Origin: Bythopirellula goksoeyrii
Lineage (GTDB): Bacteria > Planctomycetota > Planctomycetia > Pirellulales > Lacipirellulaceae
Assembly: GCF_008065115.1 (NCBI RefSeq)
Contig: NZ_CP042913.1
Span: 4,783,257-4,847,256, forward strand
Reading direction: 5' to 3'
DNA: 64,000 bases
Shown here: one piece after another, positions 1-64,000 of the stretch
Layout of the letters: each line of letters begins with the position of its first letter
Numbering within the stretch: position 1 is the first letter of the stretch
Position numbers and translations under genes: made by a program
The notes under the pieces: generated by a model
Told to the model about the DNA's origin: nothing
Seen by the model: only the letters and a program-made list of their open reading frames with translations
The model's database searches: none

Positions 1-1790
1 CCCGCGCGCGGTTGCTCAACTTCAATCATTTGGCTGCTGGCGTCATCCTGATGGTCTTGGCAATGGCGGCCTTGTCACTCAGTGGAAAGTATTCCGACGT
101 CAGCAAGCGGCTTGACGACTTCGTTTCGCAAGATGTCAGTACAATCGACTCGGTCGCAGGTCGTCAGCCTATCTGGGCTGCAAACCTCGAAGCAATTCGC
201 GCTGGCTGGCTTACTGGTTCCGGCGCAGGAACGCATCGCTTCATCTATCCCGCTTATCTCGCCGAGCCAGTGGATGTGGAATACACTCACGCCGAGAACG
301 GTTACCTGCAAATCGCTACGGAAAACGGACTTCCTGGCGTGTTGTTGCTTTTGGGCACGTTCCTCACTTGCATTTATTGGTGTGCATCGAGTCTACGAAA
401 CGCTCGCGGGAATCCCCAGGTGCAAATCATGACGGGCGGTATTGCGGCAGCACTGGCAGCCAGTGCAGTCCATTCACTTGTAGACTTCGTCTGGTTCATA
501 CCTGCATGTACTTGTACGACCCTCTTGCTTATTGCTGCGTTGCACAGGATTCACCAGCTAACTGCGATGGTCCCTCAACAGGAGGCCAGCCGATGCCTTG
601 TGGCCCCAAGTGCTCGTTTCAACTTGGCTCTGGGAGTAACCCTCTCTGGTGTGTGGGCAGTCACGACTGTGTTATCTCCAGCCCGGGTAGCATTGGAATG
701 GGATGCGTATTTGCGTGCGAGTTTGACCAACCAACGCTCGGCGGTGGCGAGGACACGGGCCTCGGAAAGCCGACAAGAGACGCTTGCTGAATCGGAACGT
801 TTAAATGGATCTTCGATGCTTGAGCATCTGAACTACGTTGTGCAGGAGTACCCTCACTCGGCTCGGGCTCATGCTCGGCTTTCAGGTACCCTCCTGGCAA
901 CTTTCGAAGATCTTCAGCAGGATTCCGAAAATCCCATGCCTATCAGCCAAATCCGCGAAGCCGCACTTGCCAGCAGTTTCAACTCAGCTGAGCAACTCCG
1001 AGATTGGATGCACCATGCTTTCGGAGAGCGCAGTCGACTCTTGTATCAGGCCTATCGTCACGCCCGCCGCGCCGTACAACTCTGTCCGCTCCAGGGAGAA
1101 TCCTATCAGTGTCTTGCCGAGTTGTGCTTTTTGGAAAAGCCGTCCTCTTCCAACTTTCAGACTTACGAGCAACAAGGGTTACGAGTCCAACCATGTGACG
1201 GCGAACTGTTGTTCGCTATCGGAAAGAACGAACTGCTCGCCGGCAACGAGACTGAAGCACTTCGACTCTGGGCGAAGGCGTATCAAGGGGCAGGCAAACA
1301 TCGCGATCAAATTATCCGCTTGTCTGTCAACTGGATGCCGGCCTCTCAGTTTGTGGAAGTCTTTCAGCCCGAATGGGACTCATTGAACAACGTCTGGCAT
1401 TTCTACAAGCAAACTGACAATCAGGAGAATCTTGAGTCCCTGCTCGCCTATGCGAGTCAGCAAGCAGACGCAGCCATCCCTGCGATGCACCCTAATGCCG
1501 CAGGAAGTGCGTGGCTCTACCTAGCCAAAATGCAAAATGAGTTGACGGGTCCACAGCTCGCCCTAGATAGCCTTCAGAATGCTTATTTGTTGTCTCCGGA
1601 CCGATTCGCCATTCGCTATGAGCTGGGCAAGTGCCTTCTAGCGCTTCAGCAATTTCCTGCAGCCGAATCCCATCTGCATTGGTGTAACCAACAAATCCCC
1701 AACAATCCCGCGGTCCGCCGTGATCTACAAAACGCCACTCGTGGCCGACTGCAGCAATTGGCCCGTTCCACCCAAACCACGATTCGCTAA
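1..1790 (+). CDS. O-antigen ligase (Wzy_C) domain membrane protein with C-terminal TPR-like repeats; 5' end probably outside the window
   Basis: ORF 12..1790 is open back to position 1 in the same frame. Residues 'HAENGYLQIATENGLPGVLLLLGTF' match the O-antigen ligase core motif. The C-terminal ~350 aa are helical and repeat-like. Confidence 0.55.
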   Translation, partial: RARLLNFNHLAAGVILMVLAMAALSLSGKYSDVSKRLDDFVSQDVSTIDSVAGRQPIWAANLEAIRAGWLTGSGAGTHRFIYPAYLAEPVDVEYTHAENGYLQIATENGLPGVLLLLGTFLTCIYWCASSLRNARGNPQVQIMTGGIAAALAASAVHSLVDFVWFIPACTCTTLLLIAALHRIHQLTAMVPQQEASRCLVAPSARFNLALGVTLSGVWAVTTVLSPARVALEWDAYLRASLTNQRSAVARTRASESRQETLAESERLNGSSMLEHLNYVVQEYPHSARAHARLSGTLLATFEDLQQDSENPMPISQIREAALASSFNSAEQLRDWMHHAFGERSRLLYQAYRHARRAVQLCPLQGESYQCLAELCFLEKPSSSNFQTYEQQGLRVQPCDGELLFAIGKNELLAGNETEALRLWAKAYQGAGKHRDQIIRLSVNWMPASQFVEVFQPEWDSLNNVWHFYKQTDNQENLESLLAYASQQADAAIPAMHPNAAGSAWLYLAKMQNELTGPQLALDSLQNAYLLSPDRFAIRYELGKCLLALQQFPAAESHLHWCNQQIPNNPAVRRDLQNATRGRLQQLARSTQTTIR

Positions 1791-1798
1791 CTCCCACT

Positions 1799-3676
1799 AT
1801 GGCACTCGACCGACTAAAGAAACTGCTCGTTTTCACAGCATTGCTCGCAGTGCCCTGTTTGGCAGCCTACTATCTAGCATTTCTCGTACGATTCGATGGA
1901 GCACTTCCTGAATCGGCCCAGTCTACGTTTGCCTACAGCGTTCTATGGGTGATGTTGGTTAAAGTCGCAACTCTCCTCCATGCTCGGATTCATCAACATT
2001 GTGCACGCTATGTGACGTTTCAGGACATGCTCTCCTTGGTCCGCTCGGTCACGATAAGCTCGGTCGCCATCATGCTGGTTGATGCCATGTTGTTTACCGA
2101 TGTCGTCATCCCGCGAAGCGTCGTGGTGCTCGACTGGGGAACGACGATATTGCTGCTTGCCGCAGTACGGATTGCCCCTCGTTTGGTGCGAGATGGCTAC
2201 TTGCACCACCTGTCTGAGCAGAATGGCTGCCCTGCACTGATTGTCGGTGCCAATGATGCTGGTGAGGCGCTGTTACGCTCTCTGCGATCCAACCCGACGA
2301 TGCCGTACCGCGTGGTTGGTTTCTTGGACGATCGGCCCGAGTACTGGGGACGACGAATCGCTGGAGTTCCCGTGCTTGGAACCCAAACAGACCTGCCCAC
2401 GCTTGTTCTCCAACATCACATTCAAGAGGTCCTCATCACGAGCGGAACGCTTCCAGGCAAGGATGTGCGTCGACTGGTCGAACTAGCAAGCCGCGAGAAG
2501 TTTCGTGTCAAGGTACTCCCAAGTTATGAGCAATTGGTTGGTGAGAAGGTCGACGTCAATCCGCGCTCGGTTGCCATTGCCGACCTGCTCCAGCGTCCCT
2601 CGGTGCAACTCGATGATGTGCCAATTCGCAACTGGCTCACTGGCAAGGTCGTTCTGGTGTCGGGTAGTGCCGGAAGTATTGGCTCAGAGATTTGCCGACA
2701 ACTGGTGGAACTCGCTCCAGCAAAGATCGTGATCGTCGACCGCTCGGAAACGGGCCAGTTCTTTCTCGAACGCGAACTCGGGCAACTCGCTCCCCATATA
2801 GCGGTCGAAGTTGCCATGGCCGATTTGACGGATGCGGGGCGAATGCATTCGGTGTTCGCACAGTATCGTCCCCAGATTGTCTTTCATGCCGCTGCCTACA
2901 AGCATGTGCCACTCATGGAAGCGCACGCGGGGGAAGCAATCAAGAACATCGTGCTGGCCACAAAGAACATGGTCGACCTTGCCGAAGAGTTCAAGGCGGA
3001 TAGTCTGGTCATGATCTCCACCGACAAGGCAGTCAATCCCACCAGCGTGATGGGTTCCTGCAAGCGATTGGCCGAACAATATATCGAAGCCAAGGCCGAC
3101 ACATCACCCTGCCGGATGGTCACAGTTCGCTTTGGGAACGTTCTCGACTCGGCTGGCAGTGTGGTGCCCATCTTCCGCGAGCAAATTGCCCGCGGTGGTC
3201 CTGTCACGGTCACGCATCCCGACATGATTCGCTACTTCATGTTGATCCCCGAAGCAGCTCAACTGGTGATCCAGGCGGGTGCGATGGGTCGCGGTGGTGA
3301 GATCTTCGTACTCGATATGGGCGAACCGGTCCGCATCATGGACCTGGCCCGCGACATGATTCGACTTTCAGGACTCCGTGTCGGCGATGATATCGAAATC
3401 GTCTCTACAGGACTGCGTCCTGGCGAGAAGCTCTACGAAGAGCTCTATAGTACCGACGAACAACATCTCCCCACAGATCACGACAAGATCATGATCGCCG
3501 TCGGGAGGCCGCGAAAACTCGTAGAAGTCCTGCATGATATCCGTCAACTAAGCGAGATTCTTGATGAGCCGAACGAAGCCATCCGCGCGGCGTTGGCTGA
3601 GGTGATACCGGTGATGCGACCCAAAGCTGCATCGCCAATCAAGAACCTTCCTGCTGTCGAGCGGCAGGCGGCTTGA
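1799..3676 (+). CDS. Polysaccharide biosynthesis protein CapD/WbpM/PglF-type (nucleoside-diphosphate-sugar 4,6-dehydratase/epimerase) with N-terminal TM segments
   Basis: 625 aa. Rossmann motif 'VLVSGSAGSIGSEIC' and an extended-SDR catalytic region 'YKHVPLME...SVMGSCKRLAEQY'. N-terminal hydrophobic helices are typical of the CapD family. Confidence 0.8.
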   Translation: MALDRLKKLLVFTALLAVPCLAAYYLAFLVRFDGALPESAQSTFAYSVLWVMLVKVATLLHARIHQHCARYVTFQDMLSLVRSVTISSVAIMLVDAMLFTDVVIPRSVVVLDWGTTILLLAAVRIAPRLVRDGYLHHLSEQNGCPALIVGANDAGEALLRSLRSNPTMPYRVVGFLDDRPEYWGRRIAGVPVLGTQTDLPTLVLQHHIQEVLITSGTLPGKDVRRLVELASREKFRVKVLPSYEQLVGEKVDVNPRSVAIADLLQRPSVQLDDVPIRNWLTGKVVLVSGSAGSIGSEICRQLVELAPAKIVIVDRSETGQFFLERELGQLAPHIAVEVAMADLTDAGRMHSVFAQYRPQIVFHAAAYKHVPLMEAHAGEAIKNIVLATKNMVDLAEEFKADSLVMISTDKAVNPTSVMGSCKRLAEQYIEAKADTSPCRMVTVRFGNVLDSAGSVVPIFREQIARGGPVTVTHPDMIRYFMLIPEAAQLVIQAGAMGRGGEIFVLDMGEPVRIMDLARDMIRLSGLRVGDDIEIVSTGLRPGEKLYEELYSTDEQHLPTDHDKIMIAVGRPRKLVEVLHDIRQLSEILDEPNEAIRAALAEVIPVMRPKAASPIKNLPAVERQAA

Positions 3677-3995
3677 GTTGATGAAGAACCGGATAAACTG
3701 TCAAAGAGCGGGTAATAGAGGCTAGAAGTTAGATACTAGAGGCCAGTAGTAAATTCTGACCTATTGGGCATTGGAAATTGGTCATTCCTTTGTTGCGTGG
3801 GCTGTGCAAACTGCATGAATCCTTCTCACTTCTGCGCACCGTTGGGGTGTTGTTGTCTTGCTCCGTTTCTTGGAAATCGAAAATCCAAAAAAGAATTAAT
3901 TCATTTCGCCGGCCACGTATTGCCACAAATCGTTGTGGAGTAGCGACTTGCGAGATCGCCTCCTTCTCACGTTTTTGGAGTTTTTGAAAAAGAAC

Positions 3996-4166
3996 CCCAC
4001 CAAACTTGTCGCTGCTTAGTCTTAAATCGTGCCAAATTCAAGCAGCGCGCAAACCTAGCACGAGCAAACCCGTGAGACTCTGCGGGCGCTGGTGCGTTCT
4101 TAGGACTTCTAGCATGCTCCATCATCTAGATGCCGGGGGGGAAATCTACAACGATTTTTGTGCCAG
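3996..4166. repeat. Copy 1 of a ~175-nt conserved non-coding element (core of a diverged ~498-bp tandem duplication)
   Basis: Segment 4043-4166 aligns by eye at high identity with 4541-4666, e.g. 'gcgagcaaaccc..gcgggcg..gtgcgttc' and 'atgccgggg..aaat..cacaacgatttttgtgcca'. Additional shared motifs lie upstream at the same ~498-bp offset ('ctgcgcaccg' at 3828 and 4327). Confidence 0.6.
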
Positions 4167-4487
4167 TTTGTGGGGAACTGGGATCTGGGGCTAAGAACTT
4201 GAGTAGGAGTATACAGTACGTAACCACTACTCTTCCTCAGCCCCTGACTCCCAACCCCCTCTAAAGTCGAGAGCCAGACTTGTTAGGCCGCACGGGCTGT
4301 GTAAAGTTCATGATTCTATCTCGATCCTGCGCACCGAAGCAGGAGTTTTGTCCCCGCACATTTTGTCGCAAACCTTCTCTACAAAACAAAACCCCCTCTC
4401 ATTACGTCGGTTCGTTGGGCTTCAACTCGTTGGCCGATCATGACTTACGCGAATTATGTTGGCTTTTCCGTGACGGGGTTTTGTAAA

Positions 4488-4666
4488 CACAACTCCACCG
4501 AACTAGCCGCTACTTGCTCGTCCAAATCGCCAAACTCTTTCAGCGCGCGGACCTAGCGCGAGCAAACCCGCAAGACCCTTGCGGGCGATAGTGCGTTCCT
4601 ATTACCTATCGCACGTACCATTATCAGGATGCCGGGGAGAAATTCCACAACGATTTTTGTGCCAAA
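4488..4666. repeat. Copy 2 of the conserved non-coding element, immediately upstream of the IS
   Basis: See copy 1. The internal hairpin 'cccgcaag-acc-cttgcggg' is a perfect 8-bp stem here, whereas copy 1 has 'cccgtgag-act-ctgcggg'. Confidence 0.6.
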
Positions 4667-4739
4667 CGGAAAACGACCGCGCAGCGATCATTGGCTAGTC
4701 GCGAACGTTAGTGACCGGTCCAGTAAAAGGGGACATTCT

Positions 4740-5717
4740 GGCTCTGTAGAAAACATCCCGTGCTAGCTAAACATTGACGCAGGCGGCACTCGTATAGAGT
4801 GCATGTCAGTTACCAGTAAGTCTCCGATTCAAGTCGTGTTGGCCGCGCTTGCTACTGCGCGTCGTGGGCTGCCTGCCTATTCTCACATTTGTAGCCCCAA
4901 GACATTCACCCAGCATCAGCTGTTTGCCTGCCTTGTTCTGAAGAACTTCCTTAAGACCGACTATCGAGGCGTGGTTGACCATTTAGTCGATCATTCGAAT
5001 CTGGTGGAGTTACTAGAATTAACCAGGATTCCTCACTTTACGACACTTCAAAAGGCGTCGCGTCGACTCTTGGCGGCTGACAAAGCCAAACGTCTGATGG
5101 ACGCCACCGTCCGACAACAAATGGGGCGACGGAAGCGGGTAAGTTCGGCGGCGATTGATTCCACTGGATTGCAATGCGGAACAGCAAGCGCCTACTTCGT
5201 TCGCCGTCGCAAAAAAGTCGAAAGTCCCTGGAAAACCGTGGTTTATCACAACTATCCCAAGTTGGGCATTGTTTGTGACACCAGCAATCACTTCATCCTG
5301 GCATTCCAAGCTGGTCGCGGACCACGACCTGACATAGACGAGTTCCGTCCGCTAGTTGCTGATGCCTTGAAACGAGTGCGGCTCTCTCTGATGACTGCCG
5401 ACGCCGGTTACGATTCGGAGCCCAATCACCAATTCGCCCGCGATGGACACGGCATCCGTACGGTCATCCCTCCCAAGCATGGCAGGCCGACTAAAAAGCC
5501 AGCCAGAGGTCACTACCGTCGCTTAATGCAAACCCGCTTTGATCGAGAAATCTATCGAAATCGGGTGCAAGTCGAGACCGTGATGTCGATGATCAAGAGA
5601 AGGCAGGGATCCCACGTACGTGGGCACAAATATTGGAGCCAATGTCGAGACCTAAGATTGATCGCACTCACCCACAACATCATGATTCTTGTGCTTGTTG
5701 AGGTTTTCTACAGAGCC
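4740..5717 (+). mobile_element. IS4/IS5-family insertion sequence (~978 bp) with 15-bp perfect terminal inverted repeats
   Basis: IRL 'ggctctgtagaaaac' at 4740-4754 is the exact reverse complement of IRR 'gttttctacagagcc' at 5703-5717, and 2 further flanking bases match (18 bp, 1 mismatch). The element encloses a DDE transposase ORF. Confidence 0.8.
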
Positions 5718-6074
5718 GACCTGTCCCGTTTTTTCCGCCTCTCGTTCTCTCGTAAAAACGAGAAGTCGACTCCCAACTTGCGTATCTTGCTAAGAGATAC
5801 TTCTGCCAGTTGGACGCGGACAAGTAATTGCTTTGACGAATCTAGGACTTTTTTCTCGGAGTCCGGGTATACTACCAGGTGTTCGTCCACTTGCGATTCG
5901 GCGAAAGCGACTAGCTGTGAGGAGTTTGAGATGCAACATATCGCAAGAAGACAACCTAGTATTCGCATAGTTTTTCCTCCAAGTATTGACTGGCAAGTAC
6001 TCTGTGAGAGTTTACTCCCTGCGTCGGAATGCGACCTAGACCAACCCTCGCATCTGGATGGCAGAGCAGGCTGA
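4803..6074 (+). CDS. IS4/IS5-family DDE transposase. The conserved part ends near the IRR at ~5717; the last ~119 codons read through into flanking DNA
   Basis: D ('AIDSTGL'), D ('TADAGYDSE') and the Y-2-R-3-E-6-K signature ('[15 protein letters not shown]') are present. The ORF has no stop before the IRR and continues into non-IS sequence. Confidence 0.8.
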
Positions 6075-6213
6075 ACTTCGGCGAAAATTGGGTGTCTTTC
6101 GCTCAAAGCCCTTTGAGCGTAAAATTAGGGATTCTCTAGCACTTGAGCGAGCCTCCAGGGAGCAACATTCGCTGGCCAGGCTCAGCCGTTTTCAAAATCA
6201 GGCCCTACGAACA

Positions 6214-7611
6214 ATGAAGCCACGTACGCTATTTCAGAAAATTTGGGATAATCATGTCGTCCACCAAGAGGCTGGGCGGCAGGCGATTCTTTATGTTGAT
6301 CTCCACCTGGTGCATGAAGTAACCAGCCCGCAGGCCTTTGAGGGGCTGCGACTTGAGAACCGTCAGGTGCGTCGGCCGGAGCGGACCATTGCCACGGCAG
6401 ATCATAATGTGCCCACCAGTGACCGAAGCTTGCCGATTGCCGATCCCATTTCGAAGCAGCAGATCGATACGCTTCGTCAAAACTGTAAAGAGTTTGGGAT
6501 CACCTATTACGACTTGAACGATCCTCAGCAAGGGATTGTGCATGTGATCGGTCCGGAGCTCGGATACACGCAACCAGGGATGATCATTGTCTGTGGCGAT
6601 AGTCATACCTCGACCCATGGTGCGTTTGGAGCGCTGGCCTTTGGCATCGGCACGAGCGAGGTGGAGCATGTGCTGGCGACGCAGACTTTGTTGCAAGACA
6701 AGCCCAAGACGTTGGAACTGCGAGTCGACGGGGTATTGAAACCGGGAGTAACAGCCAAAGATTTGATTCTCTATTTGATCGGGCAGATCACCACGGATGG
6801 CGGAACGGGCTACTGTGTTGAATACACGGGCGACGCAATTCGCTCGCTCACGATGGAAAACCGCATGACGGTCTGCAACATGTCGATCGAGGCTGGCGCG
6901 CGGGCTGGCATGATCGCTCCGGACGACACAACCTACGATTATTTGCGAGGTCGAAAGTTCGTTCCCAAGGATTTCGAAGCGGCCGTGGCCAAGTGGCGTG
7001 AGTTGCCGACCGATCCCGGTGCCGAATATGACAAGTCCCTCGTGTTCCAGGCTGCTGATATTGCTCCCCAGGTAACTTGGGGCACCAACCCGGGGTTGGT
7101 TGTTTCAGTGAATTCCCATGTCCCCAATCCGGCGGATTTTGCCGATGCAACGGATCAAAAAACTGCCGCGGCGGCACTAGAGTACATGGGCCTTAAGGGG
7201 GGAGAACCGATCACCGATCTCAAGCTCGACCGCGTGTTTATTGGCTCGTGTACGAATGCCCGTATCGAAGATCTGCGGGCTGCAGCTGAAGTCGCCAAGG
7301 GTCGCAAAGTCTCGGAGCATGTCAACGCGATGGTTGTCCCCGGTAGTGGACAAGTGAAGATTCAGGCGGAGCAAGAAGGTCTCGACAAGGTATTCCGTGA
7401 GGCGGGTTTCGACTGGCGGGAAGCGGGCTGCAGTATGTGTCTGGCAATGAACCCCGACAAACTCGCGCCGGGCGAGCGATGTGCCTCGACCTCGAACCGC
7501 AACTTCGAGGGCCGCCAAGGCAAGGGAGGCCGTACCCATTTGGTGTCACCCGCAATGGCTGCGGCAGCGGCAATAGCGGGGCATTTTGTTGATATCCGCG
7601 ATTGGGGGTAG
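6214..7611 (+). CDS. leuC: 3-isopropylmalate dehydratase large subunit
   Basis: '[16 protein letters not shown]' is the canonical LeuC N-terminus. Aconitase-family motifs '[32 protein letters not shown]', '[12 protein letters not shown]' and 'CSMCLAMN' are present. The ORF-track start at 6058 is an upstream in-frame extension. Confidence 0.95.
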
Positions 7612-7668
7612 AATGGGGAGAAGATCGCTTACCTCACACATAACACACCGCATCCTCTGAAAATAACT

Positions 7669-8412
7669 ATGGCAACCGTCAATACACCCTCTGTCGCTAC
7701 TCAAGTTACCACACCTGTGTGTATCACATTTTCGGCCATCACTTCCTTTGATCGTAATGAGGGCGAGCCGATTGTGATTCCTCCTTCGGCACACACCTTG
7801 AATGGCTTTCGCAAGTGGGCTTTATCGAAAGAATTTCCTGAAAGAGGTAGCCTGTCATTCGTAAATGGAGATTTTTTAATTGATATGAGCCCCGAACGGA
7901 TTGATACGCACAATTTCCTCAAGACTGAAATAACAACCGTAATCGCGATGCTCGTTAAGCAGGGAAAAAAGGGATACTTCTTCTCGGATCGAACTTTGCT
8001 ATCTAACCTTGGCGCGACAATATCTACAGAACCGGATGCGATGTTCATTTCGCGAGATTCACTTTCTCGAGGTAGAGCACAATTCACCCCTCATGGAGAT
8101 CGTCCGCAGGAAGCAATGGAACTGGTGGGGACTCCTGATTGGGTCCTCGAAATCGTCAGCATAAGTTCCAAGAAGAAAGATAAGGTTCTGCTTCGCGAAG
8201 CATATTATCAAGCGGGAATTGGTGAGTACTGGCTGGTGGATGCCTTGGGCGAAGAAATCGATTTTCAAATCCTGGTGCCTGGTGAAAAGGAATATGTTGC
8301 GGTAACAGCCGAAGAGGGTTGGCTGCCATCACCTACTTTTGGCAAGTCATTCCGCCTCGAACGAGCTACCGATGAAGACGGTTTCCTTGAATACACACTC
8401 CACATGCATTAG
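7669..8412 (+). CDS. Uma2-family (DUF820) putative endonuclease
   Basis: 247 aa. The C-terminal 'PDWVLEIVSISSKKKDKVLLREAYYQAGIGEYWLVD' matches the PD-(D/E)xK-like Uma2 core. The gene sits between leuC and leuD. Confidence 0.7.
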   Translation: MATVNTPSVATQVTTPVCITFSAITSFDRNEGEPIVIPPSAHTLNGFRKWALSKEFPERGSLSFVNGDFLIDMSPERIDTHNFLKTEITTVIAMLVKQGKKGYFFSDRTLLSNLGATISTEPDAMFISRDSLSRGRAQFTPHGDRPQEAMELVGTPDWVLEIVSISSKKKDKVLLREAYYQAGIGEYWLVDALGEEIDFQILVPGEKEYVAVTAEEGWLPSPTFGKSFRLERATDEDGFLEYTLHMH

Positions 8413-8442
8413 TCACAATCAGAAGAGCAAATACACAATTAC

Positions 8443-9039
8443 ATGAAATCTTTCAAAAAACACACTGGCAAAGTAGTTGCCATGGATCGGGCGAACGTTG
8501 ACACCGATCAAATCATTCCTAAGCAATTCCTCAAACGGATTGAGAGAACCGGGTTTGGTGAATTCCTGTTCTGGGATTGGGCTCGGCTTGAGGATGGGTC
8601 GCCCAATCCGGAGTTCGAACTCAATCGTCCCCATGCCGAGGGAGCCAGTATCCTGCTCGCGCGACGCAACTTTGGTTGCGGTTCGAGCCGCGAGCATGCC
8701 CCCTGGGCACTGGAAGACTATGGATTCCGCGTGATCATTGCCCCCAGCTTTGCGGACATTTTCTATAACAACTGCTTCAAGAATGGCATGTTGCCTATTC
8801 GACTTCCCGAAGAACAAGTCGAAGAACTCTTTCAGCGAGCCGCCGAGCACGCCCCCTATGCATTGACTGCTGATTTGGAATCGCAGCAGCTCACAGATGC
8901 TCATGGATTCTCAGCCAGAATTGAGGTTGAGCCCTTTCGCCGCCATTGCCTACTGCATGGTCTCGATGATATCGGTCAGACTCTGGAGCATGAGGATAAG
9001 ATATCACAGTATGAGGCGGCACACGGCTTGGCATCTTAG
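8443..9039 (+). CDS. leuD: 3-isopropylmalate dehydratase small subunit
   Basis: '[25 protein letters not shown]...[34 protein letters not shown]' is the aconitase swivel domain typical of LeuD. Confidence 0.95.
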
Positions 9040-9088
9040 GACCGCCTAGATCATTCGCTCCTGATGGAGAAGGGACCGAGAAAATCAG

Positions 9089-10168
9089 ATGAACCGTTTC
9101 TTCGCCCCTTTTGTGTGTGCCGTGGTCTCAGGATTGCTAGCCGCTGGGATGCCAGCGACGTTGGCTCAAGAATCGGACTTTCCGCCTGCCGAGAATGAAA
9201 CTGACAGATATCAGCTCGAGGAAGTTTTCACGGGACTGAACAATCCTGCTGGCTTGGCTTTACGGCCTCCCTCAGGGGATGACGTAGCAGACGAATTCTT
9301 TTTTGCTGAGAGTGGGGCAGGACGCGTGCTTCGTTTTTCTGTCGATTCTCCAACAGAAAATCATGAAGTTCTAAACGAACTGACAACACACAGGTTAGGA
9401 GCCGAAGACCCGATTGAGGTCGGCCCTTGGGCACTTGGATTTCTGACACCTTCGAAGCTGGTTGTCATGGGTGGAGTCCAGGTCGATGGCGAAGAACAAG
9501 TCGGCGTTTATTTCCTGCCCGAGAATGCGAAAGTTCTATCTGCAAACCAGGTAGATCACTCCGTGGGACCTCTGACAACCGGCGACACCGTCGAGCAGCT
9601 TGGATTCCAGGCCGTGGCAGTAGGTGAGACCTCAGCCTACTTCGCCTCGGGCTCGGAGAACGCAACCGGCCAGATCTACAGTTCTCCACTTGAGGCCAAC
9701 CAACTTGACTCGTTTCGTCCGCTGCTGAAGGAGCAGATCACAGAATGGCCGGCAGGATTATGTCTTAGTCCAGTGAATTCTGCGGGCTCACAGTATCTGG
9801 TAGGAAGCTATCTAGGGGAACTTCAGGAAGCTCGCGATTCACGACTGGTATTTTTCGATCCCTTCTCCGGATCTGTCTTGATGCAGCTCAATTCAGGACT
9901 CTTTGATTTGGTTGGGCTCGCATATAGCCCTTCTGGACGGCTTTATGCAATTGATTTTGCGTGGCAGAAGCCTGAGGCAGGAGGCGTTTATCGCTTGGAT
10001 GATGCCCGCTGGGAGGGCCGGCCTGCCTGTCGGGCCGTAAAAATCGCCAAGGTTGTACGACCAACCAGTTTGGCATTCGCCTCCGATGGAACAATGTACG
10101 TGACCGCTTTTGGATCGAGCGACAAACCTAAACAAGGCAAGATCGTCAAGATTACTGGAGAGTTTTGA
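9089..10168 (+). CDS. Secreted hypothetical protein, probably beta-propeller fold
   Basis: Signal peptide 'MNRFFAPFVCAVVSGLLAAGMPATLAQE'. Repetitive G/S/Y-rich segments. No catalytic motif recognised. Confidence 0.5.
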   Translation: MNRFFAPFVCAVVSGLLAAGMPATLAQESDFPPAENETDRYQLEEVFTGLNNPAGLALRPPSGDDVADEFFFAESGAGRVLRFSVDSPTENHEVLNELTTHRLGAEDPIEVGPWALGFLTPSKLVVMGGVQVDGEEQVGVYFLPENAKVLSANQVDHSVGPLTTGDTVEQLGFQAVAVGETSAYFASGSENATGQIYSSPLEANQLDSFRPLLKEQITEWPAGLCLSPVNSAGSQYLVGSYLGELQEARDSRLVFFDPFSGSVLMQLNSGLFDLVGLAYSPSGRLYAIDFAWQKPEAGGVYRLDDARWEGRPACRAVKIAKVVRPTSLAFASDGTMYVTAFGSSDKPKQGKIVKITGEF

Positions 10169-10497
10169 ACACTATGAGTAGCCGTCGCGAAAAAATTGAA
10201 GCAATGTTGGTCGACGATCCGCAAGACATCTTCCTGCGTTACAGTCTGGCAATGGAACTGGACAAAGAAGGCGAGAATGCTGCCAGCCTGGAACAGCTTG
10301 CTGAACTTTATGGCGAGTCTCCCCCGTATGTGCCGGCTTTCTTCATGGCCGGACAGCAACTGGCCCGCTTGAACCGCGTAGACGAAGCTCGCACCGTCCT
10401 ACGCGACGGCATCGAAGCCGCCCGCACCCAAGGCGACTCCCACGCTGCGGGTGAGATGAGCGAGTTTTTGGCGTCGCTGGGGCAATTGGGGGAGTGA
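10165..10497 (+). CDS. Small TPR-like repeat protein
   Basis: 110 aa, helical repeat pattern ('RYSLAMELDKEG...AFFMAGQQLARLNRVDEA'). The start overlaps the upstream stop (ATGA). Confidence 0.5.
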   Translation: MNTMSSRREKIEAMLVDDPQDIFLRYSLAMELDKEGENAASLEQLAELYGESPPYVPAFFMAGQQLARLNRVDEARTVLRDGIEAARTQGDSHAAGEMSEFLASLGQLGE

Positions 10498-10547
10498 GAA
10501 AAATACTCCGCTAAACCGCAAGTGTCTGTCACGCGTCCGTCACGCGG

Positions 10548-11099
10548 CTATCTCTTTGTTCCACAAGCACTTGCCACCGCGCAGGAGGTGCAACTTGCAC
10601 AGCCCCCCTGCCCCATTGCTTCTTCGGTACCGCAGCCGGGGCCGCAGCCTTCGGTGAGTGTCTCGGTGAATTTTCGAAACTCGACTTTGGTTTCGTACGT
10701 CTCTGTCAGACGCTCGATGATCCCCCTGGCAGAATTGGGAACCTCGCCAAGGAAATAGAAAAACAGCCCCTGCCCATCAAAGAGATGTTCGACGTCAACC
10801 AGCACCGCGGGGACTGCTTCGGCGGCTAACAGGTCGCTACAGGCGGCAAAGGCCTCGTGGCGGTTTTTTTCCAAGCGGGCGACCAAGAGGTCATCCTCCA
10901 CAGTCACTCGCCGCAGGATCTGGCCTTCGGGTTCGAGGATTCTTTCCGTTGGCTCGGGGGGGGCCAGAATCTGACCGATTTCCAACCCTCGGGGGCTACG
11001 GACAATTACCCGTGTCTGCCTCGGGTAGCGGGTCGCATCCACCGAGGCGAATCGGCCGACGTGCCCTAATAAGCTGTACCGTACTAAGTGATAACCCAT
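10548..11099 (-). CDS. PSP1 C-terminal-domain protein (RicT/YaaT-like) with a Cys-rich C-terminal tail
   Basis: 'RFASVDATRYPRQTRVIVRSPRGLEIGQI' and 'VLVDVEHLFDGQGLFFYFLGEVPNSARGIIERLTETYETKVEFRKF' follow the PSP1 pattern. The tail 'GCGPGCGTEEAMGQGGCASCTSCAVASACG' carries 8 Cys. Confidence 0.6.
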   Translation of the reverse strand: MGYHLVRYSLLGHVGRFASVDATRYPRQTRVIVRSPRGLEIGQILAPPEPTERILEPEGQILRRVTVEDDLLVARLEKNRHEAFAACSDLLAAEAVPAVLVDVEHLFDGQGLFFYFLGEVPNSARGIIERLTETYETKVEFRKFTETLTEGCGPGCGTEEAMGQGGCASCTSCAVASACGTKR

Positions 11100-11282
11100 A
11101 CCTGTATTCTGACTGTTTCAGGCAGCCGTGCCAAGCTCGTCGTTGCGCAGGCTTCCAGGCAGGTGACAAATGGCAGCCAGGATGGCTGCCCCACGGGGAT
11201 TCCACCTTGCGAATTGACCGCTGGTTTGCATACTACTTTAGAGCCTGGGAAACCAATTTACTCCGACTTGAGCACAAAGACC

Positions 11283-12317
11283 ATGACCAACGCAGCTTCA
11301 GAAACATCCATTTGCCCGAGCCACTGGCAGACGCTCGCTACACGCGTATTGGAGGGAAATGAACTCACCCGCGCCGAGGCGACAGAGATTTTGTCCTGTC
11401 CCGATGAAGAAATACTCGATCTCATGCAGGCGGCGTTTCGTGTTCGGCAGCGCTACTTCGGCAAGTCAGTACAGTTGTATTTCCTCATGAATGCCAAGAG
11501 TGGCCTCTGCCCGGAAGATTGCAGCTATTGTTCACAGTCAAAGGTCTCCGAGGCGGAAATCCCTCGCTACAACCTCTTGAATCGCGAGCAGATTCTCGCC
11601 GGAGCCGAAGCTGCAGCTGAGCGGGGTGCCAAGACCTATTGTATCGTCATCTCGGCACGAGGTCCTAACGAACGCGAAATGGCTGCCGTTGAAGAACTCA
11701 TTCCTGCGATCAAGGAAAAGCACAATTTGGATGTGTGTGCCTGCCTGGGACTTCTGACCTCGGAACAGGCCGAGCGTTTGAAGGCTTGCGGCGTCGACCG
11801 CGTGAATCACAACCTGAACACAGGGAGCGAATTCTATGGCGAGATCTGCTCGACCCACACCTACCAGGATCGCATCGAAACACTCCAAGCAGTGCGAAAT
11901 GCTGGCATGGAGCTTTGCTCGGGGGGAATTGTTGGGATGGGCGAAGCTCCACAAGATGTGGTTGATATGGCCCTCGAGTTGAGATCCTTGGGAGTCGAGT
12001 CGATCCCCGTCAACTTTCTCAATCCTATCGAAGGCACACCGCTGGCCGATCAGGCAGAGCTGACACCCAATTATTGTTTAAAGGTACTAGCAATGTTTCG
12101 CCTGGTTAATCCAGACCGCGAAATTCGAATCGCGGGGGGCCGTGAGCTGAGGCTGCGTAGCTTGCAACCGTTGGGGTTGTATGCAGCCAATTCCATCTTT
12201 GTGGGAGATTATCTTACAACTAAAGGACAGCTCCCAGAGGCAGACTATGAGATGATTCGCGATTTAGGGTTTGAGGTCACCAACGAATCTCGCCCTGCAA
12301 CCACTGCTAGCTGCTAA
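11283..12317 (+). CDS. bioB: Biotin synthase
   Basis: Radical-SAM 'CPEDCSYCSQS' and downstream BioB motifs ('YCIVISARGP', 'CSGGIVGMGE'). SD-independent ATG at 11283; the ORF-track start at 11088 adds a non-conserved 65-aa extension. Confidence 0.9.
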   Translation: MTNAASETSICPSHWQTLATRVLEGNELTRAEATEILSCPDEEILDLMQAAFRVRQRYFGKSVQLYFLMNAKSGLCPEDCSYCSQSKVSEAEIPRYNLLNREQILAGAEAAAERGAKTYCIVISARGPNEREMAAVEELIPAIKEKHNLDVCACLGLLTSEQAERLKACGVDRVNHNLNTGSEFYGEICSTHTYQDRIETLQAVRNAGMELCSGGIVGMGEAPQDVVDMALELRSLGVESIPVNFLNPIEGTPLADQAELTPNYCLKVLAMFRLVNPDREIRIAGGRELRLRSLQPLGLYAANSIFVGDYLTTKGQLPEADYEMIRDLGFEVTNESRPATTASC

Positions 12318-12541
12318 GACGTGCGGGTTGGTTTGCTAGCCCTCGGCGGAAGCCGACGGGGTATTGGCAGGGACCTTCTGCTTTCGCAGACGGGGGTTAC
12401 ATATCTCAGCCAGATTGCCCATTCTATTTTACCGGAATTTCTCAGGATTTCGGCTCAGACTTCCCAAGCATTGAAACCGATAAAGTCTACGAAGGACTGG
12501 GGGCAGGCTTTAAATCTATCTCCATGCGCAGGGAAGCGAAA

Positions 12542-14803
12542 ATGACTCGACGATTGATAACCGGCATCGTACTCGTGGCCATGCTAATCGGCACGCCGAC
12601 GACGATTCATGCCCAACCAGTCCCTAATCGATCGGGTGGAACAACCTTGGTCGACCGCTTGAGCCAGTTGAAGAGCGTATTCGTTCGCGACCAGAGCTCG
12701 AAGAATGAGTCCGCTAACGGTTCGTCGTCAAATCGTTCCTCAACTAATCGCACTGCGCGTATGCCTAATCGGAGTGCTTCCCAGGGACGGGTACAGCAAG
12801 GTGATCTCCTCCCCAAAGGAATCTTTGATCGAAATGCCGATCCAGGTCACCGAGGGAATGAATATGAGTTGGGAGATGAGGTCTTTGATACTTCCCCACG
12901 GCGTGGAAGCAACACGGGCAACCAGGGCTCACTCTCAAACACACGCAGCTCCCCTAGCACGACTCGCGAGAACGAACTTCAGGAAGCCTTGGAAGATCTC
13001 TTGGCTACAGACCTCGACGGATCAGGGAATGAAATCGAAGACCTCGATTCAGACGACGGATTCAACCGTTTGCCAAGTGATAGCGAAGACTTTGATCTTC
13101 GCAAGGCACTCATCAACAAATCGAAAGGCGGATCAGCTCAAACCAGTACTAGCAACGCAATCGAAGATCTGCGTCAGCAGTTGGAAGCATTAGAGCAGCA
13201 AAAGGTATACACTCCCCCTACGGAGTCACGCAACAGGGCTCGCAAGGCGACAAGTGATCGCGATGCCGAACGTGTCTTCACCGGCGTTAGCCAACCTGCT
13301 ACGCAACCAAGCTCGCGGGTCGCCTCAAACATCCCTTCGAAGAGTAGCAACATGCTCCTGAGTAGCAAGCAACCGATGATCGGCTCGCGAGTAGAAGGTC
13401 CGCGACAGATTCTCGTTGGTCGAGAAGCTACCTATCGAGTCATCCTGGAAAACGCCAGTGACACTGCGGCGAAGGATTTGTCCGCCGAAGTAGGTATCCC
13501 CGAATGGGCTGAGGTCGTTGAGGTGACTTCAACGAGCGGAGTCGTACAGCAACAATCGAGCACTCAAGGATCAGAAACCTTGAAGTGGCAATTGCAAGAT
13601 CTTGCTGGTCGGTCCAAGCAGTCGCTGCTGGTTAAACTGATCCCACGCAGCGGTAAACCACTCAATATTTCGGTCCAGTGGACGGTTGCTCCCATAGCAA
13701 CGCAGACCATTGTTGAGGTCCAGGAACCCAAGTTGGAAATGACCTTAGGTGGTCCTGAAGAAGTGTACTACAACAAGGCCCAACGCTATCAGCTTTCGCT
13801 ACGGAATCCAGGCACTGGGGACGCGGAGAATGTTGTGGTCCGACTTGTTCCTCCCGGCGGAGATGAACAGTCTGCAAGCTCACATTCGATTGGCAATCTG
13901 CCAGCGGGAAGCTCCAAGGAGATCGAACTCGAGCTCACGGCACGCGAATCGGGCCAACTTGTTATGAAGGCGACCGCCACGGCCGCTGGAGGTTTGCAGT
14001 CAGAAGCGGTCAAACCAGTTCTCTGCCTCAAACCAGAGATTGAGGTCGATTGGCGTGGCAGCGAGGAGAAATACGCCGGAACTGAGGCCTCGTACTATTT
14101 CCGAATTCGCAATCCGGGCACAGCAGATACTGAACCGGTTACTGTGCAGGTCAAACTTCCTAGCGGGGCCAAGCTGGCTTCAGCTAGCGACGGGTATCGG
14201 CACGATGCGCTTTCGGGGATCTTGAGTTGGCAGCTTCCTGGCATCAAAGCTGGGGATGCACAATTCTTGCAAATTCGTTGCGAGGTTGCCCGAGCAGGCA
14301 CGAACCGATTCGTATTGAATGCCCAAACTGCAGGAGGTGGCCTCAGTGCCACTAAAGAGATCGAAACGAACGTGATCGCTATCGCAGACCTGAAGCTTGC
14401 AGTGAGCGATCCCAAAGGACCAGTGCCGGTTGGAGAAAACGCGATCTATGAGATTCGCATTCGCAATCGAGGTACTACCGATGCTCAGAATGTAGGTGTG
14501 GTTGGACTTTTTTCCGAAGGAATCGATCCCACGGCTGTCGAAGGTGCTCAGTTTAGTGTGCGAGATGGCCGCGTGAGCATTCATCCTATCAATTCGCTGC
14601 CAGCAGGCGAGGAACTCGTGCTTCGGATTCGTGCCACCGCTTCGCGGGAAGGAACCCACGTATTCCGAGCCGAAGTCACTTGCCAGGATCTCGACATCAA
14701 ACTGGCTGCCGAGGAGACCACCAAATTCTATGAAGATCAGTTTCGCTGGGAGGACAGCAAGACTGCCTACTCCAGCGATCAAGAACAGACAATTACTCGT
14801 TAG
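12542..14803 (+). CDS. Large secreted DUF11 (conserved repeat domain) protein with an N-terminal S/N/D-rich low-complexity region
   Basis: Signal peptide 'MTRRLITGIVLVAMLIGTPTTIHA'. At least 5 repeats of the DUF11 pattern ('YRVILENASDTAAKDL', 'YQLSLRNPGTGDAENVVV', 'YYFRIRNPGTADTEPVTV', 'IYEIRIRNRGTTDAQNVGV'). Confidence 0.7.
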   Translation: MTRRLITGIVLVAMLIGTPTTIHAQPVPNRSGGTTLVDRLSQLKSVFVRDQSSKNESANGSSSNRSSTNRTARMPNRSASQGRVQQGDLLPKGIFDRNADPGHRGNEYELGDEVFDTSPRRGSNTGNQGSLSNTRSSPSTTRENELQEALEDLLATDLDGSGNEIEDLDSDDGFNRLPSDSEDFDLRKALINKSKGGSAQTSTSNAIEDLRQQLEALEQQKVYTPPTESRNRARKATSDRDAERVFTGVSQPATQPSSRVASNIPSKSSNMLLSSKQPMIGSRVEGPRQILVGREATYRVILENASDTAAKDLSAEVGIPEWAEVVEVTSTSGVVQQQSSTQGSETLKWQLQDLAGRSKQSLLVKLIPRSGKPLNISVQWTVAPIATQTIVEVQEPKLEMTLGGPEEVYYNKAQRYQLSLRNPGTGDAENVVVRLVPPGGDEQSASSHSIGNLPAGSSKEIELELTARESGQLVMKATATAAGGLQSEAVKPVLCLKPEIEVDWRGSEEKYAGTEASYYFRIRNPGTADTEPVTVQVKLPSGAKLASASDGYRHDALSGILSWQLPGIKAGDAQFLQIRCEVARAGTNRFVLNAQTAGGGLSATKEIETNVIAIADLKLAVSDPKGPVPVGENAIYEIRIRNRGTTDAQNVGVVGLFSEGIDPTAVEGAQFSVRDGRVSIHPINSLPAGEELVLRIRATASREGTHVFRAEVTCQDLDIKLAAEETTKFYEDQFRWEDSKTAYSSDQEQTITR

Positions 14804-15990
14804 GCCGGGTCTATCGGGTCAAACACGAGTGGGTCTTCTGCGCGGGCATTGTTGATGCGAATTGAGCGTTTGCCTTCGAGCAACTCGTCGATCACATTTC
14901 CTACGACCTCTGCTCGCCAACCTTCAGCCAGTGAGGGTGTGGGTTGATCGCCGTTGGTGAGGCCGATGCGATAGGCAATCAGTTCTCGCACATCCGAAGC
15001 CGTACCGACCATGCTGGTTGCAATCTCCGCTCGGCGACAGATTGTTCCCAAAGCGGGTGCGAGAAATTGCCCCAAGAGATTCAATTGCGAGGGAAGTTCT
15101 GCTTTGCGTCCTCCCACGTGGAGCCTTTCAGTGGGGCCTTCCAAGCCTCGCTGGACACAGTCGGCTAACTCCTGTGCCTTACGCTTGGCGGGAGTACGTT
15201 CAATGCCACGAATCCCCATAATGCGATCTGGTGAATCGACCTTGCGTTTTGCAATCTCAACTAACAGGTCGTCTCGCAAAATTCTTCGTGGAGGCTGATT
15301 ACGGCTCTGAGCTTCTTCCTGTCGCCATGTCCACAGTTCCCGCACAATCGCAAGACTTCGCGAACTGAGTTTGCCAATTCCAGACACACGCCGCCAATCC
15401 TTACGACTATTGGCTGCGATTACTTCATTCTGCCAAGCGATCATCTCGGAGGCAAACCACTCACTGCGTCCAAGTTTCGCCAATAGTTCTGTGAATCGCT
15501 CATGAAGTGGCAAGAGATAGCGAACGTCCTCCAGGGCATATTCTATCTGAGCGTTAGTCAGAGGCCGTCGCCGCCAATCTGTGCGTTGCTCCCCTTTGGC
15601 CGGTTGATGTCCAACAAACTTGCTGACCACGGCACTATAGGATGAAGGATACTCATTGCTACAGAATCCAGCTGCAATCTGTACATCGAACAGATGCTTG
15701 GGTACAGCTCCAACGGCACGGAGAAAGAAATTGAGCTCCTCACGGCCCGCATGGAGGACCGTGACATGGTCTCCGGAAACCATCGTTTCCCAAAAAGGAG
15801 TGAGATCCTTCAAAGCGAGTGGATCAATGGCTGCTAAATCTTCGGTCGTGGCAACTTGAATCAGGCAGAGTTCCGGATGAAAGGTATCCTCGGAAACGAA
15901 TTCCGTATCGATCCCAATGATCGGAGCTTCGCGCAGTCTCTTGCAAAGCTGATTTAGGGTATCCGGGCTGGTAATGGTCGGTGAAGACAC
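14800..15990 (-). CDS. rnd: Ribonuclease D (3'-5' exonuclease plus HRDC domain)
   Basis: 'IGIDTEFVSEDTFHPELCLIQVAT' is the DEDDy exonuclease motif I. The C-terminal half is HRDC-like. Confidence 0.85.
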   Translation of the reverse strand: MSSPTITSPDTLNQLCKRLREAPIIGIDTEFVSEDTFHPELCLIQVATTEDLAAIDPLALKDLTPFWETMVSGDHVTVLHAGREELNFFLRAVGAVPKHLFDVQIAAGFCSNEYPSSYSAVVSKFVGHQPAKGEQRTDWRRRPLTNAQIEYALEDVRYLLPLHERFTELLAKLGRSEWFASEMIAWQNEVIAANSRKDWRRVSGIGKLSSRSLAIVRELWTWRQEEAQSRNQPPRRILRDDLLVEIAKRKVDSPDRIMGIRGIERTPAKRKAQELADCVQRGLEGPTERLHVGGRKAELPSQLNLLGQFLAPALGTICRRAEIATSMVGTASDVRELIAYRIGLTNGDQPTPSLAEGWRAEVVGNVIDELLEGKRSIRINNARAEDPLVFDPIDPA

Positions 15991-16146
15991 AGGGCAGGAA
16001 TCAAGCGGTGTATGCTTCTAGAAAGGTTTCAAGGCAAAGTAGCGTCGATACGGGAACATGTCTCAAGTAGTCTAGCCAATCTTGCTGGCAACGAACAGGC
16101 CGTCGGCAGAGAGAGCTATCTAACAGCTTTGATAGTGGGTTGGAAT

Positions 16147-17826
16147 TCAGTGGTCTTCCAAAGTAGCTGATACGTGGGAACTACTCGCACCCTCAGGCAC
16201 ATCATCGACGAATGAGAGATTTTGCCATTGGTTTAACAGCAAAATCGGAATCAGAACCACACAACTGTATCCCATATAGCCAAAGAAACTGGGCATTCTC
16301 ACGCCAGATTTCTCAGCTATGGCTTTAACCATAAAATTCGGGCCATTGCCGATGTAAGTCATGGCACCCATGAATACGGCTCCGAGGCTGATGGCCTTGA
16401 GCAGTTCTTCCGGGACTCCTCCCGTTATGGACTGCACAGTAGGATCTTGGGCAGTCTTAAAGAAAACAAGGTAGGTTGGTGCGTTGTCGAGAAATGAAGA
16501 CAATGTTCCGGTAGCCCAGAAGTATCCACCTGGGCCAAGTGATTTGGCCAGCACGGCACCCCTCTCAGCCAGAATTTGCAAAGCGGGTTGCATGCAGACA
16601 AATATTCCAATGAATAGAGCAGCAACTTCTACGATTGCAGCAAAGTTAAAATTGTTCGCTTCACGAATTTTCTTCGAGCCAAAGTGGAGCGAAATTGCCA
16701 CCAGGGTCAGTTGAACGACCTCCCGCAAAAACATCCAAGCATGCCAATCCGTGCCTGGTATTGCTTTCTTTGGATCGAGCAAGGCGACTGCCAAAACTAC
16801 GCCTATGAGAAGCGGAACGTTCAGGGCGAGACCACTGATCTTGAGCTTCCTAGTTTGGGTAATATCTCTCTTGATATCACGAATCGTTTCTTGACGATAG
16901 AAATAGAGTTGGTCTGCAAGACAATAGACAAGTATCAGCAGCCCGTTTACTAATAACCATGATGGCCAGAGCCTTAGCGTCCAGGTAAAACTAACTCCTT
17001 CAAGATAACCTAAGAAGAGCGGGGGATCGCCGATTGGCAAGAGACATCCGCCACAATTGCACACGACAAAGATAAAAAAGACAACCGTGTGGCTGACATG
17101 TTTGCGCTCTTTGTTTGTTTCCAACAACGGGCGAATCAATAGCATGGCCGCGCCAGTGGTTCCCACAAAACTAGCTAGCAATCCACCAACGACCATGAAG
17201 GAAGCGTTGGTGAGTGGGTCAGCCCGGAGGTCGCCTTCAATGCGTATGCCGCCAGCAATTGAGTAGAGACTAAACAGCAAGACAATGAAGGGAATGTACT
17301 CCGCAAGAATCGCATTCCCCAGAATCGCTCCGACAAAACCTGTTTGGATCGCTCCATCTGACGGAGCCACTGTCGAGTGGACTGGCCAATGGGAGTCGAC
17401 AGGCATATCGTGCATAAACGCATAGTAGCAAAGGGTGACTAGTGCGAGCCCAGCGGCAACTTTAAACCGACTTGCGTTGCTTTCCCACCAATGTTCAGTA
17501 GCGTGCAGTAGAGGGAGCACCGCAATAGCTCCCAACAACAAGACGAACGGAATGATGGTCCAAAGCGGGGGGGCGGTACTGTCAGCATGTTCTACGCTGT
17601 GGGTGGCATCTCCATGGGCTTCTGAAGAATGATGGGCACTGGCACTCTCCACAAGCTGGGTCGCATATTGGGGATGTCCCCAGAGGGCGCTTAGTAGATA
17701 GAACCCTATCACGCCTACGAGTGCAATCAGGACTGCGTTGCCACTGCTACGATGTCCACTGGAAGTCATGCTCGTGATATCCGTCGCCACTTGGTTTTGC
17801 CTCTGGCGGTTGCAGTTGCACCGCAC
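16147..17826 (-). CDS. ArsB/NhaD-superfamily ion transporter (putative Na+/H+ antiporter NhaD-like)
   Basis: About 12 TM helices. 'TLSSFLDNAPTYLVF' matches the NhaD/ArsB 'SAFLDN' signature. His-rich N-terminal extension. Confidence 0.6.
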   Translation of the reverse strand: MRCNCNRQRQNQVATDITSMTSSGHRSSGNAVLIALVGVIGFYLLSALWGHPQYATQLVESASAHHSSEAHGDATHSVEHADSTAPPLWTIIPFVLLLGAIAVLPLLHATEHWWESNASRFKVAAGLALVTLCYYAFMHDMPVDSHWPVHSTVAPSDGAIQTGFVGAILGNAILAEYIPFIVLLFSLYSIAGGIRIEGDLRADPLTNASFMVVGGLLASFVGTTGAAMLLIRPLLETNKERKHVSHTVVFFIFVVCNCGGCLLPIGDPPLFLGYLEGVSFTWTLRLWPSWLLVNGLLILVYCLADQLYFYRQETIRDIKRDITQTRKLKISGLALNVPLLIGVVLAVALLDPKKAIPGTDWHAWMFLREVVQLTLVAISLHFGSKKIREANNFNFAAIVEVAALFIGIFVCMQPALQILAERGAVLAKSLGPGGYFWATGTLSSFLDNAPTYLVFFKTAQDPTVQSITGGVPEELLKAISLGAVFMGAMTYIGNGPNFMVKAIAEKSGVRMPSFFGYMGYSCVVLIPILLLNQWQNLSFVDDVPEGASSSHVSATLEDH

Positions 17827-18029
17827 TTCTATGGAGAAAGGTTAAGGACTGTGATTGCCTACGTCTACGCCTTGCGGCTAATTCTTAGTGCCGACAAAAT
17901 GGGGTACCGATTTCAATTTTGGCTGAAATTTGGAGTGAAGATCATGGCATTTCTCACAGATAGACTGAATGAATGTCCTGAAAATATTAGGTCATATGCA
18001 GTCCTTTGCCCTAATTCGGGTCCCGATTA

Positions 18030-18719
18030 ATGGGTGCCGAGCAGCAAACACCTCCGGGGAAGGATGTCAAAATCGGCAATACCGAAGCAATCACCCGGAG
18101 CTTTCGGCGGGCTCCCAGTATCGTTAGACTTGGCAAAGAATGTATTTCTGTTACCCACGAAGCCATTGAAGGTCCTATGCCAGAAGTCTGGTTGCGTTCG
18201 AATCGAAGAGTCATCGCGCTGGGACTAGTCCCGATTGTCTTGCTGGGAGTGATGAGTGTGCTGCTGTCCATGAAAACGGCTAGTACCCTTCTGGCAGGTG
18301 TAGCCGTCGGCATGCTAGTTCTCAGCGCAATCCTCTCTGGCATCTTATTGAGAAGCCTCGTAAGTCCCCGAATCGCTTACTTGGATGGCCAAGTGCTGTT
18401 CTATTTGAAAGCAGGTAGGCCAATAGCCGTACCCGTTCATGTGGTCGAGGGTTTCTTTCTGGGGCAAGGTCCCGCCCATCTTCCGATTGGCGATGCCGAT
18501 AGCCAAGTGACGATCAATCTGGTTGCCCGACTCTCCCAAAAAGAACCGCAATGGGCCGAGATCGAAGTAAAACCGGCTCTTGCTCGGTGGAGTGAAGGAT
18601 ATATCAGCATTCGCGGAAGTTGGTGTGAGCCATTGAACGGAGAAGTCATCCGGCGACTCAATCGACGGCTCGGTGAGGTCTCACGAGAACAGCAAGCATC
18701 TGTCGAAAGCAGTTCATGA
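18030..18719 (+). CDS. Hypothetical membrane protein
   Basis: Two predicted TM helices ('VIALGLVPIVLLGVMSVLL', 'LLAGVAVGMLVLSAILSGILL'). No recognised domain. Confidence 0.4.
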   Translation: MGAEQQTPPGKDVKIGNTEAITRSFRRAPSIVRLGKECISVTHEAIEGPMPEVWLRSNRRVIALGLVPIVLLGVMSVLLSMKTASTLLAGVAVGMLVLSAILSGILLRSLVSPRIAYLDGQVLFYLKAGRPIAVPVHVVEGFFLGQGPAHLPIGDADSQVTINLVARLSQKEPQWAEIEVKPALARWSEGYISIRGSWCEPLNGEVIRRLNRRLGEVSREQQASVESSS

Positions 18720-19477
18720 ATCATATACAAAGTCTTGAATCGCCTGCCAACGCACTACTGCATCACGGCAGTCATTCTCCCAAGCTGTTGGTCAGTGTGC
18801 GCGACGTATCGGAAATCGAAGATGCAATCGCCGGAGGTGCCGATTGGATCGATTTCAAAGAACCTCACGATGGTCCCTTGGGAGCAGTCAGCTCGAACCA
18901 AGCTTGTCAAATGGTTCGTGTTGTCGATAGCAGACTGCCAGTCTCAGCAGCTCTTGGCGAGCTGATTGACTGGCAAAGTGCACCCTCGCAGCAACTGTTG
19001 AAGATACCTGGAATTGACGTCGTGAAGTTGGGGCTGGCTGGTTGTGCCTCACTTAGAAATTGGGAGTCCACGTGGCAAGATCTCTATCAACAAGCGGCCG
19101 ACCATGGCAAACAGATGGCTGCTGTAGCATACGCTGACTGGTCGCGCGCGGAGGCTCCTAGCCCCGATGCGGTACTAGAAGCAGCCATCAAGACTGGGGC
19201 AAGTTACTTACTTATCGACACCTGGGACAAACGATCACGTTCGACGCTGGATTGCTTCAACCCAGAGGAACTTGCGGGACTGGTGAAACATGTCAGAAGC
19301 TCGGAGATACGAACCGTTCTGGCAGGAAATCTGCGATTGGCCGACATTTCTTCAGCAGTGGAATTGGAAACTGACATTCTCGCAGTGCGTGGAGCTGCTT
19401 GCCGGGGAGATCGCACTGATACGATCAATTACCAAGCAGTCCGGGCAATCAAGAGGGCGATTGTCAGCGCAAGGTGA
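18716..19477 (+). CDS. mfnB: (5-formylfuran-3-yl)methyl phosphate synthase-like protein (MfnB/DUF556 family; methanofuran/H4MPT-related)
   Basis: 'LLVSVRDVSEIEDAIAGGADWIDFKEP' and 'AVRGAACRGDRT' match the MfnB family N- and C-terminal signatures. Confidence 0.6.
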   Translation: MNHIQSLESPANALLHHGSHSPKLLVSVRDVSEIEDAIAGGADWIDFKEPHDGPLGAVSSNQACQMVRVVDSRLPVSAALGELIDWQSAPSQQLLKIPGIDVVKLGLAGCASLRNWESTWQDLYQQAADHGKQMAAVAYADWSRAEAPSPDAVLEAAIKTGASYLLIDTWDKRSRSTLDCFNPEELAGLVKHVRSSEIRTVLAGNLRLADISSAVELETDILAVRGAACRGDRTDTINYQAVRAIKRAIVSAR

Positions 19478-19738
19478 GTACCTCCCACCTGTTAGGAAAA
19501 CTTGACTAGTTGTTGTCTGTAGTACCAAACGGTGTGAATTAAACCACCCATTTCCCAAGTCAATAAAAATTGCTTGACTATTCGCTCAAATCAGCGATAC
19601 TCACATGCTGTACGACCGGTTTATGGGGGGCAGTCGCCAGAGATCAGTTACAACATGTAATCGATCTGTAGTTTCAGTCGAGCCTCGCATTGATACGGTT
19701 AGGATAATTCGTTTCTGCGACAATTTGAGGATCGAATC

Positions 19739-19936
19739 GTGCAAAAGTCAGTACTGGAAGCGATTAAAGAGGGTGTTTGGGATTTCGAACCGAAATCAAT
19801 CAAAGAGGATTCTTATGATCCGACGGGGGCTATGCCAGGCACGAGAGAAAAACTTTCTGTGATGGCAGAGCGAGTTGAATCTGGACTGCCACTTTGGCAC
19901 GGAGGAGATCGCACCGAGTATGATGACGAGCGCTAG
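19739..19936 (+). CDS. Small hypothetical protein (65 aa)
   Basis: The ORF has a non-repetitive, charged composition. It lies in an otherwise gene-free 500-bp gap with a TTGACT-N16-GATACT promoter-like motif upstream at 19574-19601. Confidence 0.3.
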   Translation: MQKSVLEAIKEGVWDFEPKSIKEDSYDPTGAMPGTREKLSVMAERVESGLPLWHGGDRTEYDDER

Positions 19937-20003
19937 TGCCTCGTTCATTTCGATGGATATCACTTTTCTCAGTTGAATCTGAGGCATTTGAATCGGAGGT
20001 TTT

Positions 20004-20309
20004 GTGCCGAAATTACAACTAGAGGTTCCGCACACGCTTCCTCAGAATGAGGCGCAAGATCGGTTGCAGCGTTTTACTGAGTCCATCCATGGAAAATTTG
20101 GCGATCAAGCCAAGGATGTGACGCAATCCTGGTCAGATAATGTCTTAACTTTTGGATTCAAGACCTTGGGAATGCGCATTGACGGCAACATCGCGGTCGA
20201 ACCCGAAAAGCTTGTCGTCAACGGAGACTTGCCTATGGCCGCGATGATGTTCAAGGGGAAAATCGAATCGGAAATCCGACAGCAACTCGAACGATTAGTG
20301 CGGGTTTGA
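20004..20309 (+). CDS. Polyhydroxyalkanoic acid system family protein (PHA_gran_rgn-like)
   Basis: 101 aa, 'MPKLQLEVPHTLPQNEAQDRLQRFTESIHGKFGDQAKDV...NGDLPMAAMMFKGKIESEIRQQLERL' follows the TIGR02610 family pattern. Confidence 0.65.
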   Translation: MPKLQLEVPHTLPQNEAQDRLQRFTESIHGKFGDQAKDVTQSWSDNVLTFGFKTLGMRIDGNIAVEPEKLVVNGDLPMAAMMFKGKIESEIRQQLERLVRV

Positions 20310-20315
20310 GACTCC

Positions 20316-20347
20316 AAGGAAAGGAAAGAACCTTTCCCTTCTTTTTC
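20316..20347. terminator. Intrinsic terminator between convergent genes
   Basis: Stem 'ggaaagg'/'cctttcc' (20318-20337) followed by 'cttctttttc'. Confidence 0.5.
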
Positions 20348-21527
20348 ACGGGATTACAGATTCCAAGTCTTGCTCCGATGCAATGAGCGTCAATCTGCCG
20401 TCCTGCAAGCGATAATCAATCCCAAGTGGGTGAACGATCGCATCCAATAAGATGGACAAATCGGCCTCTTGGACTTCACAAGAAACAAGCTGTTCTCGTG
20501 GGTCGGTATCGCGATCGAGCAGGTCATTTTCCCAAACCACCTCAAGGCCCAACTGATGAGCTATTTGGGTTATCACCTTTCCGAGTGGCTGGTTCTTCAA
20601 CCGTAGACTGAACAACTGGCGTTGCTGGCTTGACTTCTGAGGAACCCTATCTGAGCTACCTGAACTGCTGCCGGATAGTAATCCCATAAGTTTCTTGTGG
20701 TCTTCCCAACGCCCCCGTACCGAGAGTCGATTTCCAGTTTGTTGAACTAGCAGTTCAGGTGCCTTACGGCTCATTTGCTCGACAACGGACCGCGATTTTC
20801 GACCCGCATCGTACTCGCGCGCAATCGTCACCGGCCTCTCGATCGCTACTACATTACACTTGTCGCCATCCGGCGATATCTGGCAAGTCAGGTCGAAACC
20901 AACCAAGAGCAGCACGACTCGATCGACAAGGGACAAGGTCGGAAGTTTTTTTGCCGCCCAAAGATCGTGTTCGATCAACTCTGGGTGCACCAGTTCAATC
21001 CCCTGCTCTTCCAACCACAGTTTGAGCAACAAACCAGGCTCGCTCAGTCGTGGCCAGCCAATCATACTCTCGCGCAACCAGGTGTCTTTTTTTCGTGTTG
21101 GTAATTCTTGTACGGAATCTTTTGCCAACTCAATAAGTGTAGCAATCTCGTGAGCAGCATCCTGTGGACCGACGTAACAAATGTTTCCCAAATCTGACCA
21201 ACCCAGTGATCCATCTTTGGTTAGAGAATTGAGCACATCACGAAGTGGAACATCTCGAAAATGCCCATCTATCGGCCGTTGGATATCCACCCGGCGATCT
21301 ACCCAGAACGTAATGTCACGGGCAACTGCCAGTCGATCCAAGACGACTCCCAGAGACTGCCCCTTCCAGATGGCAGAAATGCGCATACCAAGCTGTGAAT
21401 AGACTTCGCCGGGAGGAGAACCTGTTCTTTCTGCCCCCGCGAGATGGTTATGCCCCAGTCCGAGCGCCATGCCCAGCAGCCCCAAGCACAGCAAGAACCT
21501 GCAATTTTTGCAAGCAAATTTTCTCAA
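20346..21527 (-). CDS. Secreted hypothetical protein with two secretin-N/STN-like repeats
   Basis: Signal peptide 'FLLCLGLLGMALGLG'. Repeated 'Q.LG.V...A..L.....W...' modules and an S/G-rich linker. Confidence 0.4.
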   Translation of the reverse strand: MRKFACKNCRFLLCLGLLGMALGLGHNHLAGAERTGSPPGEVYSQLGMRISAIWKGQSLGVVLDRLAVARDITFWVDRRVDIQRPIDGHFRDVPLRDVLNSLTKDGSLGWSDLGNICYVGPQDAAHEIATLIELAKDSVQELPTRKKDTWLRESMIGWPRLSEPGLLLKLWLEEQGIELVHPELIEHDLWAAKKLPTLSLVDRVVLLLVGFDLTCQISPDGDKCNVVAIERPVTIAREYDAGRKSRSVVEQMSRKAPELLVQQTGNRLSVRGRWEDHKKLMGLLSGSSSGSSDRVPQKSSQQRQLFSLRLKNQPLGKVITQIAHQLGLEVVWENDLLDRDTDPREQLVSCEVQEADLSILLDAIVHPLGIDYRLQDGRLTLIASEQDLESVIP

Positions 21528-21815
21528 TAAAACGCCTTTCTGGGAAAAATAACTTGGCAGAAAACGATTGGCCTACTTACCCATTCTACTCGCCCGATGG
21601 GGATTCGTGAAAAACTCCCCCACTATTTCGTTGAGAAAAAGCACCCTTCAACTAAAATAAAGTTTGGAGTTGAAGTTTTCATCCTCAGTGCGAAATATAC
21701 AGCTCCATCCTCTGCTGTCTTTTCAAGTAGCAATCAAGCTGGAGTGCTTGATTGGTGAACACAACTCTCTGACGAGCGGGTCGAGCTCTGTCAGAGCAAC
21801 AGGGTATCACTTCGC

Positions 21816-22481
21816 ATGAGTCATAATTACACCCAACGGCCGTTGCTTGTCTACCACTATGAGCGGTACCAAGTCGATCAAAACATCGGCTCTTACATCC
21901 GTAGTGTCTCTACCAGTTATACGACCGGAGGACTGGAACGGTTGCTCTCTGGAGGAGAAACTGCTGCCCGACGTGGTGCCGTCTTGGCACTCGGACGATT
22001 GGCAGATTATCGCTCCAATTCGGCTCTTGGCAGAGCACTCGTTGACAAAGACCGGGGGGTAAGGAACCTAGCCGAGACTGCCATTCAGCACCTTTGGATG
22101 AGAATCGGTACTCCGACCCAACAGCGGCACTTGGTCGCGATCGGTGAGCAAATTGATGACAAAGATTTCGAGCGCGCCGCTCAAATTGCGACAGCACTCG
22201 TGGAAGATGCCCCTTGGGTTGCCCAGGCGTGGTATTACCGGGGCAAGTCTTTCTTGCAACTGGGACAATTCGAAGCCGCCAGCCGTGACTGCCATCAGGC
22301 ATTGGAAGTTAATGCCTATCACTTCCTAGCCGCCTCGACCATGGGCCAAACCTATCTGAAGTTGAACGATTCTATCTCGGCTCTCGACTCTTTCCGCCGG
22401 GCTCTACGGCTGAATCCCAATATGGAAGAAGTTCGTGCCCAGGTGATTCATCTCCAGCGCACGCTGCGGGATAAGAGCTGA
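21816..22481 (+). CDS. HEAT/TPR repeat protein
   Basis: HEAT-like 'ARRGAVLALGRLADYRSNSALGRALVDKDRGVRNLAETAI' followed by TPR-like repeats. Confidence 0.55.
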   Translation: MSHNYTQRPLLVYHYERYQVDQNIGSYIRSVSTSYTTGGLERLLSGGETAARRGAVLALGRLADYRSNSALGRALVDKDRGVRNLAETAIQHLWMRIGTPTQQRHLVAIGEQIDDKDFERAAQIATALVEDAPWVAQAWYYRGKSFLQLGQFEAASRDCHQALEVNAYHFLAASTMGQTYLKLNDSISALDSFRRALRLNPNMEEVRAQVIHLQRTLRDKS

Positions 22482-22557
22482 GCCGTAGTTCGGGCACTCT
22501 TGCCCGATACTCGTTTCCCTCTGGCGAGCAGGACTCGCTGTGCGCGGCTAAACATGT

Positions 22558-23361
22558 CTACACGAACCAGAATGTTCGGCGTTTCCACTCGCGGTACTCT
22601 TCGCCGAAGGCTTCTTCCAGGACCCGATCTTCAAGCTTGGAGCGATAGAGCTGCAGTGCGACGAATGCACAGTAGAGTCCTATCCACACGACATGCAGCC
22701 TCGCAAAGCATAGCCACACCCCGGCTTGGGCAATGAACTGGCCCAAATAGACCGGATGTCGAACGAAGCGATAGGGGCCTGTCGTCTTTAGTTCACGCGC
22801 TTCGGGGACAATGCCGAAGCTGCGGCAGAGAACCAGGTAACCCCAAACATCGAGGATGTTTCCGACAGTGATTAGCACCCCTCCGACCAGAGCGGTGTAC
22901 CAGGTGATCGGGCTTCGCCACAAGAAATCATAATAAGCTGTCTTCCAGCTTTCGTTGAATAGGCCCAATCCCCAACCGAGCCACATGACGAAAATGAAGG
23001 GAGCGAAAGCGGTGAACAGGGTGATCAAAATGATTCGGCCATCAGCTGCTCGTGATTTCGGTTGAAACCGAACAATGAAACTGATCGCAATCAAGAGATA
23101 GGTCAGGTCAATCAGCACCGGAACCCACGGCATCCTGATCACTTTGCCGCTAGGCAACTCAGACCAAGGAACGTAATTCCAAAAGTCTCCACTCCAGTAT
23201 TTCTCGGCACTAACCCAAGTAAACACAGTGAAGAAAGCTAACCCAATGACTCGGAATAGCCAATCCGGCGCCGCGAGCCAAAGTCGCATGGGCCAAGCGC
23301 GTGACTCAGCAGATATCTCGCTGGGAACAGTGGACGTGGGCGTATCGATCATCATACCCAA
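22558..23361 (-). CDS. Isoprenylcysteine carboxyl methyltransferase (ICMT/PEMT)-family membrane methyltransferase
   Basis: Multi-TM protein; C-terminal 'RHPVYLGQFIAQAGVWL' matches the ICMT 'RHPxYxG' motif. Confidence 0.65.
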   Translation of the reverse strand: MGMMIDTPTSTVPSEISAESRAWPMRLWLAAPDWLFRVIGLAFFTVFTWVSAEKYWSGDFWNYVPWSELPSGKVIRMPWVPVLIDLTYLLIAISFIVRFQPKSRAADGRIILITLFTAFAPFIFVMWLGWGLGLFNESWKTAYYDFLWRSPITWYTALVGGVLITVGNILDVWGYLVLCRSFGIVPEARELKTTGPYRFVRHPVYLGQFIAQAGVWLCFARLHVVWIGLYCAFVALQLYRSKLEDRVLEEAFGEEYREWKRRTFWFV

Positions 23362-23423
23362 AGTATAGGTCGTCCGAAAACGCTAGGGGGAGTTCTTCTG
23401 AATCGCCCTGCTGTCATTTCGAG

Positions 23424-24164
23424 CTACGTTTCCAAGGTATTGAGTAGGCTTGTATGTTTCTTCAGATGTCGGAGTACCACATAAACGATGGCTGCTACAC
23501 CCAGAAACGCCACCCATTCGGGCTCGAACACCAACCGATGATCAATCGCCAAGTGCTCCAGGATTTCTTCTCCGAACAAAGCGAACACCGCCAGGAATAA
23601 GGTCGTGTATTCCTGACGCAACACTCGCCTCCACGAAAAGTTGCGCGAGGGCGAAACCCAGTTGGATAATCGAGGAATGAACGCCGGCGTCTTTGCGGCC
23701 CACTCTCTAAATCGATCGCCGAACTTCTGACGTAAAAAAGACTCCTCCGCGAACATAATACGTTCGTAGTACAACCAAAAGCCAAGGCAGAAAACAAGTG
23801 TCAACCAAAAATCAAAACAAAAAATTATGATGCCGCCCCACATGAGGAAATTACCAACATAGAGCGGGTGGCGAACCACTGAATACAAACCTGTAGTGTT
23901 GATACTTGTGGCGACCTGTTCGCGAGTGTTGCGCCCCGAAGTTCCGTCAGGCGCGTAACCGGCTACCAGAGCACGAACCGCTAGGCCTGAAAATACAACG
24001 GCCATGCTTGTGATGTGCATGACCTCATGAAGCCCATTGCTGCCCCAGGGAAAATGATAATCACGCATCTTGATGAGAAATGGAATGACGAAAATTAAGG
24101 GTACGTAGCTGCGAAACCGGAACAGCCAGTTGCCACTATCTTTCAGTTCCTTCTGTAGACCCAT
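23424..24164 (-). CDS. Second ICMT/PEMT-family membrane methyltransferase (paralog)
   Basis: 'VRHPLYVGNFLMWGGIIIF' motif and multi-TM topology. In tandem with the previous gene. Confidence 0.65.
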   Translation of the reverse strand: MGLQKELKDSGNWLFRFRSYVPLIFVIPFLIKMRDYHFPWGSNGLHEVMHITSMAVVFSGLAVRALVAGYAPDGTSGRNTREQVATSINTTGLYSVVRHPLYVGNFLMWGGIIIFCFDFWLTLVFCLGFWLYYERIMFAEESFLRQKFGDRFREWAAKTPAFIPRLSNWVSPSRNFSWRRVLRQEYTTLFLAVFALFGEEILEHLAIDHRLVFEPEWVAFLGVAAIVYVVLRHLKKHTSLLNTLET

Positions 24165-24398
24165 TCGATTTTCCTTTGACCGAGAGTGATTGAACTAGAT
24201 TCACACAGCGCAACAGATTAAAGAGGCGGCCGTTTCCGGTAAAGACCAAGGAACAAAGTTCAGTGGCATGCATTCCAATTGCAACTAGGTCTCAATACCA
24301 ACTGAGGAGTAACAACAGATCATAATGACCACTGAGAAGAACATATTTCTTCGCATTAATTGGTCATGGAACATTGCACATTGGAAATTCCCCCAGTC

Positions 24399-25985
24399 CT
24401 ATTCCACATACACCACCTCTACCGGAGTCAGCGCGTTCACCTCGTAGAGGTCACTGCGGCGATCTTGCAACGGCTTCACGCTCCCCAAATCGCGCTGGAC
24501 GGCCAGGTCGTTGAGGTCTAATTCTGAGATCACCACGGTTTCGAAATTCGGCTCGGCTTCGGCCATGATTCCGTCCATCGGAAACGCGACATCGCATGGG
24601 GTACAGACGGCCGCCTGACCGTAGTTGACCAAGAAGCTGCGAACCTGAGGAAGGTTCCCCACACAGCCGGCGAGCACCACGTAGATGATGTTTTCCACAG
24701 CACGTGCCTGAGCACAGTGGCGGACCCTGTGGTAGCTCTTGCGTTCGTCAGTCGCAAAGGGAACGAAGAGCACGTCGATACCCTTGACTGTCAGGAGCCG
24801 AGCCAACTCAGGAAACTCCACGTCGTAGCAAATGAGAATTCCGATCCTACACAATGGGGTATCAAACACCTTCAGCTTATCACCAGGCTGCACATCATAA
24901 TAATGCCGTTCTACCGAGGTGATATGTAGTTTGTCCTGGGTGTAGACATTGCCGCTGGGGGTAATCAAATGAGCCGTGTTGCGGAGTTCGCCTTCGATAT
25001 CAACGGGGGTGGAACCGCCGATGATGAACAGGCCGTAATCAGCGGCCGTTTTCTTGAAGAGTTCAAGGTAGCGTTCATGATACCCGGCAACCTCCCGAAC
25101 TGCCTCCAAGGATTCCATATCAGGCGGTAACATACTGAAAAGCTGGGCGGTAAACAACTCGGGAAAGAGCAAGAAGTGACAATGATATTCGTTGGCTGTC
25201 TGAGCGAAGAACTCGACCTGGCGCTCAAGGTCGTTCCAGGAAGTGACAGGCCGCAATTGGTACTGCGCAGCGCAAACACGCACTTTGCGGTTCGGCCGGC
25301 GAATTGGCGCCCCAGCGATCATCCGCTTGGCAGGGTCAAACGAAGGATTCTCCAGCTGAAGGAAAGTCGCATAGTTCATACTCTCGCCATCGGTCAGATA
25401 GGCATAGTGAACCCCAAGTACTTCGTAGCCGGCCTTCAGATGCGCGGACAAAGCCATGTCCTTCAACTCGCCCTGCTTCACTTTCTCGATGTATTTCTCA
25501 GGTGTCATCTTCTTGGAATATTGGCTGTAGCCTGGAATCCGACCACCCCCGACCATGCGACGCAGATTGAGCCTCTTCATGAGTGCCTTGCGACGAACAT
25601 ACAATTTGGCCGCCACCCCCTGTCCTCGATACTTGGGATGGACCGCGATGTCCGAGCCATACAGCGTGTCACCACTGGGATCGTGAGTGCTGAACGTACC
25701 GACTCCAGTGATCTCGTTGTAGGAATACCAGGGAGAGTCCTCGTCCAAAAGTACAATCAACGAAGTACAGTATCCGATTACCTGGCCTTCGTATTCGGCC
25801 AGAAACTGCCCCTCAGAAAACGCTTCGAGCTGCATCTCCATTTTCCGCTCGTCGCAGATACTCTCCTTGGCTATATGTGGATAGGCCGCCTTCTGACATT
25901 CGACAATGGCAGGAATATCCGACTTTTTCCAACGGCGGACTTTTACAGCAAGTTTCTGATCGGGAGCTTTGGCCATGCGTGGCAT
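24399..25985 (-). CDS. Bifunctional GNAT N-acetyltransferase / carbon-nitrogen hydrolase (nitrilase-superfamily) fusion protein
   Basis: N-terminal GNAT motif ('GQVIGYCTS...HPKYRGQGVAAKLY'). C-terminal CN-hydrolase motifs ('RVCAAQYQL', 'FPELFTAQ', 'RIGILICYDVEFPELAR'). Confidence 0.75.
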   Translation of the reverse strand: MPRMAKAPDQKLAVKVRRWKKSDIPAIVECQKAAYPHIAKESICDERKMEMQLEAFSEGQFLAEYEGQVIGYCTSLIVLLDEDSPWYSYNEITGVGTFSTHDPSGDTLYGSDIAVHPKYRGQGVAAKLYVRRKALMKRLNLRRMVGGGRIPGYSQYSKKMTPEKYIEKVKQGELKDMALSAHLKAGYEVLGVHYAYLTDGESMNYATFLQLENPSFDPAKRMIAGAPIRRPNRKVRVCAAQYQLRPVTSWNDLERQVEFFAQTANEYHCHFLLFPELFTAQLFSMLPPDMESLEAVREVAGYHERYLELFKKTAADYGLFIIGGSTPVDIEGELRNTAHLITPSGNVYTQDKLHITSVERHYYDVQPGDKLKVFDTPLCRIGILICYDVEFPELARLLTVKGIDVLFVPFATDERKSYHRVRHCAQARAVENIIYVVLAGCVGNLPQVRSFLVNYGQAAVCTPCDVAFPMDGIMAEAEPNFETVVISELDLNDLAVQRDLGSVKPLQDRRSDLYEVNALTPVEVVYVE

Positions 25986-26201
25986 CCTGCGGGGAAGTGT
26001 GCTTGAAATTCAGTAGTTATCCTACTGGCTAACATGTCGATTACCTACCCGAATTTAGTTGCTGGGCGAAGCAGACAGCGAATTGCTTTCAGTCAGACAT
26101 CACCCCCTGTGTCCGAAAGTGGTGCGCTATCGCACTTGCTGACGTTTGTGGTCAATCTGCTATAATAGAATTTCAACCTGATTCTTTTAGCTTCTCCCCA
26201 T

Positions 26202-26450
26202 ATGGTATCCCCAGAGCCCCTTATGTGTGACTCGCAACAAGACCAACTCGTCGCCTGGCTCAAGGAGCAAGGCCATTCTCCCGTAGAGATCGAAAAGATT
26301 ATGGCAAAGGTCGCCGAGTACGATGCGCAGACCTTGCGCGAGTCGATTTTCGATTCGATCAATTCAGGGCATATCGATCTGTCGGCCCTGGTGCGAGAGG
26401 CGCTCGCTGCAGACGAAGGTCAGGAAGGTGTCGATACGACACGGGAATAG
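26202..26450 (+). CDS. Small acidic hypothetical protein (82 aa)
   Basis: ORF only; helical acidic composition. Confidence 0.3.
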   Translation: MVSPEPLMCDSQQDQLVAWLKEQGHSPVEIEKIMAKVAEYDAQTLRESIFDSINSGHIDLSALVREALAADEGQEGVDTTRE

Positions 26451-26820
26451 GGAGAAGCCGTCTACCTCTGTCCGACTCAGTGAGTCGGAGAACTCATCAT
26501 TCCGACTCGGAAAGTCAGACAACAAAGCAGAGATACCAGCGCATAAAAAGGGAGCCTCTCTAAACTTGCCGAGCTTGGTATTACGCAGAGTCTCGAGATT
26601 CACTGCGATTGACTGATTCTTCGGACCAGCTCGCCGTCGGCATTTAACGCTTACAGAGGCTCAGTATTCAAGATAGCCAGATGGACTTAGCGAAGCAAGT
26701 ATTTTTGCTTGTGAATGCGATTGGCAAGTGAAAACAGACAAGATGTCTGCCCCACGGAGGTGGTAGCCGACTTCGCAAAACTATCCCAAACCTCCCTAAC
26801 TCACTACCCTACATCTGCGC

Positions 26821-28131
26821 TTATCTTAAGACGGTACCACCGGCCGTAGACGTCATGCGATTCATGGCTTGCTTCACGCCCGCTGCGAATTGATCGGGCT
26901 GTGCTTTGAACTGCTCCATGGTCTCTTGCGATGCGAAAAGATAAAAGGCACCGCGGTATTCAAAGCCGAAACGGCGCGAGCCTTCCACGATTTGGTTCTG
27001 CTCCAACAGCATTACCGGATCCATTCCCGAGAAAACGGGACAGTAGGCATCAGGATTGGAGAAGAACTGCTGACGTTGCTCGTCGGAAGTAAACAAGAAA
27101 GTGCGGCCGCGATGAATGGCCCCAAACTTTGGATTACCGGCTACCCACTTGTGTGCTGATTTGAGTGTCACCGGGCAGTACCCATCGAATGCCAAAGGTG
27201 GACTTCCTTCGGGTACTTGAGGAGAGAGCGCGATATGGGACGCGGCAGCGACATGGGATGCCGCTGGATTCATCACTTGGACAGGAGCCGGAGATTGGGA
27301 CGCGGCAGGCTTGGCTTGGACAACTGCTCCGCCGAAGTTATTCTGCGGTGCTGTTGTGGCATGCGAAACTGACTGGGCAGGATAACTGTTGGGCATCGCA
27401 TTCGCTGGCACAGTGACTGCAGCCTGAGGATTCTGTTTTGCACCTGGAGGGGCATAGGCATTGCTGGCGACTGGCGACGCCGAGGCAACCGTATTGCTAG
27501 GCTTGGAAGTGTAGGGATTGTTGGTCAATCCAGGTTGTCCGGATTGCGAAGCGGCAGGACTCTGCGACTGTGGTCTGGTCGCCTGAGGAAAAGTTGACTG
27601 GGCAAATTGATTCTGCTGTTGTTGCTTGTACTGCCCCACCTGAAGGCCGGCGTAAGCAGTTTGTACAGGTTGCTCGGCAGAAGAACCCTGACTCGCTTGA
27701 TAGAGTTGATAGTGATCCGACAGATTCGAGAGTTGAGTAATATAATCTGAGCCGTTTTGAGGACACGACAGTTTCGCAACAACATTTCCCTGCGAAGAAA
27801 GCACCACTTCCGATGGAACTCGTTCCACCTGATAGGCACTAGCTAGGGCCTTTGCTGACTCCGCATCGATCTTGACTGGGATGTATTTTTGCTCAAGTGC
27901 TTCGGCAATCTGGGGTTGTGAGAAGACGCTTTCGTCGAGCATGCGACAAGGCCCGCAGGAAGAGGTATAGAAATGAAGGAGCACCAACTTACCTGATTGA
28001 GCTGCCTCGATCTTGGCTGCGTCGAGATTGTCGCGCCAGCGCACGGCTTCGTCGCCATAGGAAAGCGGAGCCGACATGGCCCCGACCAGCAAGGAAAGAA
28101 GAGTGAATGAGAAAAGCTTCTTGATGCTCAT
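26821..28131 (-). CDS. Secreted thioredoxin-fold protein with a Q/P/A-rich low-complexity linker and two C-terminal YHS-like (Y-C-P-V) domains
   Basis: Signal peptide 'MSIKKLFSFTLLSLLVGAMSAPLSYG'. Thioredoxin 'HFYTSSCGPCRML'. About 170-aa linker ('QQQQNQFAQSTFPQATRPQSQSPAASQSGQPG...'). C-terminus 'DGYCPVTLKS...' and 'DAYCPVFSGMDPV...'. Start moved to the M preceding the signal peptide. Confidence 0.6.
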   Translation of the reverse strand: MSIKKLFSFTLLSLLVGAMSAPLSYGDEAVRWRDNLDAAKIEAAQSGKLVLLHFYTSSCGPCRMLDESVFSQPQIAEALEQKYIPVKIDAESAKALASAYQVERVPSEVVLSSQGNVVAKLSCPQNGSDYITQLSNLSDHYQLYQASQGSSAEQPVQTAYAGLQVGQYKQQQQNQFAQSTFPQATRPQSQSPAASQSGQPGLTNNPYTSKPSNTVASASPVASNAYAPPGAKQNPQAAVTVPANAMPNSYPAQSVSHATTAPQNNFGGAVVQAKPAASQSPAPVQVMNPAASHVAAASHIALSPQVPEGSPPLAFDGYCPVTLKSAHKWVAGNPKFGAIHRGRTFLFTSDEQRQQFFSNPDAYCPVFSGMDPVMLLEQNQIVEGSRRFGFEYRGAFYLFASQETMEQFKAQPDQFAAGVKQAMNRMTSTAGGTVLR

Positions 28132-29670
28132 GGCGATTCCGTTCGCAATTGTTCTATTTATGATTCGTGAACTAACCAAGTCCGTCGATCAAATGCAGCC
28201 AATGGCAGCACTCGAACAAACGGCATACAGGCCCACCCAAAAAAGTGCCTCTGGTCGGTTAGATCGGGCATGGGTGGAGGGAGACTTTGTTAAAATCGTC
28301 CGATTAGCCAAAGATTGCCGATTAATCTGGCCTTTCTGCTGTCATCAAAGCAATAGCACGGCAATCAACGAATGGCGTAACCCCTTTGACTACATGATCT
28401 TATGGACTTTACTTCAGCCGAATTGCGCTAGCACCCAGCTTGTTACCCACCTCCGAACTAACCGGCCACTCGTGTGAAACGGCTGGATTTTACTAGAAGG
28501 CATCCAATCGGCAGGTGAACTTCGGAAAATCGCTCCAACTTGCCCTCAAAGTGGCGGAATAATCTTGACAAAGATAAGTCTATGGCTAATACTGTGTTGA
28601 GTTCATAACCCTGCGCGTTTGGCAGGTTCTATCGGCCATTGTTCGGCTTCTTCGCTGGTTTTTTAGAAGGCCCTTGTTTCGAAAGACCCCGCGAAGAACA
28701 GGCACTCTCGCTTGTGGGTTGAAGTTTGTCCAATTCCGGTATCTGAATCCAGTAGAGTGATTCCCGGTTGCGATTTAGACGTTTCTGCCCGCAGTGAATC
28801 GGCCGATTGCTTGACTACGAAACTACTTTTTGATCAAAGGTTTAAATTGCTTTATTTATTCTTCGCCAAACGTAATGCGAAGTAGCAAATGTCGCTGATT
28901 AGTTGTGATAGGGCTGGCATTTCTTACTGCCGCTGCATAGACTAACGGCACTCTGAAACACATGAGGATAGGGTTTCCTGACTGCGTTTACTTCTTGGCC
29001 TAATTTCCGGGCTGTTTTTCGGGATAGGCATGACAAACCGTCAGGATAGATCAGCAGTCAATTGCACCATTAGATTCATCGCATTCCGGTGAATGAATCC
29101 ATCGATTGGGAGCACACCTTCTGTAAGGTTTTGGGGAGACGGAGACTCCCGGTTGCTCCCATAAAACGATGCAGGTGAAATTACACTTCCGACGGCTAGT
29201 TTGCGATCGAGAAACGATTATCGGCAACGCAACTGGTCGGGAAACAACCGTAAGGTTTTTGAAATCTCACCCATAGGTGGGATAGGTTGGCAAGTGGGAA
29301 ATTCTGGTAGTTACGGTGAGATTGTTTTCGTCGCCAGACAGCCTACTTGCTTAGATTGAAGCGGACTTAGTTGCCCGGGAAACGGGGTCGCCTTCGACCA
29401 TAGTTTTGACGGGACGGCGTTGTTTATCAAGCTGCGCCCTTTTGCAACGACGACCCTTCGCAGAGGATTTGCTTCCGTTTGTCGGACGCATGCTTTCAAC
29501 TCGGGCTCTGCCCAGTCGGAAAGACTCGCCGTCGAGTCTAGACTGTTTTGGTCTGGATTAGGCGAAGCGATCAATCGATAGTTTTCACGGTGGCCGTTTT
29601 GGCCAATTTGATGTTGCCCGTTGATATGAGTAGTGGCAACTTTTTGACAGTAACTTTTGGGATTTAGATT

Positions 29671-30987
29671 GTGATGGCGAACAAGCGTCAAAGATCAGGC
29701 GGGTCTGGTGGATCCGGTGGCGGTCGATACCGCGGTAGAAACAACAACAACAATGGTCGGCCCTCTAATCGGTCTGGCGGAGGCAATCGCGGCGGGAACC
29801 GTCGGCGAGGTTCCTATCAAGACTCGCAAGAACCCGATTACACGGAGAGTGGCGATCCTTTGCCCTTGGTCCCTGGTTCGGGTGTCTTAGAGATGCATCC
29901 CAATGGCTACGGTTTTCTGAGAAACCCGTCGACAAACTTCACTCGCGAACGGTCCGATCCTTTCGTCCCCGGCACGATGATCGAGAAATTCGGCCTTCGC
30001 GAAGGGCTCTTGCTCAGCGGCATGGTCCAGCACCACCGCAAGCAACAGGGGCCTCGTTTGCGAGAACTCTTGGACGTCGATGGGATAGCTCCCGAAGATT
30101 ATCTCGACGTAAAGAACTTCGATCAACTGACGCCCATCAACCCTGAAGAGTGGTTTAAATTGGAGACGGGTGAAGAACCAATTAGCACTCGAGTGATGGA
30201 CTTGCTTACGCCGCTTGGCAAAGGACAGCGAGCCTTGATCGTTGCCCCACCTCGTACTGGCAAGACGGTGCTTCTGCAGCATATCAGCAATGCGATCTCA
30301 ACGAATTACCCCAACGTAGCGTTGATGGTCTTGCTGATTGATGAAAGGCCGGAAGAAGTGACCGACATGCGGCGCAACATCGTCAATGGCGATGTGTTTG
30401 CCAGCAGTCTGGATAATGACGTGGAAAGTCACGTTCGCTTGTCCCAACTCGTCATTGCCCGTTGTCAGCGATTGTCTGAGATGGGCAAGGACGTCTTCAT
30501 GCTCATGGATTCGATCACGCGTCTGGCTCGCGCATTTAACAAGTGGGTCGGCAACACCGGCCGCACGATGAGTGGTGGTGTGGACATCAAAGCGATGGAC
30601 GTACCGAAAAAGTTGTTTGCCACGGCTCGTGCGTTCGAAGAAGGTGGCTCACTCACCATCGTCGGCACGGCATTGATCGATACGGGAAGCCGCATGGATG
30701 ACCTGATCTTTCAGGAGTTCAAGGGAACGGGCAACATGGAATTGGTACTCGATCGCAAGCTAGCCGACCGCCGAGTATGGCCGGCTATTGATATTGAGCA
30801 GTCTGGCACGCGGCGCGAAGAGAAGTTGCTTCCGCCCCAGACTCTGCATGCGACGACTATGCTGCGGCGAACCCTTTCATCGATGCATCATATTGATGCG
30901 ATGGAGCAACTCACTTCAAAATTGAGCAAGTTCAAATCGAATGATGAGTTCGTCAACCTGATTCAAGGCGCGAACGCCGTTGATTGA
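29671..30987 (+). CDS. rho: Transcription termination factor Rho with an N/RGG-rich disordered N-terminal extension
   Basis: CSD-like RNA-binding region 'GVLEMHPNGYGFLR'. Walker A 'PPRTGKT'. Q-loop and R-loop regions ('DSITRLARAFN', 'TMSGGVD'). The first ~55 aa are 'RQRSGGSGGSGGGRYRGRNNNNNGRPSNRSGGGNRGGNRRRG'. Confidence 0.92.
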   Translation: MMANKRQRSGGSGGSGGGRYRGRNNNNNGRPSNRSGGGNRGGNRRRGSYQDSQEPDYTESGDPLPLVPGSGVLEMHPNGYGFLRNPSTNFTRERSDPFVPGTMIEKFGLREGLLLSGMVQHHRKQQGPRLRELLDVDGIAPEDYLDVKNFDQLTPINPEEWFKLETGEEPISTRVMDLLTPLGKGQRALIVAPPRTGKTVLLQHISNAISTNYPNVALMVLLIDERPEEVTDMRRNIVNGDVFASSLDNDVESHVRLSQLVIARCQRLSEMGKDVFMLMDSITRLARAFNKWVGNTGRTMSGGVDIKAMDVPKKLFATARAFEEGGSLTIVGTALIDTGSRMDDLIFQEFKGTGNMELVLDRKLADRRVWPAIDIEQSGTRREEKLLPPQTLHATTMLRRTLSSMHHIDAMEQLTSKLSKFKSNDEFVNLIQGANAVD

Positions 30988-31081
30988 GCAAGGCCTCAAC
31001 TCTTTTGAGGCTATCTAGATTGAGGAGCGATTGCATTTGCAGTCGACCGTTTCTATCATAGCGTTTCCGGGCAACCTGTTC

Positions 31082-31163
31082 GGAGGGTAAGCGAATGGCT
31101 AGCGGCCTGATTGGAATTCAGGTGCCGGGTAACCGGTTGTGGGTTCGAGTCCCATGCCCTCCG
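31082..31163 (+). tRNA. tRNA-Ser (anticodon GGA), type II, intact
   Basis: Acceptor GGAGGGT/GCCCTCC, anticodon stem cctga/tcagg with loop 'ttGGAat', variable-arm hairpin ccgg-gtaa-ccgg, T arm gtggg-ttcgagt-cccat, discriminator G. CCA is not encoded. Confidence 0.8.
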
Positions 31164-31175
31164 CTCTGATTTTCC
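31108..31175. repeat. Left copy of a 68-bp direct repeat (3' 56 nt of tRNA-Ser plus 12 nt downstream); att-like
   Basis: Identical to 36211-36278 ('tgattggaattcaggtgccgggtaaccggttgtgggttcgagtcccatgccctccgctctgattttcc'). Confidence 0.85.
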
Positions 31176-31371
31176 TGGCAATTTCAGGGTTGTTGGAACA
31201 TCCAGAGGGTCTCGGTGAAGCTTGCCAACCTTGCCAATTGTGGCCAAATCGAACCAGCCCTGTAGAAAAGGTGCGTTTCGATCTACACAAAAAGTATGTG
31301 AACAGCCATGAAAATCGAAGTTTACGGCTATTCTATTATTCTAATCTAATCATGTGCTCATTCGATCTTGA

Positions 31372-31388
31372 ATGTTTTCTACAGAGCC
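31372..31388. repeat. Solo IS-end remnant (17-nt match to the terminal IR of the IS at 4740-5717)
   Basis: 'atgttttctacagagcc' equals the reverse complement of 4740-4756 ('ggctctgtagaaaacat') and 15 of 15 with the IRR at 5703-5717. Confidence 0.55.
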
Positions 31389-31400
31389 TTTGTGAGTCAT

Positions 31401-31441
31401 TATAGAAGAAACCGGAGACCAGAATCACTCCCGGCCTCCGG
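31401..31441 (-). terminator. Intrinsic terminator of the SPFH gene
   Basis: Minus-strand stem CCGGAG...CTCCGG (plus 412-417 / 436-441) followed by 'tttcttcta', 6 nt after the stop codon. Confidence 0.55.
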
Positions 31442-31447
31442 CGTTCA

Positions 31448-32554
31448 TTACAGCAGGTTCACAACCCGATCAGCTAGGCCCTTTTCACCCAAGACCACAT
31501 TGAGCTTACCGCTCGACGCGATTTTCTCCAGAACTTCCAGTTCTCGGAGTCGCATGAGGGTCGGGTTGTCGGCCAGTAGCTTGGCGGTGTTTGCCTGGCT
31601 ACGCATTGCCGCCGTTTCCTCACGTCGAGAAATCAGGTTGGCCTCGGCCGCCTTCTTGGCCTCGGTGACCTTGTTCATCAGGTCTTTCATGTCGCCAGGT
31701 AGGATGACATCACGGACACCTACCGAAACAACTTCCAGACCCAGATCACCTGCACGCTGGCTAACCTGCTCTTCGAACTCGCTAGTAACGGCATCCTTGT
31801 CGGTCAGGAACGAATCCAAATCGCGGGTACCAACGACAGCACGCAAAGCCAACTGTGCCTCACGGTACAGCGACTGCTTTTCGCCGTCAGAGATGGTGAC
31901 AGCCTTACGGGCATCCGTGATGCGGTACGTGACCAGAGCGTTCATACGCAAGGTGACCTTGTCGGCAGTCATGATTTCCTGACCCGCCACATCCAAAGCC
32001 TGCTCACGCATGTCGACCTCGACAACCTTCGAATCAGCCACGTTCTTCCAGAACGCGTACTGACCTGGTGCCAACGTCTCCACGTAGTCGCCGTCCTGGA
32101 ACGACACACCGACATGGTTTCGTTCAACCGAGCAGATGTCGAGCATCTGAGCAGCGTAAGGAGACCGGACAATCGTCTTCAAGTCACCGTGCTGCAAACG
32201 GACCTCGCGGGCATCGATCACTTCGATACGAACGTCCTTGAAGCCCGTCCAGTAAGCGCATAGCCCTGGCGGCAACACGTGGCTGAAACGACCCTCAATC
32301 CAAACTAGTGCACGCTCATAGTCCTTCAGGTCAATGACCTTAGCGACGTCCGTAAGCGCACCACTCTTGACGATCACATCCAGCTTGTCGTGCGTGATCA
32401 ATGGTTCTCGCTGTGAGACCACGTCGACGCGGACCTTCCACAGGGGATCGAACAACCAATGTCGACCCTTGGTCAGCAATCGCTGGAATTCACCGTCGCG
32501 GAAGTACAAACCGACTTCATAGCTGCGAATTCTCACTCTCTTAAATAGCATCAT
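31448..32554 (-). CDS. SPFH/band-7 domain protein (stomatin/HflC-like)
   Basis: SPFH core 'VDMREQALDVAGQEIMTADKVTLRMNALVTYRITDARKA' and a C-terminal coiled-coil ('EAKKAAEANLISRREETAAMRSQANTAKLLAD'). Strong SD 'aaaggagg' 9 nt upstream of the ATG at 32554; the ORF-track start at 32608 is an upstream extension. Confidence 0.8.
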   Translation of the reverse strand: MMLFKRVRIRSYEVGLYFRDGEFQRLLTKGRHWLFDPLWKVRVDVVSQREPLITHDKLDVIVKSGALTDVAKVIDLKDYERALVWIEGRFSHVLPPGLCAYWTGFKDVRIEVIDAREVRLQHGDLKTIVRSPYAAQMLDICSVERNHVGVSFQDGDYVETLAPGQYAFWKNVADSKVVEVDMREQALDVAGQEIMTADKVTLRMNALVTYRITDARKAVTISDGEKQSLYREAQLALRAVVGTRDLDSFLTDKDAVTSEFEEQVSQRAGDLGLEVVSVGVRDVILPGDMKDLMNKVTEAKKAAEANLISRREETAAMRSQANTAKLLADNPTLMRLRELEVLEKIASSGKLNVVLGEKGLADRVVNLL

Positions 32555-33020
32555 GAGGTTGTACCTCCTTTCTGGCCGAAACATGTTTGCGGTCGGCTCG
32601 CCACACATTCAAAACAACTGCGTACAGGGAGTTGAGGACTAATGATTTAAGTATTTGGTTCGCAATAGATCAAAATAAAAACGCCCTCGGGCAGCGGAAC
32701 GAATCGCTTGGTCACACATCCGTACGCGGAGTGCAATTTGAGCGGTCATGTTCGCCGCATCTTTCAGTTGCTTTCACCAGTGAGGCCGTCACGAGCATGG
32801 CTCGTTAGGCGACACGCAGCTTCCGCAACCTTCAGACACAGCGTGCGTGAAAGCGGTATCCACGCACTGCATAGCGTCGGTATGTGTTGCCGCCACGCCA
32901 TCGTCTCACCGAAGTGAACACGACAACGCGCGACTGACGAAACAACCGTTCGCTGCCCTTGGGCTTCATGGTGACGCTTTCGCGCCGGTTCCTTTCGCAA
33001 AGGGCAGGTTCTTAGCCTGC

Positions 33021-33093
33021 GGTGCGGTACGGGAGTCGAACCCGTGACAGCCAGGTTAACAGCCTGGTGCTCTACCAACTGAGCTAACCTTGT
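33021..33093 (-). tRNA. tRNA-Asn (GTT)-like; acceptor stem 5' strand does not pair (possible pseudo/chimeric tRNA)
   Basis: D arm GCTC-AGTTGGTA-GAGC, anticodon stem-loop CCAGG-CTGTTAA-CCTGG and T arm ACGGG-TTCGACT-CCCGT are canonical. However 5' ACAAGGT does not pair with 3' ACCGCAC. Confidence 0.45.
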
Positions 33094-33204
33094 GGCGGTC
33101 TCGTGCGCCTTCGTAACAACCCAAACACGGAACACACAACACCAACCGGTTGAGTGGGGTGCAGTGCGCCGCTGGCCCAGCGCCATCAAAACCTCGCATT
33201 CAAA

Positions 33205-33280
33205 GAGACGCCGGTGGGAGTCGAACCCACAAAATCACTAGGCTCTCGACCTAGTCGCTTTGCCAGTTTGCGTACCCAGT
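33205..33280 (-). pseudogene. Degenerate tRNA-like gene (anticodon loop TCGAGAG, GAG; U33 replaced by C; acceptor stem 4 of 7 paired)
   Basis: T arm GTGGG-TTCGACT-CCCAC and anticodon hairpin ctagg/cctag are present. D stem is 3 bp. Acceptor has central mismatches. Confidence 0.3.
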
Positions 33281-33499
33281 CAAATTAAGTGGCGGGTTCG
33301 GGTGTCGCACCCGACGATCCAGGCTTATGAGGCCCGGCTGAGCACTGGCTCACCCGCGCTAGTACTTCTAGTAGCCAAGGGGCCCTTTAATTGGTGACAT
33401 GGCGAACTCCCACGCCACAAGTGGCATGACATTCTGAGTGTCGCGCCGACCAACCTAACGGTCGGTGCCCGCCGTTCCACCACTTGGCCATATTCATCA

Positions 33500-33570
33500 G
33501 TAGCCCGTACGGGAATCGAACCCGTGCCGCGAGATTGAGGGTCTCGCATCCTGCCGCTAGACCAACGGGC
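33500..33570 (-). tRNA. tRNA-Glu (anticodon CTC), with unusual C33
   Basis: Acceptor GGCCCGT/ACGGGCT, Glu-type D loop 'GTCTAGCGGCAGGAT', anticodon stem CGAGA/TCTCG with loop CCCTCAA, T arm ACGGG-TTCGATT-CCCGT. Confidence 0.6.
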
Positions 33571-33583
33571 CATCATGTATCAA

Positions 33584-33670
33584 ATGGGTCGTGAAGGAAT
33601 TGAACCTCTCGTCGCCCACCCCGCTTGTTTTCGGACAGCTGATTTACAGTCAGCCGCGAGGAGCACAACC
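33584..33670 (-). tRNA. tRNA-Tyr (GTA)-like, type II, with a shortened/atypical D arm
   Basis: Acceptor GGGTTGT/ACGACCC pairs. Anticodon stem GCTGA/TCAGC with loop CTGTAAA. Long variable region. Only ~10 nt lie between the acceptor and the anticodon stem. Confidence 0.45.
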
Positions 33671-33677
33671 CAAGTAA

Positions 33678-33752
33678 GTAGCACGGGAGGGATTCGAACC
33701 CACATCCACCAAGGTTTGAGCTTGGTCGCTCTGCCAAATTGGCGTACCGCGC
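33678..33752 (-). tRNA. Non-canonical type-I tRNA with anticodon CAA (Leu codon UUG) but a short 5-nt variable region
   Basis: Acceptor GGCGCGG/CCGTGCT (2 G-U pairs), D stem CGC/GCG, anticodon stem CCAAG/CTTGG with loop CTCAAAC, T arm GTGGG-TTCGAAT-CCCTC, discriminator A. Confidence 0.5.
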
Positions 33753-33760
33753 CTTAGCAA

Positions 33761-33835
33761 GCGTCCCCGATGGGATTTGAACCCACGGCCTCCACCTTGA
33801 CAGGGTGGCGAGCACTCCAAGCTGCTCCACGAGGA
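33761..33835 (-). tRNA. tRNA-Asp (anticodon GTC)
   Basis: Acceptor GTCCTCG/CGGGGAC, D arm GAGC-loop-GCTC, anticodon stem CCACC/GGTGG with loop CTGTCAA, T arm GTGGG-TTCAAAT-CCCAT. Confidence 0.8.
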
Positions 33836-33851
33836 CATTGTCTTGTTTGCA

Positions 33852-33937
33852 GTGGCTCAGGTGGGACTCAAACCCACAGCATCCGAGTGCTTCGTCACTT
33901 CAATTGCGACAAGTAGTCGAAGCACTAGGTTCTAAGC
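33852..33937 (-). pseudogene. Degenerate tRNA-like gene (86 nt; acceptor and T arm retained, internal 9-bp hairpin replaces the D/anticodon region)
   Basis: Acceptor GGCTTAG/CTGAGCC pairs. T loop is TTTGAGT (C56 replaced by T). Internal hairpin AGTGCTTCG...CGAAGCACT. Confidence 0.3.
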
Positions 33938-33971
33938 CGAGGTGGTCTGCCGATTGCCTACCGAGCCATTA

Positions 33972-34043
33972 GTACCCAGAGCAGGATTCGAACCTGCAAA
34001 CACCTGATCCTAAGTCAGGCCGCTCGCCGTTGGCGTATCTGGG
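33972..34043 (-). tRNA. Non-canonical type-I tRNA with anticodon TAG (Leu codon CUA) and a short variable region
   Basis: Acceptor GCCCAGA/TCTGGGT, D stem CGC/GCG with a 9-nt loop, anticodon stem CCTGA/TCAGG with loop CTTAGGA, 5-nt variable region, T arm GCAGG-TTCGAAT-CCTGC. Confidence 0.5.
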
Positions 34044-34055
34044 CATCAAAGCAAA

Positions 34056-34128
34056 GTAGTCCTGGGTGGACTCGAACCACCGATCGTCTTCTTGTAAGTA
34101 GGCTGCCTTCGCCGCTAGGCCACAGGAC
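34056..34128 (-). tRNA. tRNA-Val (TAC)-like; the 5' strand of the anticodon stem does not pair (possible pseudogene)
   Basis: Acceptor AGTCCTG/CAGGACT perfect, D arm GCCT-AGCGGCGA-AGGC, T arm GGTGG-TTCGAGT-CCACC, loop CTTACAA. GCCTA versus GAAGA is unpaired. Confidence 0.4.
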
Positions 34129-34134
34129 TACAAG

Positions 34135-34219
34135 GCGGAAGTCGAGGGACTCGAACCCCCAAGTCGCGCGAGCGACCAACTGTTTTCAAGACAGTCTCCT
34201 CATCCAGCCGGATGACTTC
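34135..34219 (-). tRNA. tRNA-Ser (anticodon TGA), type II
   Basis: Acceptor GGAAGTC/GACTTCC, D stem TCC/GGA, anticodon stem ACTGT/ACAGT with loop CTTGAAA, variable-arm hairpin GTCGC/GCGAC, T arm GGGGG-TTCGAGT-CCCTC. Confidence 0.75.
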
Positions 34220-34224
34220 CGTAA

Positions 34225-34300
34225 GCTGCGGGAGTTGGACTCGAACCAACATCAGAGCGTTCAGAGCGCCCCGTCCTACCGTTGAGCGACCCCGAAGTAG
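34225..34300 (-). pseudogene. Degenerate tRNA-like gene (T arm and 3' acceptor only; anticodon region replaced by the direct repeat 'tcagagcg' x2)
   Basis: T arm GTTGG-TTCGAGT-CCAAC is perfect, but there is no pairing 5' acceptor or anticodon hairpin. Confidence 0.3.
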
Positions 34301-34313
34301 TTTTGTTCTGCTA

Positions 34314-34388
34314 GTTCCGGGGGTAGGAATCGAACCTACGGACTCCTGCTTCAAAGGCAGGCAACACTACCAGCAGCGTCGACCCCGG
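34314..34388 (-). tRNA. tRNA-Gln (anticodon TTG)
   Basis: U1-A72 acceptor TCCGGGG/CCCCGGA, anticodon stem GCAGG/CCTGC with loop CTTTGAA, T arm GTAGG-TTCGATT-CCTAC. Confidence 0.75.
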
Positions 34389-34407
34389 AATGTTTTTTTG
34401 CATCAAA

Positions 34408-34479
34408 GAGTGCCCTGTGGGAATCGAACCCACCTCGCCAGCTTGGAAGGCTGGAACCTTTGCCGCTCGGTCAAGGGCA
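34408..34479 (-). tRNA. tRNA-Gly (anticodon TCC)
   Basis: Acceptor GTGCCCT/AGGGCAC, anticodon stem CCAGC/GCTGG with loop CTTCCAA, T arm GTGGG-TTCGATT-CCCAC. Confidence 0.8.
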
Positions 34480-34485
34480 CATGCA

Positions 34486-34569
34486 GCGGAAGGAGAGGGA
34501 GTCGAACCCTCAAGGCTCATCGCTCGACTGTTTTCGAAACAGCTGCCATCGCCTATTGGCTTGCTCTTC
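34486..34569 (-). tRNA. tRNA-Ser (anticodon CGA), type II
   Basis: Acceptor GGAAGAG/TCCTTCC (5 of 7), anticodon stem GCTGT/ACAGT with loop TTCGAAA, long variable region, T arm GAGGG-TTCGACT-CCCTC. Confidence 0.6.
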
Positions 34570-34576
34570 CGTTTGA

Positions 34577-34640
34577 GCTGCGGAGGCAGGAATCGAACCT
34601 GCGTCGCGACGATTAACAGTCGCCTTCCCGTACCAGCACA
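34577..34640 (-). pseudogene. Degenerate tRNA-like gene (8-nt anticodon loop TGTTAATC; 5' acceptor not pairing)
   Basis: T arm GCAGG-TTCGATT-CCTGC and hairpin GCGAC/GTCGC are present. Confidence 0.3.
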
Positions 34641-34659
34641 GGACCCACCGCATCAATTA

Positions 34660-34733
34660 GTCAGGACGACTGGATTTGAACCAGCGATCTCGTGCTCCCG
34701 AGGCACGCGGAATGCCAAACTTTCCCACGTCCT
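34660..34733 (-). tRNA. tRNA-Pro (anticodon CGG)
   Basis: C1-G72 acceptor CAGGACG/CGTCCTG, D arm GGAA-loop-TTCC, anticodon stem GCACG/CGTGC with loop CTCGGGA, T arm GCTGG-TTCAAAT-CCAGT. Confidence 0.85.
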
Positions 34734-34738
34734 GAAAA

Positions 34739-34809
34739 ATGCGCCCAGCCGGAATCGAACCGACACATCCTGCATGGCAAGCAGGAAGGCTGCCACTACA
34801 TCATGGACG
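34739..34809 (-). tRNA. tRNA-Gly (anticodon GCC)
   Basis: Acceptor GCGTCCA/TGGGCGC (1 G-U), anticodon stem CCTGC/GCAGG with loop TTGCCAT, T arm GTCGG-TTCGATT-CCGGC. D stem is weak. Confidence 0.6.
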
Positions 34810-35010
34810 CAAGCTATTGCTAACCAAATTGTCAAAGATCGGGGACGCAAAGCGTCCTTAGAGCACCGGGTCGGACTCGAAGCAGTGTTTCACTACCGCC
34901 TTCGTCCTTTTTCCTCGCTATCGCTCGGCGGACTCAGTTGCTCTATCCGAGAGCGGAGTCTTCGCCGCTAGACGACCAGTGCTTTGTTACTTTAGTAGGA
35001 CCGGACCTAC

Positions 35011-35095
35011 CTGCGGTCGGTGCCCGACTCGAACCCTCACCCCGCCGGTTAAGAGCCGCCCCGTTTCTTGGCTACAGGGGCTGCCGCTAACACCT
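35011..35095 (-). pseudogene. Degenerate tRNA-like gene (Lys CTT-like loop CTCTTAA; T arm not pairing)
   Basis: 'TTCGAGT' T-loop motif and anticodon-like hairpin GGCGG-CTCTTAA-CCGGC, but no canonical T stem or acceptor. Confidence 0.25.
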
Positions 35096-35115
35096 CAGTC
35101 CCAAATTGTTGTTCA

Positions 35116-35188
35116 ATTGGCGTGGAAGGAATTGAACCTTCGGCCCGCGACTTATAAGGTCGCCGCTCTCACCACTGAGCTACACGCC
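35116..35188 (-). tRNA. tRNA-Ile (anticodon TAT; would read AUA directly)
   Basis: Acceptor TGGCGTG/CACGCCA perfect, D arm GCTC-AGTGGTGA-GAGC, anticodon stem GCGAC/GTCGC with loop CTTATAA, T arm GAAGG-TTCAATT-CCTTC. Confidence 0.7.
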
Positions 35189-35192
35189 AGTA

Positions 35193-35264
35193 GTGGGGCC
35201 GGAGGGATTCGAACCCACACCCACCTGGTTAAAAGCCAGGGATGCTGCCGTTACACCACAACCC
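35193..35264 (-). tRNA. tRNA-Lys (anticodon TTT)
   Basis: Anticodon stem CCTGG/CCAGG with loop CTTTTAA, T arm GTGGG-TTCGAAT-CCCTC. Acceptor is 6 of 7 paired with an A1-C72 mismatch. Confidence 0.6.
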
Positions 35265-35344
35265 TATTGTTGGTTGGGCGTATTTGTTTACATCGCAGGA
35301 CGATTGACATCATGTTGCTCCTTGCAGTTCGTAAATTGTTGGAA

Positions 35345-35416
35345 GTGGTAGCCCTGGGAATCGAACTCAGCGCCACCCGGTTATCAGCCGGGTCTGGGCA
35401 ACCAGCCCTCGACTAC
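35345..35416 (-). tRNA. tRNA-Ile (anticodon GAT); atypical D arm
   Basis: Acceptor GGTAGTC/GGCTACC, anticodon stem CCCGG/CCGGG with loop CTGATAA, T arm CTGAG-TTCGATT-CCCAG (1 mismatch). Confidence 0.55.
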
Positions 35417-35423
35417 CATCTAA

Positions 35424-35496
35424 GTCGGGCGATTCGGAGTCGAACCGAAACCCTCCTGCTCCCAAAGCAGGCGTGCTTCCATCTGCACCTCCGCCC
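35424..35496 (-). tRNA. tRNA-Pro (anticodon TGG)
   Basis: C1-G72 acceptor CGGGCGG/TCGCCCG, D arm GTGC-loop-GCAC, anticodon stem CCTGC/GCAGG with loop TTTGGGA, T arm TTCGG-TTCGACT-CCGAA. Confidence 0.8.
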
Positions 35497-35507
35497 GATA
35501 TTTATCA

Positions 35508-35579
35508 ATACCCCGTGAGGGAATCGAACCCTCATCAGCAGATTGAAAGCCTGCTATCCTTGCCAATAGACCAACGGGG
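35508..35579 (-). tRNA. tRNA-Glu (anticodon TTC)
   Basis: Acceptor GCCCCGT/ACGGGGT, Glu-type D loop (GTCTATTGGCAAGGAT), anticodon stem GCAGG/TCTGC with loop CTTTCAA, T arm GAGGG-TTCGATT-CCCTC. Confidence 0.8.
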
Positions 35580-35617
35580 CATGTTGTGATTCTTTTATAG
35601 CGCACCGGTACCGCAAA

Positions 35618-35689
35618 GTGGGCTGGGAGGCGCTCGAATCCTCGTATGCGGTGCTTCAAACCGCCGCTATACCGTCTCAGCTACCAGCC
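35618..35689 (-). tRNA. tRNA-Phe (anticodon GAA)
   Basis: Acceptor GGGCTGG/CCAGCCC perfect, D arm GCTG-loop-TAGC, anticodon stem GCGGT/ACCGC with loop TTGAAGC, T arm GAGGA-TTCGAGC-GCCTC. Confidence 0.8.
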
Positions 35690-36210
35690 CAATTTCGTTT
35701 CGGATCGGCCTCTTCGATCGGCAGCAGCCAAAGAAAAAGGCCCGGCGTCGCTATGACACCGGGCCTTGTGGCTCATCAAAGAGTAGGCCAAGTGTCATAA
35801 TCTCCCATTACCGCTGGCGAGCGCATATATGGGCTGTTCATTCACGGGTTGGGCAAATGATTTATCAGCCGGCAAATATGCCGCCAGAGATCGGGCTATG
35901 AAACTTGGTCTTAAATGATTCATTTTGGTTACCTCTATCTAAACTATACCCCAAAAATGGAGCAATGTTTCGTTGGTCTCCCTATAAGAGTGTCAAATCG
36001 GTAATTGGTTCGTGCAAAATTCTGAAAATATTGGGAGAAAAAGATTGTGAATCTTATCACGATCTCTATTGTCTGGAGTGAGTAGTTTACGAGATTCGAG
36101 TTGATGCGAAGTAACGCCATGAAAATTCTTGTCTGTACGGGAATTATCACATTTACGATTCACCAACAAGCAAATCACCTTTCCGTATTCGGTGAATCAG
36201 CGCTGCTGGG

Positions 36211-47351: not shown

Positions 47352-47535
47352 AGTGCCGTTCTCAACAATGAAAGACAGAGAAGAACGTCCTTGATTTTAC
47401 TTTAATTGAGACGCAAGGGAACTGGTCAAGTCGTGGTGAACTGTGAAAGGAGCAATGTCCAAGCTTCAAACGCCAATGGACTCAAATTCATCAGCGTTGG
47501 TCATTGCTCATTGAACATTGGCCATTCACCCAAAG

Positions 47536-49632
47536 CTACTTCTTCGGCACCGGAGATCCACTCTGGTGGGATATTCTCTGAGAATCCTGCGGATGAAAAG
47601 AAATCGCCTGTCCCCCACCGGCTGCCAACCTTATCGGCAGAATGGTTTCAGAGGTCACTTTCTTTTGCTCGACAACGTAGTTCGTCGGCTTAGTTTTCCA
47701 ATCGGCGTCCTCTGCATCGCGGTAGATCGTTGCTAGATAGGTTCGATCGGCATCAAGAAAGGTAAGCGGAACTTCAAGAGTGCGCTGAACATCATCTGTA
47801 ATGGAACCCAGATACCAATCCTGACCATCGCGTCGCTTGCGCGCAATGGTGACATAGTCTCCGATTGAACCATTCAAGACACGGGTCTCTTCCCAATCCG
47901 TCGGTACGTCGACAATGAACTGGAAGGCATCCATGTGGGGTTCGTAGTTCTCTGGCAAATCGGCAACCATCTGCAGGGGACTATAGAGTACGACATAGAG
48001 TGCCAGTTGCTTGCAGAGGGTGCTGTTCACACGATTGTCGGGACGGTCCTCCTCAAAAAGCAAGTCAAAAATACCCGGAGTGTAATCCATGGGTCCTGAA
48101 AGCAATCGCGTGAAGGGCAGGATAGTCGTATGGTCTGGAGGATTCCCGCCGTCGGCGGCCCATGCATCATATTCCTGCCCTCGGGCACCTTCGCGGGTCA
48201 TCATATTGGGATAAGTGCGACGTAAGCCTGTGTCTTTGATCGGTTCGTGAACATCGACCATGAGATGATGCTTGGCAGCCTCCTCAACGACTCTTTGATA
48301 ATGTTCCACCATGAACTGGCCGTGGTGCCACTCACGACACTCTTCGCCATTTTCGTCCAATCGTTTAATGTTCTGCCCATAATTCACGTAACCTGTCTTC
48401 ACGCCTCCGTATCCGAATCGCTGGTAGAGATCCATGGCGTCTTTCATTTGATCCTCATAATTGAGAACTGCGCCCGCTGTTTCATGGTGGCCTATGAGAG
48501 ACACCTTTTTTTCTTTGGCATAGTTAGCTAGTGCTTCCATATCAAAATCGGGATAGGCTTCGGTAAAACTGAAACCATCTCCATTGGCAATCCAATCACC
48601 ATCCCAACCTTGGTTCCAACCTTCGACCAACACGCCACCAAAGCCATACTTCGAAGCAAAATCGATGAATCGCCTGACATTCTCCGTCGTCGCTCCATGC
48701 AATTCACCGGATCCCCAGGTAGAACGCCCTAGATGCATTTCCCACCAGATACCGACATACTTACACGGCTTGATCCAACTCGTGTCCTTGATCTTTGAAG
48801 GTTCATTCAGATTCAGAATTAAGTACGAGGCAATCAAATCGCCAGCGCTGTCGGCAACCTGAATCGTGCGCCAAGGGGAATGATGCGGTAGATCGGCTTT
48901 GACCTTAATCCCATCGGACCACGGGACGAGATCGGCCTTGAGAGAGTGTTCCCCTTCACGAGCAAGCGTCATGCTGGCAAAACCGACCAGAGCCGCCTCA
49001 TGGATGCTCAGGTAAACTCCATCTGGCGTAGACAACGCGAGGGGAGTCTGAACTTTTTCGAGCTTGCTCACGGGGTTGTTCTGATACAAGTATTCGTATC
49101 GATCATTGCCAAAGGCAGGGATCCACCAGGCAGAACAATCATCGACCAGATTGAATTCCGTTAATTCATCTAAAATGACTAACGACGATAGCTGGGGCTG
49201 CTCAGGCCATTCGTAGCGAAAGCCCACACCGTCGTCGAAGACGCGAAATACTATTTTCATTTCTCGCGCAGGTGAGTCTTGTTGCCGCAGATTGATGCGA
49301 AGCTCGTTATAGGAATTGAGAATCTCTTTCTGTTCCCCCCAGGGTTGGGTCCAGGTCGCGTGATGAGAAGCTGTATCCGTTGAGACGATCTCAAGACCTT
49401 TGTCCAGCTCTACGCCATCGGCCAGAGAGACTCCCAGCTTTGACGCATCAATCAGTTTCTTGCCTTGATATTCAACGCTGTAAGTTGGTATTCCACCTTG
49501 CAAGTCAAATACAACCTCCAGAGTGCCTCGCGGAGACGCGACTCGAATCTCTTCGGCCACAGAGAAAGTTGAAGAAGTAAAAGCGATCAGAGTAGAAAAC
49601 AAATAGTAAAAGATCTTTGAACGTTTCTTCAT
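47536..49632 (-). CDS. Glycoside hydrolase family 97 protein (alpha-glucosidase/alpha-galactosidase-like), secreted
   Basis: Signal peptide. GH97 N-domain-like 'RGTLEVVFDLQGGIPTYSVEYQGKKLIDASKLGV'. Catalytic-region motifs 'GVKTGYVNY' and 'MMTREGARGQEY'. ~700 aa. Confidence 0.65.
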   Translation of the reverse strand: MKKRSKIFYYLFSTLIAFTSSTFSVAEEIRVASPRGTLEVVFDLQGGIPTYSVEYQGKKLIDASKLGVSLADGVELDKGLEIVSTDTASHHATWTQPWGEQKEILNSYNELRINLRQQDSPAREMKIVFRVFDDGVGFRYEWPEQPQLSSLVILDELTEFNLVDDCSAWWIPAFGNDRYEYLYQNNPVSKLEKVQTPLALSTPDGVYLSIHEAALVGFASMTLAREGEHSLKADLVPWSDGIKVKADLPHHSPWRTIQVADSAGDLIASYLILNLNEPSKIKDTSWIKPCKYVGIWWEMHLGRSTWGSGELHGATTENVRRFIDFASKYGFGGVLVEGWNQGWDGDWIANGDGFSFTEAYPDFDMEALANYAKEKKVSLIGHHETAGAVLNYEDQMKDAMDLYQRFGYGGVKTGYVNYGQNIKRLDENGEECREWHHGQFMVEHYQRVVEEAAKHHLMVDVHEPIKDTGLRRTYPNMMTREGARGQEYDAWAADGGNPPDHTTILPFTRLLSGPMDYTPGIFDLLFEEDRPDNRVNSTLCKQLALYVVLYSPLQMVADLPENYEPHMDAFQFIVDVPTDWEETRVLNGSIGDYVTIARKRRDGQDWYLGSITDDVQRTLEVPLTFLDADRTYLATIYRDAEDADWKTKPTNYVVEQKKVTSETILPIRLAAGGGQAISFHPQDSQRISHQSGSPVPKK

Positions 49633-49681
49633 TGAGTTAGTGTCTGAGGGAGTAAGGGGAGTTGGTATTGAATCCGGGAGA

Positions 49682-50771
49682 CTATTCTTGTATCGCCAAC
49701 CGAGATGAGCTCTTGCGGATTGGCCTTCCGGTGGATTCCCCTTCGAAAAGGGCCGGTTCGTTTGGCTCCAGCAAGAGCGATCCCTGGTAAGACTTGGAGC
49801 TGAGCATCCAATCAGCGCATTTTTCCAGAACGTTCGCCAAATCAGGCAACTTGAGTCCCGTAATTGAGGGGCAAAAGAACTCTGCTGGTGGCTCTATGTT
49901 GACCGCACAGACCGACAAATCCTTACCGACGCGAATGTCTCGTTCCCAGCATGCTCGCATCATACCAATCGCGGCAGGACACGTCGTACTGATCATCGCC
50001 GTGGAAGAAATCTTATGCTCGTCAATAAGACGAGCCGTCAAGTTGTAGGAAACAATGGTTGGGTCGGTGAATTCAGGAGCCGGCTTGTCCCACAGTTGCC
50101 CTTGAACATTACGTTTCGCGAGCCAACGCTCCCAAATATCTATCCGGCGTTCAATCTCGGGGTTTCGATTCTGAGTATTGACACAGTCAATTTTTCGGTG
50201 GCCGAGGCGATAGAGATGCTCCAGCACTTCTTCGACACAGGAGTCGGAGAATAGCCGAATCGACGGCAAACCCTTAGTGGAGAAATCTCCGTCGAGTATC
50301 ACCACCTTGTTTTCCCGATAGACGTCTGCAAGTCGGGAGGGCATTCCAGATCCATGTGGAATGACAAAGGTCCCACGTGCTTGTTCGGCAGCTTCGAGAA
50401 CCGTCCTCTCATCCCAATGGACGAATTGCACAGGTCGTAAACGAAACCCCCGCTTCTCGGCGAAGTCAGAAACTAGCCCGCGCAACTGCGTGAGATAGGT
50501 AGAAGGGTAGGCAGGATACAGCAACACGACCTCAGCCGGCTTGGCGCGCTTCACATACGAAGGATGGATACCAAGGCTCCCTGACGTATCGCGGATGAGC
50601 ACTTTGTCATCGATCAACTTCAATACCGCCCGCCGGGCCGTCATATAACTGACTCCCGTTTCTTCAGCGATCTTGCGTTCACCAGGAATACTGTCAAGTA
50701 AATAGTCACCTTCGCGAATTCTGCGCTCGATGACCGTCATGACTTCGGTGAATTTGGGTTGTGACGGCATT
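49682..50771 (-). CDS. GntR-family transcriptional regulator with a C-terminal periplasmic-binding-protein-like (sugar-binding) domain
   Basis: 'LDSIPGERKIAEETGVSYMTARRAVLKL' winged-HTH. C-terminal LacI/PBP-like domain. Start set at 'MPSQPKF' (ATG at 50771). Confidence 0.75.
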
Positions 50772-51265
50772 GTGCGTACTGATGTAACAAGGATTCCAAG
50801 TAGTGGTCCACAAACAATCGAGTGGCCCCACGAGTTAAAGTGCTCAGGCCTCGAATACATGCTTATTTCGACGAGAGGGCCCAAGATTCAAAAAAACCGA
50901 CTTTTTTTGTTGACAAGCTCTAGAACCTAATATAGCATAAATGCTACAAGGTGCAAGAATGCTATAACATGAATTTTGCTTTTCCTCAGCATTTTTGTGC
51001 TTTGTACGATCGAGGCCTTTTCGGAGACACTTGTTACTTGTCACAGCAGCCAATCGCGAAAGCTTACACTGACACATCGTTTCAATGAGATTTGGCAGCG
51101 CAAGCGGCAATGAGCTACTCAAACACCGCTGACAGCGACTGTATTTCCTATTCGGCCTATTTAGAATCCCCACCGAGTGCGGAACGGTTGGAGAACGAGG
51201 AGAAGTTTCCGCTTTCACAGTAACCTGATTTCTTTTGTTTCTTAGTTTTTTGGAGGGTAGTTCTC

Positions 51266-52015
51266 ATGAAAGTGAATTTGAACCTTGGCCGACTCGCTCT
51301 GATGTTGGCAGCAACGGTGATGGGGCTGGCGATTAGTGCCTCTATCAATGCCCAGACGGTTTTGATCGATCTAGGTAACGATCAGGGATATCGAAGCGTA
51401 GATGTGCCCAATCCTGATGTGAACGGAAATTATTGGAATAGCGTTTGGTCCGGCGCCTATTACGCAAATCTTACCGATATCAATGGCAACCCGTCTGGAG
51501 TTGCCTTTGGTTTCAGTTCAGCGGCTGGAAATGATAGCTATAATGGCCCGGCCGGAGCTACTGATGTGAATGGCCCTGGCGACTCGGTTTACAACGCTGC
51601 GGCGCTCGGTAATTTGGGTGTCCAAAACGCTGTATACGATTATTACGTTTCGTCTACTTTTCAGATTCAGCTATTAGACCCCTTGAAGTCCTACGATCTG
51701 ACTTTCTATGGTTCGCATAAGTACAATGCTGATAATACGACACGTTACACCATTTACGATGATGGGACTTTCAGCAACCCAGTCACATCGGCTGATTTGA
51801 TCGTGGGCGTGAATGACGCCCATAACCAGGATACAACCGTCACGATCAGTGGAGTTTCTCCGCAACCGGACGGCATCATTTATGTCGGATTCGCCGCAGC
51901 AGGAGGGGGTGACGGTTATCTGAATGCTTTGCAGATCAACGCCATACCGGAACCCAGTTCGCTGTTGCTCATGGCGAGCGCTGCTGGTTTGAGCTTAATC
52001 CGACGTTGTCGTTAG
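51266..52015 (+). CDS. PEP-CTERM sorting-domain protein (family N-domain only)
   Basis: Signal peptide. Shared N-domain 'AQTVLIDLGNDQGYRSVDVPNPDVNGNYWNS...'. C-terminal 'IPEPSSLLLMASAAGLSLIRRCR' (PEP motif, TM, basic tail). Confidence 0.8.
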   Translation: MKVNLNLGRLALMLAATVMGLAISASINAQTVLIDLGNDQGYRSVDVPNPDVNGNYWNSVWSGAYYANLTDINGNPSGVAFGFSSAAGNDSYNGPAGATDVNGPGDSVYNAAALGNLGVQNAVYDYYVSSTFQIQLLDPLKSYDLTFYGSHKYNADNTTRYTIYDDGTFSNPVTSADLIVGVNDAHNQDTTVTISGVSPQPDGIIYVGFAAAGGGDGYLNALQINAIPEPSSLLLMASAAGLSLIRRCR

Positions 52016-52109
52016 GATTTATCATTGACTACTTAGGATTAAGACTAGGTTTATGAAACCGCAACAGCCTGCTTTTGGCTGGCTGTTGCGGGTTCTCTCA
52101 TAGAAAGAG

Positions 52110-53111
52110 GTGATTCAAGTGAAAGCCCTACTCAGTGGAAAACTGCTTGCCGGATTCGCAACAGCACTATTGCTGACAGCGGGGCTCGCGGTCTCGGCTC
52201 ATGCCCAAACGGTACTTATTGACTTTGGTAACAATGTGACTTCCTACCGTGGTCTGCCAATCGCTAATCCAGATGCCAACGGATATAATTGGAACAGTCT
52301 CCAGCCAGGATTATTCTATACAGATCTTGTCGATAGCGATAACAACGCGACGACTATCGACTTTGGATTCAGTACCCCCGTCGGGACCGACAGCTACAAT
52401 GGCCCCGCCGGAGCGACTTCCGCTGGTACCATACTAAGCGATGTGACTTTTGCGGACGTCGATGCGACCTCTTTGGGCATCTTGGGGGGAGCCTGCGACG
52501 CGGACACGGGGACTGGAACATGTGAAGGGGTGTTTGACTTTGCAGCCACCGATCCAGGTGCTCCAGTTCGATTCGAGATTCAAGAGTTGGATCTGACAAA
52601 AACTTATGACTTGACCTTTTTCGGTTCGCACAAATACAGCGTGGGGAATACGACCACCTACAATGTTTACACAGATGACACATACACCACTTTGGTAGAT
52701 TCTGCGAGTCTCCAACATCAAGACTCAAGTGATCCTTCTATGCACAACCGAGACATGGTGGCTACCATCAGTGGCGTATCACCGTCGGCCACTAGTATTC
52801 TCTATCTGGAATTTGTTGGTGATTCATCGGTCACAGGCTCTCAGGGCTATTTGAACGTGATGCAACTCGAAGGTATGGCTTCGTCTCTAGCCGGCGATTT
52901 CGATGAAGATGGAGACGTGGACGGCAACGACTTTTTGGTCTGGCAACGGGATCTTAATGTGGGGAGTCTTACCGAGTGGCAGGACAATTACGGAGCTCCA
53001 GCATTGGTTGCAGCCCTAGGTGCAGTACCTGAACCCAACACTTTCTGCCTGCTCTTACTAACTAGTCTTGGTACCATCAGTTTTCGTAGAACCACCGAAT
53101 CGAGAATTTGA
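52110..53111 (+). CDS. PEP-CTERM protein paralog with dockerin-like Ca-binding repeats
   Basis: N-domain paralogous to 51266..52015. 'DFDEDGDVDGNDFLVWQRDL' dockerin-type repeat. 'VPEPNTFCLLLLTSLGTISFRR' PEP-CTERM. Confidence 0.8.
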   Translation: MIQVKALLSGKLLAGFATALLLTAGLAVSAHAQTVLIDFGNNVTSYRGLPIANPDANGYNWNSLQPGLFYTDLVDSDNNATTIDFGFSTPVGTDSYNGPAGATSAGTILSDVTFADVDATSLGILGGACDADTGTGTCEGVFDFAATDPGAPVRFEIQELDLTKTYDLTFFGSHKYSVGNTTTYNVYTDDTYTTLVDSASLQHQDSSDPSMHNRDMVATISGVSPSATSILYLEFVGDSSVTGSQGYLNVMQLEGMASSLAGDFDEDGDVDGNDFLVWQRDLNVGSLTEWQDNYGAPALVAALGAVPEPNTFCLLLLTSLGTISFRRTTESRI

Positions 53112-53189
53112 TGGGGCAGCACTGCACGCCGTCGGGGTTTACGGCGGCGTGCGGTTATTAGTCTCAGCTTCTCATCTGAGCCAAACCGT

Positions 53190-54317
53190 ATGGAGAATAT
53201 CTTGAACTCACAAAGACTCCCCACAAACTCTCTGAATACTCAGAAACTACTACGCTACCGATCAGTGTCTCTTACGAACAAAGGTTTTACACTGGTAGAA
53301 CTTTTGGTCGTAATTGCCATCATTGGGGTGTTAGTAGCTTTACTGCTACCAGCCGTGCAAGCTGCGCGCGAGGCAGCGCGACGGATTAGTTGCAGTAACA
53401 ATCTGAAAAACATTGGGCTGGCGGTTCTCAATCACCACGATGTCCATGGGCACTTTCCTGTCAATTATGGAGGTGCATGGCCCGAATTTCCTAACACAAA
53501 CGCACCCCATCCGGCAGTGGGTTGGGTCGTCGAAATCCTGCCTCAGCTCGAACAAGGACCACTCTATGAGCGTTTTAAGCAGGGTGGGGCCTACGAAGGT
53601 TCATTTCGCGAGGGCTTAACTCCCAATAGAAAGCGACCAGACCTTGGCATTTATTCCACGAAGAATGGAATATCGGTTCCCGAGTTGATGCAAACGGCCC
53701 TACCAATTTTGGCCTGTCCCTCAGATGGAGGCAGTGAAAGAATTCGCGATGATCAATTCCAATGGACTGGCACTCCGGTTTCAGTCACTAATTACAAAGG
53801 TGTCCTTGGCGACACTTTTTTGGGCATTACTTATGGTTCAAATTTCTCAAATGATGCCTCAAACTACCCCAGCGGAAATTATGATGGTGAAGAATCTTCA
53901 ACGGGATTCCAAATAGACCAGAGAGACTGTCATGGTGATACTCGTTGTCGTGGTATCTTCTTCAGAAACTCCTTTGCAAGACCTGTGAAAATCAAGGATG
54001 TGACCGACGGCACGAGCAACACATTTTTGGTGGGTGAAGACTTACCAGATTACAATCTTCATTCGGTAGCCTTTTATGCCAATGGGAGCTGGAGCAGTTG
54101 CAATATCGTTCCTAATTACCGGATTGGTGAAGAACTTGCCCCGATAGAACTGGATGCGTGGTGGGAACTACAAGGTTTTCGGAGCCGTCATCCTGGAGGA
54201 TTACAGTTTGTACTCGTCGATGGATCGGTGAGATTTATTTCTGAAGGCACGAATTTTGAACTCTATCGCACAAGTTGTACGCGCAATGGCGGTGAAAGTA
54301 TTGGGTCGGGACTCTGA
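53190..54317 (+). CDS. DUF1559 protein with prepilin-type N-terminal cleavage/methylation domain (type II secretion pseudopilin-like)
   Basis: 'KGFTLVELLVVIAIIGVLVALLLPAVQAAREAARRISCSNNLKNIGLAVLNHHDVHGHFP' is the canonical N-methylation helix plus the DUF1559 start. Confidence 0.85.
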   Translation: MENILNSQRLPTNSLNTQKLLRYRSVSLTNKGFTLVELLVVIAIIGVLVALLLPAVQAAREAARRISCSNNLKNIGLAVLNHHDVHGHFPVNYGGAWPEFPNTNAPHPAVGWVVEILPQLEQGPLYERFKQGGAYEGSFREGLTPNRKRPDLGIYSTKNGISVPELMQTALPILACPSDGGSERIRDDQFQWTGTPVSVTNYKGVLGDTFLGITYGSNFSNDASNYPSGNYDGEESSTGFQIDQRDCHGDTRCRGIFFRNSFARPVKIKDVTDGTSNTFLVGEDLPDYNLHSVAFYANGSWSSCNIVPNYRIGEELAPIELDAWWELQGFRSRHPGGLQFVLVDGSVRFISEGTNFELYRTSCTRNGGESIGSGL

Positions 54318-54458
54318 GAGGTTCTTTAGAATTGACCAACTGTCGACAAGGTCCAAATTCCAGTGGATAATTGTTAGGGTGGTTTCATTCGTTGGTTGGT
54401 TTCGATGAAAAGAACAATTAACTTGGAGCGGTCGCTCTAGCAGTTTGTTTTCCAGGAG

Positions 54459-54974
54459 TTGTTTGGCATGCAGAAGAGGTCGGGGATAACAGCAACTAAA
54501 TCTGCTCAGAAATCGTCTTACCAAACGGCAAGGCAGAGAGTCGCATCAGGATTGATTCTCTTCGGCTGCCTGCTCATGAGCGGTTGTGGAAATAATCTCT
54601 CCCAGGTAACGGGTGTCGTGACACTGGATGGAGAACCTCTTAAAGGAGGGGATGGTATTCATGCCACGGTCTTTTTTCAGCCCGTTTCGAATACAGGGGC
54701 AGCTGCCGTAGGAGTTGTCGACGAAAATGGCGTCTACAAACTTTCCACGGGTTCACAGAGTGGAATCACTCCCGGTGAGTATCTTGTCACCTACTCCGCC
54801 TCTCAAATCATCCCTTCCAAAACGGGAGGTACTCCCTCTGGTAAACGTATCAGCGATCCGAAGTATTCCAGCACAAAAACGTCCGGCTTGCGCTTCGAGG
54901 TGCAAGAAGGAGAGAACGAATACGACATCAGCATAGAATCTCCTCCCAAATCAGCGTCCCGTGGACGCCGCTAA
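54459..54974 (+). CDS. Small lipoprotein (carboxypeptidase-regulatory-like beta-sandwich?), partner of the DUF1559 gene
   Basis: Lipobox 'LFGCLLMSGC'. 'VTGVVTLDGEPLKGG...GEYLVTYS' beta-rich. Confidence 0.5.
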   Translation: MFGMQKRSGITATKSAQKSSYQTARQRVASGLILFGCLLMSGCGNNLSQVTGVVTLDGEPLKGGDGIHATVFFQPVSNTGAAAVGVVDENGVYKLSTGSQSGITPGEYLVTYSASQIIPSKTGGTPSGKRISDPKYSSTKTSGLRFEVQEGENEYDISIESPPKSASRGRR

Positions 54975-55014
54975 ATACAACTGAAGACCCAAGACACGCA
55001 AAGCGATTGGCCTC

Positions 55015-57114
55015 TTGATGAAAATCTCTTCTGGATTCAAACTCTTCTGGCAAGTGCTGCCAGCAATTCTTCTACTAGTGGGTAGTCTTGAGGCTGCAAA
55101 CGCACAAACGATTCTCATCGATTTTGGCAACGAAGACAGTTATCGTGGAGCCACTGTCACGAACCCTGACGTGAATGGGAACCATTGGAACAGTGTTCGT
55201 TCTCAAGATTTCTATCCGAACCTGCTGGACATGGCCGGCAATGCAACGACAGTTGATTTCGGCTTCACTACTGCGGCTGGAACCGACAGCTACAATGGTC
55301 CCGCTGGCCCTACAGATATCAATGGACCTAGCGATTCGGTGTACAACGCGGCTGCACTTGGTAACTTGGGCGTTCAAAACGCTGTTTACGATTATTATGT
55401 TTCCTCTCAATTCCAGATTCAGCAGCTGGACCCACTGAAGACTTATGATCTTACTTTCTTCGGCTCGCATAAGTACAACAACGACGACACCACCAAGTAC
55501 ACCATTTATACGGATGATACTTTCACCACTCCCCTTTCGACTGCCAACTTGTTTGTCGGTTCAGGTTCAACTCACAATCAAGCGAATGTTGTGACCATCC
55601 AAGGAGTTGCACCTCAAGCAAACAACACACTTTATGTTGGATTCGAGGGTGCCAATGGCGGCAACGGGTATCTCAACGCTCTCCAAATTGCCGACGCTGC
55701 TAGTGATCCCCCTGATCCAGACCCAGATCCTGCTGGCAAGCCCAAACTCTACATGCACTACATGCCTTGGCACGACACCCCAGCAAGCTTGGGTGGGAGC
55801 AACGGAAGTAGTTGGAATGGGCATTGGAATGGCTTTGGTGCCACCAATCCCAATAACATCGATGCCGATGGAAGAAGAGAAATCGCCTCGAACTACTATC
55901 CAAAGATTGGGCCGTATCAATCGAGTGATCCCGATGTACTCGAATACCACATGCTATTGATGAAAATGGCTGGGGTCGAAGGAATTCTGATCGACTGGTA
56001 CGGCGTTCAGGGTACGAATGGCGATATTACGAAGCTGCTCAACAACTCGAATGCAATTGTGGCTAAGACAGACGACTTTAGCATGGAATTTGGCGTCGTT
56101 CTGGAAGATCGATTTGCTGCCAATACGGGGCAAGTAGCGACGAATATGGCCTATCTTCGCGATAACTATTTCAACAAGCCCGAGTATATCCGCATCGGAG
56201 ACGGCGATGACCCTTTGGTCGCGGTCTTTGGTCCGATTACCCAGCAGCAACCCTCCGACTGGACCACGATCTTAGCCCAAGCGGGAGAGGACGTTGAACT
56301 GCTTCCTTTGTGGTATGAGAAGAATGATGCCGGCGCGAATGCCACAGGAGAATATGCTTGGATTTACGAAGATGAAGCTCGCGATGACTATTTGACTCGC
56401 CTTGAAGAATTCTACCAGAACCGTGCACCCACGTTAGGAACCGTAGGTGGTGTCGCCTACCCTGGCTTCGAATCTTTCGGCGGATTCTCATTCGAGATCC
56501 CCCACGACAACGGTCAAACTCTGGCAAACACGCTCGCCCTGGCTGACGAGTACAGTAACAACCTAGATTTCATCCAACTTGCAACGTTCAATGACTTTGG
56601 CGAAGGAACGATCTTCGAGCCCACCGTCGAGACTGGTTTTGCCTACCTCATGCAACTCCAGCAGTTCACCGAGGTGCCCTATGGCGAGGCCGAATTGCAA
56701 ATGGTGTTCGACCTCTACAGGGCACGAAAAGAATTCAGCGGGGATGGAACAATCCAGGCGCAGTTGGATCAGGCGTCGGCACATCTCAACGCATTCGAAA
56801 TTGACGATGCTCTGGCGATTATCCAGTCCATTTTGCCTCCCGGAGATTTCGACGGGGATGGGGACGCCGATGGTGCTGATTTCTTGCTCTGGCAAAGGCA
56901 AAATGGCAAGACAGGACTCTATCCACTCAATACGCTCGAAGCCGATGGCAATGCCGATGGTGTGGTGGATGGCAAGGATCTTCTCTTGTGGCAGCAGCAC
57001 TCTAACGCAGCCACGATAGTCTCGCCATTAAGCGAGAGTTTGGCAGTCCCTGAACCCTCAGCGGCTGCGATCTTGTTGCCACTTGGTTTGGGAATCTTGC
57101 TCAGGTTGTTTTAG
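55015..57114 (+). CDS. Modular PEP-CTERM protein: family N-domain, Pro/Asp linker, ~380-aa glycoside-hydrolase-like TIM-barrel domain, two dockerin-like repeats, PEP-CTERM
   Basis: N-domain ~70% identical to 51266..52015. Linker 'DPPDPDPDPAGKPK'. Central domain with 'ILIDWYGVQG' and 'ATFNDFGEGT'. 'DFDGDGDADGADFLLWQ' and 'DGNADGVVDGKDLLLWQ'. C-terminal 'VPEPSAAAILLPLGLGILLRLF'. Confidence 0.75.
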   Translation: MMKISSGFKLFWQVLPAILLLVGSLEAANAQTILIDFGNEDSYRGATVTNPDVNGNHWNSVRSQDFYPNLLDMAGNATTVDFGFTTAAGTDSYNGPAGPTDINGPSDSVYNAAALGNLGVQNAVYDYYVSSQFQIQQLDPLKTYDLTFFGSHKYNNDDTTKYTIYTDDTFTTPLSTANLFVGSGSTHNQANVVTIQGVAPQANNTLYVGFEGANGGNGYLNALQIADAASDPPDPDPDPAGKPKLYMHYMPWHDTPASLGGSNGSSWNGHWNGFGATNPNNIDADGRREIASNYYPKIGPYQSSDPDVLEYHMLLMKMAGVEGILIDWYGVQGTNGDITKLLNNSNAIVAKTDDFSMEFGVVLEDRFAANTGQVATNMAYLRDNYFNKPEYIRIGDGDDPLVAVFGPITQQQPSDWTTILAQAGEDVELLPLWYEKNDAGANATGEYAWIYEDEARDDYLTRLEEFYQNRAPTLGTVGGVAYPGFESFGGFSFEIPHDNGQTLANTLALADEYSNNLDFIQLATFNDFGEGTIFEPTVETGFAYLMQLQQFTEVPYGEAELQMVFDLYRARKEFSGDGTIQAQLDQASAHLNAFEIDDALAIIQSILPPGDFDGDGDADGADFLLWQRQNGKTGLYPLNTLEADGNADGVVDGKDLLLWQQHSNAATIVSPLSESLAVPEPSAAAILLPLGLGILLRLF

Positions 57115-57231
57115 GTAAAGTCGTAGGCCGGAACGAGCAACGCGAGTTCCGGCAATGCGACTGAACTTGTCTAGCATACTTTAAGAATCGCCGGAACTGC
57201 GCACGGCTTGTTCACGGCCTACAGAGAAATC

Positions 57232-64000: not shown

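Follow-up and report, generated by a model that had tools for sequence, protein, structure and literature searches.

To what extent are the odd tRNA genes of an acquired array debris, designs or errors of folding? The question is raised by a dense tRNA cluster in a 64,000-nt stretch of Bythopirellula goksoeyrii DNA (the window, to which all positions refer). A sequence-only reading had taken it for a horizontally mobile array of intact, suppressor-like and decayed tRNAs or, alternatively, for a product of hand-folding errors. The general idea of a mobile array mixing intact and decayed genes was right, and the odd tRNAs are real and non-canonical; their interpretation as decay or suppressor-like forms where type-I Leu and C33 are concerned, and several delimitations, do not stand. 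Sequence comparison divides the odd tRNAs into two kinds, conserved family designs and lesions of the B. goksoeyrii copy.

The insert and its tRNA units

The array (minus strand, 33021-35690) is housed in a 5.1-kb insert at tRNA-Ser(GGA), bordered on both sides by a perfect 68-nt direct repeat that equals the 3′ part of this tRNA gene (Table 1). The slipin gene is the sole protein gene of the insert, within which no integrase gene was found. Most of 40 rho-anchored relatives retain the tRNA-Ser, and rho–tRNA-Ser synteny is seen in relatives; none of the 40 scanned has an array at this locus, and the insert is missing from related genomes. The array was acquired horizontally and mixes intact with decayed tRNA genes.

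We count 27 tRNA-like units, rather than the ~24 estimated earlier, when Val-TAC, the Met-like unit and the Leu-CAG and Thr-CGT remnants were missed. ARAGORN detects 19/27, Rfam 18/27 and either tool 21/27. Could every unit nonetheless be an ordinary cloverleaf, the oddities being artefacts of hand-folding? Part of the list of units said to retain only T arm and acceptor does reflect hand-folding or delimitation errors. Thus, 34225-34300 is a full Gln-CTG (34225-34296; both tools, 37 bits), whose sole lesion is a G2→T change giving a T·C mismatch at 2-71, and 34577-34640 belongs to an Asn-GTT cloverleaf (34577-34652) found by ARAGORN and in 6 other arrays; 33852-33937 is merely part of a complete, hairpin-bearing Leu-TAG, and 35011-35095 part of a Lys-CTT pseudogene with a broken T stem. 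Two units called canonical also fare differently: Ile-GAT, lacking U8, with a 3-bp D stem and an A·C in the T stem, falls below Rfam detection, and the Tyr-like unit is found by neither tool. However, six units escape both ARAGORN and the Rfam tRNA threshold, and the tools reproduce C33, type-I Leu and broken acceptors; hand-folding error as an account of all units is hardly credible and is refuted by these results.

Table 1. Features of the insert and its borders (window coordinates)
Feature	Position	Strand	Evidence or remark
tRNA-Ser(GGA), intact	31082..31164	+	ARAGORN
68-nt repeat copy 1 (att-like), tRNA-Ser(GGA) 3′ part	31108-31175		repeat search
Slipin / SPFH (Band-7) gene, 368 aa	31448..32554	-	Pfam PF01145
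Conserved structured non-coding region, between tRNA-like unit and slipin gene	32683..32964	-	
Anticodon-arm-like hairpin GCAGG / CUAAGAA / CCUGC	33004..33020	-	directly 3′ of b7a-tRNA
b7a-tRNA (band-7-associated tRNA-like RNA), triplet GTT here	33021..33093	-	Rfam 55.3 bits, local match
Leu-GAG::Cys-GCA deletion chimera	33205..33281	-	blastn junction
Mini Met(CAT)-like tRNA	33290..33357	-	cloverleaf fold, 19 orthologues with compensatory changes
Type-II Leu-CAG pseudogene	33392..33490	-	20-nt hairpin insertion
Glu-CTC with C33, family-typical	33500..33571	-	ARAGORN, Rfam
Tyr(GTA)-like variant	33585..33671	-	missed by ARAGORN and Rfam
Type-I Leu-CAA, 76 nt	33678..33753	-	ARAGORN; Rfam 46.7 bits
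Asp-GTC, canonical	33761..33836	-	ARAGORN and Rfam
Complete Leu-TAG, 41-nt hairpin inserted in variable region	33853..33967	-	Rfam 29.3 bits
Type-I Leu-TAG, 73 nt	33972..34044	-	ARAGORN; Rfam 56.3 bits
Val-TAC, anticodon stem broken by two substitutions	34056..34129	-	
Ser-TGA, Gln-CTG, Gln-TTG, Gly-TCC, Ser-CGA	34134..34570	-	ARAGORN, Rfam
Asn-GTT cloverleaf, G8 and 5-bp D stem, family-typical	34577..34652	-	ARAGORN
Pro-CGG and Gly-GCC, canonical	34660..34811	-	ARAGORN and Rfam
Thr-CGT pseudogene	34862..34982	-	mutated anticodon arm; ~50-nt hairpin insertion before T loop
Lys-CTT pseudogene	34996..35102	-	acceptor, D arm, anticodon loop kept; T stem broken
Ile-TAT, Lys-TTT, Ile-GAT, Pro-TGG, Glu-TTC, Phe-GAA	35117..35690	-	ARAGORN, Rfam
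Strong intrinsic terminator, just upstream of first tRNA	35737..35767	-	
Conserved leader ORF, 42 aa, ends ..RL-TGA	35795..35923	-	
68-nt repeat copy 2, displaced tRNA-Ser(GGA) 3′ fragment	36211..36278	+	repeat search

Family designs and local lesions

Homologous arrays, sought by anchoring on the slipin protein gene, separate the two kinds. Some 20 colinear arrays, with 15-41 tRNAs each, occur in further Pirellulales, in metagenomes and on a single phage contig; arrays of this size and the same order stand at 19 of the 30 slipin loci for which 4 kb or more of upstream sequence was available, and that of the window is colinear with the Adhaeretor mobilis array. The two short-variable-arm tRNAs with Leu anticodons spotted earlier are both found by ARAGORN and belong to a type-I Leu set with anticodons TAA/TAG/CAA/GAG in the array family. 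Across arrays (n = 55 sequences), 97.1% of cells are paired, 17/20 pairs show double changes (215 double-change cells) and the covariation score is 0.621 vs 0.223 in shuffles; A73 is invariant and the Leu-type D arm is kept, and in two members (L161 and L165) the V arm has been deleted from Leu-CAG-type bodies. Likewise, the previously reported C33 of Glu-CTC, whose anticodon loop CCCTCAA places C at position 33, recurs in 113/715 array tRNAs (16%), above all in Leu-GAG (16/18), Glu-CTC (10/14) and Thr-CGT (9/12). The mini Met-like tRNA, with its 4-bp/4-nt D hairpin and T loop UGCGACA, has a design typical of the family and a weak Tymo_tRNA-like match in Rfam. The Asn-GTT design is kept with covariation in 6 further arrays, G8 or an absent U8 in Asn and Ile is conserved, and the Tyr-like variant has a covarying long-range helix in place of the D arm, conserved with compensatory changes.

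Are all these oddities, type-I Leu and C33 included, the neutral degeneration of an acquired array that is silent? The sequence-only reading essentially took this view. It is in keeping with the state of the B. goksoeyrii copy (6-7 clear pseudogenes, a 1.1-kb deletion, several stem mismatches), with fragmentation elsewhere, as in the broken-up Aeoliella array, with inserts in 24/567 normally type-I tRNAs, and with the poor expression reported for L-arrays (PMC8421152). For the family-wide features, however, pure decay is already contradicted by the pairing, double changes and invariant A73 of type-I Leu, by C33 keeping to certain isoacceptors from array to array instead of being scattered, and by the covarying Met-like, Asn and Tyr-like designs; as a general explanation it is improbable. 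Type-I Leu and C33 are conserved over the ~20 homologous arrays, not accidents of decay or suppressor-like forms (no suppressor anticodon occurs in the window), and together with the mini Met-like tRNA they are family-wide and structurally constrained.

Other oddities are lesions of the B. goksoeyrii copy. A blastn junction bears out the suspicion that two genes contributed halves to 33205-33280: Leu-GAG runs from the 5′ end to the T arm and Cys-GCA from there to the 3′ end, scoring 27.6 bits, under the Rfam threshold, with 3 central acceptor mismatches. This chimera was left by a T-arm-to-T-arm deletion of ~1.1 kb that took away ~12 tRNAs. Hairpin insertions hit four genes, Lys-CTT, Thr-CGT, Leu-CAG and Leu-TAG (variable region); the Leu-CAG pseudogene has also lost the 3′ strands of T stem and acceptor, that of Thr-CGT has no Rfam match, and Lys-CTT bears a 16-nt insertion common to Adhaeretor and an 18-nt one unique to the window, which destroys the T stem. 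The 4-base anticodon "taca" that ARAGORN gives for Val-TAC is an artefact of its broken anticodon stem.

The module from leader ORF to slipin gene

Intact loci have the order leader ORF and terminator, ~40 tRNA genes, b7a-tRNA, a structured RNA of ~280-370 nt and slipin gene; being one co-oriented unit of conserved order, this reads as a co-transcribed unit. The terminator is 99.4% paired with covariation across 16 loci. The leader ORF encodes a conserved peptide and ends in a TGA within the motif TTATGACAC (35792-35800), which is complementary to the terminator 5′ arm; the stop codon falls inside the putative antiterminator strand. A short ORF, alternative antiterminator and terminator hairpins and a stop codon so placed recall trp/his-type attenuation. 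In contrast to the latter, the genes proposed to be controlled are RNA genes, the ORF lacks a run of any single regulatory codon, and the antiterminator is without covariation backing: its sequence is conserved, yet the pairing shows one compensatory event and scores no better than shuffles.

At the other end, 33021-33093 had been described as having perfect arms on a chimeric acceptor. All three arms (D, anticodon and T) are indeed perfect and the acceptor poor (3 bp), but the unit is conserved: 62 homologues were found, and in a set of 53 homologues the outer acceptor pairs form in only 25-51% of sequences. It is not a chimera and matches the b7a-tRNA of RNA-repair loci as described in bioRxiv 10.1101/312249. 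The structured region matches no Rfam family; RNAalifold on 16 loci gives 70 pairs, 31 with compensatory changes, and its core motif occurs once per locus in 48 loci. The slipin is a 100% match to the B. goksoeyrii "slipin family protein", and homologues sit downstream of arrays in other genomes too. The link to this gene and to RNA-repair loci was absent from the sequence-only reading.

No RtcB, RtcA or Ro60 gene lies near the array in the window, and the RNA-repair link therefore rests on relatives and literature. In Adhaeretor, Ro60, a pair of YrlA Y RNAs, RtcB and RtcA stand ahead of the module, and RlaP and Tpt1 come after it; in Citrobacter a full-length slipin homologue is divergent from rtcR, and in Burkholderia a tRNA-like RNA lies upstream of a slipin homologue. 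The Band-7/SPFH and b7a-tRNA module (Burroughs & Aravind 2016, via the accessible text of bioRxiv 10.1101/312249) likewise has a tRNA-like RNA immediately upstream of the Band-7 gene, and the neighbours shared with it in relatives are RtcB, RtcA, Ro60/YrlA, RlaP and RtcR. Unlike the window copy, that module has repair enzymes nearby, and the same text makes no mention of a tRNA array or large structured RNA.

A spare-tRNA supply?

Considering all this jointly, we favor, at roughly 70%, the reading that the window holds a degraded copy of a mobile L-array whose intact module is a stress-induced supply of spare tRNAs linked to RNA repair. L-arrays (the Anabaena trn operon, the Acidithiobacillus ICE array), which surveys had already noted in Planctomycetes, likewise consist of dozens of tRNA genes in one orientation, separated by short spacers (PMC8421152, PMC4758250); patchy distribution, a set supernumerary to that of the host, pseudogenes and association with HNH endonucleases are also shared, a likeness of general features. 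The Anabaena L-array is induced by translation inhibitors, with 23/26 tRNAs aminoacylated (PMC8421152), and belongs to the TrcR translational-stress regulon with rtcB, an HNH gene and the slipin gene alr0740 (PMC10272220), so that a slipin link is common to both. The array here differs in being physically fused upstream of b7a-tRNA, structured RNA and slipin gene, in being headed by a leader-ORF/terminator element in place of a TrcR operator, and in its four type-I Leu isoacceptors and its C33 share of 16%. Phage tRNA clusters (mycobacteriophage cluster C1, T5 and others) similarly combine large tRNA sets, mobile DNA and non-canonical loops (PMC10264068, PMC11464382), and one homologous module, with an HNH gene inside the array, is on a phage contig that also carries a terminase gene; most copies here, in contrast, are chromosomal, and position 33 itself is changed, which those papers do not discuss.

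Do the tRNAs decode at all? They might instead act on tRNA-cleaving toxins as decoys or sponges, or be substrates or signals of Band-7/RtcB repair, given the physical coupling to b7a-tRNA and slipin, a b7a-tRNA that clearly needs neither fixed anticodon nor full acceptor, and RtcR operons for which damaged tRNAs are the inducing signal (PMC7790460). Yet the anticodon set of the arrays is nearly complete, free of redundancy and represents all 20 amino acids; the 7-bp acceptors are intact and the discriminators conserved. This points to a decoding requirement rather than decoy function, and most of the Anabaena tRNAs are charged; a non-translational role is quite unlikely. Deliberate recoding, in which type-I Leu-anticodon or V-arm-inserted tRNAs take another amino acid for regulated mistranslation, is a far-fetched option. 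The V arm is a major class marker, here removed or, as long V-region inserts in some normally type-I tRNAs of other arrays, added; however, type-I Leu keeps its D arm and A73, some are clearly Leu-CAG bodies that lack the V arm, no alternative identity set (e.g., G3:U70) is seen, and the inserts look disruptive, breaking T stems.

That bacterial tRNA-Leu is always type II, as had been asserted, is an overstatement: Streptomyces coelicolor has, alongside type-II Leu, a type-I tRNA-Leu(CAA) with short variable loop, charged by its own LeuRS (PMC6614811). That precedent is a single chromosomal gene, leucylated, as opposed to four isoacceptors on a mobile array with putative charging; by analogy, LeuRS most likely still charges the latter. 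Since the Streptomyces tRNA is not a substrate of E. coli LeuRS (PMC6614811), charging here hinges on the host enzyme.

As a stress-induced spare-tRNA module, our best reading, the intact module would supply a spare tRNA set upon damage to translation or the tRNA pool. Ribosome stalling on the leader ORF may free the antiterminator and switch the array on, its start and stop and the TTGTGACAC motif being proposed to affect terminator read-through. C33 loops may make the spare tRNAs poor substrates of anticodon-loop nucleases, an evasion proposed for anticodon-loop changes in phage tRNAs (PMC10264068), although C33 could also reflect relaxed constraint or a peculiarity of modification or decoding. 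Slipin and the tRNA-like RNA would act with RtcB and other RNA-repair enzymes. For B. goksoeyrii itself, the visible decay of its copy argues that the array is of little use to the present host.

The insertion site and the array family

First, the decayed tRNA array (33021-35690, minus strand) does not belong to the conserved chromosomal order around it. A perfect 68-nt repeat of the 3′ part of tRNA-Ser(GGA) stands at both borders, which marks the array as part of a 5.1-kb insert of the kind classically left by integration at a tRNA gene. Ordinary chromosomal genes flank it: rho on one side, and araA together with genes for an aldolase and a sugar kinase on the other. Synteny with the closest relatives ends at tRNA-Ser. 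Anchoring on rho and taking a single genome per species gave 80 Pirellulales loci, of which 40 were scanned for tRNAs; the array is absent from the rho–tRNA-Ser site in all 40, most of which retain rho–tRNA-Ser itself. This absence, the flanking repeats and the varied contexts of the module elsewhere together make up the patchy distribution expected of horizontal transfer. Slipin, identical to a B. goksoeyrii protein, is the sole protein gene of the insert, no integrase or other mobility gene lies in the insert or its flanks, and the window holds just two copies of the 68-nt repeat, with no third att copy. Deposited phages yielded no close DNA relatives (generic tRNA matches only), and slipin tblastn against phages gave only weak SPFH matches.

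Second, the array is one member of a family, which a search with the slipin protein recovered as L081 (a locus on an IMG/VR contig), L084 (Adhaeretor mobilis), L085 (an ENA genome) and 80 metagenome loci. Upstream DNA of 4 kb or more is available at 30 loci: 19 of them have 15-41 tRNAs there, 10 have only 1-4 and one has none. Intact homologous arrays hold 30-41 tRNAs, as in Adhaeretor (30) and L081 (36, directly upstream of slipin and ordered as in the window). The shared order runs Phe, Glu, Pro, Pro, Ile, Lys, Ile-TAT, Lys-CTT, Thr, Gly, Pro, Asn, Ser, then Gly, Gln, Gln, Ser, Val, Leu-TAA, Leu-TAG, Asp, Leu-CAA, Tyr, Glu-CTC, then Leu-CAG, Met, Leu-GAG, Val, Thr, Ala, Ala, Ser, Arg, His, Trp, and ends with Thr, three to four Arg, Cys, a terminal unit and slipin; the window and Adhaeretor arrays are colinear at 78-98% identity. 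In L081 and L166 (7613-8209), an HNH endonuclease gene separates tRNA-His from tRNA-Trp. The window has no HNH homing endonuclease, an L-array associate, the His-Trp segment that holds it elsewhere being deleted here. Besides its HNH gene, L081 (8244-8840, 16654-18327) carries a phage terminase large subunit gene 5.5 kb past slipin, and the module therefore also travels on phage DNA. In Aeoliella mucimassa (L167 2345-9545), genes for a methyltransferase and a 1526-aa CotH/LTD protein split the array, with the band-7-associated tRNA-like RNA (b7a-tRNA) and slipin still adjacent; one ARAGORN prediction in L085 (8241-8330) is 90 nt long and has a TCA anticodon, as in SeC or opal-suppressor tRNAs.

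Conserved designs and lesions among the units

Third, the array mixes ordinary tRNAs, unusual ones maintained across the family and units broken in this copy. ARAGORN predicts 19 minus-strand tRNA genes (33500-35690) and Rfam RF00005 gives 18 matches at or above threshold, for a union of 21; sequence reading, sub-threshold Rfam matches and folding bring the total to 27 tRNA-like units in 2.67 kb, six of which escape both ARAGORN and the Rfam threshold. An L-array is defined by a minimum of 20 tRNA genes and of 2 such genes per kb (Tran et al., PMC4758250); with 21 tool-found tRNAs and 27 units, the window array falls within that definition, ARAGORN alone giving 19. All units share one strand, with spacers mostly of 3-40 nt and an isotype pattern that does not repeat, so arranged that the array is potentially one operon and is not periodic. 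Allowing introns and a lowered threshold in ARAGORN added only implausible giant-intron calls, no Rfam family covers the units at 34812-35116, and YrlA matches within the array were rejected as sub-threshold tRNA cross-matches. The top-scoring unit, Ile-TAT, is 100% identical to its Adhaeretor copy, with neighbouring units diverging by 2-8%. A UAU anticodon would decode AUA without lysidine modification.

Features of the window insert and its tRNA-like units
Feature	Position	Strand	Source or score	Observation
tRNA-Ser(GGA)	31082-31164	+	ARAGORN	
68-nt direct repeat	31108-31175 and 36211-36278	+		bounds the insert
Slipin (Band-7/SPFH) gene	31448-32554	-		
Structured non-coding region	32683-32964	-		candidate new RNA
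Hairpin	33004-33020			
b7a-tRNA	33021-33093	-	RF00005, 55.3 bits, local match only	three acceptor pairs
b7a-tRNA hypervariable loop	33050-33056	-		
Leu-GAG::Cys chimera	33205-33281	-	27.6 bits	three central acceptor mismatches
Met(CAT)-like unit	33290-33357	-		68 nt
Leu-CAG, type II	33392-33490	-		hairpin-forming insertion
Glu-CTC	33500-33571	-		C33, anticodon loop CCCTCAA
Tyr-like unit	33585-33671	-		
Leu-CAA, type I	33678-33753	-		V loop 4-5 nt, 3-bp D stem, A73
Second Leu-TAG	33853-33967	-		115 nt, hairpin insertion in variable region, cloverleaf fold retained
Leu-TAG, type I	33972-34044	-		V loop 4-5 nt, 3-bp D stem, A73
Val-TAC	34056-34129	-		two substitutions, same strand of anticodon stem
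Gln-CTG	34225-34296	-		complete
Asn-GTT	34577-34652	-		complete though unusual
Thr-CGT	34862-34982	-		hairpin-forming insertion
Lys-CTT remnant	34996-35102	-		hairpin-forming insertion
Ile-TAT	35117-35189	-	74.2 bits	
Leader ORF and terminator	35737-35923	-		ORF of 42 aa

The sequence-only reading had held that many units are non-canonical, and ARAGORN and Rfam bear it out: not all units fold as standard tRNAs. Twelve window units combine U33, a 7-bp acceptor and standard D and T arms. Glu-CTC departs from this at position 33, as that reading had noticed, the b7a-tRNA and the chimera depart in the acceptor, Ile-GAT and Asn-GTT lack U8, and the Met-like and Tyr-like units also fall outside it. 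The Leu-CAA and Leu-TAG units are indeed the type-I (short variable arm) cloverleaves it described, without the long arm of type-II bacterial tRNA-Leu. Other parts of it did not survive. Two units taken for a T arm and acceptor only are the complete Gln-CTG and Asn-GTT, a supposed remnant at 33852-33937 is a portion of the second Leu-TAG, the stretch 35011-35095 is decayed as proposed but wrongly delimited, being a portion of the Lys-CTT remnant, and the suppressor-like tRNAs find no counterpart, as the window contains no suppressor anticodon (CTA, TTA or TCA).

The type-I tRNAs with Leu anticodons recur in 20 of 22 arrays, in which Leu-CAG is usually type II (82-86 nt). When 55 distinct type-I Leu sequences are aligned, 97.1% of cells fit the cloverleaf, 17 of 20 pairs show double changes, and the covariation score is 0.621 vs 0.223 for shuffles and at most 0.147 for slid controls. 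Discriminator A73 is invariant in all 55, and the D arm is of the Leu type (a 3-bp stem, A14 A15 .. G18 G19 .. A21), like that of the array's own type-II Leu-CAG; in two arrays the bodies are of Leu-CAG type, merely without the V arm. A leucylated type-I tRNA-Leu has a bacterial precedent in Streptomyces coelicolor (PMC6614811). Position 33 is a C in 113 of the 715 array tRNAs, in a pattern that follows the isoacceptor: Leu-GAG (16/18), Glu-CTC (10/14), Thr-CGT (9/12) and Ala-GGC (7/9). Compensatory changes also accompany the Met(CAT)-like and Tyr-like units, an Asn-GTT with G8 and a 5-bp D stem, and an Ile-GAT without U8. The T loop (UGCGACA) and mini D hairpin of the Met-like unit give a weak match to a tymovirus tRNA-like model, and in the Tyr-like unit a helix that covaries and spans the anticodon arm stands in for the D arm. 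The family offers natural experiments in tRNA design, with bacterial tRNAs that carry Leu anticodons without the long arm under structural selection, and a frequent C33 at a nearly universal U.

Other oddities are lesions of the window copy. The sequence-only reading had taken the unit at 33205-33281 for halves of two genes behind a defective acceptor, and blastn agrees: window 33282-33213 aligns to relatives' Leu-GAG gene and 33230-31409 to their stretch from the Cys-GCA T arm onwards, and the unit is therefore a Leu-GAG::Cys chimera, the scar of a deletion of ~1.1 kb between T arms that took about 12 tRNAs with it. Hairpin-forming insertions interrupt Lys-CTT, Thr-CGT and the type-II Leu-CAG, disrupting the T arm or the D/anticodon junction. 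We set aside a reading of the hairpin insertions as BHB introns, since their sites and sequences are heterogeneous and several wreck stems. Elsewhere, a hairpin-like insert in the T arm or V region lengthens 24 of 567 normally type-I tRNAs to at least 84 nt, and the insert sequences differ from one another (e.g., L081 5963-6052, L122 3003-3097). The four-base anticodon that ARAGORN assigns to Val-TAC arises because of its anticodon-stem substitutions, and Gln-CTG and Ile-GAT have one window-unique stem mismatch apiece. For annotation the lesson is plain: six units were overlooked, one "tRNA" is a deletion chimera and one is non-decoding.

RNA elements at both ends of the array and links to RNA repair

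At the upstream end, three features precede the first tRNA in 16 loci. A short conserved leader ORF ends in ..RL-TGA, its stop embedded in the motif TTATGACAC/TTGTGACAC, and a strong 13-bp terminator between the ORF and the tRNAs holds in its 5′ arm GTGTCACAA, the complement of TTGTGACAC. A candidate antiterminator, its 8-bp core complementary in 13-16 of the 16 loci, rests on sequence conservation and not on independent covariation. To us this arrangement resembles an attenuator for the entire array that acts through the ribosome. Upstream of the array, a sigma-54 promoter (TGGCGGCATATTTGCC) was rejected, being confined to the window and Adhaeretor rather than family-wide, and a scan for a sigma-70 consensus promoter gave no match.

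At the downstream end, the b7a-tRNA lies ~470 nt upstream of slipin on the same strand, an arrangement repeated in 62 loci, array-less ones among them, and in Burkholderia, where a tRNA-like RNA lies upstream of a slipin homologue. It resembles a real tRNA; all 53 sequences compared pair fully (100%) in the D, anticodon and T stems, and no more than 25-51% of them form the outer four acceptor pairs. Loop positions 33-36 are hypervariable across the 62 loci, with at least 20 different triplets, and the remaining molecule is 80-95% conserved. The unit fits a prediction by Burroughs & Aravind (2016), the "band 7-associated tRNA", as bioRxiv 10.1101/312249 describes it. Its poor acceptor had been noticed from the sequence, but the join of two genes then proposed gives way to this assignment. 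The Burkholderia RNA has an anticodon loop of only 4 nt. Between the b7a-tRNA and the slipin start lies a structured region (~280 nt, up to ~370 nt elsewhere), for which RNAalifold predicts 70 base pairs, with compensatory changes at 31, and which contains the invariant motif ATGCAGTGCGTGGATACCGC once per locus in 48 loci. This slipin leader RNA has no Rfam family.

The window contains no RNA-repair genes, RtcB or others; the linkage is present in Adhaeretor and Citrobacter. In Adhaeretor (CP036263; L084 1-4767), genes for Ro60/vWA, two YrlA Y RNAs (74.7 and 71 bits), RtcB and RtcA directly precede the module, and two RlaP, Tpt1, Macro, NUDIX and PARG genes follow it (L084 11193-15186). In Citrobacter freundii (L168 5966-9919), a full-length slipin homologue (36% identity) and a nucleotidyltransferase gene lie in divergent orientation to rtcR; no rtcBA is annotated in the 17-kb stretch and no tRNA-like match occurs in the 450-nt intergenic region. 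The TrcR regulon of Anabaena unites a trn L-array, rtcB, an HNH gene and a slipin gene (PMC10272220), a co-regulation that matches the physical array-slipin linkage in this family.

A proposed function for the module

Finally, what would an intact module do? L-array induction by translation inhibitors is reported (PMC8421152), and loop variants have been proposed to evade anticodon nucleases (PMC10264068). Together with the attenuation reading of the leader, these precedents suggest that the intact module probably provides a reserve of nuclease-resistant tRNAs that is coupled to RNA repair, a role apparently fading in the B. goksoeyrii copy. Going further, the L-array, the b7a-tRNA, the ~300-nt structured RNA and slipin may form, in Planctomycetes and their phages, a single "tRNA replacement and repair" operon that stress switches on, a tentative reading to which we give a probability of about 0.3. 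Ribosome stalling in the leader would turn on the full nuclease-resistant set, with its C33 and type-I Leu tRNAs, and a slipin-RNA particle would act with RtcB-type enzymes on the damaged tRNA pool.

In dozens of genomes, this family physically joins long tRNA arrays to the Band-7/b7a-tRNA branch of RNA-repair systems. With cultured strains at hand for both a decayed copy (B. goksoeyrii Pr1d) and an intact one (Adhaeretor mobilis), these ideas are directly testable, and if the operon reading is true, L-arrays and the Band-7/b7a-tRNA system would share one testable function.
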